A model generated the notes under the pieces. The model did not search any database. It was not told the DNA's origin and saw only the letters and a program-made list of their open reading frames with translations. A stretch of 64,000 nt of DNA from Malacoraja senta (taxonomy: Eukaryota), in the NCBI GenBank assembly GCA_038087875.1, contig CM075991.1:3348001-3412000 (forward strand), read 5' to 3'. The stretch's first letter is position 1. Each line of letters starts with the position of its first letter. Positions 1 to 64,000 of the stretch are shown here, piece by piece. The translations under genes were made by a program, and so were the position numbers.

Positions 1-400
1 TTCAAATTGTGCCCAGATAGAAAAAACGAAGCTAGAAGTGAAAGACCCCACCCATGCAAAGCCCGAAACTGACCAGTAGACAGTCAGTACGCAACCTAAT
101 CCCTTCCCTACCGCCATCTCTCCTAATGACAGCACCCAACGTAAAAATAAGGCATATTTACCACTCAATAGCCAAAACAAAATTAATGTTATGGTTAAGA
201 AGTGCATGTTAACTGTGGAACACAAGAGCTACTTCATATTATTTATCCAAGGTCAAAATATGAAAAACAAGAACTGCTTCACTTTGTTTGTCTAAAGACA
301 GGGGGGGGGGGAATTCCTTCAATTTAAAAAATAGAAAAGCTAAGAAAGAAGATATTAAAAATTAATACATAATACCATTACATTAAATTAACAGTATCTT

Positions 401-696
401 AGAGAAGGTAAAAGTTGTTGTTTGATACCATCAAACTAAAATTCTAAAAAGTAATTAAAGAACAACTCATCCAATTAAATTCTTACTCATTTACAAAATG
501 ATATATTATCATAATAGGAACAGTAAATCTCCGATTGTAACTTAATCAGAGAAGGTAAAAGTTGTTTGATACCATCATACTAAAATTCTATAAAGTAAAT
601 TAAAGAACAACTCATCCAATTAAATTCTTAATCATTTACAAAATGACATATATTGTCAAAATAGGAACAGTAAATCTCCAATTGTAACTTAATCAG
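401..696. repeat. Tandem duplication, 2 x ~147 bp, downstream of the minus-strand L1 ORF1
   Basis: Unit AGAGAAGGTAAAAGTTG...ATTGTAACTTAATCAG starts at 401 and again at 548, with few differences. Confidence 0.9.
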
Positions 697-853
697 CTAT
701 CAGTAGCTCCCGGTCATGGCTTCACCCCCATAAGCCTCCAGAAAGCTGGAAGCGTCTTGAGGATTGATAAAAAATCGGTTGTTACCATTAAAGAGTCGTA
801 TACGCAGTCTAGCTGGATAAAGTAAGGCGGGTCGCAACTTTTTCTTAAACAAC

Positions 854-1552
854 TCACATTACATAATGGATAGACTTTCTCAATTCCAAAAGCTCATGGC
901 TGTAATCAGGAACAAACCAAAACTTGCATCCTTCATATTCAACCATGCCCAACTTTTTTGCTGCCTGGAGGATATTCTCCTTCATCTGCAAGAAGTGAAA
1001 CCGAATGATCAAATGTCTCAGTTTATCTTGGGGACCAGATTTCTTCCCGATCCTGTGTGCGTTATCCAAAATTGGAAGATTTTCATTATGCTCGGTGTTC
1101 AAAGTCTCCTTTATAATTTTAGAGGCATATTTTATAACATTATCCCCTTCTTGACCTGCCGGCAAACCAACAATTCGCAAATTCAGTCGACGGCTTCTGT
1201 TTTCCAGATCCATATTTTTATTCTTGTATTGCTGGAGTGCCCTAGTATTTTCATTCATTTTCCGGTCCAGTTTTTCAATCTTCAAATCTCTCTCCTGGCC
1301 CAAGATTCGCAAGTTATCAATTTGTTCCTTCTGTTCACGAGATTCATCTTGTAACATAATCAGCTTGTCTTGAACTTCCTTCAATTTGCTCGAAATTTCT
1401 TTCACCATTTCTTCCAAACTGCGAAATCTTGTTTTTATTTCAATTTTCAGTTCATCGTTCATTTTCGATATTGCTTCTAAGATACCAGAGTCAGAAGCTG
1501 CGCCTCCCCCGCGCACCTTCCTTGGAGAAGCTCTTTTCCCTCTTGTCTCCAT
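854..1552 (-). pseudogene. L1 (LINE-1 clade) ORF1p, frameshifted near the C-terminus; the element continues off the left edge
   Basis: Coiled coil followed by DLENRSRRLNLRIVGLP, AHRIG, HLIIRF and PDYS motifs typical of L1 ORF1p. Confidence 0.9.
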
Positions 1553-1679
1553 CCTTTACACGATTGAAGCGTATAAAAGTGTTATCAACACTTTAAGAAA
1601 AGTTAGACCGTGCCTTGAAATCAAGTAATAACAAGTAACATTGAAAGAGTGGTAAGCAAAAAGTTAAAAGTTAAGGGAG

Positions 1680-2255
1680 CATACCCGAAGAGGAAGAAGG
1701 CAAATCCATGTCTGAATTTGTGGAGCAACTTTTGAAAACTGAACTCGCAATAACAATGGACACCAACCTTGGATCCAGCACGCGCACAGAGCTTTGGATC
1801 GCAAACCGGAACGTAACGCACCACACAGGTCCATAGTGGTAAATTTCCTGGAGTTTAATACCAAAGAAATGGTATTGAAAAAGGCCTGGGGAATGAAGGT
1901 AATGATTGACGGGCGACGTCTATCATTTGATCACGACTATGCAATGGAGGTTGTCCAGCAGCGCAAGGCATATAAGGGAATAAAGAGGTACCTGGAGGAG
2001 AGAGGTGTCCGCTTCCAGACCCCGCTGGACAAGATACGCATTCACTGGGACTCAGGAACATGCACATATCATAGTGCACAAGACGCAGCGCAGGAGCTGA
2101 GGAGGAGAGGCTACTCCATGGAGACACCAGATTACAGCGCTGAGGAGCCGGCGGACCTAGAAATGGAGCGTCTTCTCCAGGCTTTGACATGGCAGAGAGT
2201 TGGAAAGAGGAGCGAAGACGGGAGTGAGACAGCAAGCGAGCGACTACAGGAGTCT
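1680..2255 (+). pseudogene. ORF1 fragment of an older plus-strand L1, interrupted by L1 insertions
   Basis: AHRAL..PRSIVVNFLEF..LSFDHDYA..RFQTP-like ORF1 motifs in and just upstream of ORF 1794..2318; the sequence resumes after the TSD at 8526. Confidence 0.85.
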
Positions 2256-2666
2256 TTTTATTTTTTTTTTAAATTTTTATTTATTAGAAGTACATTACAT
2301 CACAGCCACATACATTAATACTCGTCATTTATATCTTCTTACAATTAATGTACTCCCTTTATTTATTTTTTTACACTAAAGAAAGAAAAGATTGAAAGAG
2401 AGAAGAAAGTGAAGGAAAAAGTGCAAGTGTAGAAAAGTGTAGAAAATGTAACAACAAAAAAGGACGAAGACCCTATGAGAGCGAAATTAAAAACAAAAAG
2501 AAAAAGAGTTAAGAAATAGGCCCTAAGAAAAGAAAAGAGAGAGAGAAAAAAAGAAAAACAAATGTTTTTTTTTTGAGCATCACGTAAATAGGACATACCA
2601 ACTCTTCAACTATCATCCCCCCTTACCCGACCTCAATTTTTTATTTTTTTAAAGTACTTTTGCACC

Positions 2667-5600
2667 CTATGTTTGTAATAATTCTATAAATGCAGACCAC
2701 GTCAGGTGGAAGTGATCTGGTTTACCTGCTAGGAGGAGTCTTATCTCTTCAAGGTGTAGTGTTTCAAACATATTTGAAATCCACATATTTATAGTTGGTA
2801 TTGGAGCCTTCTTCCAAAATTTTAGAATTAGCTTTTTTCCAGTTATTAACCCATAATCCATTAATTTCTTTTGAAACACATTTAGTTCTGGATCATCTTC
2901 CGTTATTCCGAAGATAATCCATTCTGCTTTGGGTATCAGTCTTGTTTTAAATAACTTTGTAAAGATTTCAAAAATTTCATTCCAAAATTTTTGAATTTTT
3001 GTACAGAAGACAAATGAGTGCGCTATAGTTGCTTCTTGGGATTGACATTTATCACAAATAGATGATACGTTTGGGAAAATTTTATGAATTTTAGTTTTCG
3101 AATAATATAATCTATGTAAAATTTTAAATTGTATTAAAGTGTGTCTTACATTAATCGAGCATTTATGTACTTTTAATAAGTATTCATTCCAACTTTCCTT
3201 TGAAATTTTAATAGCTAACTCTTGTTCCCAGTCTCTTCTGATACCCTCCGTAGATGGTATTTGTACATTTAAGATAATATTGTACAAATATGATATTAAG
3301 TTTGCTGATTCCGCTTTTATCTGCATTGCCTCGTCCAGTACATCTGCTGGGTTATTATGATGATCTTTTATATATTTTTTCAAATAGTCGCATATTTGAA
3401 AGTATTTAAAATATTGATTATTTCCGAGTTTATATTTTATTTGTAATTGTTGAAATGAAAGTAATTTTCCAGTTTCATACAAGTCACCAAGCGTTTTAAT
3501 TCCTAGTCTATCCCATTGTGTATAAGCTTTATCTATAATAGGACTAAACGAAGGGTTATTGACTATAGGTAATAAAAGTGATAAGTTTCTTAATTTTAAA
3601 TTTTGTTTTATTTGTTTCCAAATACGGATTGTACTATGAATAATTGGGTTCTTATTATAGTTTATGTTATTCAATTTCATTGGAGAGAGGAGGATCGCTC
3701 CAATGTTTCTAGAGGAGCAATCCTCTTTCTCCATTACAATCCAGTCTACTTGCTGGGCGGAGTTATCCATCAGTTGAATCATGTTTTTAATATTTACTGA
3801 CCAATAATAATACATAAAATTGGGTAGTGCTAGACCCCCCAATACTTTAGATTTATTCAGATGGGTTTTTTGTATTCTATGTGATTTATAGTCCCATATA
3901 AAATTAGTAATATCTGAGTCGAGTTTTTTAAAAAACTTCTTAGGTAAGTATATAGGAATTGATTGAAATAGGTATAAAATTTGTGGTAAAAAGATCATTT
4001 TTATTGCGTTTATTCGGCCTATTAAAGACATCGGAAGCGTTTTCCAGAATTTAATTAATGTATTCAGTTTATTAAGTAGGGGGTCAAAATTTGCCCTGAG
4101 CATACCTTGGTATGCTCTGGTAATTTCGATTCCCAAATATTTAAATTTTTCTGTAGCTATTTTAAAAGGGAATTTTAAAAGATGTGTTGAATCTTTCGGT
4201 TTTATTGACATAATTTCACTTTTATTCCAATTTATTCTATATCCAGAAAAAGATCCGAAGTCTTCAATTAAATTTAATATATTTGGTATAGTGATTTGAG
4301 GTTTTGTAATATACAATAATATATCATCCGCGTATAAAGATATTTTATTATATGAGTCTTTAGTATTATATCCATGAATATCAGGGTGTATTCTAATTTT
4401 TTCTGCTAGCGGTTCAATAATGAGAGCAAACAGCTGTGGTGATAATGAGCATCCTTGTCTATTTCCCCTTGATAGTTGAAATTTCGAGGATAATATGTTA
4501 TTAGTAAGTATTCTAGCTGTAGGTTTGTTATATAGTAACTTAATCCATAAAATAAAATTCTCTCCCAGTTGAAATTTTTGTAATACTTTATCCATATAAT
4601 TCCATTCTACTTGATCAAATGCTTTTTCAGCATCCAGCGAAATAATTGATAATTCTTGATCTTCAGATTTGTGTGAGTGCATTATGTTGAGTAGACGTCT
4701 CATATTATTAGAAGAGTATCTCTTAGGGATAAACCCTGTCTGATCTGGGTTTATTAATTTACTAATGTATTTACTTAATCTTCTGGCTAATGTTTTCGCT
4801 AATATTTTTTGATCTGTGTTTAACAATGCTATAGCTCTATATGAGCCAGGTTCTTCTAAATCCTTATTTTTCTTAGGTATTAATGTAATCGTTGATTCCG
4901 CTAATGTATCAGGTAGTATTCGTTTTTTAAAAGCGTATTGGTACATTTTTTGTAATCTTGGTATTATTTTATCATAAAAGTTTTTATAAAATTCATTAGT
5001 AAATCCATCAGGGCCTGGTGTTTTTCCATTTTTTAGTGAGTTTATTGTATCTTCTAATTCCTTAATTGAGATTTGTGCACCCAGTTCCTCTTGTTCCTTC
5101 AGCTCTAACTTTGGAAGATTACAGGTATCCAAGAACTTTGTGATATTATTGGAATCAATTATCGTTTTAGATGTATACAAATTCTCGTAAAATTGCGCAA
5201 ATCTTTTATTAATATCCTTCGGTGTTGTTAATAATTCCCCTTTATCTGATTTGATCTTTGGTATAGTCTGTTCCTTTTCTCGTTTTTTTAGCAGGCGAGC
5301 CAAAAGTTTATGCGGTTTATCCCCAAATTCAAAGTGCTCTTGTTTTGTAATTTGAAAAAGTCTTATAAGTTTGGCAGATAATAATTTATTTAATTTAAAT
5401 TTTAAAATTATTATTTTATTATGTTTATCTATTGATGGATCTTTAGCATTATCTATATCCATTTGTCTAATAAGTTCTTCTAACTGTCTTTGTTCATTCT
5501 TATTCTTTTTATTTTGAAAAGCTTGATATGAAATTATAATACCCCTAATGTATGCTTTAAAAGATTCCCAAAGTAAAGTAGGCGATATATCTGAAGTATC

Positions 5601-6455
5601 ATTTGTTTGAAAAAAGACCTCCATTTGTTCTTTTAAATATATACTCGCTTGTGGATCTTTTAAAATTTGAGAGTTAAATCTCCAGAATGAATTATTCTTA
5701 GACAATCCTTCCAGTTTTAAAAAGAAAGTTAGTGGAGAATGGTCTGAAATTGAATTTGTATGATATATTGCATTAGATGTTTGGGGGATTAATTTTGTAT
5801 CCAGCAGAAAGTAGTCTATACGTGAGTATGTCTTATGTACCATTGAGTAAAACGAATATTCCCTGCCAGTTGGATTCACAATTCTCCAAACATCTGCTAT
5901 ATTAGTGTTGTTTATGTAGGTATTGAGGAGTTCCCCAGTTTTCGATTTCATATTCCCTCTCTGTTTTTGACTTGATTTATCTAAGTACGGGTCTAAAACA
6001 CAGTTAAAGTCTCCGCCTATTATAACATTTTGATAGTTTGACTCTGCAATTATATTGAAGATTTTATTGAAAAAGTGGGGGTTATCAAAGTTAGGGGCAT
6101 ATATATTTACCAAAGTAAGTGGAGTGTCATGGATTTCTCCATTAACTATTAGGTATCTCCCTTCTATATCTGTTATAATATTCTTTGCTTTAAATGGTAT
6201 ACCTTTTCTTATGATAATTGACGTGCCTCTAGATTTTGAAGTGAATGAAGAGTGGTATGTTTGACCTATCCATTTCGCCCTCAGCCTAACTTGGTCCTGA
6301 GGTTTTAGGTGTGTTTCTTGTAGGAAGGTAATGTCAGAATTATACATTTTTAGCTGAGCTAATATCTTACCCCTTTTGATAGGTTCATTAATACCTCTTA
6401 TATTCCAACTACAAAATGAGACTCCTCCTAGGTTCTTTTGTGTGGTGTCATGCAT
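2667..6455 (-). CDS. L1 ORF2p: APE endonuclease, reverse transcriptase and C-terminal CCHC (1262 aa)
   Basis: SWNIRG, QETH, GGDFN, SRIDY and SDH (EN); DAEKAFD, RQGC and YADD (RT); CDKC..H....C. Confidence 0.97.
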   Translation of the reverse strand: MHDTTQKNLGGVSFCSWNIRGINEPIKRGKILAQLKMYNSDITFLQETHLKPQDQVRLRAKWIGQTYHSSFTSKSRGTSIIIRKGIPFKAKNIITDIEGRYLIVNGEIHDTPLTLVNIYAPNFDNPHFFNKIFNIIAESNYQNVIIGGDFNCVLDPYLDKSSQKQRGNMKSKTGELLNTYINNTNIADVWRIVNPTGREYSFYSMVHKTYSRIDYFLLDTKLIPQTSNAIYHTNSISDHSPLTFFLKLEGLSKNNSFWRFNSQILKDPQASIYLKEQMEVFFQTNDTSDISPTLLWESFKAYIRGIIISYQAFQNKKNKNEQRQLEELIRQMDIDNAKDPSIDKHNKIIILKFKLNKLLSAKLIRLFQITKQEHFEFGDKPHKLLARLLKKREKEQTIPKIKSDKGELLTTPKDINKRFAQFYENLYTSKTIIDSNNITKFLDTCNLPKLELKEQEELGAQISIKELEDTINSLKNGKTPGPDGFTNEFYKNFYDKIIPRLQKMYQYAFKKRILPDTLAESTITLIPKKNKDLEEPGSYRAIALLNTDQKILAKTLARRLSKYISKLINPDQTGFIPKRYSSNNMRRLLNIMHSHKSEDQELSIISLDAEKAFDQVEWNYMDKVLQKFQLGENFILWIKLLYNKPTARILTNNILSSKFQLSRGNRQGCSLSPQLFALIIEPLAEKIRIHPDIHGYNTKDSYNKISLYADDILLYITKPQITIPNILNLIEDFGSFSGYRINWNKSEIMSIKPKDSTHLLKFPFKIATEKFKYLGIEITRAYQGMLRANFDPLLNKLNTLIKFWKTLPMSLIGRINAIKMIFLPQILYLFQSIPIYLPKKFFKKLDSDITNFIWDYKSHRIQKTHLNKSKVLGGLALPNFMYYYWSVNIKNMIQLMDNSAQQVDWIVMEKEDCSSRNIGAILLSPMKLNNINYNKNPIIHSTIRIWKQIKQNLKLRNLSLLLPIVNNPSFSPIIDKAYTQWDRLGIKTLGDLYETGKLLSFQQLQIKYKLGNNQYFKYFQICDYLKKYIKDHHNNPADVLDEAMQIKAESANLISYLYNIILNVQIPSTEGIRRDWEQELAIKISKESWNEYLLKVHKCSINVRHTLIQFKILHRLYYSKTKIHKIFPNVSSICDKCQSQEATIAHSFVFCTKIQKFWNEIFEIFTKLFKTRLIPKAEWIIFGITEDDPELNVFQKKLMDYGLITGKKLILKFWKKAPIPTINMWISNMFETLHLEEIRLLLAGKPDHFHLTWSAFIELLQT

Positions 6456-7260
6456 TTTGAATAATTATAGTACCTTTGAATCTTGTGGTGCGTCCATATC
6501 CCAGGTCTTTAGGTATTGGGGGAGTTTTTGAATTATTAACTTTTGTTGGTATGTCCATATTATTCTTATCACTAAACACAAAACACAAACAAGTGATTTT
6601 ATGTAATAAAAAAAAAACTAAAAAAGTGAGGCTACAGTGTCTATAGTCGGCACTGTAGCAAGTGACCCACCTGTAGGTGGGAAAAAACCTTATTTTGACT
6701 TCCATTGCGTTGTTGCTCAACTCGCTCCGCTCTCTTAGTTAATCATAACATATTAAAATATTAAAACGAGGCCTCACATTCATATATATAATACAATTTT
6801 ACCCTGATATTTCCTTATAACATATATATATATCAGAGTTTAATTATTAAACCAATATTTTTGATTTCAATAAGAATCAGCTGTTGGTTGAAGGGGTTAA
6901 CGAGACGTGCTCCTGGACATAAGCCAGGAGCTCGTTTCTCATCCCCTCCTCCCGCTTATAGACAAGGTTACAATTTATTAAAAATTCATATTAGTATGTT
7001 AGTTCATTATTTTTTTGTTTTTTTTGTTAGTATTCTAATCTAACCTGCATAACTTTTAAAGTTGTTAATAGGATAGGTTCTTACAATTGGTTATAACATT
7101 TTAATCAATAAGCAATTATTTTCTAATTCATATCCCGTTATAAAGTTGTTTACACGTTTTGAACAGAAAATGTCCTTGCTTCAACATTCCGGAGATAACA
7201 GTGTAACTATCCCCAGACAAAACATAGCTGAGAATTATTCGGATCTGCCAAAGCTCCCTT

Positions 7261-8331
7261 TTATTTCTGTCTTTCAACAATCGTTTGGGCGTATTTGAAA
7301 GCGTCTTCAGGCTTAACAAATGACTTTTCAAGACCATTAAAAGAAATACGCATTTTAGCGGGATAAAAAACCCCGAATCTGACCCCTTCTCTCCCTCTTA
7401 AAAGATCTTTAACCTTATCAAATTTGTTTCTTTTTTGCACAATTTCATGTGGGTAGTCCCTGAATATCTTAATAGTGTCTTTGTCCAGCCGTAATTGTAC
7501 ACCATATTTGATTTTGGTCATAACATATTCCAGTTCTGCAGTGTCTCGAAATTTCACTATAATATGTCGTGGATAAGCTTTTCCCGCATCAAATCTTTTT
7601 CCAAATCTTGGGACACGATGAGCCACTTCGATTTTCGGTTCCTTGGGAAGATTCAACAGTTGTTTCAACAAGCCCATGGCAAATTCACGTACCTGTTCCC
7701 CTTCTGCCCCCTCTGAAACACCAAGAATCCTCAGATTCTGGCGTCTAGAACGAGCTTCCAGGTCCAGGCATTTGAATGAGACTTTCTCTAATTGAGTCCC
7801 CATTTGTAGTGATGCTTGTTCGTTTTCTCGCCTCATTTGCTCATGTTCTTGCCTCAATTTCGCCATGTCTTCAACCAGTCGTGCCGTATTTTTCTCCAAT
7901 TCCGTAATTGTCTGCATACTTGCAGCTACTGTTTCAAGTACAGCCGTGAACTTATCCGTAGTAATTACATCCATCTTATCCATTTTCTCTGATAGTCCAT
8001 CTTTCACCTCATCAATTCGTTTATTCATAGTGTCCAGTAAATCCGTCATATTCTTCTGGTTACCAGCATTTAAATCCTTCATCATCTTCTGCATTCCTTC
8101 CATCATTTTTGCCGAATTTTCCTTCATTTCCTTCTTATCTTCCACCCTATTATCCGAGATCTCATCTTTCAAATTTTTCATTGATTTTTTCAAGTCATCA
8201 AAGTCTTTCTTAGATCTTGTATCCATTTCTGCAGCCACTTCAGAGACTTCAGAGGTATCTTCAGTTTCAAACTGTTTCGACAGTTTATTCACAGCTCTCT
8301 GAGGGCTCACAGCTGGAGTCAATTTACTCAT
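7261..8331 (-). CDS. L1 ORF1p RNA-binding protein (356 aa)
   Basis: Long coiled coil, then DLEARSRRQNLRILGV, AHRV, PRHIIVKF, DYP and YPAK. Confidence 0.95.
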   Translation of the reverse strand: MSKLTPAVSPQRAVNKLSKQFETEDTSEVSEVAAEMDTRSKKDFDDLKKSMKNLKDEISDNRVEDKKEMKENSAKMMEGMQKMMKDLNAGNQKNMTDLLDTMNKRIDEVKDGLSEKMDKMDVITTDKFTAVLETVAASMQTITELEKNTARLVEDMAKLRQEHEQMRRENEQASLQMGTQLEKVSFKCLDLEARSRRQNLRILGVSEGAEGEQVREFAMGLLKQLLNLPKEPKIEVAHRVPRFGKRFDAGKAYPRHIIVKFRDTAELEYVMTKIKYGVQLRLDKDTIKIFRDYPHEIVQKRNKFDKVKDLLRGREGVRFGVFYPAKMRISFNGLEKSFVKPEDAFKYAQTIVERQK

Positions 8332-8865
8332 TTAAAGGGCTTCAAACCACCGTTTAAAACATCGCGTTTAACGATGACGTCATCAGCGCGGTAACCAGAA
8401 GCTCCGGTAAGGTTTTTAAAAACAATCCCGATTTTCGGACCCGTTTTACACGATAAATCGTGAAGTTTTTCGGGAGAGGAGCTGGGTGCACGTCTGTTAG
8501 TCTAACATGACGCCACCGGAAGTCCGCGACTACAGGAGTCTGAGCAGACCCCATCCAACTAGCTTTTATTGTGTCACGATTTCTTTTGAACTAGAAAATA
8601 AGTGCTATCGGATGATGTTGGATGATACTACGATGCGTGAAATGGAGTGTTTCACCTCTAGTGAGGGGGCCTCTGGAAGGAGGTTTTCCCCTCTACCTGC
8701 CCATGGGGACTCAGGGTGGCAAGGAATCACCCTTACTTGGAAGTCAACTGTTTTCTCTTTTTTTTTAATTTTCTTTGTTTGACACATGTTGTCCAGATGT
8801 TCAGACCTGCACAGTTCCAAGTTATCTGGTGATTTATGAATGCAATGCAGGATTAGGTAAATTAA

Positions 8866-11800
8866 ATGTCACGTAATACTATTAAATTGGTGTCACTCAA
8901 TGTAAATGGGATGAATAATCCAGTTAAAAGGAGCAAGGTCCTGGCTAAACTGAAAAAATAAAAGGCTCAGGTATTATTTTTACAAGAAACCCACCTGCCT
9001 CAACAAGAACATGAGAAATTAAAACGCTTTGGCTTTAGAAATGCATTTTATAGTTCCTATAAAACTAGCCAAAAGAGGGGAGTGGCTATCCTTATCACAA
9101 ATGCAGTCCAATTTGAATGCTATAAAGAAGTCAGGGACAAAGAGGGAAGGTATGTATTAGTTAAAGGAAAGTTGGAAAACAAAGTAGTGACACTGATCAA
9201 TGTATATGCCCCCCAGAGAGTACCAAATGTTTTTTCAAAACTCTGTTTGACATTATTGCTTTAGAGACTGAAGGTATTTTGATATGTGGAGGGGACTTCA
9301 ATGTGGTTATGAATCATAATTTGGATACAACAAGCCTAAAAAAAATAAGATGCATCTGACCAAGTTTATTAACACATCAGTGCAGGAAATGGGCCTAATT
9401 GATGTTTGGAGAGAACTTCACCCTTTAGAAAGGGACTACACACACTATTCAGTACCTCACCCAGTCTACTCCAGGATTGACTACTTTTTAATGAATACGG
9501 GTGAAAGCCACAGGATCACAGAGTGTAAAATCGGGGTGGCAGATGTATCTGATCACAGTGCGATAAGCTTGACAGTACACCTGAATAGTAGAAAAAGAAA
9601 TACTGTTTGGAGGCTCAATGTGGGTATTTTGAATAATAAGGTAAATGTGGAACAAATAAGGGAAGAGATAAAAAGGTATATAGAAGAGAATGATAATGGG
9701 GATGTGGATCCTGTAATATTGTGGGATGCTATGATGGCAGTTATACGTGGAAAGCTGATCGCCCTGACATCATCACAAAAAGGCCCGGCTAGCTACGTAT
9801 GAACGTAAAATAGAAAAATTTAAAGAACTGGAGAAAAAACATAAAAACATACAGGAGCAGTTGGTACTAAAACAGATTAAGAAAATAAGGGGGGAGATAG
9901 ATGAGATCCTCAGGAGAGATATGGAAGAAAAGGCAAGATTTGTAAAGCAGACCTATTATGAAGCAGGTCCAAAAGCAACTAGACTCCTGGCCAGACGCCT
10001 GCGTAAACAGCAGGTCTCCAATACAATTCATAAAATAAGAGATCCTAAAACCAATCAATTATCACATGAGCCAGATGAGATAGAAAGAATATTTGAAGTG
10101 TACTATAAGAAACTTTATTCTAAACCACCATCAGCTGACGAAAGGACAATGAGAAGTTTTCTTAACTCACTCGACCTGCCATCCATTGGTGAGACACAAA
10201 ATAATACCATTACGTCACAATTTACGGTTAAGAAGCTGGAAGCTGCAATCAGTAGACTTAAGCCTAGTAAATCACCAGGCAGCGATGGATTTCCACCAGA
10301 ATTGTACAAGGCCTTTAAGAAAGAGCTAACACCTCTGCTCCTGTCTTGCTTTCACTGGACCCTTAAAGAGGGCAGGGCTCCCCTATCACGGAAGGAAGCA
10401 ATTATTACCATTTTGCCTAAGGAAGGCAAAGACAAAGAGCAATGTAAACATTTCAGGCCAATCTCAATTTTAAATGTAGACTACAAACTATTTACCTCAA
10501 TCATTTGCAAAAGACTCGAGACTTTTGTACCAGATCTGATTAATGAAGACCAAACTGGATTTATTAGGGGGCGTCAAACACAGGACAATAATAGAAGAAC
10601 CCTCCACATTGTGGATAATGCTAAAAAAAAGGATACAAATATGGTCCTGGTCAGTTTAGATGCAGAAAAAGCCTTTGATAGTGTTAGTTGGGTATTTTTA
10701 TATGAAGTACTGAGGAGATTTGGTCTCAATGAAGATGCAATTTGGTGTATTAAAACAATATATCAGGAGCCTACAGCTAGGATTAAGGTAAATGGAAACC
10801 TATCAAAAAGGATCCAGTTGGAGAGGGGCACAAGACAAGGATGCTGTCCTTCTCCTACTCTCTTCATTTTGTATATTTAACCCTTAGCACAAGCAGTGAG
10901 GCAGAGAGAAGACCTGCAGGGGGTCAAAATAGGGGGGAAAGAACATATCATTGGTCTTTTCGCTGATGATGTCATTATTTTTCTTGAACGACCAAATCTA
11001 ATGAACCTATTTGAAACATATGGATACTACTCAGGGTATAAACTGAATATAACAAAAACACAAATTCTTTCATTCAATTATTCTCCATCCCAACAAATCA
11101 GAGACGCATATAATCTGAAATGGAATTCTAAAACGAAGCAGTATCTTGGTGTAACTATAACCAAAACACTTTCCAACATGTTTGAAACTAATTATAACAA
11201 AATTGATGAAAACATCGAAAAGGATGTTGAAAGGTTGTCTACCCTTCCTCTAGACTTCAGTGCCAGAATACAAATGGTAAAAATGAATATCCTACCTAAA
11301 CTACTATATTTATTCCAATCTCTCCCAATTAATGTTCCCCAAGACAAATTCATAGCCGGGGATAAGATGATCTTGAGATCCATTTGGAATAGCAAAAAAA
11401 CAAGAATAAAATTAACAACACTTCAACTGCCGAAATGCAAGGGTGGAATGGCTTTACCAAATCTGAGGAAATACTTTTATGCAGCTCAACTCAGACCTCT
11501 GGGCTGTTGGCGTAGACCTGATTATGAATCTCGATGGAAAGAAATGGAAAGGGAGATACAGGGTTACCAGACCCAGATTTTGGTGGGAGACAAATATCTG
11601 AGAGGGGCTTTGAGACATGCTATGGATCCAATAGTAGCATTTATGTTAGAAATATGGAATGTTATAGTGGAAAAATACAAATTAAAAAGAGGGTTTCACG
11701 CATTGAAGTGGTTCGCTTATGACTGAAAGTTTAAGCCAAGGATGTATGATTCAAGATTCAAATAATTGGCACAAAAAGGCATAACGGCAATGTATACAGT

Positions 11801-12749
11801 CTCAGAAAATGGCGAGTTTATGAGCTTCCAAGATTTAAATTCAAAGTATGGTCTCGAAAACAAAGATTGTTTTAGATACTTGCAATTAAGAGACTACTTT
11901 ACAAAAGAGATAAGGCCAGAACTAGATGAAACTTCAAATAATGTGATCAAGGTGATTGTGGATGCATACAAACAGAAGGGGTCTCGGGTGATCTCTGCTT
12001 TCTACCAAGCTCTGATGGGAAGCGGTGGAGAATCAATGCTCTACATAAAAACAAAATGGGAAGCAGAATTAAAAATTCAAATAACAGAAGAAGAATGGTA
12101 TCAAATGTGTGAAACACAATGTACATCCACAAGCTCACTAGTATGGAGAGAATTATGCTGGAGGAATCTAACTCGCTTTTTTATAACACCCAAAATAAAA
12201 AGCAGACAACTTGCTGTCCAACAACACTGTTGGAGGCTGTGCGGGAGTACGGAGGCAGACCACTCGCATATTTTCAGGAACTGTGTAAAGATAAGGCCAT
12301 ATTGGGAAAATGTTAATGCAGTTGTTTCAAAATATCTTGGGTTATAAAATCCCAAATACCTGCCCTGTGATGTATCTGGGGCACATTAAAGATATAGTAA
12401 AGATAGAAGATATATATTTGATTAAAGTTTTGCTTGCAACAAGTAAGAAGGCCATTACCAGGCAGTGGCTTAATGAAAAAGGTCCAAAACAGGAACAGTG
12501 GTTAGAAATTGTGCGAGACATCTTTAATATGAGAAGGCAGGTACGGGATACTGAGTTGGATGATCAGCCATGATCATATTGAATGGCGGTGCAGGATCGA
12601 AGGGCCGAATGGCCTACTCCTGCACCTATTTTCTATGTATCTATGTATCTAATATGGAGAAACTGACATATTCCTTGAGAGTCAAGGAGAATTCATTTGA
12701 GAAGATCTGGGGAAAATGGACTGTTTATTTGAGTCATGACATCAATTAG
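8866..12749 (+). pseudogene. Disrupted ORF2 (EN-RT-CCHC) of the older plus-strand L1; 3' UTR runs to an A-tract near 13020
   Basis: MSRNTIKLVSLNVNG start; SRIDY, SDH, DAEKAFD, RQGC, FADD and CWRLC..H motifs spread over several ORFs with stops and frameshifts. Confidence 0.92.
12532..12649 (+). mobile_element. 5'-truncated CR1 3' end inserted in the L1 ORF2
   Basis: CR1 3' UTR with (CTATGTAT)n tail; TAATATG duplicated at 12525-12531 and 12650-12656; removing it restores DIFNMEKLTY. Confidence 0.88.
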
Positions 12750-13059
12750 ATAAATGCCGAATTAGATATGGGAAGATTGTGTTCTATAGAATTAGATGGT
12801 ATGTTTGTGTGAATATTGAAATATCTCCAGATAACGAACCAATGTAACGTTTTTTATAGATTTGGTAAGTGAACCACATGGTCTTATTCCATTTTAAAAA
12901 AAATTATTTACTTCTTTTTTTCCCCTATCTATTTATTTGTTTTATTTTGATTGTTGTTTTTCTTATTTTATTTCATTTATGGTGATGGTGTGCACTGTTT
13001 TGTATATAACTGAAAAAAAAAGTTAAGGGAGCAAACGAAGTTCCAAACTTTACAGCATG

Positions 13060-14644
13060 CTGCCACTAGGAGAATCAAAGCCCAAAGTTTTGATAGCATG
13101 AAACTTCTTCCTCCATGTCCGATCAACTCATGGATATGTTGTAACAATAACGTTGAATTGTGAAAATCCTTCGAGAGAATAATAGGATATTTAGCAATAA
13201 CGTTCATTGTTAGGTTTTGTTTAATTTCCGGATCATTAGCAGAGATTTCAAATCCCAGCTCAGGTTTTGGCCATTCTCTGTCTGGCTTACAGAGAAACTC
13301 TGGTCCATTGATCCATCTCTTATTGCTTAAGAAGCGGTTCGCTGTCAGTCTTCTAGAAGCTTCATCCGCAGAATTGTCTTTTGTGTTAACATATTTCCAT
13401 TGTGAAACATTAGTAGCTCCCAATGCTCTTTCCATTTACAAATTGTCTTTGTCCAAATCCAACTCTCTGGTCTCTTTGGCTCTATCATCTGGTGGAATGC
13501 TTTCCAATATAACACAACTGTTGCTGATCCACTTGGAAAGTGTGAATCCTTCCTTATTGCAAAGGGAAGTCAGATGTTCTATGTGAATTGCTTCCTGCTC
13601 AGTTGACATGGAGTTTAAGCAATCATCCACATAGAAATTATTCTTCAAAGTGGTTATCTCTTCCTCTGGAAAGTGAACTTTATTGTCCTCTGTGGTTTTC
13701 TTTAATGCAAAGTTCGCACAACTTGGTGATGACACTGCTCCAAAGAAATGTACCTTCATCCGGTATTTGACAAGATCTTGTTGTACATCCCCTTCAGGCC
13801 ACCATAAGAATCGCAGGTAGTCAATGTGATTTTCTGATACTTTGACTTGATGAATCATCGCTCAGATATCAGCCATCAAAGCAATTGGTTCTCGTCTGAA
13901 TTTAATGAGAACTCTAATGAGTGAGTTGGTAAGGTCTGGACCTTGCAGTAGTTGACAGTTAAGTGATGTTTCTTTGAAGACTGCGGCACAGACAAAGACC
14001 ACCCTCAAGGTCCCTTTCTTCGAGTGATACACCCCATGGTGCGGAATGTACCATAGCTCTTCATCACTTCGATTCAGTTGGTTTGTTGGTACCATTTCGG
14101 CACAATCATTATCAATCATATCCTTTAGGAAGGACGTATATTCCCCAAGAAATTTCGTATTCTTGCCAAACTTGCGTTTCAAATTCTGGGTGCGTTGCTC
14201 TGCCATACGATGATTATTCGGCAGACTAACACTTTCTTGTTTGAACGGTAAGTCCAGACAATAATGTCCGTCTATCATCTTTACTGAGTAGTTCATAATA
14301 TCTAAGAACTTTAACTCTTCCCTGGACATTTCTTCAGATTCCTTACTGGTACTTTCATTGAAGTCATGATTGTATTGCTTGATCAAAAGCTTTTCTAATT
14401 TACCAGTAGATTATTTGATTAACAGCAGCAGCAGGGCAGTTCTTCTGGTTTCCGCTTTCATTGTTCCTTCTCAAGGAGCCATAGCTAACCCATCCTAGTA
14501 GGGTTTTCACAGCAAATGGTCCATCATCTTGGCTCCTCACAATCTGTATAGGTTCCAATGCCTTCAAAGCATTCGTTCCGATAAGTAGGTCAATATCAGA
14601 ATTTAATTTAGATATTTTGACATCCTTCAAGTAAGGCCATTGTC
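13060..14644 (-). mobile_element. BEL/Pao LTR retrotransposon pol fragment, degenerate and truncated by the gap
   Basis: WYIPHHGV, LRVVF, GPDLTNSL, LRFLWW, FGAVSSP, FYVDD and N(S/P)AD.ASR motifs typical of BEL/Pao RT and RNase H. Confidence 0.9.
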
Positions 14645-14844
14645 NNNNNNNNNNNNNNNNNNNNNNNNNNNNNNNNNNNNNNNNNNNNNNNNNNNNNNNN
14701 NNNNNNNNNNNNNNNNNNNNNNNNNNNNNNNNNNNNNNNNNNNNNNNNNNNNNNNNNNNNNNNNNNNNNNNNNNNNNNNNNNNNNNNNNNNNNNNNNNNN
14801 NNNNNNNNNNNNNNNNNNNNNNNNNNNNNNNNNNNNNNNNNNNN
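14645..14844. other. Assembly gap (200 N)
   Basis: Run of exactly 200 N. Confidence 1.
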
Positions 14845-15321
14845 TTTCAAACCAACCTCTTTTGCATTTTCAAACCAACCACATTTTCAAACTACATTTT
14901 CAAACCACATTAAGGGCCCTCACAGGTCAGTAAAACCACACTAACCACACTAACAGTTTAGTAGACATGTGTACAATGTTAATCACAGCTCAGACTGATA
15001 GTTGTGACCTCTCCCGCCCCCCCCCCCCCAACTTGCAGAGACTGAGGCACGTGCACACTTCCGGTTTTATAGTCCCTCCCCCTCCCACCAGAAGGGGCGT
15101 GGCCTTCATGGCGTGATTGACATGAGAGAGAATCTCAGCATTTTTAAAACATTAATAAGTCTTTTATCTTTCATCGATGGGAAAAATCCTCTTGTCCTGC
15201 GCAGTGGAGGGAGACTGAATAAGATAGCCAAAAATCACAGCCGTAAGTGGTAGTGTTTTTTCTGAAATCAATATGCAATGCAAACTGGCAGTGGTCAAGT
15301 TTAGACTTTTAATTATATAGA
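14845..15321 (-). mobile_element. Possible non-autonomous Helitron 5' end, cut by the gap
   Basis: Minus strand reads A|TCTATATAATTAAAAGTC, resembling Helitron 5'-TC termini; the 3' CTRR end is not visible. Confidence 0.4.
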
Positions 15322-15329
15322 TGAGATCG

Positions 15330-15810
15330 TCACAAAATGCTGGAGTAACTCAGCGGGTCAGGCAGCATCTCTGGAGAGAAGGAATCGGTGATGTTTCGGG
15401 TCAAGACCATTCTTCAGGCTGAGAGTCAGGGGAGTGGGAGGCACAGAGATAAGGAAGTGTGAAAATGAGACATCAAAGAGGACGAAGCTCAAGGAGAATG
15501 TAGAATAAGAGTTCTAAGGGCTCTGAAGAAGGGTTTCGGCCCGAAACGTTACCTATTTCCTTCGCTCCATAGATGCTGCTGCACCCGCTGAGTTTCTCCA
15601 GCATTTTTGTGTACCGTAGAATAGATCATTGTTGCTGGGGAAGGTGACAACGAAGCATACAAAGATAACATTTCATCAGGAGGACAGTCAGACTGGTCGG
15701 AGAACTAGGACGGGGAGGGGATGGAGAGAGAAGGAAAGCAAGGGTTACTTGAAGTTAGAGAAGTCAATATTCATACCGCTGGGGTGTAAGCTGCCCAAGC
15801 AAATACATGA
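15330..15810 (-). mobile_element. Penelope-like element 3' remnant with pLTR; a second, opposite-orientation pLTR piece lies at ~15523-15615
   Basis: Same pLTR and GIY-YIG C-terminal sequence as at 19900-20510. Confidence 0.7.
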
Positions 15811-16679
15811 ATACAAGGTATTCAGTTTTCCAGAGTTCACGGCTCTGATTGTGAGCAGCAATCCACACAGTGATTCAAAGATTAGCTGCTTAATCCTTTA
15901 GCAAAATAGAATAGAATAGAATACTTTATTGAATCATGTGGCAAGTCACAGTGGAATTCTTTGCTTGCATACCTTCCCGAGGTATGCAAATAGTCGCAAC
16001 TAAAGGGCGCTTGCAACGTTACAAATCTCCCCCCCCCCCCACACCAGTTCCCCCTTGTTCTTCCCCCCTCACTCACGGCAGATCCTCTATGCCGGGTCTT
16101 CCATTGCCCATTGTTCTTCACAAGGAGACAATAATCTACTCACATGAGTATACGGTGCGATGTAATTGGACTCGTGTAAACCAGTTCCATTCGTGTTCTC
16201 TCTCAACAATCCTGGCTGGTTGCTATTTCCATCTTGATAAATATCCATTACACATTGGAAAATTATTTCTCCGACTTCTCTCTCAGGCAACACTTTCTAA
16301 ATTATTTCATCTTTCTGTGTGAAAGAGTATCGCTTCTTCACAGCCCTGAGTCTTTTGCCAATGATCTTAAATTTATTTCCTCCGGTTGCATACCTCTCTC
16401 CAACGGGAAACATATCTCCTTAGTTAGTCTATCAAAACCACCACTTTGAATACCAAAGAAATCATTCTTTATTTTCTGCTGCTCAGTGAAGAATCAACCC
16501 AGTTTCCTTTGCCTTTGCACACATTTAAGATTTCATTTCTCCTGTAGTTACCCACTTAATCATTGTTACATTGGTTCCTTCTGCATTGGTTTCAACTTCC
16601 CATCTTGCGTTTGAGTAATAGAACTACAAAGAGGTACAGCATGGAAACAGGCCATTTGGCCCATCTAGTCTGCGCTAAC

Positions 16680-16970
16680 CATTAGACTTTAGACTTTAGA
16701 GATGCAGCGCGGAAACAGGCCCTTCGGCCCACCGAGTCTGTGCCGACCAGTGATCGCCCCATTCACTGACACTATCCTACACACTAGGGACAATTTACAA
16801 ATTGACCGAAACCAATGAACCTACAAACCTGTTGTCTTCGGAGTGCGAAACAGGAGCACCCGGTAAAAACCCACGCGATTACAAACTCCGTACAGACAGA
16901 ACCCATAGTCAGAATCAAACCCGGGTCTCTGGCACAGTTAGGCAGCAACTCTACCTCCGTGCCGCCCCCT
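16680..16970 (-). mobile_element. HE1/V-SINE-type tRNA-derived SINE
   Basis: Matches the full copy at 34442; CR1-like tail. Confidence 0.85.
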
Positions 16971-17739
16971 TTAGCTAACCATTGTACAATAAAACCTATA
17001 TTAATCCCATTTTTTATTCTCGCTTCATTTTCTTCATCTCCTGCCCACAGATTCTACCGCTTAGCAACACGGGTCAATTTACAGCATCCAATTAACATAC
17101 CAGCCTCATCTTTCGATCAATCATTCACTAAAATGTGGACAGAAAGGCATAGATTGGGTGGACAGTGAGCTAGCGGTACAAGGGAAGACAGTCGGACTGG
17201 TATAGATGGGGTAGACACTCAGGTCCCTTTTCCCCAGGGTTGAAATATCAAAGATGAGTGGGCATAGCTTTAAGATGACAGGGACAAAGTATTAAGGAAA
17301 TATGCGGGGCATGTTGTTTACACAGAGGGTGGTGCCTCCAAAGATATGTGCATTGGTGGTTTAATTCACCACTGCAAATTGCCCTTCTTGTGTGGGTGAA
17401 ATCTGAAATGGGTGGATGAAAAAGGGGCGAGAATCAAAATGGGGTTAATGTAAGGTGAGTGTTTGGGTTAATGAATGGGTAGGTGGTTGATGGTCAGTAT
17501 AAATCTGGTGGGCCGAAGGGCCTGCATTACTTTATGGTTATCTATGACTCCACTAAACAATTTTGCATCCTAGTGTTTACCACACATACAATGTCATAGC
17601 TTTGAATGTTGTCCAGCTATGTGACTTCTATCAAATATCCTTTAAATGTGCTGGTTTAAACTGAAGATAGACACAAAATGCTGGATTAACCCAGCGGGGC
17701 AGACACCATCTCTGGAGAGGCCCCAGAGATGCTGCCTGT

Positions 17740-18050
17740 GGATGTTTCCACCTGTGGCAGAGTCTAGGACCAGAGGGCACAGCCTCAGGGTAAAAGGACG
17801 TGCCTTTAGAAAGGAGAAGAGAAAGGATTTCTTTAGCCAGAGGGTGGTGAAACTGTGGAACTCATTGCCACGGATGGCTGTGGAGGCAAGGTCTTGGGGT
17901 ATTTTTAAAGCAGGTTCTTGATTTGTAAGGGTTTCGTGAGAAGGCAGGAGAATGGGGTTGAGAGGGAAAGATAGATCGGACATGATTGAATGGTGGTGTA
18001 GACTCGATGGGCCGAATGGCCTAATTCTGCTCCAATGACTTATGGACTAA
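17740..18050 (+). mobile_element. CR1 3' fragment
   Basis: SRTRGHSLRV..FFSQRVVKLWNSLP C-terminal motif plus 3' UTR. Confidence 0.85.
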
Positions 18051-18839
18051 CAATAAAGTCAGCCACACTGGCTGCATCGTTAATCTTTAGTGAATCACAA
18101 ATCCCCTTTAGCATAGTTATGCCATTTTATATTTATTAATCCATATTTTTCGAAGTGCCAATGAACAACGCCCCAGTTTACTGCCTCCATAAATATACCA
18201 CAAGCAACATTGGCCTGAGTGGCTTATGGCAGCTGCTTTATCACTCGTTCGAACTGTGATATAACATGTGCAATCCTCTGCCAACTCTTCCACACCCAAA
18301 GAGCGTTGGGCCCAACTCTTACTTCCCCAGTCTCGGAACTACAGTCCATCTGGAGCGGGCAACTATTTTGCTTCAAGCATTTCCACCCTTTTAAGTCCAC
18401 CCTCTTTATCTGTTACAAATCATTTTTGCCACTCACTTTCCTTGCAGCTGAACCTGCAAATCTCTCGGTTCTGGAATTGTCATGAAATTAAAGTTGCGGC
18501 CCAACTGAAGTGCCATAAATGTTTGAGCAGAAATGAGTAATTATTCTAGCATTGCTTCCTCCTGCCTGAAGGCATTGAGCACTGGGATGGATTGCAGTCG
18601 CGACCAAGAGTCAATAATTAAATGATGAGACACTGCCCTTTGAAGTCGGCCCAAATTATCAAAGCCTGAAACAATCATTCGATTTATTATTTGACGTGTT
18701 GTCAGGGGGGCATCACAGCAGCTGGGTGCCCACTGGAATCAGGACTGAAATGTACGCACCACCTCAGAAGGTGATACAACCGACCAAGGGCAGCAGAAGT
18801 GGACCCACCCACTGCAAAAGGTGCACTGCGGGGAACTCT

Positions 18840-19155
18840 TATAGTTTAGTTTAGTTTGGAGGTGCAGCATGGAAACAGGCCCTTCGGCCCATCTAGTCCA
18901 CGCCGACCATTGATCGCCTGTCCATGCTAGTTCTGTGGGATCCCCACATTCCCTACATACCAGGGGCAATCTGCAGAGGGCTAGTTAACCTACAGACTCA
19001 CACGTCTTTGGGATGTGGGAGGAAACCGGAGGAAATCCACGCGGCCACAGGGAGAACGTGCACAATCCACGCAGACAGCACCCGTGGTCAGGATCGAACC
19101 CGGGTCCCCGGCGCTGCGAGGCAGCAGTTCTACCAGCTGCCCCATTTTAACGGCC
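18840..19155 (-). mobile_element. HE1-type SINE
   Basis: B box GGTTCGATCC on the minus strand, V-domain, (AAACT)n tail. Confidence 0.85.
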
Positions 19156-19897
19156 ATCTTTGTTGAATTGTTACTGCTGAACTGGCCAGTCGTTTGATGC
19201 AATTAAAGACACAAAGAGCTGGAGTAACTCAGCAGGTCAGGCAGCATCTCTGGAGGACATGGGGAGGTGGCATTCCGGGTCAGGACAAGACCCTTCTTCA
19301 GACCATTGTGATAAAATTGGTGGCTTTCGAAGGTTCATTGGTTTGAAACTTAGTATGGCTGTATGGTAACTCAGATTTCACTGTACCTTTATTGGGGCAC
19401 GTGTGACAATTAAATTGAATCTTGAACCTGAATGAGAGAAGAATAGATGTCCTTTCTCCCGTCAGTAAAATTCTTACCGCGTTAGATTCTGAGAGATTAC
19501 TCTCACTTTGGAGAAATCATAAGGATGGATGATTGTTTCAGGAGATGAGCTGAGATAAGATTTCTTACATTTGGAAGAAATAGGAGCACATGTTGTCCAC
19601 CGAGACTGCTTTGCTCTTCATCTAGACCATGCTAATCTCCTCCCTCAGCCCCATTTTCTGAAGAAGGGTCTTGACCTGAAATGTCACCTATTCCTTTTCT
19701 CCAGAGTTGCTGTCTGACCCGCTTAGTTACTCCAGCTGTTTGTGCCTATCCACCATTTTCATGTATCTCCCCAAATTCCTACTTCAAGTGAAGGATCATG
19801 AACCATGGAATCATTCGTTCTGGTTTTGCGGCTACTAGTTAGGATGCATTAAGACCTAGGCAAGTAGCTCCTTCAACAGCAAGGGATATGGGGAAGA

Positions 19898-20510
19898 TGG
19901 AGTAACTCAGCGGGACAGGCAGCATCTCTGGATAGAAGGGATGGGTGATGTTTCAGGTTGAGACCCTTCTTCAGACTGAATCAGGGGCAAGGGAGATACA
20001 GAGATAAGGAAGTGTAAGGTGTGAAAACGAGACAAAGGGGATGGAGATCAAGGAACATGTAGAATAGATCATTGTTAGCTGGGAGAAGCTGACAACAAAG
20101 CAAACAGAGATAAAAAGTAAATGAGGACAGTCAGACTAGTCAGAGAACTGGGAAGGGGGAGGGGATGGAGAGAGCGGGAAAGAAAGGGTTACTTGAAGTT
20201 AGATAAGTCACATTCATACCGCTGGGTCGTAAGCTGCCCAAGTGAAATATGAGGTGCTGCTCCTCCAATTTGCGCTGGGCCTCACTCAGACAGTGGAAGA
20301 GGCCCAGGACAGAAAGGTCAGTGTGGGAATGGGAGGGGGAGTTAAAGTGTTTAGCAACCGGGAGATCAGGTCGGTTTAGGCGGAGGTGTTCAGCGAAACG
20401 ATCGCCGAGCCTGCGCTTGGTCTCGCTGATACATAGGAGTCCACACCTGGAACAGTGGATACAATAGATGAGGTTGGAGGAGGTGGAAGTGAACCTCTGC
20501 CTCACCTGAA
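19898..20510 (-). mobile_element. Penelope-like element: GIY-YIG endonuclease remnant (ORF 20140..20505) followed by pLTR
   Basis: NLIYCIHCSRCGLL..ETKRRLGDRFAEH..VAKHFN..RKLEEQHLIFHLGSLRPSGMN. Confidence 0.9.
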
Positions 20511-21844
20511 AACACCTGAAGAGGGAGGAATGTGTTGAAGCAGAACATCAGCAGTGATTTAATTGAATGGTGCAACTGTCTACACGGCCTATTCCGGCTT
20601 CTTTTCCCTGTGCCGATATTCCGGCACACATTGGGAAGCCTTGAGCCCATATACTTAGTATAGAAGTTGTGAGGTAGACACAAAATGCTGGAGAAACTCA
20701 GCGGATGAGGCAGCATCTATGGAGAGAAGGAATAGGCGATGTTTTGGGTCGAGACCCTTCTTCAGACAATCAGTGGTGAGATACCAGAGATGAAGGTCAC
20801 TTCGGATGTCAGTACACCCTATCCATGTAGCTTCACCTTTCTATTAACCCATGCAAAAGCCTGATGCAGCTGCAATTCTATTTATAGCGCGAGGCATGTA
20901 ATAATCAAATTCTGGACCAATATTTTTTTAATAACTTTCATAATACAAAATGAACAAGGCACAAGATCCTGCAGAGATGGAATTTAAAATCAGAATCTTA
21001 TGGCTGTAAGGTGGCTGCTATACAAAGCATATTTTTCTTCCTTTGCCATTTGGGATTTATTTTGATGCTATCTTTCACTATCTGAAATATTTGCTTAAAC
21101 AAAATACTCGGCTTACAGATAAGTATCGTAGGAACTGCCAAGAAATTTCCAGACCCCTAGGGTGATTTCAAAAAAAAAAAAAGTAATTGTCTTGCATGGT
21201 TAGAATTTGCAGTTCTGTTTTTCTTGCAAATCCTTTCCTACATATTTTCCATGGTAAACGATAAGCAATAAGAAGCAAGGAAACCGGTCCACATGTCTCA
21301 CGCCCGCATAAATTCTCCATTGTGTCTCTCTACCTGTCTGCCTTTGTCCTTTCGCTTAGCAATTTTTGCCCTCCCCATGTGTTTAACATAGAACATAGAA
21401 CAGTACAGCACAGGAACAGGCCCTTCGGCCCACCGTGTCTGTGCCGACTATGATGCCAAGATAAACAAATCTAATCTCCGGATCACGCCTGCACATGATC
21501 CATATCGCTTCATTCCCAACATATCCATGTGCTTATGCAAAAGCCTCTTAAATGCCTCTATCTTATCTGCCTCCGCCATCCCTCCTAGCAGTTCGTTCCA
21601 GGCACCCTCTGTGTACAACAACCTTGCACTGCGCAACTTTTATGAACTTTGACCCTCTCACATTGACTCCATTCCCCTTTTCAATATTGCCGTTGAATTT
21701 CCTTCCCTCCTGCTATAGGAAGATGTCATTAAGCTGGAAAGGGTGCAGAGATTTACGAGGATGTTGCCAGGGCTGGAGGGGCTGATCTATAGGGAGAGGT
21801 TGGGCAGGCTGGGACTTCATTCCTTGGAGCGTAGGAGGATGAGA

Positions 21845-22508
21845 GGTGAAGAAAGCGAATGGTATGTTAGCTTTCATAGCAAAAGGATTTGAGTATAGGA
21901 GCAGGGAGGTTCTACTGCAGTTGTACAGGGTCTTGGTGAGACCACACCTGGAGTATTGCGTACAGTTTTGGTCTCCAAATCTGAGGAAGGACATTATAGC
22001 CATAGAGGGAGTGCAGAGAAGGTTCACCAGACTGATTCCTGGGATGTCAGGACTTTCATATGAAGAAAGACTGGATAGACTTGGCTTATACTCGCCAGAA
22101 TTTAGGAGATTGAGAGGGGATCTTATAGAAACGTACAAAATTCTTATGGGGTTGGACAGGCTAGATGCAGGAAGATTGTTCCTGATGTTGGGGAAGTCCA
22201 GGACAAGGGGTCACAGCTTAAGGATAAGGGGGAAATCCTTTAAGACCGAGATGAGGAAATACTTTTTCACACAGAGTGGTGAATCTCTGGAACTCTCTGC
22301 CACAGAGGGTAGTTGAGGCCAGTTCATTGGCTATATTTAAGAGGGAGTTAGATGTGGCCCTTGTGGCTAAGGGGATCAGGGGGTATGGAGAGAAGGCAGG
22401 TACGGGATACTGAGTTGGATGATCAGCCATGATCATATTGAATGGCGGTGCAGGCTCGAAGGGCCGAATGGCCTACTCCTGCACCTATTTTCTATGTACC
22501 TATGTATC
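21845..22508 (+). mobile_element. Young CR1 (HER1-like) 3' portion nested in an older CR1
   Basis: [40 protein letters not shown]-type tail. Confidence 0.92.
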
Positions 22509-22950
22509 TGATAGAGGTGTATAAGGTCTTGAGGGGAACGGATAGGGAGAATGTACCCAGTCTTTTACCCAGAGTAGTGGAATCAATACATTTGGACAGG
22601 TACATGGATAGGATAGGTTTAGAGGGGTATGGGCCAAAGGGGGGGGGAGGTTCTACTTGTGTAGATGGGGCACCTTGGTTTGCATGGGCAAGTTGGGCCT
22701 GTTTCTGTGCTGTACATCTTTTTGCCTCTATCACTCTACCCCTTTCATCAGTATATTCCAGATCATGACAGCTCGCTGCTTGAAAATATTCTCCTCTCCA
22801 TTCCATTGCTGATTATTTTAAATCCCCCTCCCCCTCCCCACCCTTGGTATATTTGCCTTCATTAGTCAGAGCATTGAGTGTTTCGGCGACTGCCAGCATC
22901 ATTGACTGACGTATCAGGTCATCGAAAAAGTCGCGGTGTATTGATGACAT

Positions 22951-25900
22951 TGTGGCGGTTCCTGAGGAGAAGGCCACTCCTGGTTCATCCCCCACAGCAC
23001 TTCATGGAGAGGTCCGGGGTGGCTTCCAGCAGGGAAGATAAAAGCAGGGACTTTTGGCGTGAGACCAGTCTTCAGTCTCTCACTGAAGCGGAGAGTAGTG
23101 TGCTGTGCTCATTAAAGCATCTACAGAATTTGCCTGGCTCCTCGCCTGCATTCCTGGCTCTCTCATGCACCCGCTACTCTGGTGACCCTCGACATTTTGT
23201 CGCAAGTCACGATGGACCCGAATGTTCTACAGGACACACAACCCGGTCAACCGCCCTTGCACCTTGTGCCCTGCCGGCCCCGCCGATCTCCACGCCGTTG
23301 CGCTGAAGCTGCCTACCCTGTGGACCGACGAGCCCGAGATCTGGTTTGACCAGGCCGAGGCGCAGTTTGAACTGCGGGACGTGATGGCAGATGCAACGAA
23401 ATACTATTATATTATCAGCGCCCGCGACCAGGCCTCTGCACGACGGGTTAGGCTTTTTCTCCGCTCCCCCTGGAGGCCCTTAAGGCCCTACTCTTACGTA
23501 GGTTAGGCCTCAGCGAGGCCGAACGGGCGACCCAAATCTTGCGGATGACTGGCCTGGGTGACCACAGGCCCTCGGCCCTGCTGGGTGATATGCTGGCCCT
23601 TATGGGCGACCGCAAGCCCTGTTTTCATTTTAAACATGCCTACCTGCAGCAGCTCCCGTCAGACATCCGCCTACAGCTTATCAGCGACCCCTTCACCGAC
23701 ATGCAGTAAGTGGGCGAGCGCGCCAATCAACTTTGGATGGCCCGTCAGCAGGCCCTGGATGCACTGGAGAGCCGCCCGACGTCGCCGGGCAGCGCACAGC
23801 AGGTCGGTGCTTCAATTGACCGCCCTCCGCGGCGGGATCCGGCCACCATTGTGCACCCGGGCGCCGGCACGTCGTCCCAGCATGGCCTGCTGTCGATTCC
23901 TTTGGACGCCACCAGAGGTCGCTGGTGGTCAGATCAACCCGCACCTCCACCTGTTTCTTCAGACGCCAGCAGGGGGAGCTGGTGCTACTATCAATGCCCC
24001 TGGGGGGCTGCAGCTCGTTAGCGTCGGCAGCCATGTACGATCCCGGGAAATGCATGGGCCGGCCGTCAGTGATTGCCTCGGCGGCCGGCCAGATTCATCG
24101 CGTGTTTGCGTGGGATCGCCGCACTGGGGGTCCTTTCCTTGTCGACACCGGGGCAGAAATAAGTGTGCTGCCCCCTTCTCACCGTGCCGGTAAATGCGGT
24201 AGGTATTGTAACATCGCTACATATGGTCCCCAAGGCGGACGGTGGCTGGTGCCCTTGCGGAGACTAATGATTAATGATGCCACCATCGCTGACAGGTACC
24301 GATCCCTCATTTCAAGATTTCAATGCGCACCTGGCCGGGGCAGCGGTGTTCTCCAAGGTCAACCTGGTGCATGGCAATCAAATTCCTGTCCATCCCAACG
24401 ACATGCCCAAGATGGCCATCACAACACCATTTGGCCTTTTTGAATTCCTGTGCATGCCATTCGGGCTTAAGAACACTGCGCAGGCCCTTCAGCGGCCTAT
24501 GGACTGCGTGTGCCGTGGCCTGGACTTTGTGTTTGTTTACCTCGACGACATCTTGGTGGCAAGCCGCTTGCGGCAGGAGCATTGTAGCCATCTCCGCCAG
24601 CTATGCCAGTGGCTCAGCGATCATGGGCTGGCCGTCAATATAGCCAAATGCTGTTTCGGGGTGACGTCCATTGATTTCCTGGGCCTTCACGTAAATCCAC
24701 AGGGTGCGGTGCTGCTCCCGGCCAAGGTAGACGCTGTGCGCCAGTTTGCACCACCAGCCACCGTGAGGAGCCTCCAGGAATTCGTTGGGATGGTGGCCTT
24801 CTACCACCGTTTTTACCGTCCGCGGCCAGGATCGTGCGCCCGCTGTTTCACCCCATGGCGGGCAAACGAAAGGAGGTCGAATGGACTGACGAAGTGGTGG
24901 CTTCGTTCCACCAGGCCAAGGAGGTCCTGGCAACGGGCCACGAAGCTCATGCACCCACGGGCGGATGCACCAATCGGGTTGACGGTCGACGCATCCGAGA
25001 TAGCGGTTGGAGCGGTGCTAGAGCAGCTGATCGATGGCCGTTGGCGGCCTCTGGCCTTCTTCAGCGGCGCACAGCGGTACTACAGTGCCTTCGACCGCGA
25101 GCTCCTCGCCCTTTACCTCAACGTGCGCCACTTCCGTTACTTTTTGGAGGGGTGGACATTTACAACTTACACGGACCATAAGCCCCTCACCGTTGCATTC
25201 GCCAAGGTTTCCAACCCGTGGTCCGCTCGCCAGCAGCGGTAGTTGCCGTTCGTCTCGCAATACACGACCTCTATTCGTTTGATCGAGGGCAAAGACAAGA
25301 GAGTAGCCAACGCCTTGTCTCGACCCGCGGACAACACCATTTTGCAGGTGTCCAACGGCATTGACTACTCAGCCCTGGCTGCTGCCCAGCTGACGGATGA
25401 TGAGATGTCCGTCTATCGTACGGCAGTTTCGGGCCTGCGGTTGGAGGACGTTCCATGTGGCCCCGGGGGTGCGAGGCTGCTGTGCGACGTCTCGACTGGT
25501 CAGCCGCGGCCCATCGTCCCCGTTGCCTGGCGGCGCAGAGTGTTCGAGGTGCTCCACGGGCTGGCCCACCCTCCCGTTCGGGCGATGACGGCCCTCGTGG
25601 CTTCCCGTTTCATGTGGCACGGGTTGCGCAAACAGGTTGGGCATTGGGCGCACACCTGCATCCCGTGACACACTGCCAAGGTACAGCGACATGTGCGGGC
25701 CCCGCTCTAGGAGTTCCGCGACCCATGCCAGCAGTTTGACCATGTCCACGTGGACATCGTGGGGCCGCTGCCGCCTTCTCGGGGATTCACCCACCTCCTG
25801 ACCGTGGTCGACCGTTTCACGGGGTGGCTGGAAGCGGTTCCATTGGCAGACACCTCTGCGGCCACGTGCCCGTGCTTTGGCGGCACACTGGATTGCCCGA

Positions 25901-26939
25901 TTCGGAGTGCCGATGGACATTACGTCCGACCGGGAGCCTCGGTTCGCGTCTGAACTGTGGTTGGCCATAGCTCGCCTTATCGGGGTTAACCTGCACCGCA
26001 TCACGGCGTATCATCCGCAGACGAACGGCCTGGTGGAGCGTTTACACCGGCAACTCAAGCTGCCCTGAAGGCTCGGCTCACGGACCCGGACTGGGTCGAC
26101 GCATTGCCGTGGGTTTTGCTGGGTGTCCGCCCCGCGCTCAAAGAGGACTTGGCCACCTCCTCAGCTGAGTTGGTGTATGGGGCCCCGCTGATAGTGCCCA
26201 GTGAGTTCATCCCATCAGAACAGGGCCAGACGGAGCAGCCATCAGACGCCCTGCGACGGCTTCGGGAGACGGTGGGCAAGCTGGCACCGGTGCCGACGTC
26301 TCGCCACGGTTCGTTCAGGCCGCACGTTCCTTCCGCTCTCCTGGACTGCCCCTTTGTTTTCCTGCGTCAGGACGTGCACCGGACGCCCCTTCAGCGGCCG
26401 TACTAAGAACCATTCAAGGTCCTCGAGTATGGCCCTTCCACTTTTGTTTTAGACATGGGGGGGTCGTCGTGAGACGGTCTTCGTTGCACGGCTGAAGCCG
26501 GCACACATGGACATCAGCCAGCCGGTGCTACTTGCGCGGCCTCGCCCTCAGGGTCACCCTCCGTTCCGGCCTATTCCCCAAGTGCCCGCGCCACCACCTA
26601 CGCCTGGCAGTGTGTCTCCGGTTCCTGCGCCCGCCGTGGTGCGCACACGGGCTGGTCGTCCCCTACGTCCCCCTGTCCGTTTCGTGCCTTCGGTTCTGGG
26701 AGCGGGTCCTGTGCCGGTTTCTGAGGAGTAGGCCACTCCCTGGTTCATCCCCCTCGACACTTCATGGACATGTCCGGGGACGGCTCCCAGCTGCGAAGAT
26801 AAAAGCAGGGATTTTTGACGCGAGACCAGTCTTCAGTCTCTCACTGAAGTGGAGAGTAGTGTGCTGTGCTCATTAAAGCCTCTACAGAATTTGCCTGGCT
26901 CCTCGCCTTCAATCCTGGCTCTCTCACGCGCCCGCTACA
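22951..26939 (+). mobile_element. Decayed Ty3/Gypsy LTR retrotransposon (gag-PR-RT-RH-IN) with both LTRs
   Basis: LTRs at 22951-23178 and 26710-26939; gag LKLPTLW..PEIWF.QAEAQF; PR FLVDTGA; RT YLDD; RH VDAS..TDHKPL; IN DIVGPLP..YHPQTNGLVER; purine tract before the 3' LTR. Confidence 0.95.
23180..23197 (+). promoter_or_regulatory. Primer-binding site, tRNA-Trp-like
   Basis: TGGTGACCCTCGAC directly after the 5' LTR; the complement of the vertebrate tRNA-Trp 3' end is TGGTGACCCCGAC. Confidence 0.75.
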
Positions 26940-27192
26940 CTGGTGTTTTTTCAAGTGCCGCAACTTTTTTTTTGTCGCCATTGGATTTTGAAACGTTCAA
27001 ATCTTTTGGCGACCCTGATGTGACGCCGGCAGTCGGCGAAAAAAATCGCCAAGTGGGACAGGCCCTTAAGAGTCAGGAAGTCATGTTGCAACATTATAGA
27101 ACTTCGGTTAGACCCCATTTGTAATATTGTGTCCAGTACTATTCACCCCTTTTTGGGCAGCAAGGTGGCGCTGCGGTAGAGTTGCTGCCTAA

Positions 27193-27787
27193 AAGGCCTG
27201 TCTCACGAGTCTGCGGTCATTGGCGGCGAAACGGGAAGAATCTGCCGCCATAGACCGCGCACTTGTGAGAACGCACAATTCCGGGGCCGTGCGGCGGTGT
27301 TCCCAACACCGCACGGAGCTAAAATAAAACCGACAATGTTGAACTCAACGCACAACCTCCACCAGTGATGCACGAGTGCGGCACGGCCGCCCGCACGGGC
27401 CGCCGCCAGTGTGGCTCGAGCGCCATGCGTCAAACCTCCACTGCCACAGCCTCCGCCAGTGAGGCACGTGCCTCCGCCAGTGAGGCACGTGTGCGGCACA
27501 GCCGCAGGCATAGCCACCGCTACAGCGCCGCGATCAGGATGGCCGCCGCCACAGCCGCCGCTGGTGAGTCACGTGCGGCGGGCCGACGTCATCGCAGTCG
27601 GCCCGCCCTTTTTTTTACTTACCGCAAGCACGTGGGACCCGCCGTGTTTGAATTACTCGGCCCCCGCGCAGCATCCGTGCGGCGCTCCAGTGGATAGGCT
27701 CGGCGCTCTCGCCGTTGCCGTGCGGTCCCCGCTACCGGCGACGCCGCGCTTCACCGCCGATGACCGCAAACAGGTAAGACAGAGCCT
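27193..27787. mobile_element. GC-rich Harbinger-like MITE
   Basis: Imperfect TIRs AAGGCCTGTCTCAC / GTAAGACAGAGCCT, flanked by TAA and TTA; internal 21-bp tandem repeat. Confidence 0.65.
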
Positions 27788-27790
27788 TTA

Positions 27791-28105
27791 AAGCCCTGTC
27801 CCACTTCATTCATTCAAAAGTTCTCCCGAGTTTGCCCTGATTCGAACTCGGAGATTTACGGTAATGGCCGCTTGTGGGTACTCGGGGCTCTCGTGGACAT
27901 TCTTCAACATGTTGAAAAATCTTCACGAGTCTTCCCGAGCTTACCGCGTTTCCCGAGTACCTGCCATTAGTGTTACAAGCCGCTAAGAGACGTCCCCGAG
28001 CTCCGATGTAACCGCTAGGAAACATTCTACGTGCTTCCATGAGTTTGATTATTTTTTTTTACCCGGGAGAGCTCTTGAATGAACTCGTACAGTGGGACAG
28101 GGCTT
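27791..28105. mobile_element. PIF/Harbinger-like MITE, family with CCCTGTCCCAC TIRs
   Basis: TIRs AAGCCCTGTCCCAC / GTGGGACAGGGCTT; TTA on both sides. Confidence 0.8.
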
Positions 28106-28598
28106 TTACAGCGAGTGCTCTGGAGTTCTCCAGAGCGCCGGAGACCCGGGTTCAATCCCAACACCGGGTCCTGTCTGTTCGGAGTTTGTACGTTCTTCCC
28201 GTGACCTGCGTGGGATTACTCCGAGGTCTGCAGTTTCCTCCCGCACTCCAAACACGTACAGATGTGTAGGTTAATAGGCTTGGTAAATGTAAAAATTGTC
28301 CCCAGTGGGTATACGATAGTGTTAATGTGCGGGGATCGCTGGTCAGCGCGGACCCGGTGTGCCGAAAGGGCTAGTTTCCGCACTGCATCTCTAAACTAAA
28401 CTAAACTAAACCATTACAAGATGTGGATAATTGGAGAGGGTGCAGAAGAGGTTTACTCACCCGAAGGGGTGCAGAAAGGACCCACCCGAAACGTTGCCTA
28501 TCGAAGTTCTCCAGAGATACAGCCTGTCTCGCTGTGTTACTCCAGCACTTCTTGTTGTATCTACAGCTCCTATTTCTGCTGCCTAGATCAGAGGGTAT

Positions 28599-28755
28599 TG
28601 TTAGGTATGTGATATCATGAGCATATGTGATGTCTTGTGCAAGTACGCATGCGTAGGGAGACTCAAGGTGGCGTCCTGGAATAAAGAAGCTCGTTAGTTT
28701 ACTCCCATGTCTGAGCCTTATTTTAAGTCTGTTCCAAACACGCAAATACACAACA
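28599..28755 (+). mobile_element. Solo LTR (157 bp)
   Basis: TGTT...AACA termini, internal AATAAA, 5-bp TSD GGTAT at 28594-28598 and 28756-28760. Confidence 0.85.
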
Positions 28756-28767
28756 GGTATTATCTAT

Positions 28768-29785
28768 TGACTAGTGGGGTACCGCAAGGCTCAGTGCTGG
28801 GACCCCAGCTATTTACAATTTATATTAATGAACTGGATGAGGGAATTGAAGGCAACATCTCCAAGTTTGCGGATGACACTAAGCTGGGGGGCAGTGTTAG
28901 CTGTGAGGAGGATGCTAGGAGACTGCAAGGTGACTTGCATAGGCTGGGTGAGTGGGCAAATGTTTGGCAGATGCAGTATAATGTGGATAAATGTGAGGTT
29001 ATCCACTTTGGTGGCAAAAACGGGAAGGCAGACTATTATCTAAATGGTGGCCGATTAGGAAATGGGGAGATGCAGCGAGACCTGGGTGTCATGGTACACC
29101 AGTCATTGAAAGTAGGCATGCAGGTGCAGCAGGCAGTGAAGAAAGCGAATGGGATGTTGGCTTTCATAGAAAGAGGATTTGAGTATAGGAGCAGGGAGGT
29201 TCTACTGCAGTTGTACAGGGTCTTGGTGAGACCACACCTGGAGTATTGCGTACAGTTTTGGTCTCCAAATCTGAGGAAGGACATTATAGCCATAGAGGGA
29301 GTGCAGAGAAGGTTCACCAGACTGATTCCTGGGATGTCAGGACTTTCATATGAAGAAAGACTGGATAGACTTGGCTTATACTCGCTAGAATTTAGGAGAT
29401 TGAGAGGGGATCTTATAGAAACGTACAAAATTCTTATGGGGTTGGACAGGCTACATGCAGGAAGATTGTTCCCGATGTTGGGGAAGTCCAGGACAAGGGG
29501 TCACAGCTTAAGGATAACGGGGAAATCCTTTAAGACCGAGATGAGGAAAAACTTTTTCACACAGAGAGTGGTGAATCTCTGGAACTCTCTGCCACAGAGG
29601 GTAGTTGAGGCCAGTTCATTGGCTATATTTAAGAAGGAGTTAGATGTGGCCCCAGGGGGTATGGAGAGAAGGCAGGTACGGGATACTGAGTTGGATGATC
29701 AGCCATGATCATATTGAATGGCGGTGCAGGCTCGAAGGGCCGAATGGCCTACTCCTGCACCTATTTTCTATGTATCTATGTATCT
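28768..29785 (+). mobile_element. Young CR1 (HER1-like), 5'-truncated; RT and C-terminal region still in one open frame (ORF 28707..29708)
   Basis: [27 protein letters not shown]; (CTATGTAT)n tail. Confidence 0.95.
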
Positions 29786-31194
29786 GTATAAGGAGAGGTT
29801 AGACACATTTTTACTGTTATCTCTCGACATCGCAGGCTGAGGAGAGACCTGAGAGAACTATATAAAATGAGGAGACAGTCAAATCTGTTTTTCCCAGGGT
29901 GGGAATGTCATGGATTACAAAGCATAGCTTTAAGGTGAGTGGGAGAAAGTCGAAAGGACATTGTGCAGGGCATATGTTTTCACACAGAAAGTGGTGGGTG
30001 CTTGGAACGCGCTGCCAAGGGTGGTGGTGGAGATAGAAACGATATTGGCGTTTAAGAGGCTTTTAGACAGGCACATGGACATGCAGGGAATGGAGGAATA
30101 CGAATTACGTGCTGGCAGAGGAGATTAGTTTAACATGGCATCATGCACAGCACGGCCATTTTGGGCCGAATGGCCTGTTCCCGTGCTGTACTATTCTATG
30201 TTCCGTTATGCAACCCTGCTACCCTTGCTTGAATTTTAAATCCTCGCTTGTCTTACCAAAACCCCATGTAAATGTGAACCATTCAACTAAACCTCAAGTC
30301 TGTATGGAGCATTCTCCGCCTGTACGGAGTTTGTACGTTCTCCCCGTGACCTGCGTCTGGGAGCTTCAGTTTCCTCCCACATTCCAAAGACGTACAGGTT
30401 TGTAGGTTAGTTGGCTTGGATATAAATGTCAAATTCTCGCTAGTGTGTGTAGGATAGTGTAATTGTGCGGGGATTGCTGGTCGGCATGGACTCGGTGGGC
30501 CGAAGGGCTTGTTTCCATAACCTAGAGGGCCTGGATCTCTAACCTAAACCAGAACAATCCCAGCTTCTGGTTAATCTGCACAATCACTGCCTGTCAACAT
30601 GGACTTTGAGTAAACTCCTGAGTCTCCCTGACACCGTGACATTTTCTGTAATGCGTGATGCCTAGATTTAAAACAATCCTGCAAGCAGTAATTTGGTAGA
30701 ACATTTAAGTCAATAGAATTGCCTGTCAAACCTCATTTAATTGCAAGGCATGTTTTTTTTTATGTTGGTACATTATATCTCACAGAAACAGTCCAGAACA
30801 ATCAGCTTACTGCTCTAACATTCAATGGCTGCCGTGGTAAATCTGCCAGCTATTCAGGCACAGTCAGATCCCAAATACAGTGACGTAGCTGGTAGAGCAG
30901 CTGCCTCACAGCGACAGCATCCCAGGTTCGATCCTGACCTCGGGTGCTGCCCGCGCAGAGTTTGCATGTTCCCCCTGTGACCGCGTGGGTTTCCTCCGGG
31001 TGCTCCGGTTTCCTCCCACAACCCAAAGACGTGCAGGTTTGAGGTTTTGTAGTTGGCTTCTGTAAAATTGCCACTGGTATGTAGGGAGTGGATGAGAATG
31101 TGGGATAATATAGAACCAATGTGAATGGGTGATCGATGGTTGGCATGGACTCGGCGGGCCGAAGGGCATGTTTCCATTGCTGTATCTATCAACG

Positions 31195-31730
31195 ATTGTG
31201 AGCAATTTTGGTCCCCATGTCTGAGGAAGGATGTGCTGGCTCTGGAGAGGGTCCAGAGGAGGTTTACAAGAATGATCCCAGGAATGAGTGGGTTAACCTA
31301 TGATGAGCGTTTGACGTCACTGGGCCTGTACTCGCCGGAGTTTAGAAGGATGAGGGGGAACCTCATTGAAACATATAGAATAGTGAAAGGCTTGGATAGA
31401 GTGGACGTAGAGAGGATGTTTCCATTCGTGGGAGAGTCTAGAATTAGAGGTCATAGCCTCCGAAATAAAAGCCGTTCTTTTAGGAAGGAGATGAGGAGAA
31501 ATATCTTTAGTCAGAGGGTGGTGAATCTGTGGAATTCTTTGCCACAGAAGGCTGTGGAGGTCAAGTCAGTGGATATTTTTAAGGCAGAGATAGATAGATT
31601 CTTGATTAGTACAGGTTTCAGAGGTTATGGGGAGTAGGGTTAGGAGGGAGAGATAGATCAGCCATGATTGAATGGCGGAATACTTGATGGGCCGAATTGC
31701 CTAATTCTGCTATTCTTTATGACCTTATGA
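31195..31730 (+). mobile_element. CR1 3' fragment, preceded by an HE1 SINE at ~30870-31190
   Basis: QFWSP..LERVQRRFTRMIPG..QRVVNLWNSLP. Confidence 0.88.
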
Positions 31731-32084
31731 ACTAAACTAAACCATGAGAAGGATTAATGGTGAGTGCTTAGCAGGGAGGGAAATGGTGTTCTCCCAGCAG
31801 ACTATGACTTTTGCTTGAAATCGTCCATATCATCTGATGCACATTGTTCCTACAGATATATTTTCAGCTCAATCCATCAGCTAGACGATGGCGTTCCAAC
31901 CACACAACACTCCCTCAGTACGCTGCCTCACAGCAAGGCTCTCATAACCTACTGAAAAGATTCAACCCACTGGCCATGCTGGCTTCTTCCGAAAAATAAA
32001 CACTGTTACCTTTGTTAAGTTTGTTTGAGGTCAGCCTTAACCTTTTGTGCGGCATGGTGGCGCAGCGGTAGAGCTGCTGCCTTA

Positions 32085-32413
32085 AACCCCTGTCCCACGG
32101 TACGAGTTCATTCCAAGAGCTCTCCCGAGTTTGCCCTGATTCGAACTTGGAGATTTACGGTAATGGCCACTCGTCGGTACTCGGGGCTCTCGTGGACATT
32201 TTTCAACATGTTGAAAAATCTTCACGAGTCTTCCCGAGCTTACCTGCCATTAGCGAGTCTTCCCGAGTACCTGCCGTTCACATTACGAGCCGGTAAGAGA
32301 CGTCCCCGAACTCCGACGTACCCGCTACGTTCATTCTCCGTGCTTACCACGAGTTTGATTGTTTTAAACTCGGGAGAGCTCTTGGAATGAACTCGTACCG
32401 TGGGACAGGGCTA
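32085..32413. mobile_element. PIF/Harbinger-like MITE inside an HE1 SINE (~32045-32685)
   Basis: Long TIRs CCCTGTCCCACGGTACGAGTTCATTCCAAGAGCTCTCCCGAG; TTA TSD at 32082-32084 and 32414-32416. Confidence 0.85.
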
Positions 32414-33509
32414 TTACAGCGCCAGGGACCCAGGTTCAATCCTGACCACGGGTGCTGTCAGAACGGAGTTTGTACATTCTCCCTGTGACCGCGTGGGCTT
32501 TCTCCGGGTGCTCCGGTTTCCTCCCACACTCCAAAGACGTGCAGGTTTGTAGGTCAGCCGCTTTGGCAAAGATTATAAATTGTCCCTAGTGTGTAGTGTG
32601 TTAGTGTACGGGTGATCGCTGGTCGGTGCGGACTCGGTAGGCCAAAGAGCCTGCTTCCACGCTGTACCTCTAAACTAACCTAAACATTTCCAATCTCAAC
32701 TCTGGGCTAAATCGCTCTGTAAAGAACATCTATATCGGACACAGGTCTAGTTAAATTATTTGATGGCACTCTTTAATAGAAAACTACAGTGCGCTAATTG
32801 GATAACAAGCATTTAATGAACCTTTTGCATCCTGTGAGCTGATAATGTAATTTGCAACACCATGCTAAAGTCTGGCTGAATCATTGGGACTAGAAGCTCT
32901 AGAAATGGCACATCAAACTGTGTAATCTGTTCCATCTTGACTGGAACATAATTGCACCAAGATAATCTGAAGACACTAAACAGTTTCTGTAGTGTAACTG
33001 CTACTGGATCCGACATTTTATGTAGGGTTTATGCTTTTGCATTCAATTGAGCGATAACACACAGTTGTACAGACCATGAAACATTAAATAGCTGTGGGCT
33101 GGGCAAGTGCCAAGATCTCTGGGTGGATTATTTAAACATATCATGTCAGCCATACAGCAAGAGAATGCTTTGTTCAAACCTTACAACCTTCTCTCTAATT
33201 TGGTTTTGGACCAGTGCCCAGGTGCGAAATGGTTATGGCCACGGATTATTTTAAAAAAAAAACCAGAAGCACTTTGTTTTGTCTTTCATTGGAATTATTT
33301 TTTTCCTCTCAACAACCTTCAGCTGCATCCATGGATATTTTTACTCCTGAGGAACGAGTCGGCAGATTTCTGGATGGACTCGGCAAGATTTAAACAGGCT
33401 TTCTTCTGCTGTGGACTTGTTATTAACTGGCTAGTGGAACTGGCTAAGGCTTAATTAGTCTGAAGAAGGCTCCTGACCCAAAGCGTCACCCAAGGACTTA
33501 GCAAAGACT

Positions 33510-34225
33510 TAGACATAGTAAGGACCTTGATGTAGATGCAGGTGGGTTGGTGATTAGGTTTGCTGAGGACACCAAGGTTGGAGGAGTTGCAGACAGTGAG
33601 GAAGGCTGTCAGAAGATACAGCGGGACATAGATCGGCTGCAGAAATGGGCGGGGAAATGGCGGATGGAGTTTAACCCGAGCAAGTGTGCCGTGTTGCACA
33701 TTGGGAGGTTGAATGTAAGGAGAGAGCATACAGTTAATGGCAAGACCCTAAACAGCATTGACATGCACTGGGATCTTGGTGTCCAAATTCATAGCTCACT
33801 GAGGGTGGCAGCACAAGTAGATAGGGTGGTAAAGAAGGCACATGGTATGCTTGCCTTCATTGTTAGAGGGCATTGAATATACGAGTCAGAAAGTCATGAT
33901 GAGGCTCTATACAACTTTGTTGAGGCTACATTTGGAGTATTGCATGCAGTTCTGGTCACTGCATTATTGGAACGATGTGGAGGCTTTGCAGAGAATGCAG
34001 AGGAGGTTTACCAGAATGCTGCCTGGATTAGAGAGTCTCAGCTACAGGCAGAGGTTGGATAGACTTGGATTGTTTTTCTCTGGAGTGTGGGAGGTTGAGG
34101 GGAAAGCTGATAGTATATAAAATTATGAGAGGCAGAGATAGGGTAGACAGTCAGAACCTTTTTCCCAGGATGGAAATATCAAATACTAGAGGGCATAGAT
34201 ACAAGGTGAAAGGGGCAAAGTGTAA
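33510..34225 (+). mobile_element. Older CR1 RT/C-terminal fragment
   Basis: RFAEDTKVGG..W..KWRMEFNPSKC; LEYCMQFWS. Confidence 0.88.
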
Positions 34226-34441
34226 AGGAGTTTGCACGTTCTCCTCATGACCTGTGTGTGTTTTCTCCAGGTGCTCTGGTTTCCTCGCACGTTCCAAAGA
34301 CGTGGAGGTTTGGACGTTAATTGCCTTCTGTAAATTGTCCCAAGTGTGTAGGATAGTGCTTGTGTACAGGTGATCGCTGGTTGGCACAGACTCGGTGGGC
34401 TGAAGGGCTTCTTTCCACGCTCAGTCTTTGAACTAAAAACA

Positions 34442-34740
34442 GGGGCGGTCACGGTGGCGCAGCGGTAGAGTTGCTGCCTCACAGCGCTTGCAGACCCGGG
34501 TTCGATCCCGACTACGGGTGCTGTCTGTACGGAGTTTGTACATTCTCCCCATGACCGCGTGGGTTTTCTCCGAGATCTTCGGTTTTCCCCCACACTCCAA
34601 AGACGTACAGGTTTGTAGGTTAATTGGCTTGGTGTATGTGTAAATTGTCCCTGGTGTGTGTAGGTTTCGTGTTTATGTGCGAGGGTCGGCGGCGCGGACT
34701 CGGTGCGCCGAAGGGCCTATTTCCGCGCTGTATCTCTAAA
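34442..34740 (+). mobile_element. Complete HE1/V-SINE-type SINE, used as reference copy; about 20 copies or fragments occur in the window
   Basis: Pol III A box TGGCGCAGCGG, B box GGTTCGATCCC, central V-domain (TTCTCCCC.TGACCGCGTGGG..TCCAAAGACGT), CR1-like tail. Confidence 0.88.
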
Positions 34741-36914
34741 GAAGGGTTTCGGCCCGAAACGTTGCCTATTTCCTTCGCTCCATAGATGCTGCTGCACCCG
34801 CTGAGTTTCTCCAGCATTTTTGTGTACCTATGGTCCTAACTACCTTTTCATTGGAGTTAAATATAATGTTATTTTCCTTGGTTAACGTCTCTGTATCCTA
34901 AGATGTTCCAACTGGACTTTTGACTGTTGTACTCTAACTGGACCCATAAACATGAGTGGATTATCAAATCTGTGATCGGAATCTGTGTGTTGAATCTCTA
35001 ATATAGAACTTCTGTTCCAAACAAAATCACACTTTAGCCAATGTCACAAGCTCCAATAATACAAAGCTCTGTGTAGTACTGTCTGTAATCTCTAATCTTC
35101 ACTTTCATCTTTGATAAACATTAGGCTACTCGTCAACATACCAATATTGTCACGTTTTTCTAGAGCTGCACTAAGTTTAACCTGGATGGAAGATGTGAAA
35201 ACAAAAGGAAATATAGAGGTTGATGTTTACCACCACTTCCTCCGGCAGTTCGTTCTATACACAGTATCTACCACCTCATGAGTCATGGGGCCACACAGCA
35301 TGGAAACGGGCCCTTCAGCCCAACTTACCCAAGCCGACCTTTAGTTAGAGGATGGTGAATCAGAAGGCTGTGGAGGCCAAGTCAGTGGATATTTTTAATC
35401 CAGAGATAGATAGATTTTTGATTAGTACAGGGTGTCAGAGGTTATGGAGAGAAGGCAGGAGAATGTGGTTAGGAGGGAGAGATAGATCAGCCATGATTGA
35501 ATGGCGGAGTAGACTTGATGGGGTCGAATGGCCTAATTCTACTCCTATCACTTATAACCTTATGATATTATGACCAAGATGCCCCATGTAAGCTAGGCTC
35601 ATTTGCCCATGTTGGCCTTTATCCCTCTAAACCTTTCTTATTCATATATCATACCTGCTTTTACTATCTCTTTCAATAGGGAAAGAGTGAAGATTCCTTC
35701 CATCAAGATTCCAGCATCTGCAGTTACTTGTCGTAGTCATACAACGTGGAGACAGGCCCTTCGGCCCAACTTGCCCATGCTAACCAAGATGCCCATCCAC
35801 TATAGTCCAATTTGCCCATGTTTGGCACAAATCCCTCTAATTTGTTCCTATAGACAATAGACAATAGGTGCAGGAGTAGGCTATTTGGCCCTTCGACTGT
35901 ATGGACTAGAATTGCAGTAATCCTATTCAAACTGTTGAGATAATGTTATCGCTGAAGTCGCCATGTAACACAATCGTATCACTGGGTACCCCTGCTGACT
36001 ATCTCCCACTATTTCGCTTAGGAAATGCAGTACAGCAGGAGTGCGGGGCTGTTGTCATTTGATAGACACAAACTGCTGGAGTAACTAAGTGGGACAGGCA
36101 GTATCTCTGGAGAGAAGGAATGGGTGACCTTTCGGCTCGAGACCCTTCTTCAGACACTTGATGGTTGAAATAAATAGAACATACAACATGTACAGCTCAG
36201 GAACAGGCCCTTCGGCCCACAATTTCTGTGCCGAACATGATGCCAAGTTAAACTAAACTCTACCTGCACGTGATCCATATCCTCCCATCCCATATCCTTG
36301 TGCCTACATATAAGCCTCTTAAACACTTTTACTGTGTCTGCCTCCACCACCTCCCCTGGTAGCACATTTAAGGCACCCACTACTACTCTCTGTATATGTT
36401 CATAAGTCACAGGAGCAGAATTAGCCCATCAAGTCTATTCTGCCATTCAGCTGATCTATCTTTCCTCCTCCACCCCATTCTCCCGCCTTCTTCCCGCAAA
36501 CTTTGACACCCGTACTAATCAAGAAACTATCAATAATAAAACTTACTCCCGTACATCTCTGTTGAACTTTGCGCCTCTCACCTTAAGCTATGCCCTCTCA
36601 TCTTTGACATGTTCACTCTGGGGGAGAAAGGTTTTGACTCTTTACTCTATTTGTGCCTCTCATGTTTCAATATACTTCTACCAGGTCTCCTCTCAACCTC
36701 CGACGTTCGAGAGAAAACAATCCGTTTGTCCAGAATCTTCTAAGAGGCAATACTTTCTAATCCTGGCAGCATTTCAGCTACAGAACCTCCATTATTAGGA
36801 GCAACGGGTGGTTTAAATGGAGGAGGAGAGACAACTGAACCGGGGAAGGGCTGTGATAAAGAGCAGCAGCACAGAAGAAGTGGGGGCTGGGAACTTGTTT
36901 TTCTTAGCAGGCAT

Positions 36915-37290
36915 TTTAGTTTAGTTTAGTTGATTGTCATGTGTACCAAGACACAATGAAAACCTTTATTTCTTGCTTGCTATCCAGTCAGTGGAAAGAT
37001 TATGCATGATTACAATCAAGGCATGCATTGTGCACAGATACAGAATAAAGGGAATAACATTTAGAGCAAGATAAAGTCCGATTAAAGATAGTCCGAGGGT
37101 CTCCAATGAGGTAGATGCGAGGTCAGGACAGCTCTCCAGTTGGGGATAGGATGATTCAGTTGCCTGATGAGAGCTGGGAAGAAACTGTGCCTGAATTTGG
37201 AGGTGTGTGTTTTCACACATCTGTACCACTGCCTAATGGGAGGGGGCAGAAGAGGGAGACTGGTCCTTGATTATGCTGGTGGTGGCACTT
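36915..37290 (-). mobile_element. Rex1/Babar-like LINE 3' end
   Basis: Minus strand encodes degenerate LPLGS..THTSKFRHSFFPALIRQLN; (AAACT)n tail. Confidence 0.65.
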
Positions 37291-38127
37291 TCACAGTAGA
37301 TCTCTAAATGGACCTCCCATAAAGGTTGAGAGATACATCAAAGCCTTGGTCAGTTGGGAAGTCAAGTAGCTTTCACTCAGAAAAGAGAGCACTTGAGAGG
37401 GCTGCAAGGAACAGCTAATGTATGAAATGCTACGAGGAGTTTTTTTTAACTTTTACTTTTAGTTTGAGAGATACACCATGGAAACTGGCCCTTCGGCCCA
37501 CTGAGTTCATGTTGACATCTAATGGCCCATTCACAGTAATTCTCTAAATGGATTTCTCATAAACTAATGATATAGCCCCAATCTTCCAACCTACCTCTTT
37601 GCGGCCCTTGCAGTTTTTTTATCGGGAACGTTTTTTCACTTTATCTCACGTGACCATAATGAACAGATACCAATACCAGTAGACAATGAAGTAGAATGCT
37701 TTCAGGTTGGGAGGTGCATCCAAGGCCTGATTTATTCCACTTTCTCTGCAACTCCCGAAGCAAGAGGCCAGTTAACCTACAAACCCGCACGTCTTTGGGA
37801 TGTGGGAGGAATGCGGAGCATCCGGCAGAGACCCACGTGGTCGCAGGGAGAACGTGCAAACTCCACAAAGGCAGCATCCGAGGTCAGGATTGGTACCTGG
37901 GTCTCTAGCGCTGTGAGGCAGCAGCTCTACCGCTGCGCCACAGTATCGAGGTGTAGACGAATAGAATATAAGGCCCTGAATAGAAGACCAGGACACTTGG
38001 ATGCCACGGTGGCACAGCGGTAGAAATGCTGCCTTGAAGCGCCAGAGACCCGGGTTCAATCCCGACTGCGGGTGCAGTCTGTATGGAGTTTATATGTACT
38101 CCCCGTGACCGCATGTGTTTTATCCGA

Positions 38128-38665
38128 GATACATAGATACATAGATACATAGAAAATAGGTGCAGGAGTAGGCCATTCGGCCCTTCGAGCCTGCACTGCC
38201 ATTCAATATGATCATGGCTGATCATCCAACTCAGTATCCCGTACCTGCCTTCTCTCCATACCCCCTGATCCCCTTAGCCACAAGGGCCACATCTAACTCC
38301 CTCTTAAATATAGCCAATGAACTGGCCTCAACTACCCTCTGTGGCAGAGAGTTCCAGAGATTCACCACTCTCTGTGTGAAAAAGTTTTTCCTCATCTCGG
38401 TCTTAACGGATTTCCCCCTTATCCTTAAGCTGTGACCCCTTGTCCTGGACTTCCCCAACATCGGGAACAATCTTCCTGCATCTAGCCTGTCCAACCCCAT
38501 AAGAATTTTGTACGTTTCTATAAGATCCCCTCTCAATCTCCTAAATTCAAGCAAGTATAAGCCAAGTCTATCCAGTCTTTCTTCATATGAAAGTCCTGAC
38601 ATCCCAGGAATCAGTCTGGTGAACCTTCTCTGCACTCCCTCTATGGCTATAATATCCTTCCTCAG
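38128..38665 (-). mobile_element. Young CR1 inserted in an HE1 SINE
   Basis: ORF 38231..38737 with CR1 C-terminus; (CTATGTAT)n tail; SINE halves on both sides with GAGAT repeated. Confidence 0.9.
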
Positions 38666-40143
38666 AGATCTTCGGTTTCCTCCCACACTCCAAAAACGCA
38701 TGGGTTTGTTGGTTAATTGGCTTGGATTTGTACACATGGTATAAGTGTAAATTGTCCCTCATGTGTGTAGGATAGTTTTAATGTTTGTGGATCGCTGGTT
38801 GGCGTGGAATCGGTTGGCCGAAGGGCGCTGTATCTCTACACACTATACACTTTTTGAATCACTGAGTAATGACTTGATGGCCATTGTATTGGAAAGTTGA
38901 TCATATTGAAGAGAGAGGAGGTTTATAAGGAACTCGCCAGGACTGGGAGATTGCATCTATGGAGCCAGGTTGGATGAGAAATGGTTTGGGGCAGCACAGT
39001 GGCACAGCGGGTAGAGCTGCTGCCTCACAGCGCAAGAGACACAGGTTCGATCCTGACCTCTGCCGGTGTCTGCGTGGAGTTTGCACGTTCTCCCTGTGAC
39101 CGCGTGGTCTGTTTTCCTCTCTGATGCTCTGCTTTCCTCTCTGATCCCAAAGGCGTGCAGGTTTGTAGGTTAATTGGCCCTCTGTAAATTGTCCTTAGTG
39201 TGTAGATTCAGGTTAGGACCCATCATCAGACTATTTCTTCAGACTGAAGAAGGGTCCCGACCCAAAATGTCACCTATCCATGTCTGCCAGACTTGCTGAG
39301 ACAACAGGCCCTTCGGCCCACCGAGTCCGCGCCGTCCAGCAATACCCGCACACTAACACTATCCTACACACACGAGGGAGAATTTACAATTTTTCCAAGA
39401 CAATTAACCTACAAGCCTGTACATGGGGGACCCTGGAGAAAATTCACGCAGGTCACGGGGAGAACGTACAAACTCCGTACAGACAGCACCCATTGTCAGG
39501 ATCGAACCCGGGTCCCGACGCTGTAAGGCAGCAACTCTACAGCTGCGCCACCGGGCCGCCTCTTACACTAAAAATCTTCTGCGGTTCCAAAAAATGTACA
39601 TAGCTTTATGGGTCTGAAGAAGGATCTTGACCTGAAGCGTCACCCATTCCTTCTTTGCAGAGATGCTGCCTGTCCCGCTGTGTCTATCATACCATCATTG
39701 ACCTGTGTTGGGTGGGTGGGGACAGGGTGTCTGGTACTTCATTGCTGACCTTCAGGGTAATTATAGAACTGCTCAGCACATTAGGACAGTTATCCTTTGA
39801 CAAACAACAAAGTCAGATCAGTGTTCAGAGCTGCTGAATCCAAATAGCAGATTATTCTGAAATAAAAGACACACAGCACTAGATTAACCCAACAGGTTTC
39901 ACCTTGATCACCCGTTCACACGAGCTCCATGCTATCCCACTGTTGCATCCACTCCCTGGAACACTCACAAGCAATCTAGAGGGGCCAATTAATCTACAAT
40001 AATAAGCACACACGTCTTCAGGGTATTTGGAGGAAACCTGAGCTGCCAGAGAAAACCCACTTGGTCACACGATGGCAGCACAGAGGCACAGTAGAGTTGC
40101 TGCCTTACAGCACCAGTTCAATCCTGACTCTGTATGGAGTTTG

Positions 40144-40603
40144 AAAAACAAACCAAGTCTATCCAACCTCTCCCTGTAGCTGAACCCGTCTAATCTATTG
40201 AATTGAATTGAATTGAATATTGTCACGTGACAAGTCACACTGAAATTCTTTGCTTGGATACCGTACCAAGGTATGCAAATAATCACCCATAAAGAGCGCT
40301 TACAAAGTTACAAATCCCCCACCCCCCCATCCCCCGTGCCAGATCCCCCTTGTTCTTGGTTCTTGGTTTCTTGGTCCTCCAAAATATTCCAAATGGAATT
40401 TAAACTGGAGGTGGTGGAGGGAGGACTTAAGCCAGAAAGGGTTTTGGGAAGAAAGAGCTACCTTTAATTTAGTTGCATCTGGTTGGGTAACTAAAGTAGG
40501 GTGGAGATTATTCCATGCTTTAATTGTGCGGGGGAAGAATGAATTGCTGTACACATCTGTCTTGGTAGCTGGAATCACAAATTGGATCGAATGCCCTTGT
40601 CTG
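40144..40603 (-). repeat. Inverted ~460-bp copy of 41673-42144
   Basis: Near-identical reverse complement that crosses three different repeat segments. Confidence 0.92.
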
Positions 40604-41114
40604 TTTTCTCCAGGTGTTTTGGCTTCCTCCCACATTCCAAAGACGTGCAGGTTTGCAGGTTAATTGGCTTCTGTAAATTTCCCCCAGTGTGTAGGATAGA
40701 ACTAGTGCATGGATGATTGCTGATCCGTGCGGATTCGGTGGGCTGTTTCCACGCCGTATCTCTAAACTAAAGTCGCCAGGAAGAATGTGCAAACTCCACA
40801 CTGATCAGGATCGAACCCAGGCCTCTGGTGCTGTGAGGCAGCAGCTCTACCAGCTGCACCACTGTGCTTCTTCCCAAGATACTAGTGGAACGGGGTACTG
40901 ATTGGGGATGATCAGCCATGATCACATTGAATGGCGGTGCTGGCTCGAAGGGCCGAGTGGCCGAGTGTCCTGCACCTACTGTCTATTGTCTATTGTCTAT
41001 TGAATATCAGACGATATTTTCAAGACAGGCATGGTGGTGCAGTGGTGAGGGAGGGGGAAGAGCAACGGGGACCCGGCGTGGGGGACTGCAATGAGGGAGG
41101 AGGGGAAGAACAAT

Positions 41115-41925
41115 GGTTGAGTGGTCACAACAATGGGGCATGCAGTTCAACCCTTCCAAATGTGAAACCATGCGTGTCACCAGAAAGAGGAATCCAGGCG
41201 AAACATCGTACAATACACTTGGTACCACCCTTGAAGAATCCAAACAAACCAAGTATCTTGGCATCAAATTGCAGAATGATCTGCGTTGGAATGGTCAGAC
41301 TCATCATGCAACGGTGAAAGCAACAGGTGTCCTAAATTTTCTGAGGCGCAACTTTCATCATTGTTCAACTTCTGTCAAAGAGAAGCTATACTTCACCCTC
41401 GTTAGACCTCATTTGGACTACGCAGTTGCAGCATGGGACCCATACACAAACAAAAACATTTCTTCCATCGAACGTGTCCAAAGACAGGCAGCTCAATTTG
41501 TTACTAACACCTATGAGAGAGAAGCGAGTGTTACCAAACTTCTGAATTCTCTGGGGTGGAACCCTCTCCAAGACAGATGTGAAGCTCAACGTTTGACCTG
41601 TTTTTACAAAATGTTAAATGGTCAGCTCGACATAGATGACAAGACCTACACCAAACCCAAACCAATTAGGAGCAGACGAGGGCAATTCAATCCAATTTGT
41701 GATTCCAGCTACCAAGACAGATGTGTACAGCAATTCATTCTTCCCCCGCACAATTAAAGCATGGAATAATCTCCACCCTACTATAGTTACCCAACCAGAT
41801 GCAACTAAATTCAAGGTAGCCCTTTCTTCCCAAAAACCCTTTCTGGCTTAAGTCCTCCCTCCACCACCTCCAGTTTAAATTCCATTTGGAATATTTTGGA
41901 GGACCAAGAAACCAAGAACCAAGAA
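41115..41925 (+). mobile_element. CR1/L2-group LINE of a different lineage, 5'-truncated, with (ACCAAGA)n tail
   Basis: WGMQFNPSKC..YLGI..DLRW..LVRPHLDYAVAAWDPY..IERVQRQAAQFV..SVTKLL..LGW. Confidence 0.85.
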
Positions 41926-44188
41926 CAAGGGGGATCTGGCGCGGGGGATGGGGGTGGGTGGGGGGGGGGGGGGTTTATAACTTTGTAAGCGCTCTTTATG
42001 GGCGATTATTTGCATACCTTGGTACGGTATCCAAGCAAAGAATTTCAGTGTGACTTGTCACGTGACAATGTTCAATTCAATTCAATTCAATAGATTAGAC
42101 GGGTTCAGCTACAGGGAGAGGTTGGATAGACTTGGTTTGTTTTTCCTGGAACTTTGGAGGTTGAAGGGAGACTTGATAGAAATATATAAAATGATGATAG
42201 GCATAGATAGGGTGGACAGTCAGAACCTTTAGAAATGCCCAACGCAAGATGGCATAGCTATAAGGTGAGACGGGGAAAGTTGAATGAAAGTTGGACACAA
42301 AAAACTGGAGGAACTCAGCAGGTCAGGCAGCATCTCTGGAGAAAAAGGTGGGTGACTTTACAGGTCAAGACCCTTCATCAGACTGAAAGTAAAGGTGAGG
42401 GAGGGGATTCCCCTTTCCTTACCTCCAGTTCCCCCCCCCCTCTACTTTCAGTCTGAAGAAGGGTCCCAACCCGAAACGTCACCCATCCATGTTCCCCAGA
42501 GATGCTGCCTGACCCTCTGAGTTACAATTTGTGTCAATCTCTGAAATCCAAGTACCCTCAATCTGTCATGTGATCTTCAATAATACATAGGCAGACAAAA
42601 TTGCTGGAGAAACTCAGCGAGTGAGGCAGCATCTACGGAGCGAAGGAATAGGCGACGTTTCGGGTTGAGACCCTTCTTCAGACTAATAATACATAACTCT
42701 TTCCGTGTGAAACAGTCCAGAGTTTTGCTTCCAAAATAGGCAACAGTTGTTAAACCATTCAAAAAGAAAAAAACAAGCTGCACAATTCAATTCCCAAACG
42801 GATAATGAGGTTTAAATAACTCACTAGGATTTAGATTACATTAAAGATAAAATGCCCTTGTTTGTTGGATTATTGTACGTGAAATTTAGAATGTATTTTC
42901 AAATTTTGTTGATACTTGTCCACTTACCAACCAGAATACCGAAGACTAGGAAGTATTGGCACAGACCATTCCCATGAAAGTTTCTTTTTAATATATTAAA
43001 GAATCCAGAAGCCTTAAGGGAAACTCAAAAGGCCCAGTGCCAAATGTGAACTTGCTGCAGTGTGACAGACGGCAAGGATTGGGTTTTGTCTGTAATACAT
43101 AAGAAGAGTTGTTGTTTTGATCGGAGATCGTACAACGTTTCCTAAGAGGCTATGTTTCCGGAGTTGGAAAGCTAGTGTTCTTCCTAATCGATCATATATC
43201 TGGCGGTCTTTTACTCTTGCACTGCAACTCGGAATTGTAGACTGAGATCTGGGGGTTCGTTTGATGGTTGAGGGGTGTTAACGCATAAAGTCACGAAAAG
43301 CAGCATCAATGGCATAAGTTTTCTGACAGTGTGCATCAAAATATGGAACAAGAACAACTCAACATTCAAAAGACTGAAGACGGGTCTTGACCCGAAACGT
43401 CAGCTGTCTATCTTCTCCAGATATGCTGCCTAACTCGTTGAGTTACTCCAGCATTTTGTGTCCTTTTGTGTATCAACCAGCATCTGCAGTTGCTGGTTTT
43501 CAACATTTAAAATAAATTTGGTAAGGTGCATGGATAGGAAAGGTTTAGCGGGATATGAGCCAAATGCAGAAAGGTGTGACTGGCGTAGATGGGGGATATC
43601 CTGGTCTGTATGGATAACTTGAGCCGAATGGCCTGTTTCCATGCTGTATGACTCTTTTACTCTAACCTTACAAACAGGGCAATAAGAAATAAATAAGAAC
43701 AATTTTTTAACTGTGGAGGTTTACCAAAGAGGACAGTTCTGCTTTTGTTTTGCACGTCTCTGTCTCCGAAGATCTGTGCCATTCTTGACCTCAAATCTTC
43801 CCCCCCAATCTTTCCTTAAAAATTGCAACTGACCCCATGGCAATGTATGTCTCACTCATCATCATACATCAGCTACAACGAGCAACTCTTTGAGTCATCT
43901 ATGTGCACTGTTGGTTAAATGAATGGAATTTGTGAATTTGGAATTTGTAACAACTTCTCATAGTTCCAAGAATCTGTTTCACATGGAAGACTGCAAAGCC
44001 GGGAACCTCTATCGATACGTACATTATGTTTAATAGAAAACTGGTTACTGTTTAGTGTGGCACAACTGGTAGATCTGCTACCTTACAGTGCCAGAGACCC
44101 AGTGTCGATCCTGTCCGCGGGCGCTCTCTGTATGGAGTTTAGTCTCGTTTAGTTTTACGTCACCTGTACCAAGGTACAGTGAAAAGCA

Positions 44189-44398
44189 AAGGTACACAAA
44201 AATGCTGGAGAAACTCAGCGGGTGCAGCAGCATCTATGGAGCGAAGGAAATAGGCAACGTTTCGAGCCTGAAGAAGGGTTTCGGCCCGAAACGTTGCCTA
44301 TTTCCTTCGCTCCATAGATGCTGCTGCACCCGCTGAGTTTCTCCAGCATTTTTGTGTACCTTCGATTTTCAGCATCTGCAGTTCCTTCTTAAACCTAG
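44189..44398. mobile_element. Penelope-type pLTR insertion with inverted partial pLTR
   Basis: ~76-bp perfect inverted arms at 44189-44264 and 44287-44362; AGTGAAAAGCA duplicated at 44178-44188 and 44399-44409. Confidence 0.8.
44268..44295 (+). ncRNA. Minimal hammerhead ribozyme motif (representative of many pLTR copies)
   Basis: CTGAAGA, then A, stem II GGGTTTCGGCCC, GAAAC and GTT. Confidence 0.65.
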
Positions 44399-44798
44399 AG
44401 TGAAAAGCATTTGTTGCCTACTATCCAGTCAGCAGAAAGACCATACATGATTACAATCAAGCCATCCACAGTGTATAGATTCAGGATAGTGGGAATAACG
44501 TTCAGTGCAAGGTAAAGTCCGATCAAAGATAGCAGGAGGCCTTGCAGCAGCCTGGGACTCGCCTGATTTGGGTTGCTGCTCCAGGAGATCGATCGCACGG
44601 ACCAGGCTGGTCTTTGGAAATGTTGCTCCAAAACCATTCTTGCATGCGGTCTTAGTGAACCATTTCTGTACACTCTGCTGATCTGGGATTGGGATTGGGT
44701 ATGTCAATACTTTACTGAACTGTATGCAAAAAACAAAAACAAAATCTCTGTGTGTTTGCACATATGAGAAATGAAATGACCATTGATTGGCCATTGTG

Positions 44799-45496
44799 TA
44801 ACCCATCTCCCACACCAGCAACTAATCCCCACTCATTCCCATCTGCATCCTACCAAACCTTGTCCTCTGAATTCTGAATTTCTCTATCCACGACTGATGA
44901 AGACAGCGTAGAAAAGGCAAGTGTGCTCTCTGAAGATGCACGGCTAGATTTACCGCACGCAAGACTAAGTGGCAGGGACATCATGGCACAGCGGTAGAGT
45001 TGCTGCCTTGCAGCACCAGAGACCCGGGTTCGATCCTGACTGCTAGGCGCTGCCTGCACGGAGTTTGTACGTTCTCCCCCTGACCGCGTGGGTTTTCTCC
45101 AAATGCTCCGGTTTCCTCCCGCATTCCAAAGACGTGCAGGTTTGTAGGTTAATTGGCTTCTGTAAATTGTCCCTAGAGTGTAGGATAGAACTAGTGTAGG
45201 CGGGTCGGCAAGGACTCAATGGGCATGTTTCCATGTTGTATCACTGAAATATTATTTAAAAAATAAATCAATAAATCTTTGGGTTATGTCCACGATAGAA
45301 TTCTGCAGCACCAAGCCCTCACACTCCACATACATTGGCCTGATGTATATCAACAGACACACCTCAAGCTCAAGCTCAAGACATCTCCCACACTCAAATC
45401 AGTCATTGATAGAGAAATTCAGAATTCAGAGGACTGTGTTTTGTACAATGCCAATGGGAATGAGTGGGGATTTGGCGTTGGTGTGGGAGTGGGTTA
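44799..45496. repeat. ~98-bp imperfect inverted repeats enclosing unique DNA and an HE1 SINE (44975-45245)
   Basis: Arms at 44799-44897 and 45399-45496; 27-bp perfect core at 44862-44888 and 45408-45434. Confidence 0.8.
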
Positions 45497-45779
45497 GTCA
45501 GAGGGTGGTGAATCTGTGGAATTCTTTGCCATGGAAGGCTATGGAGGCCAAGTAAGTGGATATATTTAAGGCAGAGATAGATAGATTCTTGATTAGTATG
45601 GGTGTCAGAGGTTATGAGGAAAAGGCAGGAGAATGGGGTTAGGAGTGAGTGATAGATCAGCCATGATTGAATGGCAGTAGACTTAATGGGGCCGAATGGC
45701 CTAATTCTACTCCTATCATTTATGACCTTATGACTTAAATGTCTGTATCACTAATAAATAATCCAACAAATAAATAGGG

Positions 45780-46122
45780 TATGTTTACGAAGGAACTGCA
45801 GATGCTGGTTCACACCAAAGATAGACATAAAATGCTGGAGCAACTCAGCGGGACAGGCAGCATCTCTGGAGAGAAGGAATGGATGATGTTTCGGATCCAG
45901 ACCCTTCTTAAGACTGAGAATCAGAGGAGAGGGAAACTGGAGACATGGAAGGGTGAGGTATGAAAACGACAGATCAAAGCAGACAACGATCAAGGAATTG
46001 TGAATGGTTCATTGTTGGCTGAGGGGAAGGTGACAACGAGGCATACAAACAGTAAAATTAATCAGGACAGTGAAACTGGTCAGAGAACTAGGGTGAGGGA
46101 GGGACAGAGAGAGAGGGAGAGA

Positions 46123-46153
<31 letters not shown>

Positions 46154-46220
46154 GGAAAGCAAGGGTTACTTGAGGTTAGAGAAATCAATACTCGCACTGC
46201 TGGGCTGCAAGCTACGCAGT
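45780..46220 (-). mobile_element. Penelope-like 3' remnant with pLTR and (GA)n
   Basis: Homologous to 19900-20250. Confidence 0.75.
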
Positions 46221-47070
46221 TCAAATCTGAGAAGGTTATTTGGAAGGCAATGGGGGATAAGGAGGTGGATTGGGCAAGGTAAGGTGCGGAGAGTAAGCAC
46301 TGATAACTCATTGAATCCTTATGGCACTCTCAACATCCTGAAACTTAGCATCTTTTCTCTGGTGAACCAGGAGCATTCGCAGTTGCTCCATTTATTGGAA
46401 ACAGATTTTTGGAAACTGCGATGTTTATACTCTGAAAAACAGTAACACATTTCAAAATTATTAAATTCAGAAAGTTGCCTGTCATTTTTTTTTTCAAAAG
46501 CAGAACGCAAATACTTGGCTCCATTGACTACTCTGGCCCTGGATAAGGAGCAATTCTTGCTTCAATCAAAGTCTGCTCTTTGAGCCTCGCCAGTAATAAT
46601 CCTTCATGAAAGTTGATGGATTTGAGAACATGTCCAAGGAATGTATGGTAAAACGGCGCAAGATTATGATCATTACTTGCTGATACTGTGGGGACTGAGG
46701 CTGAAGTAGATGGCCCAGGATTTACTGATTTCAGTCACAAACTATTTACGTCTACCCCTCAGTTTGTTACCCAGCAGAATATCGAACTCCAATCCATTTC
46801 TAGGGTCGTCGAGTCGCGTAGCACAGGAAACAGACTCCTTGATCCAACTCATCCGTGCCGACCAAATTGCTTATCTCAGCTAGTCCCAGATCCTTCTAAA
46901 CCTTTTCCGTACGCCTACCTATAAAATATTCCTTTTAAACGCTGTAATTGTATTTGCCTCTACAACTTATTCTGGCAGCTTGTTCCACATACCAACCACC
47001 CTCTGTCTGAAAAGTTGCTCCCTTCTCTTCTTCTTGCCTAGCCTAAAGTTGTAGGACAATTGTTCTATTT

Positions 47071-47221
47071 GGAGTCAGGTACTTTTCGGCACCGCCGTTT
47101 CGGCACCTCCGTTTATAATATCTGTACTCATCAGAACCCTAACCCTAACCCTAACCCTTACCCTAACCCTTACACCCCAAAACGGCAGCGTCGAAACGGC
47201 AGCGCCGAATGGTACCATTCC
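47071..47221. mobile_element. MULE-like MITE carrying telomeric (CCCTAA)n
   Basis: 9-bp TSD GTTCTATTT/GCTCTATTT; GG...CC ends; subterminal inverted TTCGGC repeats; (AACCCT)n at ~47135-47171. Confidence 0.65.
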
Positions 47222-47258
47222 GCTCTATTTGATCTTATTTGATTGTGCACATCAGGTT

Positions 47259-47312
47259 GATTGCATTCGTCGAAACAGGGTGGATCACGTGAAGGTTGCA
47301 ATCTCCCAACCC
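47259..47312 (-). ncRNA. HDV-like ribozyme fold, copy C (mismatches in P1 and P3)
   Basis: GGGTTGG GA GATTGCA ACC TTCACGT GAT CCACCCT GTTTCGAC GAA TGCAATC. Confidence 0.7.
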
Positions 47313-47949
47313 AGTTGCTCCCTCAGATCCCTTTTAAACCGTTCCACTCTCACCTTCAATCTAGTCCATTGATTCCATGGCTCCAGGAAGAAGGCTGTGA
47401 CCACTCTCTCGATCTACTCCCCTTGTGATTTTATATGCCTCCATAAGATCACCTCTCAGCCTTTGACACTCCAACCATAAAAGATCCAGCCTATTCGGTC
47501 TTTTCTTATAACACAAGCCTTCCAGTCCCAGTCCCAGCCTGGTGAACCTTTTCTGCACACTTTCCAGTTCAGTGAATGGAATTGCTCACAATATTGCAAA
47601 TGTGAACTCACCAACATCTAACGTGATGTCTCAATTCGATTATTCAATGAAGTCCATTGTGCGAAACACCATCTTCACCACAGATAGGCACAAAAATCTG
47701 GAGTAACTCAGAGGGTTGGACAACAGAAGATAGACACAAACTGTTGGAGTAACTCAGCTGGACAGGCAGCATCTCTGAAGAGAAGGAATGGATGACATTT
47801 CGGGTAGAGACCCTTCTTCAGTTGAACAACATCTGTGGAGAAAAGGGATAGATGATATTTCGGGTCGAGACCTTCTTCAGACCCATTTTCCCGACTGTGC
47901 CTACATGTATAACCACTTTCAGGGAACTATGTACTCATACCCATAGTTC

Positions 47950-48240
47950 AGACTTTAGACGTTATAGATACAGCACGAAAACAGGCCCTTTGGCCCACCG
48001 AGTCCGCGCTGACCTACGATAAACTACACACACGAGGGACAATTTAGCAACTTACGGAACTAATCAAAGCCAATTAACCTACAAGCTTGCACATCTTTGG
48101 AGTGTAGGAAGAAACCGGAGCACCCGGCAAAAACCCACACGGTGCAAACTCCGTGCTGACAGCGCCTTTAGTCAGGATCGAACCCGGGTCTCTGGCGCTG
48201 TGAGGCAGCACCACTACCCATTGCGCCACTGTGCAACCCC
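47950..48240 (-). mobile_element. HE1-type SINE
   Basis: A and B boxes on the minus strand, CR1-like tail. Confidence 0.85.
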
Positions 48241-50224
48241 CATTCTCTATGTTCTGCAACAGTGTCCACAAGTTCACAAGTTATAGGAGTAGAATTAGGC
48301 CAGTCAGCCCATCGAGTCTACTCCCCCAATTCAATCATGGCTGATCTGTGCCTCCGAATCACATTTTCCTGCCTTCTCCCCATAACCCTTGACATCCGTT
48401 CTAATCAAAAATGTGTCTATCTCTACCTTAAAAATAACTACTGACTTGGCCTCCACTGCCTTCTTTGGCAATGAGTTCCACAGTTTAACTACAGTCCAGG
48501 CCCTGTCGTTCCAAGCTTCTGGCTGCAGCCCTTCTTAAATAAAAGCACAGCGTTAGATACCATCCAGTTTCTGGTACCTCACCCGTGGCTAACAAGGATA
48601 CAAACTGCTCTGCCAAGGCCCAGCAACTTCTTCCCATACTCACTGCGATATCCTAGGACACACGTGGTCAAGCATAAGGAAGTTATCACCTTTATGCGCT
48701 TTAAGGGTGCCGCACTCCTATTTTGCAAGGTGCTAATGTTTTGAGCCATCACTGTCCTCTTCCTTGAATTCCTTAGCTTCCATGACCTTCTCAGCGGTCA
48801 TAGAGGCATAAGGTCATAAGGTCATCAATGATGGGAGCTGAATTAGGCCATTCGACCCATCGTGGAGGTATTTGAGGCTGGGACTGACTATCCCATCGTT
48901 TAAGAAACAGTTAGACAGGTACATGGATAGGACAGGTTTGGAGGAACTTAACCAAGTGCAGGCAAGTGGGACTAGTGTTGTTGGGACGTTGGCCGGTGTA
49001 GGCAAGTTGGGTCGAAGGGCCTGTTTCCACACTGTATCACTCTATGACTAAGTCTTCTCCGCTATTCAATCGGGGCTGATCTATCTCTTCCTCGTAGACC
49101 CATTTTCCTGCCTTCTCCCCATAACCCCTGACACCTGTACTAATCAATAATCTATCTATCTATGCTTTAGAAATATCCATTGACTTGGCTTCCACAGCCT
49201 TCTGTGGCAAGGAACTCCACAGACTCAGCACCCTGTGTCAGAGAGTGATACAGCACAGAAACAGGTCCTTCGGCCCAACTTGCCCGATCAGTCCAACCTG
49301 TCCCAGCTACACTAGTCCCACCTGCCCGCCTTTGCCCCATATCCCTCAAAACCTGTCCTATCCATGTACCTGTCTCACTGTTGCTTAAACGTTGGGATAG
49401 TCCCAGCCTCAACGACCTCCTCTGGCAGCTCGTTCCACACACCCACCACCCTTTGTGTGAAACAGTACGTACAGATGAGAAATATTAATTTAAGAATGAA
49501 ATATATCGATTTAAGATCTTAGAACAAGTTAGACCCAGGGAATCTAATCAATGCCAGGTAAAGATTTCATTTGTGACACCCAAGCTCACGAGGAATGCTA
49601 TTGTAGAATGAATTGGTTCTCCACTGCACGACTAATGTGATTTCACATGAAATATATTTTTCATAATCCTGTTAAATCTTACAGGTCTGCAAATAATAGA
49701 GAGCGGAATGGCTGCCTCAATCATTCTGACAGGTTCCACTAGCATTAACATGGATCAATATCGCGTGGCCCGCAGAATGAAGAATGCGTTCAGCTGCAAA
49801 ATAGATATCAAGCTTCACACTTTAGTTGGGACAAGTTGTATTGGTGGCAAAACCCAACTTGGACTGTGAAGCAGAGCTTTTAATATTCCGTGCGAGCAGC
49901 CCGGCGTGGGGGGGGGGGGGGGGGGGGATGAGGCTGCGGAGAACTAAGGGGGGCCGTGGGTGGGGGAGACGATGAAGAATGGGTGAGTTAGTACCTTTGT
50001 CAGTGCCTTTGCGGTGCCTCTTTTGTGCACTCTGTATGCAAACACGAAGGGTTTCACTGCACCTAGCTCGGCACAAGTGACAAAACAATATCATCAGCAT
50101 CTTCATCATTATTCCAAAATGGTGAAGTGTTTATTTATTTCTGCAGTGAACTTAAGGCTGAATTATCACAATCTTATGAGATTTTTTTCTGCAATTGAAG
50201 CCACAGCCCCTCAACATCCATGTG

Positions 50225-50616
50225 GGGGAAGGCTGCAGCGCATCGTTCGATCAGCCGAGAAGGTTATTGGCTGCAACCTCCCCCCCCCATCGACGAACTG
50301 TACACTGCAAGGGCCAGGGAGCGAGCAGGTAAGATCATCTCTGACCCCTCTCACCCTGGCCACAAACTTCCCTCTGGAAGGCGACTCCGGACTGTCAAAG
50401 CCGCCACAGCCAGACATAAAAAACAGATTTTTTCCACAAACAGTCTAACTCCTTTTGCTCTGGTATTTTATTTCACTCTTCACATGTTTAAATTACAATG
50501 TTTTATTTGTAATTGTCTACTGTATATCGTGTTGTTACTTGCGGGCAAAGCACCAAGGCAAATTCCTTGTATGTATACATTCTTGGCTAAACAAATGTAG
50601 TCATTCATTCATTCAT
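50225..50616 (+). mobile_element. Rex1/Babar LINE 3' end
   Basis: LQRIVRSAEKVIG..IDELY..RAGKIISDPSHPGH..LPSGRR; (CATT)n tail. Confidence 0.85.
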
Positions 50617-51499
50617 CACAATGTCTAATAAATAGTTATAGATAGGATTGATTTAGAGGGATATAGACCAAATGCTGGCAGGTGGGACGTGTGGATGGGG
50701 TGAGTTGGTTGGTGTGGGCAAGTTGGGACGAGTTGGACCTTTCCAGTACCGATCGACTCCTCTCATGAGGTCATGATGTCTATTGATAGATGGATAGATA
50801 GAATGCCATTTATTGTCATTTAACCATATAAGGTTCAAACGAAATTGGTTCGGCAAAATGGATAATCCAGAAAGGCTCTGGACCCAAGAGTGCAGGAAAA
50901 TTGGCGGTGTACCTGAACATTCTCCCCATAACTGCAAGTCCCCCAGTTTCCTCCCACATCCCAAAGAGGTCCCAGGAATGAGTAGGTTAACCTCTGATGA
51001 GTGTTTGTCGGCATTGGCCTGTACTCGCTGGAGTTTAAAAGATTGAGGGGAAACCTCATTGAAACGTACAGAATAGTGAAAGGCTTTGGATAGAGTGGAT
51101 GTGGAGAGGATGTTTCCATTAGTGGGAGAGTCTAGAACCAGAGTACGTCAGAATTAAAGGACTTTCCTTTGGGAAGGAGATGAGGAGAAATTGCTTTAGT
51201 CAGAGGGAGGTGAATCTGGGAATTCTTCACCACAGGAGGCTGTAGAGGCCAAGTCAGTGGATATTTTTAAGACAGAGATAGATAGATTCTTGATTAGTCA
51301 GAGGTTATGGGGAGAATGCAGGAGAGTGGAGTTAGGAGGGATCGATCAGCCATGATTGAATGGCAGAGTAGAGTTGATAGGCCAAATGGTCTGATTCTAC
51401 TCCTATTCCTTATGACTTTAAGACATGTGGCATGGGAGGCTAACAAGCTACTGTAAACTCCCCTACAATAGGTAGAGATACAGAATGGAAACAGGCCTT

Positions 51500-52010
51500 T
51501 CATAGAAACATAGAAACATAGAAAATAGGTGCAGGAGTAGGCCATTCGGCCCTTCAAGCCTGCACCGCTATTCAATATGATCATGGCTGATCATCCAACT
51601 CAGTATCCCGTGCCTGCCTTCTCTCCATACCCACAAGGGCCACATCTAACTTCCCCTTAAATGTAGCCAATGAACTGGCCTCAACTACCTTCTGTGGCAG
51701 AGAATTCCAGAGATTCACCACTCTCTGTGTGAAAAATGTTTTTCTCATCTCGGTCCTAAAAGACTTCCCCCTTATCCTTAAACTGTGAGCCCTTGTTCTG
51801 GACTTCCCCAACATCGGGAACAATCTTCCTGCATCTAGCCTGTCCAATCCCTTAAGAATTCTGTAAGTTTCCATAAGATCCCCCCTCAATCTTCTAAATT
51901 CTAGCGAGTACAAGCCGAGTCTGTCCAGTCTTTCTTCATATGAAAGTCCTGACATCCCAGGAATCAGTCTGGTGAACCTTCTCTGTGCTCCCTCTATGGC
52001 AAGAATGTCT
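51500..52010 (-). mobile_element. CR1 3' portion
   Basis: ORF 51581..52051 with CR1 C-terminus; (CTATGTTT)n tail. Confidence 0.9.
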
Positions 52011-52211
52011 TTCGGCCTACCAAGACTTTGCCGACTGTCGATCACCTTCACACTAGTTCTGCGTTATCCCACTCTCTCCTCCACTCCCTACACACTAAGG
52101 GCAGTTTACAGAGGGCCAATTATCCTACAAACCCTCATGTCTTTGGGACGTGGGAGGAATCCAGAGCACCAAGTTTGTAGGTTAATTAACTTTGGTAAAA
52201 TTGTAATATGT

Positions 52212-52540
52212 CCTGGGCCTCCTCCATTGTCAGAGTGAGATCCAGCACAAATTGGAGGAACAGCACCTCATATTTCGCTTGGGTAGTTTACACCCCAGTG
52301 GTATGAACATTGACCTCTCCAACTTCAATTAGCCCTTGCTTTCCCTCTCTCTCCATCCCCTCCACTTCCCAGTTCTCCGACCAGTTTTACTGTCTCTGAC
52401 TACATTTTATCTCTGTACCGCCCACTCCCCTGACATCAGTCTGAAGAAGGGTCGCGACCCGAAGCGTCACCAAATTCGCCCTCTCCAGAGATGCTGCCTG
52501 TCCCGCTGAGTTAGTCCAGCATTTTGTGTCTGCCTTTGAT
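52212..52540 (+). mobile_element. Penelope GIY-YIG C-terminus followed by pLTR with hammerhead-like motif (52441-52468)
   Basis: Encodes LLHCQSEIQHKLEEQHLIFRLGSLHPSGMNID; then CTGAAGAAGGGTCGCGACCCGAAGCGTC. Confidence 0.82.
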
Positions 52541-54498
52541 TTCATAAGATGCCGGCGTTCACTAAGCACAGACCTGGTATGCTCCCTGCTAAGTCTGTGA
52601 CATCAGCCTGGCTTTCCCCAGCCAGCAACAAACGGAGAGACACCACCTGCCACTGAGCTCAGGCAAGATGCAAGCAAAAATCAAATGTGCCCTTAATGTT
52701 GCAATGGTTCTTTATTGTCACGAATGCAGAGCCCTGTGAAATCCTTCTGCACCACCACAAATGCACAGTCCCCATCGCCGTTTACAAAGAGAACGAAACA
52801 GTCCAAGGTCCAAAGTCCAAATTCCGCTCCACATGCTGGAAGTTCCTGGAACCAGGTAAGCCCCAGGCTGCTCCAGGTCCAAGACCCGACGTCTCTCTCC
52901 CCGCCCGACCGCCTCTGTGTCCCGGGAGTGCCTCCTGCAGCCGACCTTGAAGGCACTGAGGGCAATACCCCAGTCCCTCTCAGACTGGTCCACTGCTTGC
53001 TTCCGCCATCACTAGCAGTTCACTCCTTGACTCCCCGGTCTTCGTGGTTTCCGAGTTTCCCCTCTGGCTTGCTGGGCTCCTCGACGCAGCGGCGATCCAG
53101 GCCTGTCGCCACATGTAGCCATTGGATCTTCGGTCTCGGAGTTAGAACATAGAAACATAGAAAAATAGGTGCAGGAGCAGGCCATTCGCCCCTTCGAGCC
53201 AGCACCGCCATTCAATATGATCATGGCTGATTATCTAAAATCAGTCCCCCGTCCCTGCTTTTGCCCAATATCCCTTGATCCGTTAGCCCTAAGAGTGAAA
53301 TCTAACTCTCTCTTGAATACATTCAGTGAATGGGCCTCCACATGCCTTCTGTGGCAGAGAATTCCATGGATTCACAACTCTCAGGGTGAAATTTTTTTAT
53401 CGTCTCAGTCCTATATGGCCTACCCCTTATTCTTAAACTGTGACCCCTTGTTCTCGACTCCCCCAACATCAGGAACATTTTTCCTGCATGTTCGCCGGGT
53501 CACTATTCACTCTCCCTCTCAGCTTCCCCTGTTCCAAGGAAAACAGCCCCAGCCTCTCCAGTCTCTCCTCGTAACTGAAATGTTCCACCCCAGGCAACAT
53601 CCTGGCAAATTGTAAAAACAAGGAACTGCAGATGCTGGTTTACAAAAGAAGACATGAAGTGCTGGTAGACAAAAATGCTGGAGGAACTCAGCGGATGAGG
53701 CAGCAACTGTGGAGCGAAGGAATAGGTGACGTTTCGGGTTGAAACCCATATTCAGACTGTAATGTTTTATATGGACACCCGTCACCCTTTATACACTCCA
53801 CCCTTCCTGAGATCATCTGTTACCGGCCATGTTTTGTTCTGGCCTTCTCAAATCTTTCAGTCTGAAGAAGGTTTCCGACCCGAAACTTCACCTATTCATC
53901 TTCTCCAGAGATGCTGCCTGACCTGCTGAGTTACTCCAACATTTGTGTCCTGGTACCTTGTACCTTCCGAAGAGTCCACCAGGGGCCATACTGGAAGTTG
54001 GACAATTTCTAACTGGACATTTTTTACATTTATCGAGCCAATATAAATTTATCAAGCCAATTAACCTACATACCTGTACGTCTTTGGAATGTGGGAAGAA
54101 ACCGAAGATCTTGGAGAAAACACACGCAGGTCACGGGGAGAACGTGCAAACTCCATACAGACAGCGCCCGTAGTCGGGATCGAATCCGGGTCTGTGGCAC
54201 TGCATTTTGCTGTAAGGCAGCAACTCTACCGCTGCGCCACCGTGACTGTGGCTTCGGTATAAACCAGTACCTGCAGTTTCTTCCTCAATAACGAATATTT
54301 TATATAGTTGTTCCATAATCATCCGATTCTTAAATTCTATGCCCTGGCTAATCAAGGCAAGGACTCCAAATGTATTTTTAACCACCTTATCAACATGAAC
54401 TGTTGCCTTCAGGGATCTTTGGATATGCATCCCTAGATCTCTCCACTCTTGAAGACTTCCAACATTAATTGGGCATATTCCATTCTCATTATATGTAA

Positions 54499-54828
54499 AA
54501 GCCCTGTCCCACGGTACGTGTTCATTCCAAGAGTTCTCCCGAGTTTGCACTGATTCGAACTCGGAGATTTACGGTAATGGCCACTCGTCGGTACTCGGGG
54601 CTCTCGGGGACATTTTTCAACATGTTGAAAAATCTTCACGAGTCTTCCCGTGCTTACCTGCCATTAGCGAATCTTCCCGAGTACCTGCCGTTAGCGTTAC
54701 GAGCCGCTAAGAGACGTCCCCGAGCTCAGACGTACCCGCTACGTTCATTCTCCGTGCTTACCACGAGTTAGATTTTTTTAAAACTCGGGAGAGCTCGTGG
54801 AATGAACTCGTACCGTGGGACAGGGCTT
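54499..54828. mobile_element. PIF/Harbinger-like MITE, same family as 32085
   Basis: TIRs AAGCCCTGTCCCACGGTACG / CGTACCGTGGGACAGGGCTT; TAA and TAG flanks. Confidence 0.85.
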
Positions 54829-55617
54829 TAGGAAAGAACTGCAGATGTTGGTTTAAATCGAAGGTAGACACAAAATGCTGGACTTACTCAGCGGGTGAAG
54901 CAGCTTCGCTGGAGAGAAGGAATGGGCAACATTTTGGGTTGAGACCCTTCTTCAGACTGATTAGTTTAGTATAGTTCAGTCTCCCCACCTTCAATGATGT
55001 GAAGTTCAGCAAAATAAAATTGGACAGAAATCAGAATGGGCCACAAACCAACTGGCTACTGGCAGCATTGCATGTCTCCTGACATGAATCGTGTCTTTGA
55101 AGCAGAAGGTCAGGACCGTTGCAGCTCAACAGACCATGAGTCACAGAGATTTAACACGGAAAGTAAGGATTCCACCCAAGAAGAATGAAAAACAAATTAA
55201 ACATTTGCACATTTGAATTACTGGATTCTAATCTATTTTAGGGAGGACAAATAACTCAAGATGAAAAGTGAAGAAAATTCTCAAACCTTAGCAAAGTCTG
55301 ACATGACAATGCAAATATTATTCCCACCAGTTTATCATTCACACCCAACAAACAGCTAACAATGGCCGGTTTCCTTTACATTCGTTACTTTTTTGCATAT
55401 CTTTCATTCATTGTTCTTTATCTCCCTACATCACCGTCTGTGTCTCTCATTTCCCTTTCAGTCTGAAGAAGTATCTCGACCCGAAACGTCACCCATTCCT
55501 TCTCACCAGAGATGCTGCCTGTCCCGCTGAGTTACTCCAGCTGTTTGTATCATTCCGTGGCTATGGGATGTGGCTTCCGAAGATTTGTATCTCGGTATAT
55601 TATCAGTGAAGTAAATT

Positions 55618-55752
55618 ATCGGAAGAGAGGCAGTTAACAACACCAGCTTGCTGTTGCGAATGTCTAACATGCAAAAGGTTCGAACCTCCAAATGTCAAAA
55701 AACCTTTAAAAAAATCGGAAGAGAGGCAGTTAACAACACCAGCTTGCTGTTG
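55618..55752. repeat. 39-bp perfect direct repeat around a 57-bp spacer
   Basis: ATCGGAAGAGAGGCAGTTAACAACACCAGCTTGCTGTTG at 55618-55656 and 55714-55752. Confidence 0.9.
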
Positions 55753-55787
55753 GATCATTGTCTTCTCCTAAGGCAGTATGTCGAGAT

Positions 55788-56082
55788 CTTTAGACTTTAG
55801 ACATACAATGCGGAAACAGGCTCTTCGGCTCTCTGAGTCCGCGCCGACTCGCGATCACCCCGCACACGAGCACTATCCTACACACTAGGGACATTTTTTC
55901 AACTTACCTACGAATTAACCTACGAATCTGCACGTCTTTGGAGTGTGGGTGGAAACCGGAGCACCCGGAGAAAACCCATGTAGTCAGGGGGAGAATGTAC
56001 AAACTCCGTACAGACAGAACCCATAGTCAGGATCGAACCCGGGTCTCTGGCGCTGTAAGGCAGCAGCTCTACCATTGCGCCA
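55788..56082 (-). mobile_element. HE1-type SINE
   Basis: B box, V-domain, (CTAAAGT)n tail. Confidence 0.85.
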
Positions 56083-57093
56083 TTATATAACTTGCGTCAA
56101 TTCCAGTTCTATAGGATCCAAGGTAGCTGGTAAGGCCAAGGTGTGACATGCAGGTTTCCCTACTGGTTGTTCCATGAGGCTCAGTTAAAGTTAAAGCCTA
56201 TTCATCACATAACTCACCCAATTAAAGCTTTCCAATTATTTCAGTGATGATAAATGACCCTCAGCGCATTGATTGTAATAAGGTCCTAAGGTCATAAGGT
56301 CATGTGATTGGAGCAGAATTAGGCTATTCATCCCCTCGTTTACTCCACCATTCAATCGTCGTTGATCTATCTCTCTCTCCTAACCTCAATCGCCTGCCTT
56401 CACCCCATACCCCATGACACCCGCACTAATCAAGAATCTATCAATCTACCTTTAAAATATCCGTTGACCTCCCACGAGTGGATACATCCTCTCTACATCC
56501 ACTGGAGGGGTATGGACCAAGCGCAGGCAGGTGGGACTAGTGTAGCTGGGACAAGTTGGCCAGTGTGGGCAAGTTGGGCTGAAGGGCCTATTTCCACGCT
56601 GCATCGCTCTATGACTCTACTCTATCCAAGCTTTTCACTATTTTTTTAAATGACAATAATAATTTTAGTGCAACATGCCTGGGTACATTTTAACTCCGTT
56701 GCTAAAAGACATGCTAAGATGCTTTGACATTGGACGGAGACAGATATTGATATTGCTTCTCAATGCCGACGCTTTACAGACGAGTTGAGTGAATGCAGCA
56801 GATGAGCCTGTCATGAATTGCAAGCACATGCCGACAGTTGAGGAGATCATTCACCTGTTTGGCAAAATAGATCTGTTAATTATGCTGCACCCATCGTGCA
56901 GCTTCACGCGCTGCTGCCTCACTTATCAGCCTGGACGTGGAGCGGTTGTCACATAGTACTAACCTGTGTGTGTGAGACAGGGAATGGGGAGGTGAAGCGT
57001 GTGAGGATGAAGGCACTGTGCCAACACTGTGCGCTCCTTCCTCAGAGATAACCCTCCACCTCACTCTGTTTACAGGAGTGACCTGCAGTCCCA

Positions 57094-57447
57094 GGCAGGA
57101 AACATGTTCCCGATGTTGGGGGAGTCCAGAACCAGGGGCCACAGTTTAAGAATAAGGAGTAAGCCATTTAGAACGGAGACGAGGAAACACTTTTTCTCAC
57201 AGAGAGTGGTGAGTCTGTGGAATTCTCTGCCCCAGAGGGCGGTGGAGGCAGGTTCTCTGGATGCTTTCAAGAGAGAGCTAGATAGGGCTCTTAAAAATAG
57301 CGGAGTCAGGGGATATGGGGAGAAGGCAGGAACGGGGTACTGATTGGGGATGATCATCCATATTCACATTGAATGGTGGTGCTGGCTTGAAGGGCCAAAT
57401 GGCCTACTCCTGCACCTATTGTCTATTGTCTATTGTCTATTGTCCAT
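57094..57447 (+). mobile_element. CR1 3' end, (CTATTGT)n-tail subfamily
   Basis: MFPMLGESRTRGHSL..WNSLPQR; tail. Confidence 0.9.
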
Positions 57448-58020
57448 TGAGCCTTGAAGATAGACACAAAATGCTGGGAGTAACTCAGCGGGGCATGCTG
57501 CATCTCTGGAGAGAAGGGTTGGGTGACGTTTCGGGTCGAGACCCTTCTTCATCCTCGTTGCGGCTCCACGCTATCAGTTTTAAATCCAGAAAACTCACAG
57601 CGCCGGAGACCCGTGTTTGATGCTGACCTCGGGCGCTGTCTGTGTGGAGTTTGTACGCTCCATCTATTAAATCTTGTCAGCTGTCATGATAATGGCAGTG
57701 TTGTTCATGCATCACTATTGAACTTTAGTTTACAGATACAGCGTGGAAACAGGTCCTTCGGCGAAAAGGAACCGGTGACCTTCTTCAGAGCTGAACAAAG
57801 CAAGCATACAAACTAGTTCTGTAGGCGATCACTGACACTGCATTTCTCTGATGTGTCTTTTTCATTCTGTTTTTTCCAGCATTCCACTTGACAATATACT
57901 TTACAAGGCTGTATCAAATTCCCCTTGGAAAAGATACAACCAAAAAGCATGTTTTCTAACTGGCGAACATTGCACCTCTACCCATCTCTCTCTTTCCCCA
58001 ACTGTTGCCCAATAGTCAGT

Positions 58021-58457
58021 GGGGCAGTGGGGCAGGTGCTATCGACCTGCACAGGAAGGTAGACGCTCCCGCCCCCACGAGTCTCGGCAGATGGGGCTCG
58101 TCAGCCTTGGGAAGGCAGTCCATCTAGGAGAGGGAAAACTCTGATTTAAAACCTCCACTGCCTTGTGGCCATATCCAGTCATGGAAAAGGCTCCAGGAGC
58201 AAACCTCAAGAGAAATCCGGAGTCGGAGCCCCTAAGGCAGTTCGTCGTTGTCTACAACCTCGCTCTGGCAGCTCCTGCGACGGCGCTGGTGCCAAACTGT
58301 AACGGCCCTGCTGTTCCTTTGGATCGATCAGCGACGTGGAGAGGGGGGACGTGCTGCATGGGCAACAGCCTGTCCTGCATATGACATCGCCCAGGCTTGC
58401 ATCTGACCAGGATGCATCACCCATGGTCAGTCATGACCGATAGGGGCCTACTACTAC
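58021..58457 (+). mobile_element. Non-autonomous, probably RTE-related short element with (TAC)n tail
   Basis: TSD TAGTCAGT at 58013-58020 and 58458-58465; CTAGGAGAGGGAAAACTCTGA motif reminiscent of RTE 5' UTRs. Confidence 0.6.
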
Positions 58458-59026
58458 TAGTCAGTCCCTCTCCCATCTCACTCAATCCAAGCCCCGAATA
58501 AAGATCCAACACCATTCTTCAAAATTTCCTTCCATTGACAGCAAGGAAATTTATTGTTCAATCCATTCAACTAATCCCTTTCCCAGTTCCTTCCCTACTC
58601 AAGATATGTATATTCAAGCATTATGATTGTAAATCACGACTGTAGCGGCACATTTTTATTCTGTGCTTCTTTTGGCTTTTGTCGAGTTTGGAGTTAAAAG
58701 CCTTGGTCCATTCTGTGGCTTCGAAGGGCTGGGTAGAGAAGCAGGGAAGAATCAAAGGACCAGAAATATGCAGACCGACAACCCAATGGTCACCGAGACA
58801 AGGGTAAGAGCTGTGCATTAATTCGCTTTGGTTGTGCATATATTTATAGAATGCCTTGTAGTCAATGCCTACTATGTTCTGTTGTGTTGAAGCAAAGCAA
58901 GAATTTCATTGTCCTATCAGGGACACATGACAATAAACTCACTTGACTTGACTTGACTTGACCAAGAGCTTCCACTACGAAAGGTTGTGTTAAATCATGA
59001 GTTGTTGTTCATTGCAGGCTTATTAT

Positions 59027-59325
59027 AGGGCAGCACAGTGGCGCAACGGTAGAGTTGCTGCCTTACAGAGCCAGAGACCCGGGTTCGATCCTGATTACAG
59101 GTGCTGTCTGTACGGAGTTTTAACATTCTCCCTGCGACCACATGGGTTTTCTCCTAGAGCTCCGGTTTCCTCCCACATTCCAATGATGTGCGGGTTTGTA
59201 CCTTAATTCGCTTCTTTAAATTGCCCCTGGTGTGCAGGATAGTGTACGGATGATTGTTGGCCAGCACGGACTCAGTGGACTGAAGGGCCTGCTTCCATGC
59301 TGTATATCTAAAACAAAAACTAAAC
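59027..59325 (+). mobile_element. HE1-type SINE
   Basis: A box TGGCGCAACGG, B box GGTTCGATCC. Confidence 0.85.
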
Positions 59326-60237
59326 TTGTCCAAATCTGCTTAGCGCAAGCATTTGGTTCGAAGGATTCCCGAAGGAAAAACTTTTTGTGAATACTCATAG
59401 AATTGGACTGCGAGGCAAGTGTAGCTCCCTTAGAGGGAGTATCTCAGTGGGTCAGGCAGCATCGCTGGAGAACATGGACAGGTGGCAGTTCAGGTGAGAA
59501 CCCAGGGAGGCTACCTGACCTGCTGATTTACTCCAGCACTTTGTGTCTCTTTTTTTGTAAACCAGCACCTGCAGTTCCTGGTTTCTCCATCCTTAGGGAT
59601 TGCCTAAGAAGGGAGAGGTCCACTTGATTGATTGATAATAGATACTTAATTGTCACATGTACTTGGTACAGAGAGATTCTTTCTTTTACACACAATACAC
59701 AAGGTATGCAAAGAGTCGACACATAAAGGGCGGCAACAAAGTTACAAAAGTATTCAATATAGTCCCAATGGTCCCGCTTCATTCTCACTCCCTACACCCC
59801 CCTCCCCCCTCACTGCCGGTCCCTCTTTGTTCCTGCGGCCCCCCACTCTGCCGAAGGGTCTCGACCCAAAACGTCACCTCTTCCTTTCTTCCAAAGATGT
59901 TGTCTGACCCATTGAGCTACTCCAGCTTTATGTATCTATCCACGCACGGCCAGGTTCGTCATTGTTCTCTCAGTGGCCCCTCCACGCTGGGTCCCCCTTT
60001 GTTCTCAGTGGCGTGTCCTCGACCAACCGCTGGGACTCTCACGGGCCCGTCCTCGACCGACCGTGGGCCCTCAAGCGGATGACGTCTCTCCGACAACCTT
60101 CCGCGACCACCGACGGCTGACAGTATGTTTTTGGATATGAGGAGACCCTGGACAGGTAGACTATTGCCCTCTGGGTGGGAGGAGGCATGTGCGGGTATGT
60201 TAAACCAGTATGTTATTATTAAAGCATGTTCCTCATT

Positions 60238-60870
60238 ATTGGCATGTTGGCCTTCATAGCGAGAGGATTTGAGTATAGGAGCAAGGAGTTCTACTGCAGT
60301 TGGCCCTGGTGAGACCACACCTGGAGTATTGTGTGCAGATTTGTTCTCCTAATTTGAGGAAGGACACTATTGTTATTGAGGGAGTGCAACGTAGATTCAC
60401 CAGGTTAATTCCTGGGATGGCGAGACTGTCATATGATGAAAGAATCAGTCGACTGCGCTATATTCATTGGAATTTAGAAGATTGAGAGGGGATCTTATAG
60501 AAACAAATAAAATTCTTAAGGGATTGGACAGGCTAGATGCAGGAAAAATGTTCCCAATGTAGGGGGAGACCAGAACCAGGGGTCACATTTTAAGAATAAG
60601 GGGTAGGCCATTTAGGACTGAGATGAGGATGAACATTTATACCCAGAGAGTTGTGAATCTGTGGAACCCTCTGCCACAGAAGGCAGTGGAGGCCAATTCA
60701 CTGGATGTATTCAAGAGAGAGTTAGATATAGCTCTGAGGGCTAACAGAATTTAAGGAATATGGGGAGAAAAGAGGAACGGGGTACTGATTTTGGATGATC
60801 AGCCATGATCATATTGAATGGCTCGAAGGGCCAAATGGCCTTACTTCTGCATCTATTTATGTTGCTATTT
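60238..60870 (+). mobile_element. CR1 3' portion
   Basis: [22 protein letters not shown]. Confidence 0.88.
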
Positions 60871-61546
60871 CCTTTTCGTACCCTAGACAAACTTTTTTGC
60901 AAACGTTACCAAGCCTGAATTAACTGGATTCTATGGCGCATTAGCCTTGGAATGGCAACGTGATTTACAAAAGCAATTAAATTAAAAACTCAAAAACTTT
61001 TAAACTCGTTTAAGTACAAAATCTTACACAAGTTTCCCGTAGCTTATTCCCACTGCATACTTGCTTGATGCATTCATGCACCGAAAACCACGGGGGATTA
61101 CTTCAGCATGTTCCCCGTCTCCTATATATATTTTTTAGCTTGGCATTTCGTTGCATATTCCTGGGCTGTATGTTCTAGCTTCTCCCTAGTGATGCAGAGA
61201 TTTGAACACTGACTACATTATTACACACAAGGCAGTAACTCTCTCTCAACAAACAGCCTGCTGTGCTTTGCCATGTCTATATCCAGCTGACCTACTCATT
61301 TTGATTAGGTTGTCTCATTACACACACCTCATTACTGTTCTTAGATGCAATACATGCAGACATAACACTAATCCCTCATTATACAAGGAAAAGATAGAAA
61401 CTCAATTAATTGCAATGTCCTTTCAACATATATTTATAATTAACATTGCTCTTCTTGAATAAGACTTTAGGTTAGGGTTCCGTGTAAGAAGAAAATGCAC
61501 ATGCTTCTTCTTGTGTATGGCGTGCACAGCCTAAAATTGTAGGACA

Positions 61547-62249
61547 TCAGTCTATGAAAGTAAGCATGCAGGTACAGCAGGCAGTGAAGAAAGCCAATGG
61601 CATGTTGGCCTTTATAACAAGTTGAATCGAATATAGGAGCAAAAAGGTCCTTCTGCAGTTGTACAGAGCCCTAGTGAGACCACACCTGGAGTATTGTGTG
61701 CAGTTTTGGTCCCTAATATGAGGAAGGACATTCTTACTATTGAGGGAGTGCAGCGTAGGTTTACAAGGTTAATTCCCGGGATGGCGGGACTGTCATATGC
61801 TGAGAGAATGGAGCAGCTGGGCTTGTACACTCTGGAGTTTAGAAGGATGAGAGGGAATCTCATTGAAACATATAAAGATTGTTAAGGGCTTGGAACACGC
61901 TAGAGGCAGGAAACATGTTCCCGATGTTGGGGGAGTCCAGACCAGGACCACAGTTTAAGAATAAGGAGTAAGCCATTTAGAACGGAGACGAGGAAACACT
62001 TTTTCTCACAGAGAGTGGTGAGTCTGTGGAATTCTCTGCCCCAGAGGGCGGTGGAGGCAGGTTCTCTGGATGCTTTCAAGAGAGAGCTAGATAGGGCTCT
62101 TAAAAATAGCGGAGCCAGGGGATATGGGGAGAAGGCAGGAACGGGTACAGATTGGGGATGATCAGCCATGATCACATTGAATGGCGGTGCTGGCTCAAAG
62201 GGCCAAATGGCCTACTCCTGCACCTATTGTCTATTGTCTATTGTCTATT
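61547..62249 (+). mobile_element. CR1, (CTATTGT)n-tail subfamily
   Basis: CR1 C-terminal coding remnants and tail. Confidence 0.9.
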
Positions 62250-62286
62250 GTTCTCTTTGATCTTATTTGATTGTGCACGCCAGGTT

Positions 62287-62340
62287 GATTGCATTCGTCG
62301 AAACAGGGCGGACCACGTGAAGTTTGCAATCTCCCACCCC
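62287..62340 (-). ncRNA. HDV-like ribozyme fold, copy B
   Basis: GGGGTGG GA GATTGCA AAC TTCACGT GGT CCGCCCT GTTTCGAC GAA TGCAATC. Confidence 0.78.
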
Positions 62341-62883
62341 ACTGCAGATGCTGGTTTACACCGAAGATAGACACAGCATTTTGCAGTAACTCAGCGGGTC
62401 AGGCAACGGCCCTGGAGAAAAGGAATAGGTGACGTTTTGGGTCGAGACCCTTCTTCAGACGTCACCCTGTCTGAGGAAGGGTCATGACCCAAAACATCAC
62501 CTATTCCTTTTCTCCAGGGATGCTGCCAGACCCTCTGAGTTACTCCAGCATTTAGTGTCTGTCTTGGGATAGGTTCTAGCGCCTATGAAGCCTTCGTTAA
62601 TGTCCTAATACCTGATGCATTCTTATTATCTCCATTTGCTCACCAGCTCAAGTCAAGTTTATTGTCACTTGCACAAGAAGGGTGAGGTACATTGAAAACT
62701 ATTGGCACATAGAATCAGCATAGACCTGGTCAGCACACTTGATACAAGATGGCACAGTGGTGCAGTGGTAGAGTTGCTGCCTCACAGTGTTACAGGCCTG
62801 GCTGCTGTCTGTATGGAGTTTGTATATTCTCCCTGTGACCGTGTGGGTTTTCTCCTGGTGCTCCAGTTTCATCTGAATGTACT

Positions 62884-63025
62884 TCTTCTTCTTCTTGTGT
62901 ATGGCGTGCACAGCCTAAAGTTGTCGGACAACTTGTTCTATTTGATCTTATTTGATTGTGCACGCCAGGTTGATTGCATTGGTTGAAACAGGGCGGACCA
63001 CGTGAAGGTTGCAATCTCCCACCCC
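62884..63025 (-). mobile_element. HDV-ribozyme-headed short retroposon, copy A (uninterrupted, ~140 bp)
   Basis: TSD ATCTGAATGTACT at 62871-62883 and 63026-63038; (GAA)n tail. Confidence 0.9.
62972..63025 (-). ncRNA. HDV-like ribozyme fold, copy A
   Basis: GGGGTGG GA GATTGCA ACC TTCACGT GGT CCGCCCT GTTTCAAC CAA TGCAATC; P1, P2 and P3 fully paired. Confidence 0.8.
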
Positions 63026-63119
63026 ATCTGAATGTACTGAATGCAGTGCTTAGAATGCAGAAGGGCGCTATGTACACGTTTATCATCAGTTTAAACCCAT
63101 TTACCTGCATCTGTAGCCT

Positions 63120-63685
63120 TTATAATAATAATAATAATCATCATTTTATTTACTGGCACCTTTCTAAAACCCAAGGACACCTTACAAATGCATAGAATCA
63201 CAACAAAACAAAAAAAACACATAATCGGAATAAATTAAATAAAAAAACACCACAGTACACAAATCAAGGACAGAATTCAATTTCAAAGCACCAAAAGAAA
63301 ATAAGAAACACAATTTGAGGAGAGAGCAGCGGCGACCAATTCGCGCCAGCGTCCACTCTCCCCTCGACCGCCATCTTGTACACGGACTGACAGGCACAGG
63401 CACAGGCACAGGCACAGCACACAAAATCATCCCCCCACAATGACCACCACTGTGGGGGAAGGCACAATGTCCAGTCCCCAACCCAGTTCTCCCCAGAGTC
63501 AGGCCCAATTGCCTCCACAGTTGCCTCTACGGAGGCCCGACGTTCCTGGCCGTCGGGAGAGGTCCTCGGAGCGGCTGGAACGGCCGGTTTCCCGACGGAG
63601 TCGATGGCACCTGAAGCCGACAGGGCCGCGCTGATTTGGAGCCACGAGGCTCCCGATGTTGGAGTCGGCGCCGCCGCCCGCAGCT
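63120..63685 (-). mobile_element. GC-rich non-autonomous element with an L2-type 3' tail
   Basis: Minus-strand end TGTAAGGTGTCCTTGGGTTTTAGAAAGGTGCCAGTAAATAAAATG..(ATT)n. Confidence 0.6.
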
Positions 63686-63804
63686 GGTCTTGGAGTACTT
63701 GACTCAATGCTTTATAAACATCATTCGTATTTGCCTCCATCATCTCTTCAGGTCGGACGTTTCCAGACTTCAACTACCTGAGCTTAACCTAGCATCATGT
63801 TCAG

Positions 63805-64000
63805 TTTATTTTAGTTTAGTTCAGTTTAGAGATACAGCACGGAAACATGCCCTTCAGCCCACCCAGACCGCACCGACCAGCGATCTCCGCACATTAACAC
63901 TATCCTACACACTCTAGGGACAATTTACACTTATACCAAGCCAATGAACCTGCAAACCTGTACATCTTTGGAGTGCGGGAGGAAACCGAAGATCTCAGAG
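63805..64000 (-). mobile_element. HE1-type SINE 3' part, running off the window
   Basis: CR1-like tail and V-domain. Confidence 0.85.

What the first reader, a model, noticed from the sequence alone, without database searches (positions are those of the whole stretch)
62884..63025. SINE-like retroposon headed by a minimal HDV-like self-cleaving ribozyme instead of a tRNA promoter
Seen: a ~140-bp minus-strand element with a 13-bp TSD (ATCTGAATGTACT), a (GAA)n tail and no Pol III A/B boxes. The consensus of 3 copies for the first 54 nt is GGGGUGG-GA-GAUUGCA-ACC-UUCACGU-GGU-CCGCCCU-G-U-UUCG-A-C-GAA-UGCAAUC. This maps onto the HDV nested double pseudoknot: P1 GGGGUGG/CCGCCCU with a G1-U wobble; P2 GAUUGCA/UGCAAUC; P3 ACC/GGU; a 7-nt L3; a G available for P1.1; a vestigial P4 capped by UUCG; and a C75-equivalent followed by GAA in J4/2. 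In all three copies the TSD-defined 5' end is exactly G1, the HDV cleavage position. Established: HDV-like ribozymes process the 5' ends of R2, RTE and ingi/L1Tc retroelements and of some of their non-autonomous derivatives. Inference: this is a promoterless vertebrate SINE that cuts itself out of read-through transcripts and borrows an RTE- or Ingi/Vingi-type RT. I do not know of it being described in elasmobranchs, but I cannot verify that it is new.
Basis: partly seen in the sequence, partly recalled or inferred. Interest (0 to 1): 0.92.

Follow-up and report, generated by a model that had tools for sequence, protein, structure and literature searches.

The report
Short retroposon headed by HDV-like ribozyme
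A 140-base mobile element present in thousands of copies begins with a stripped-down self-cutting RNA of the hepatitis-delta/CPEB3 type, which most likely trims the element out of longer transcripts so that a partner LINE can copy it; I found no report of this design for a high-copy vertebrate element.

Summary
At window 63025-62884 (minus strand) lies a 142-nt element with a 12-13-bp target-site duplication and an (AAG)n tail. Its first 54 nt fit the HDV nested double pseudoknot: P1 7 bp, P2 7 bp, P3 3 bp, and a C followed by GAA before P2'. The genome holds at least 2,944 exact copies of the core. Copies start at G1, and the sequence upstream is unrelated between copies.

The decisive new evidence comes from the same genome. 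RTE-like LINEs of about 3.1 kb (one 940-aa endonuclease plus reverse-transcriptase ORF, (GAA)n tail) begin with full-size ribozymes that pass Rfam's CPEB3-ribozyme threshold (48-64 bits; cut-off 35). These share L3, J1/4 and C-GAA with the short element, while P1, P2 and P3 differ by compensatory changes. In 14 sequences 92% of cells pair, against 72% in shuffles, and 18 of 26 pairs change on both sides. The short element lacks P4; a 5-nt linker takes its place, as in "minimal" HDV-like ribozymes.

A second P4-less short family exists. No tRNA, 5S or 7SL similarity and no A/B boxes were found. Self-cleavage, expression and the exact LINE partner were not shown.

The parts
62884..63025 (-). Complete copy of the ribozyme-headed short retroposon (142 nt; subfamily A, J4/2 variant C-CAA)
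   Evidence: 100% query; 36 of 40 scored genomic matches span positions 1-142 at 97-100% identity
63026..63038 (-). 5' copy of the target-site duplication AGTACATTCAGAT
62871..62883 (-). 3' copy of the target-site duplication (first A shared with the tail)
63019..63025 (-). [quoted passage not shown]
   Evidence: helix 1: 3 of 7 pairs with changes on both sides across families
63010..63016 (-). P2 5' strand GAUUGCA (follows J1/2 GA at 63018-63017)
   Evidence: helix 2: 6 of 7 pairs with changes on both sides, 94.9% of cells paired
63007..63009 (-). P3 5' strand ACC
63000..63006 (-). L3 UUCACGU, identical to the Rfam CPEB3-ribozyme consensus loop
   Evidence: 62 of 75 copies keep it exactly
62997..62999 (-). 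P3 3' strand GGU
62990..62996 (-). P1 3' strand CCGCCCU (G32; A32 in subfamilies B and C turns U5.G into U5-A)
62988..62989 (-). J1/4 GU; G37 can pair with C22 of L3 (P1.1)
   Evidence: C-G in 14 of 14 sequences; GU in 71 of 75 copies
62983..62987 (-). 5-nt linker in place of P4 (UUCAA here; UUCGA in 51 of 75 copies)
62982..62982 (-). C44, in the position of the catalytic cytosine of J4/2
   Evidence: invariant column; C in 73 of 75 copies; aligned to the C of CGAA/GCUAA in three Rfam HDV-type models
62979..62981 (-). J4/2 CAA (GAA in 42, UAA in 14, AAA in 11, CAA in 6 of 75 copies)
62972..62978 (-). P2 3' strand UGCAAUC
62897..62971 (-). 3' domain: long-range stem GGCGUGCACA/UGUGCACGCC enclosing a small hairpin. 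The middle varies between subfamilies. The last ~35 nt are conserved and are the presumed RT recognition region.
62884..62896 (-). (AAG)n tail
61505..62340 (-). Second copy: head at 62340-62287 (P3 broken, AAC). It is split near 62250 by an insertion of ~700 bp, and the 3' part lies at ~61546-61505. TSD GCATCTGCAGT/GCATGTGCATT.
47023..47312 (-). Third, older copy: head at 47312-47259 (GGGUUGG / CCACCCU, P3' GAU). It is split by an insertion of ~150 bp that contains TTAGGG-like repeats. TSD GGGAGCAACT.

Best explanation
This is a young, high-copy family of promoter-less, non-autonomous non-LTR retroposons. It is SINE-like in size, but closer in logic to the 'SIDEs' of R2.

**Parts.** Nucleotides 1-54 form a P4-less ('minimal') ribozyme of the HDV/CPEB3 fold. 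Nucleotides 55-142 form a structured 3' domain that ends in (GAA)n.

**Proposed cycle.**
1. A copy lying in any transcribed region is read through by the host polymerase (inferred).
2. The head folds co-transcriptionally and cleaves 5' of G1, releasing an RNA whose first base is G1 (inferred from fold, homology and the genomic 5' ends).
3. An RTE-like LINE of the same genome, which itself starts with a full-size ribozyme of the same lineage and ends in (GAA)n, recognises the 3' end and tail. It copies the RNA by target-primed reverse transcription up to G1 (inferred).
4. The result is a full-length insertion with a 10-13-bp TSD (shown).
For: **Anatomy.** All 17 base pairs of P1, P2 and P3, plus C44 before P2', are present. 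The plain MFE fold gives P1 and P3 and leaves both P2 strands free for the pseudoknot.

**Chance.** The topology-only descriptor gave 1 hit in the window, at G1 = 63025, and 0 hits in 20 resamples.

**Rfam.**
- Of 4,227 families, the only matches to the head are HDV-type ribozymes.
- For a consensus-type copy these are RF00622 at 15.4 bits (E 0.047), RF02682 at 14.4 bits and RF00094 at 13.4 bits. All three place G1 at the cleavage site.

**Homology and covariation.**
- 39 of 60 listed RF00622 matches in this genome exceed the cut-off, the best at 64.2 bits.
- The top matches are 5' ends of a LINE.
- In alignment A1 (14 sequences: short element, LINEs and other families), 16 columns are invariant. 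These include most of L3, J1/4 GU, and the C and two As of J4/2.
- 92.4% of cells pair, against 71.9 +/- 1.6 in shuffles (0 of 500 reach it). Slid controls pair at 36-46%. 18 of 26 pairs change on both sides. The covariation score is 0.456 against 0.157.

**5' ends.**
- 39 of 40 scored BLAST matches start at position 1.
- 64 of 75 distinct copies have at most 1 mismatch in the first 8 nt.
- The ten upstream positions carry at most 0.13 bits each.
- 35 of 75 copies have an exact TSD of 7 nt or more ending at -1.
- In contigs of two other coded organisms, depth falls to about zero (at most 0.9) beyond 63030. Loose ends with unlike flanks pile up at 63025/63026.

**Selection pattern.** The head and the last ~35 nt are conserved between subfamilies A, B and C, while the middle differs. 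Frequent head variants sit at J1/2 (position 8), U5.G<->U5-A (position 32), the linker (position 42) and the first J4/2 base (position 45).

**Recurrence.** A second P4-less short family exists. It is ~180 nt long, has TSD TCCTACACTCT and an AAGAAGA tail, and scores 36-44 bits on RF00622, above the cut-off.

**Precedent.** Minimal HDV-like ribozymes without P4 self-cleave in vitro (PMC10879173, passages). RTE and baggins elements carry HDV-like ribozymes and lack promoters (PMC6765202, passages).

**Against Pol III.** Subfamily B also has a T4 run inside its body.
Against: - No cleavage assay and no RNA data exist. No sequencing run on record as RNA held the element.
- The short element's head fails every Rfam gathering score: 15.4 against 35, 14.4 against 44 and 13.4 against 50.
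- The whole-element fold energy is not unusual: z = -1.22, and 21 of 200 shuffles fold as well.
- Within the family itself there are no compensatory double changes. Covariation comes only from comparison with other families.
- The catalytic-C to T variant is not rare: 268 copies, against 527 with the neighbouring G to A and 3,189 with CG intact. The CpG asymmetry is only about 2:1 and is weak evidence of selection.
- Only 44 of 75 copies keep all 17 pairs plus C44. This is expected for decaying insertions but says nothing about source copies.
- The LINE copy examined shares no 3' UTR similarity with the short element beyond 13 nt of (AAG)n: score 26, against a shuffle mean of 20.6 and maximum of 29.
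- No LINE with the identical head or tail was found.
- Precise 5' ends would also arise from a fixed transcription start.
Confidence: 0.78

Rival explanations
1. The head is an inactive relic. It descends from a LINE ribozyme but lost activity when P4 was lost. It is kept for another reason, such as binding the LINE protein or RNA stability, and the 5' end is set by some other process.
For: - The head fails all Rfam thresholds.
- The C44-to-T variant exists in 268 copies.
- No activity data exist.
- R2 protein is known to bind its own 5' ribozyme region (PMC6765202, passage).
Against: - Without cleavage or a promoter, nothing would define G1 as the 5' end in 64 of 75 copies with unrelated upstream sequence.
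- All catalytic-core positions shared with threshold-passing ribozymes are retained.
- P4-less HDV-like ribozymes are active in vitro (PMC10879173).
- A second P4-less family also amplified.
Confidence: 0.1
2. It is a conventional SINE transcribed by RNA polymerase III (or from another internal promoter) starting at G1. The ribozyme-like fold is incidental to mobilisation.
For: - A fixed start site would also give precise 5' ends.
- GTTTCGA at positions 37-43 resembles the core of a B box.
- In L1Tc the same 77 nt act as both promoter and ribozyme (PMC3383444, abstract), so a dual role is conceivable.
Against: - ARAGORN found 0 tRNA genes.
- Rfam gave no tRNA, 5S, 7SL or snRNA match.
- The best A-box and B-box matches have 3 mismatches of 9 specified bases. 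89.5% and 67.4% of shuffles do as well.
- Subfamily B carries TTTT inside its body.
- The head aligns helix for helix to LINE 5' ribozymes.
Confidence: 0.07
3. It is a chance resemblance: an ordinary repeat whose 5' end happens to fit an HDV-like descriptor.
For: - Descriptor searches have false positives in large genomes.
- The fold energy is unremarkable.
Against: - The descriptor gave 0 hits in 20 resamples and exactly one hit in the window, at the element's first base.
- L3, J1/4 and C-GAA match the Rfam CPEB3 consensus in sequence.
- Covariation against related families exceeds every shuffle (0 of 500 reach it).
Confidence: 0.02

Closest known systems
R2 SIDEs and R2/R1 hybrid SIDEs of Drosophila (Eickbush & Eickbush 2012, PMC3414825; abstract and passages read)
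   Same: - Short non-autonomous elements made of a 5' HDV-like ribozyme plus a LINE-type 3' end.
- Not Pol III transcribed.
- The ribozyme differs from the LINE's mainly by compensatory changes.
- The hybrid SIDEs pair a ribozyme with a foreign 3' end.
   Different: - SIDEs sit site-specifically in rDNA at low copy number, have full-size ribozymes, and were shown to cleave in vitro.
- This family is dispersed, with at least 2,944 exact cores.
- It lacks P4.
- Its 3' domain was not matched to any LINE.
- It is untested biochemically.
HDV-like ribozymes at the 5' end of RTE, baggins, R2 and other LINEs (Ruminski et al. 2011; known here only through PMC6765202 passages and recall)
   Same: - Same role: 5' processing of promoter-less elements out of co-transcripts.
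- The LINE found here is an ordinary example of this kind.
   Different: - Those are autonomous elements with a P4 helix.
- From recall of that paper's abstract, in some organisms HDV-like ribozymes serve LINEs and hammerheads serve SINEs. A short element with an HDV-like head departs from that pattern.
NARTc, SIDER and other Pr77-bearing non-autonomous elements of trypanosomatids (PMC3185411, PMC4035085, PMC3383444; abstracts)
   Same: Non-autonomous derivatives that share the LINE's 5' HDV-like ribozyme.
   Different: - They occur in protists.
- The 77-nt unit is also an internal promoter.
- They have a poly(A)-type L1Tc/ingi partner.
- Their ribozyme is not P4-less.
Minimal HDV-like ribozymes (drz-Mtgn; theta ribozymes) (Riccitelli 2014, cited from PMC10879173; PMC10879173 passages read)
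   Same: - They lack the P4 domain, at a total size of about 50-60 nt.
- The catalytic C lies in J4/2.
- They are active in vitro and inactivated by C-to-U.
   Different: - Nearly 99% of known examples are in gut bacteriophages, next to tRNAs (PMC10879173).
- This one heads a retroposon in an animal genome.
- Its core sequence is CPEB3-like.
Mammalian CPEB3 ribozyme (Rfam RF00622)
   Same: - L3 UUCACGU, CCCUGU and C-GAA are identical to the model consensus.
- The LINE heads of this genome pass the family's gathering score at 48-64 bits.
   Different: - The CPEB3 ribozyme is a single-copy intronic element of mammals with an 18-nt P4.
- The short element scores only 9-15 bits and has different P1, P2 and P3 sequences.
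Hammerhead-bearing SINE-like elements of Schistosoma (Sm-alpha) (PMC6765202, passage)
   Same: A short interspersed element that carries a self-cleaving ribozyme.
   Different: - Different ribozyme class.
- Those are reported as Pol III transcribed and cut out of multimeric transcripts.

Membership tests
HDV-like (delta) self-cleaving ribozymes | Nested double pseudoknot in the order P1-J1/2-P2-P3-L3-P3'-P1'-J1/4-(P4)-J4/2-P2', with a 7-bp P1 and a 3-bp P3 | tested here: met
   - all 17 pairs form.
- 92.4% of cells pair across 14 related sequences, and 18 of 26 pairs change on both sides.
HDV-like (delta) self-cleaving ribozymes | Cleavage-site G1 closing P1 with a G.U wobble | tested here: met
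   - G1 (63025) lies opposite U36 (62990).
- G.U is seen in 7 of the 12 sequences with letters at that pair.
- Cleavage itself was not tested.
HDV-like (delta) self-cleaving ribozymes | Cytosine in J4/2 just upstream of P2' (the general acid) | tested here: met
   - C44 is an invariant column in A1.
- It is C in 73 of 75 copies.
- It aligns to the corresponding C of three Rfam models.
HDV-like (delta) self-cleaving ribozymes | P1.1 pairing between L3 and J1/4 | tested here: inconclusive
   C22-G37 is possible and invariant in 14 of 14 sequences. An invariant pair says nothing for or against pairing, and a second pair is not available.
HDV-like (delta) self-cleaving ribozymes | P4 helix | tested here: not met
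   A 5-nt linker (UUCGA) replaces the 18-31-nt P4 of the related LINE ribozymes. P4 is dispensable in the 'minimal' subgroup (PMC10879173).
HDV-like (delta) self-cleaving ribozymes | Divalent-ion-dependent self-scission giving 5'-OH and 2',3'-cyclic phosphate | not testable with these tools
   This needs an in vitro transcription and cleavage assay.
Rfam RF00622 / RF00094 / RF02682 | Score at or above the curated gathering threshold | tested here: not met
   - Short element: 15.4 against 35, 13.4 against 50 and 14.4 against 44 bits.
- Window copy: 9.1 and 11.9 bits.
- The threshold is met by the LINE heads and by the second short family, at 37-64 bits.
SINE in the strict sense | Internal Pol III promoter derived from tRNA, 7SL or 5S RNA | tested here: not met
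SINE in the strict sense | Short, non-coding, dispersed, with TSDs and a LINE-type 3' tail | tested here: met
SIDE (short internally deleted element of a ribozyme-bearing LINE) | Both ends derived from the partner LINE (5' ribozyme and 3' UTR) | tested here: inconclusive
   - The 5' core is shared with the LINE ribozymes.
- The 3' domain has no similarity to the one full LINE copy examined, apart from (AAG)n.
- Other LINE families could not be fetched.
RTE-clade LINE (for the candidate partner) | About 3.2 kb, with a single ORF (APE endonuclease + RT), a short UTR and a simple-repeat tail | tested here: met
   - 940-aa ORF, element of ~3.13 kb, (GAA)3 tail, TSD.
- RVT_1 at 2.3e-32 and Exo_endo_phos_2 at 3.1e-8.
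- homologues of 900-1,050 aa, mostly on contigs of 3.0-3.4 kb.
RTE-clade LINE (for the candidate partner) | Phylogenetic placement of the RT within named RTE references | not tested
   No named reference set was available. The label 'RTE-like' rests on architecture and recall.

The most novel reading that the evidence does not exclude
An RTE-type LINE and short-element ribozyme lineage of this fish-like genome is a sequence-level relative of the mammalian CPEB3 ribozyme. The LINE heads score 48-64 bits on the 'mammalian' Rfam model. L3, P3, J1/4 and C-GAA are identical, and P2 is nearly so. On this reading the CPEB3 ribozyme is an exapted retrotransposon head. The short element would then show that a 54-nt P4-less core is enough in vivo, in a vertebrate, to drive promoter-less amplification to thousands of copies, with every copy in a transcribed region acting as a potential source.
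Probability: 0.35. Interest if true: 0.82.

Novelty: new variant of a known kind. Interest (0 to 1): 0.68.

Why it matters
- **A third way to make a SINE-like element.** Such elements normally have a Pol III promoter head or are an internally deleted rDNA SIDE. This one is a promoter-less, genome-wide family whose only 5' function is a minimal self-cleaving ribozyme.
- **A eukaryotic home for P4-less ribozymes.** It would give these HDV-like ribozymes a eukaryotic context and a natural function. So far nearly all examples come from phages.
- **A natural mutational data set.** At least 4,000 copies and several subfamilies show which core positions tolerate change.
- **A lead on the CPEB3 ribozyme.** The companion LINE ribozymes pass the 'mammalian CPEB3' model in a non-mammal. 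This makes the origin of the CPEB3 ribozyme directly testable by phylogeny.
- **A practical use.** A 54-nt, naturally validated 5'-processing module is of interest for RNA engineering.

Tried and rejected
1. **LINE with the same head.** A pattern requiring the head followed by non-element sequence gave 18 matches. All were internally deleted or interrupted copies.
2. **LINE with the same tail.** Two patterns gave 66 and 20 matches. They revealed subfamilies B and C, hairpin-deleted copies and 5'-truncated copies, but no LINE.
3. **L056.** It looked like a LINE 3' end but abuts a different old repeat with 8,325 candidates.
4. **The 3.1-kb periodic array on contig C20.** It is a segmental tandem duplication containing a subfamily-B copy, not a LINE array.
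5. **3' domain against the LINE.** Comparison with the full LINE copy shared only (AAG)n.
6. **CpG-asymmetry test for selection on C44.** Counts were 268 (C to T), 527 (G to A) and 3,189 intact. The signal is weak and is not used as support.
7. **RNA evidence.** No RNA holder was listed. The two 'RNA?' runs that were laid are contigs and may be DNA, so they say nothing about expression or RNA ends.
8. **Raw DNA runs X21 and X22.** 0 reads were laid, so they are no test.
9. **Rfam at gathering or E<=10 on 901 nt.** No ribozyme hit; only a sub-threshold snR65 chance match.
10. **Earlier findings of this scan.** Nothing by place, sequence or words.
11. **Papers not held.** Ruminski 2011, Webb 2009 and Webb & Luptak 2011. 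Their content is cited from recall or through reviews only. Their text and supplements may already list vertebrate or short-element examples.

Full report
**1. The observation**

Read on the minus strand, window 63025-62884 is a 142-nt element. It begins GGGGTGGGAG and ends in (AAG)5. AGTACATTCAGAT lies immediately upstream at 63038-63026 and again immediately after the tail at 62883-62871. The head occurs three times in the window (63025, 62340, 47312; all minus strand) and 0 times in 100 shuffles.

The other two copies are split by later insertions. They still have TSDs that abut G1.

**2. Family size, age and ends**

- The assembly is 1.94 Gb. A BLAST first look gave 2,328 candidates. All 40 scored matches are 97-100% identical. 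36 of 40 span positions 1-142 and 39 of 40 start at position 1.
- A 24-nt core occurs 2,944 times exactly.
- The J4/2 region occurs 3,189 times with CG, 527 times with CA and 268 times with TG. The family therefore has well over 4,000 members.
- In 75 distinct copies harvested from all fetched loci, 64 have at most 1 mismatch in the first 8 nt. Each of the ten upstream positions carries at most 0.13 bits. 35 copies have an exact TSD of 7-13 nt ending at -1.
- In a set chosen only by the tail, so unbiased for the head, 25 of 30 loci carry a complete head about 100-110 nt upstream.
- Words of the element occur in runs of at least eight coded organisms from 12 studies.
- In contigs of two of those organisms, depth stops at the same 5' boundary. 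Loose ends with unlike flanks sit at 63025/63026.

**3. The fold**

| Feature | Sequence |
|---|---|
| P1 | GGGGUGG / CCGCCCU, with G1.U36 |
| J1/2 | GA |
| P2 | GAUUGCA / UGCAAUC |
| P3 | ACC / GGU |
| L3 | UUCACGU |
| J1/4 | GU |
| Linker | UUCGA (5 nt) |
| Catalytic position | C44 |
| J4/2 | GAA |

- All 17 pairs form in the window copy.
- A nested MFE prediction gives P1 and P3 and leaves both P2 strands single-stranded. The overall energy is not unusual (z = -1.22).
- A descriptor that encodes only the topology hits the window once, with G1 at 63025, and never in 20 resamples.
- Against 4,227 Rfam families, the head matches only HDV-type ribozymes. All scores are below threshold: 15.4, 14.4 and 13.4 bits for a consensus-type copy, and 9.1 and 11.9 bits for the window copy.
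- L3, CCCUGU and C-GAA are identical to the RF00622 consensus printed by the tool.

**4. The decisive context**

Searching the genome with RF00622 gave 60 listed matches, 39 of them above the gathering score (best 64.2 bits).

The top matches are the 5' ends of a repeated element. One copy (L092 + L100) has these features:
- It runs for about 3.13 kb from the ribozyme.
- It contains a single 940-aa ORF with Exo_endo_phos_2 and RVT_1 domains.
- It has a 3' UTR of about 230 nt and a (GAA)3 tail.
- It is flanked by the TSD ACAGAACAAAA.

Homologues are proteins of 900-1,050 aa, mostly on contigs of 3.0-3.4 kb, from many animals. By architecture this is an RTE-like LINE; its clade was not tested by phylogeny.

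Its head has P1 GGGGAUC/GAUCCCU, P2 GUAGAA/UUCUAC, P3 GCG/CGC, L3 UUCACGU, J1/4 GU, a 26-nt P4, and C-GAA.

Other families in the genome:
- **L095:** a long P4 and C-UAA.
- **L108**.
- **L107/L110:** a P4 very like the CPEB3 consensus.
- **A second P4-less family (L101-L106, L109):** GU-UUCCA-C-CAA, 36-44 bits, above the cut-off. A complete copy is about 180 nt, with an AAGAAGA tail and an 11-bp TSD. It is a second ribozyme-headed short element.

**5. Covariation**

I aligned 14 sequences from these families (A1). Sixteen columns are invariant. They include most of L3, G37-U38, C44 and A46-A47.

| Measure | Observed | Control |
|---|---|---|
| Cells paired | 92.4% | 71.9 +/- 1.6 in shuffles (0 of 500 reach it); 36-46% when partners are slid |
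| Pairs changed on both sides | 18 of 26 | |
| - P1 | 3 of 7 | |
| - P2 | 6 of 7 | |
| - P3 | 2 of 3 | |
| - P4 | 7 of 8 | |
| Covariation score | 0.456 | 0.157 |

The short element's head is thus a structural homologue of ribozymes that pass a curated family threshold. Within the short family itself there is conservation but no compensatory double change.

The frequent variants lie at position 8 (J1/2), position 32 (U.G to U-A), position 42 (linker) and position 45 (first J4/2 base). All of these positions are structurally tolerant. Three of them are also CpG sites, so mutability contributes.

**6. What argues against the reading**

- There are no cleavage data and no RNA data.
- The head fails all Rfam thresholds.
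- C44-to-T copies are not rare (268). The 2:1 excess of the neighbouring G-to-A change is weak evidence.
- 31 of 75 copies have lost at least one pair or C44.
- The 3' domain is unrelated to the one LINE copy examined, except for the tail repeat.
- No LINE with an identical head or tail was found.
- Only 4 exact LINE head cores exist.

The link to a specific partner is therefore inferred from the shared (GAA)n tail and the shared ribozyme lineage only.

**7. Rivals**

- **Pol III SINE.** Disfavoured. ARAGORN and Rfam find no tRNA, 5S or 7SL similarity. The best A-box and B-box matches are no better than shuffles, and subfamily B carries T4 internally. A dual promoter-and-ribozyme role, as in L1Tc Pr77 (PMC3383444, abstract), cannot be excluded.
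- **Inactive relic.** This would leave the exact G1 ends unexplained.
- **Chance.** Excluded.

**8. Comparison with what is known**

- HDV-like ribozymes process the 5' ends of R2, L1Tc, baggins and RTE. RTE and baggins lack promoters (PMC6765202, passages).
- Non-autonomous derivatives are known: R2 and R2/R1 SIDEs (PMC3414825, abstract and passages) and NARTc/SIDER (PMC3185411 and PMC4035085, abstracts).
- Minimal HDV-like ribozymes lacking P4 are active in vitro, and nearly 99% of them lie in phages (PMC10879173, passages).
- Five full-text searches found no vertebrate or cartilaginous-fish short element with an HDV-like head.
- Dfam and Repbase were not available, and three key papers were not held.

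I therefore rate this a new variant of a known kind: known mechanism and known fold, in a new combination. The combination is a P4-less core, a dispersed high-copy short element, and a vertebrate-type genome.

**9. Verdict**

- That the head has the HDV/CPEB3 fold by homology is close to certain.
- That it self-cleaves at G1 and so defines the element's 5' end is the best explanation, at about 0.78.
- That an RTE-like LINE with a (GAA)n tail supplies the machinery is plausible but unproven.

Noticed in passing
outside the window: L091-L100 (e.g. G000:C1:217550496-217553630): An RTE-like LINE of ~3.13 kb. Its first ~73 nt pass Rfam's 'mammalian' CPEB3-ribozyme threshold at 57-64 bits. 39 of 60 listed genome matches exceed the cut-off. 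This suggests that the CPEB3 ribozyme belongs to a retrotransposon ribozyme lineage present outside mammals.
   Followed up: partly
outside the window: L101-L106, L109, L111 (e.g. G000:C13:7158718-7158900): A second short (~180 nt) element family with a P4-less ribozyme head (GU-UUCCA-C-CAA), an AAGAAGA tail and an 11-bp TSD. Its copies start at GGGGUC, so P1 would have 6 pairs and G1 would pair with C rather than U.
   Followed up: partly
outside the window: L107, L110: 5'-truncated ribozyme copies whose P2 and P4 are especially close to the Rfam CPEB3 consensus (51.4 bits for L110).
   Followed up: no
window 62800-62870: The element is inserted next to, or into, another high-copy repeat. Contig depth in two other organisms is as high there as over the element itself. 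The sequence looks like the body of a different SINE.
   Followed up: no
window ~47070-47224 (minus strand): The insertion that splits the third copy carries TTAGGG-like repeats flanked by inverted GCCG-rich arms (cggcgctgccgtttcg ... cgaaacggcggtgccg). It may be a small terminal-inverted-repeat element with telomere-like repeats inside.
   Followed up: no
window ~61548-62249 (minus strand); also L058, L109: The ~700-bp insertion that splits the second copy starts with (TAGACAA)n followed by TAGGTGCAGGAGTAGGCC. The same start recurs at other loci, so it is another active repeat family.
   Followed up: no
L056/L079 (G000:C1:360778172-360778731): An older repeat family with 8,325 first-look candidates at 83-87% identity. 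It ends in ...CCCGATGACGATGAC and lies directly next to a 5'-truncated copy of the short element.
   Followed up: partly
G000:C20:6844481-6860550 (L099): A tandem or segmental array with a period of ~3.1 kb. Each unit contains a subfamily-B copy of the short element.
   Followed up: partly
window 22001-28000: A GC-rich block (0.54-0.60, against ~0.45 around it). It may be a CpG island or gene-dense stretch.
   Followed up: no
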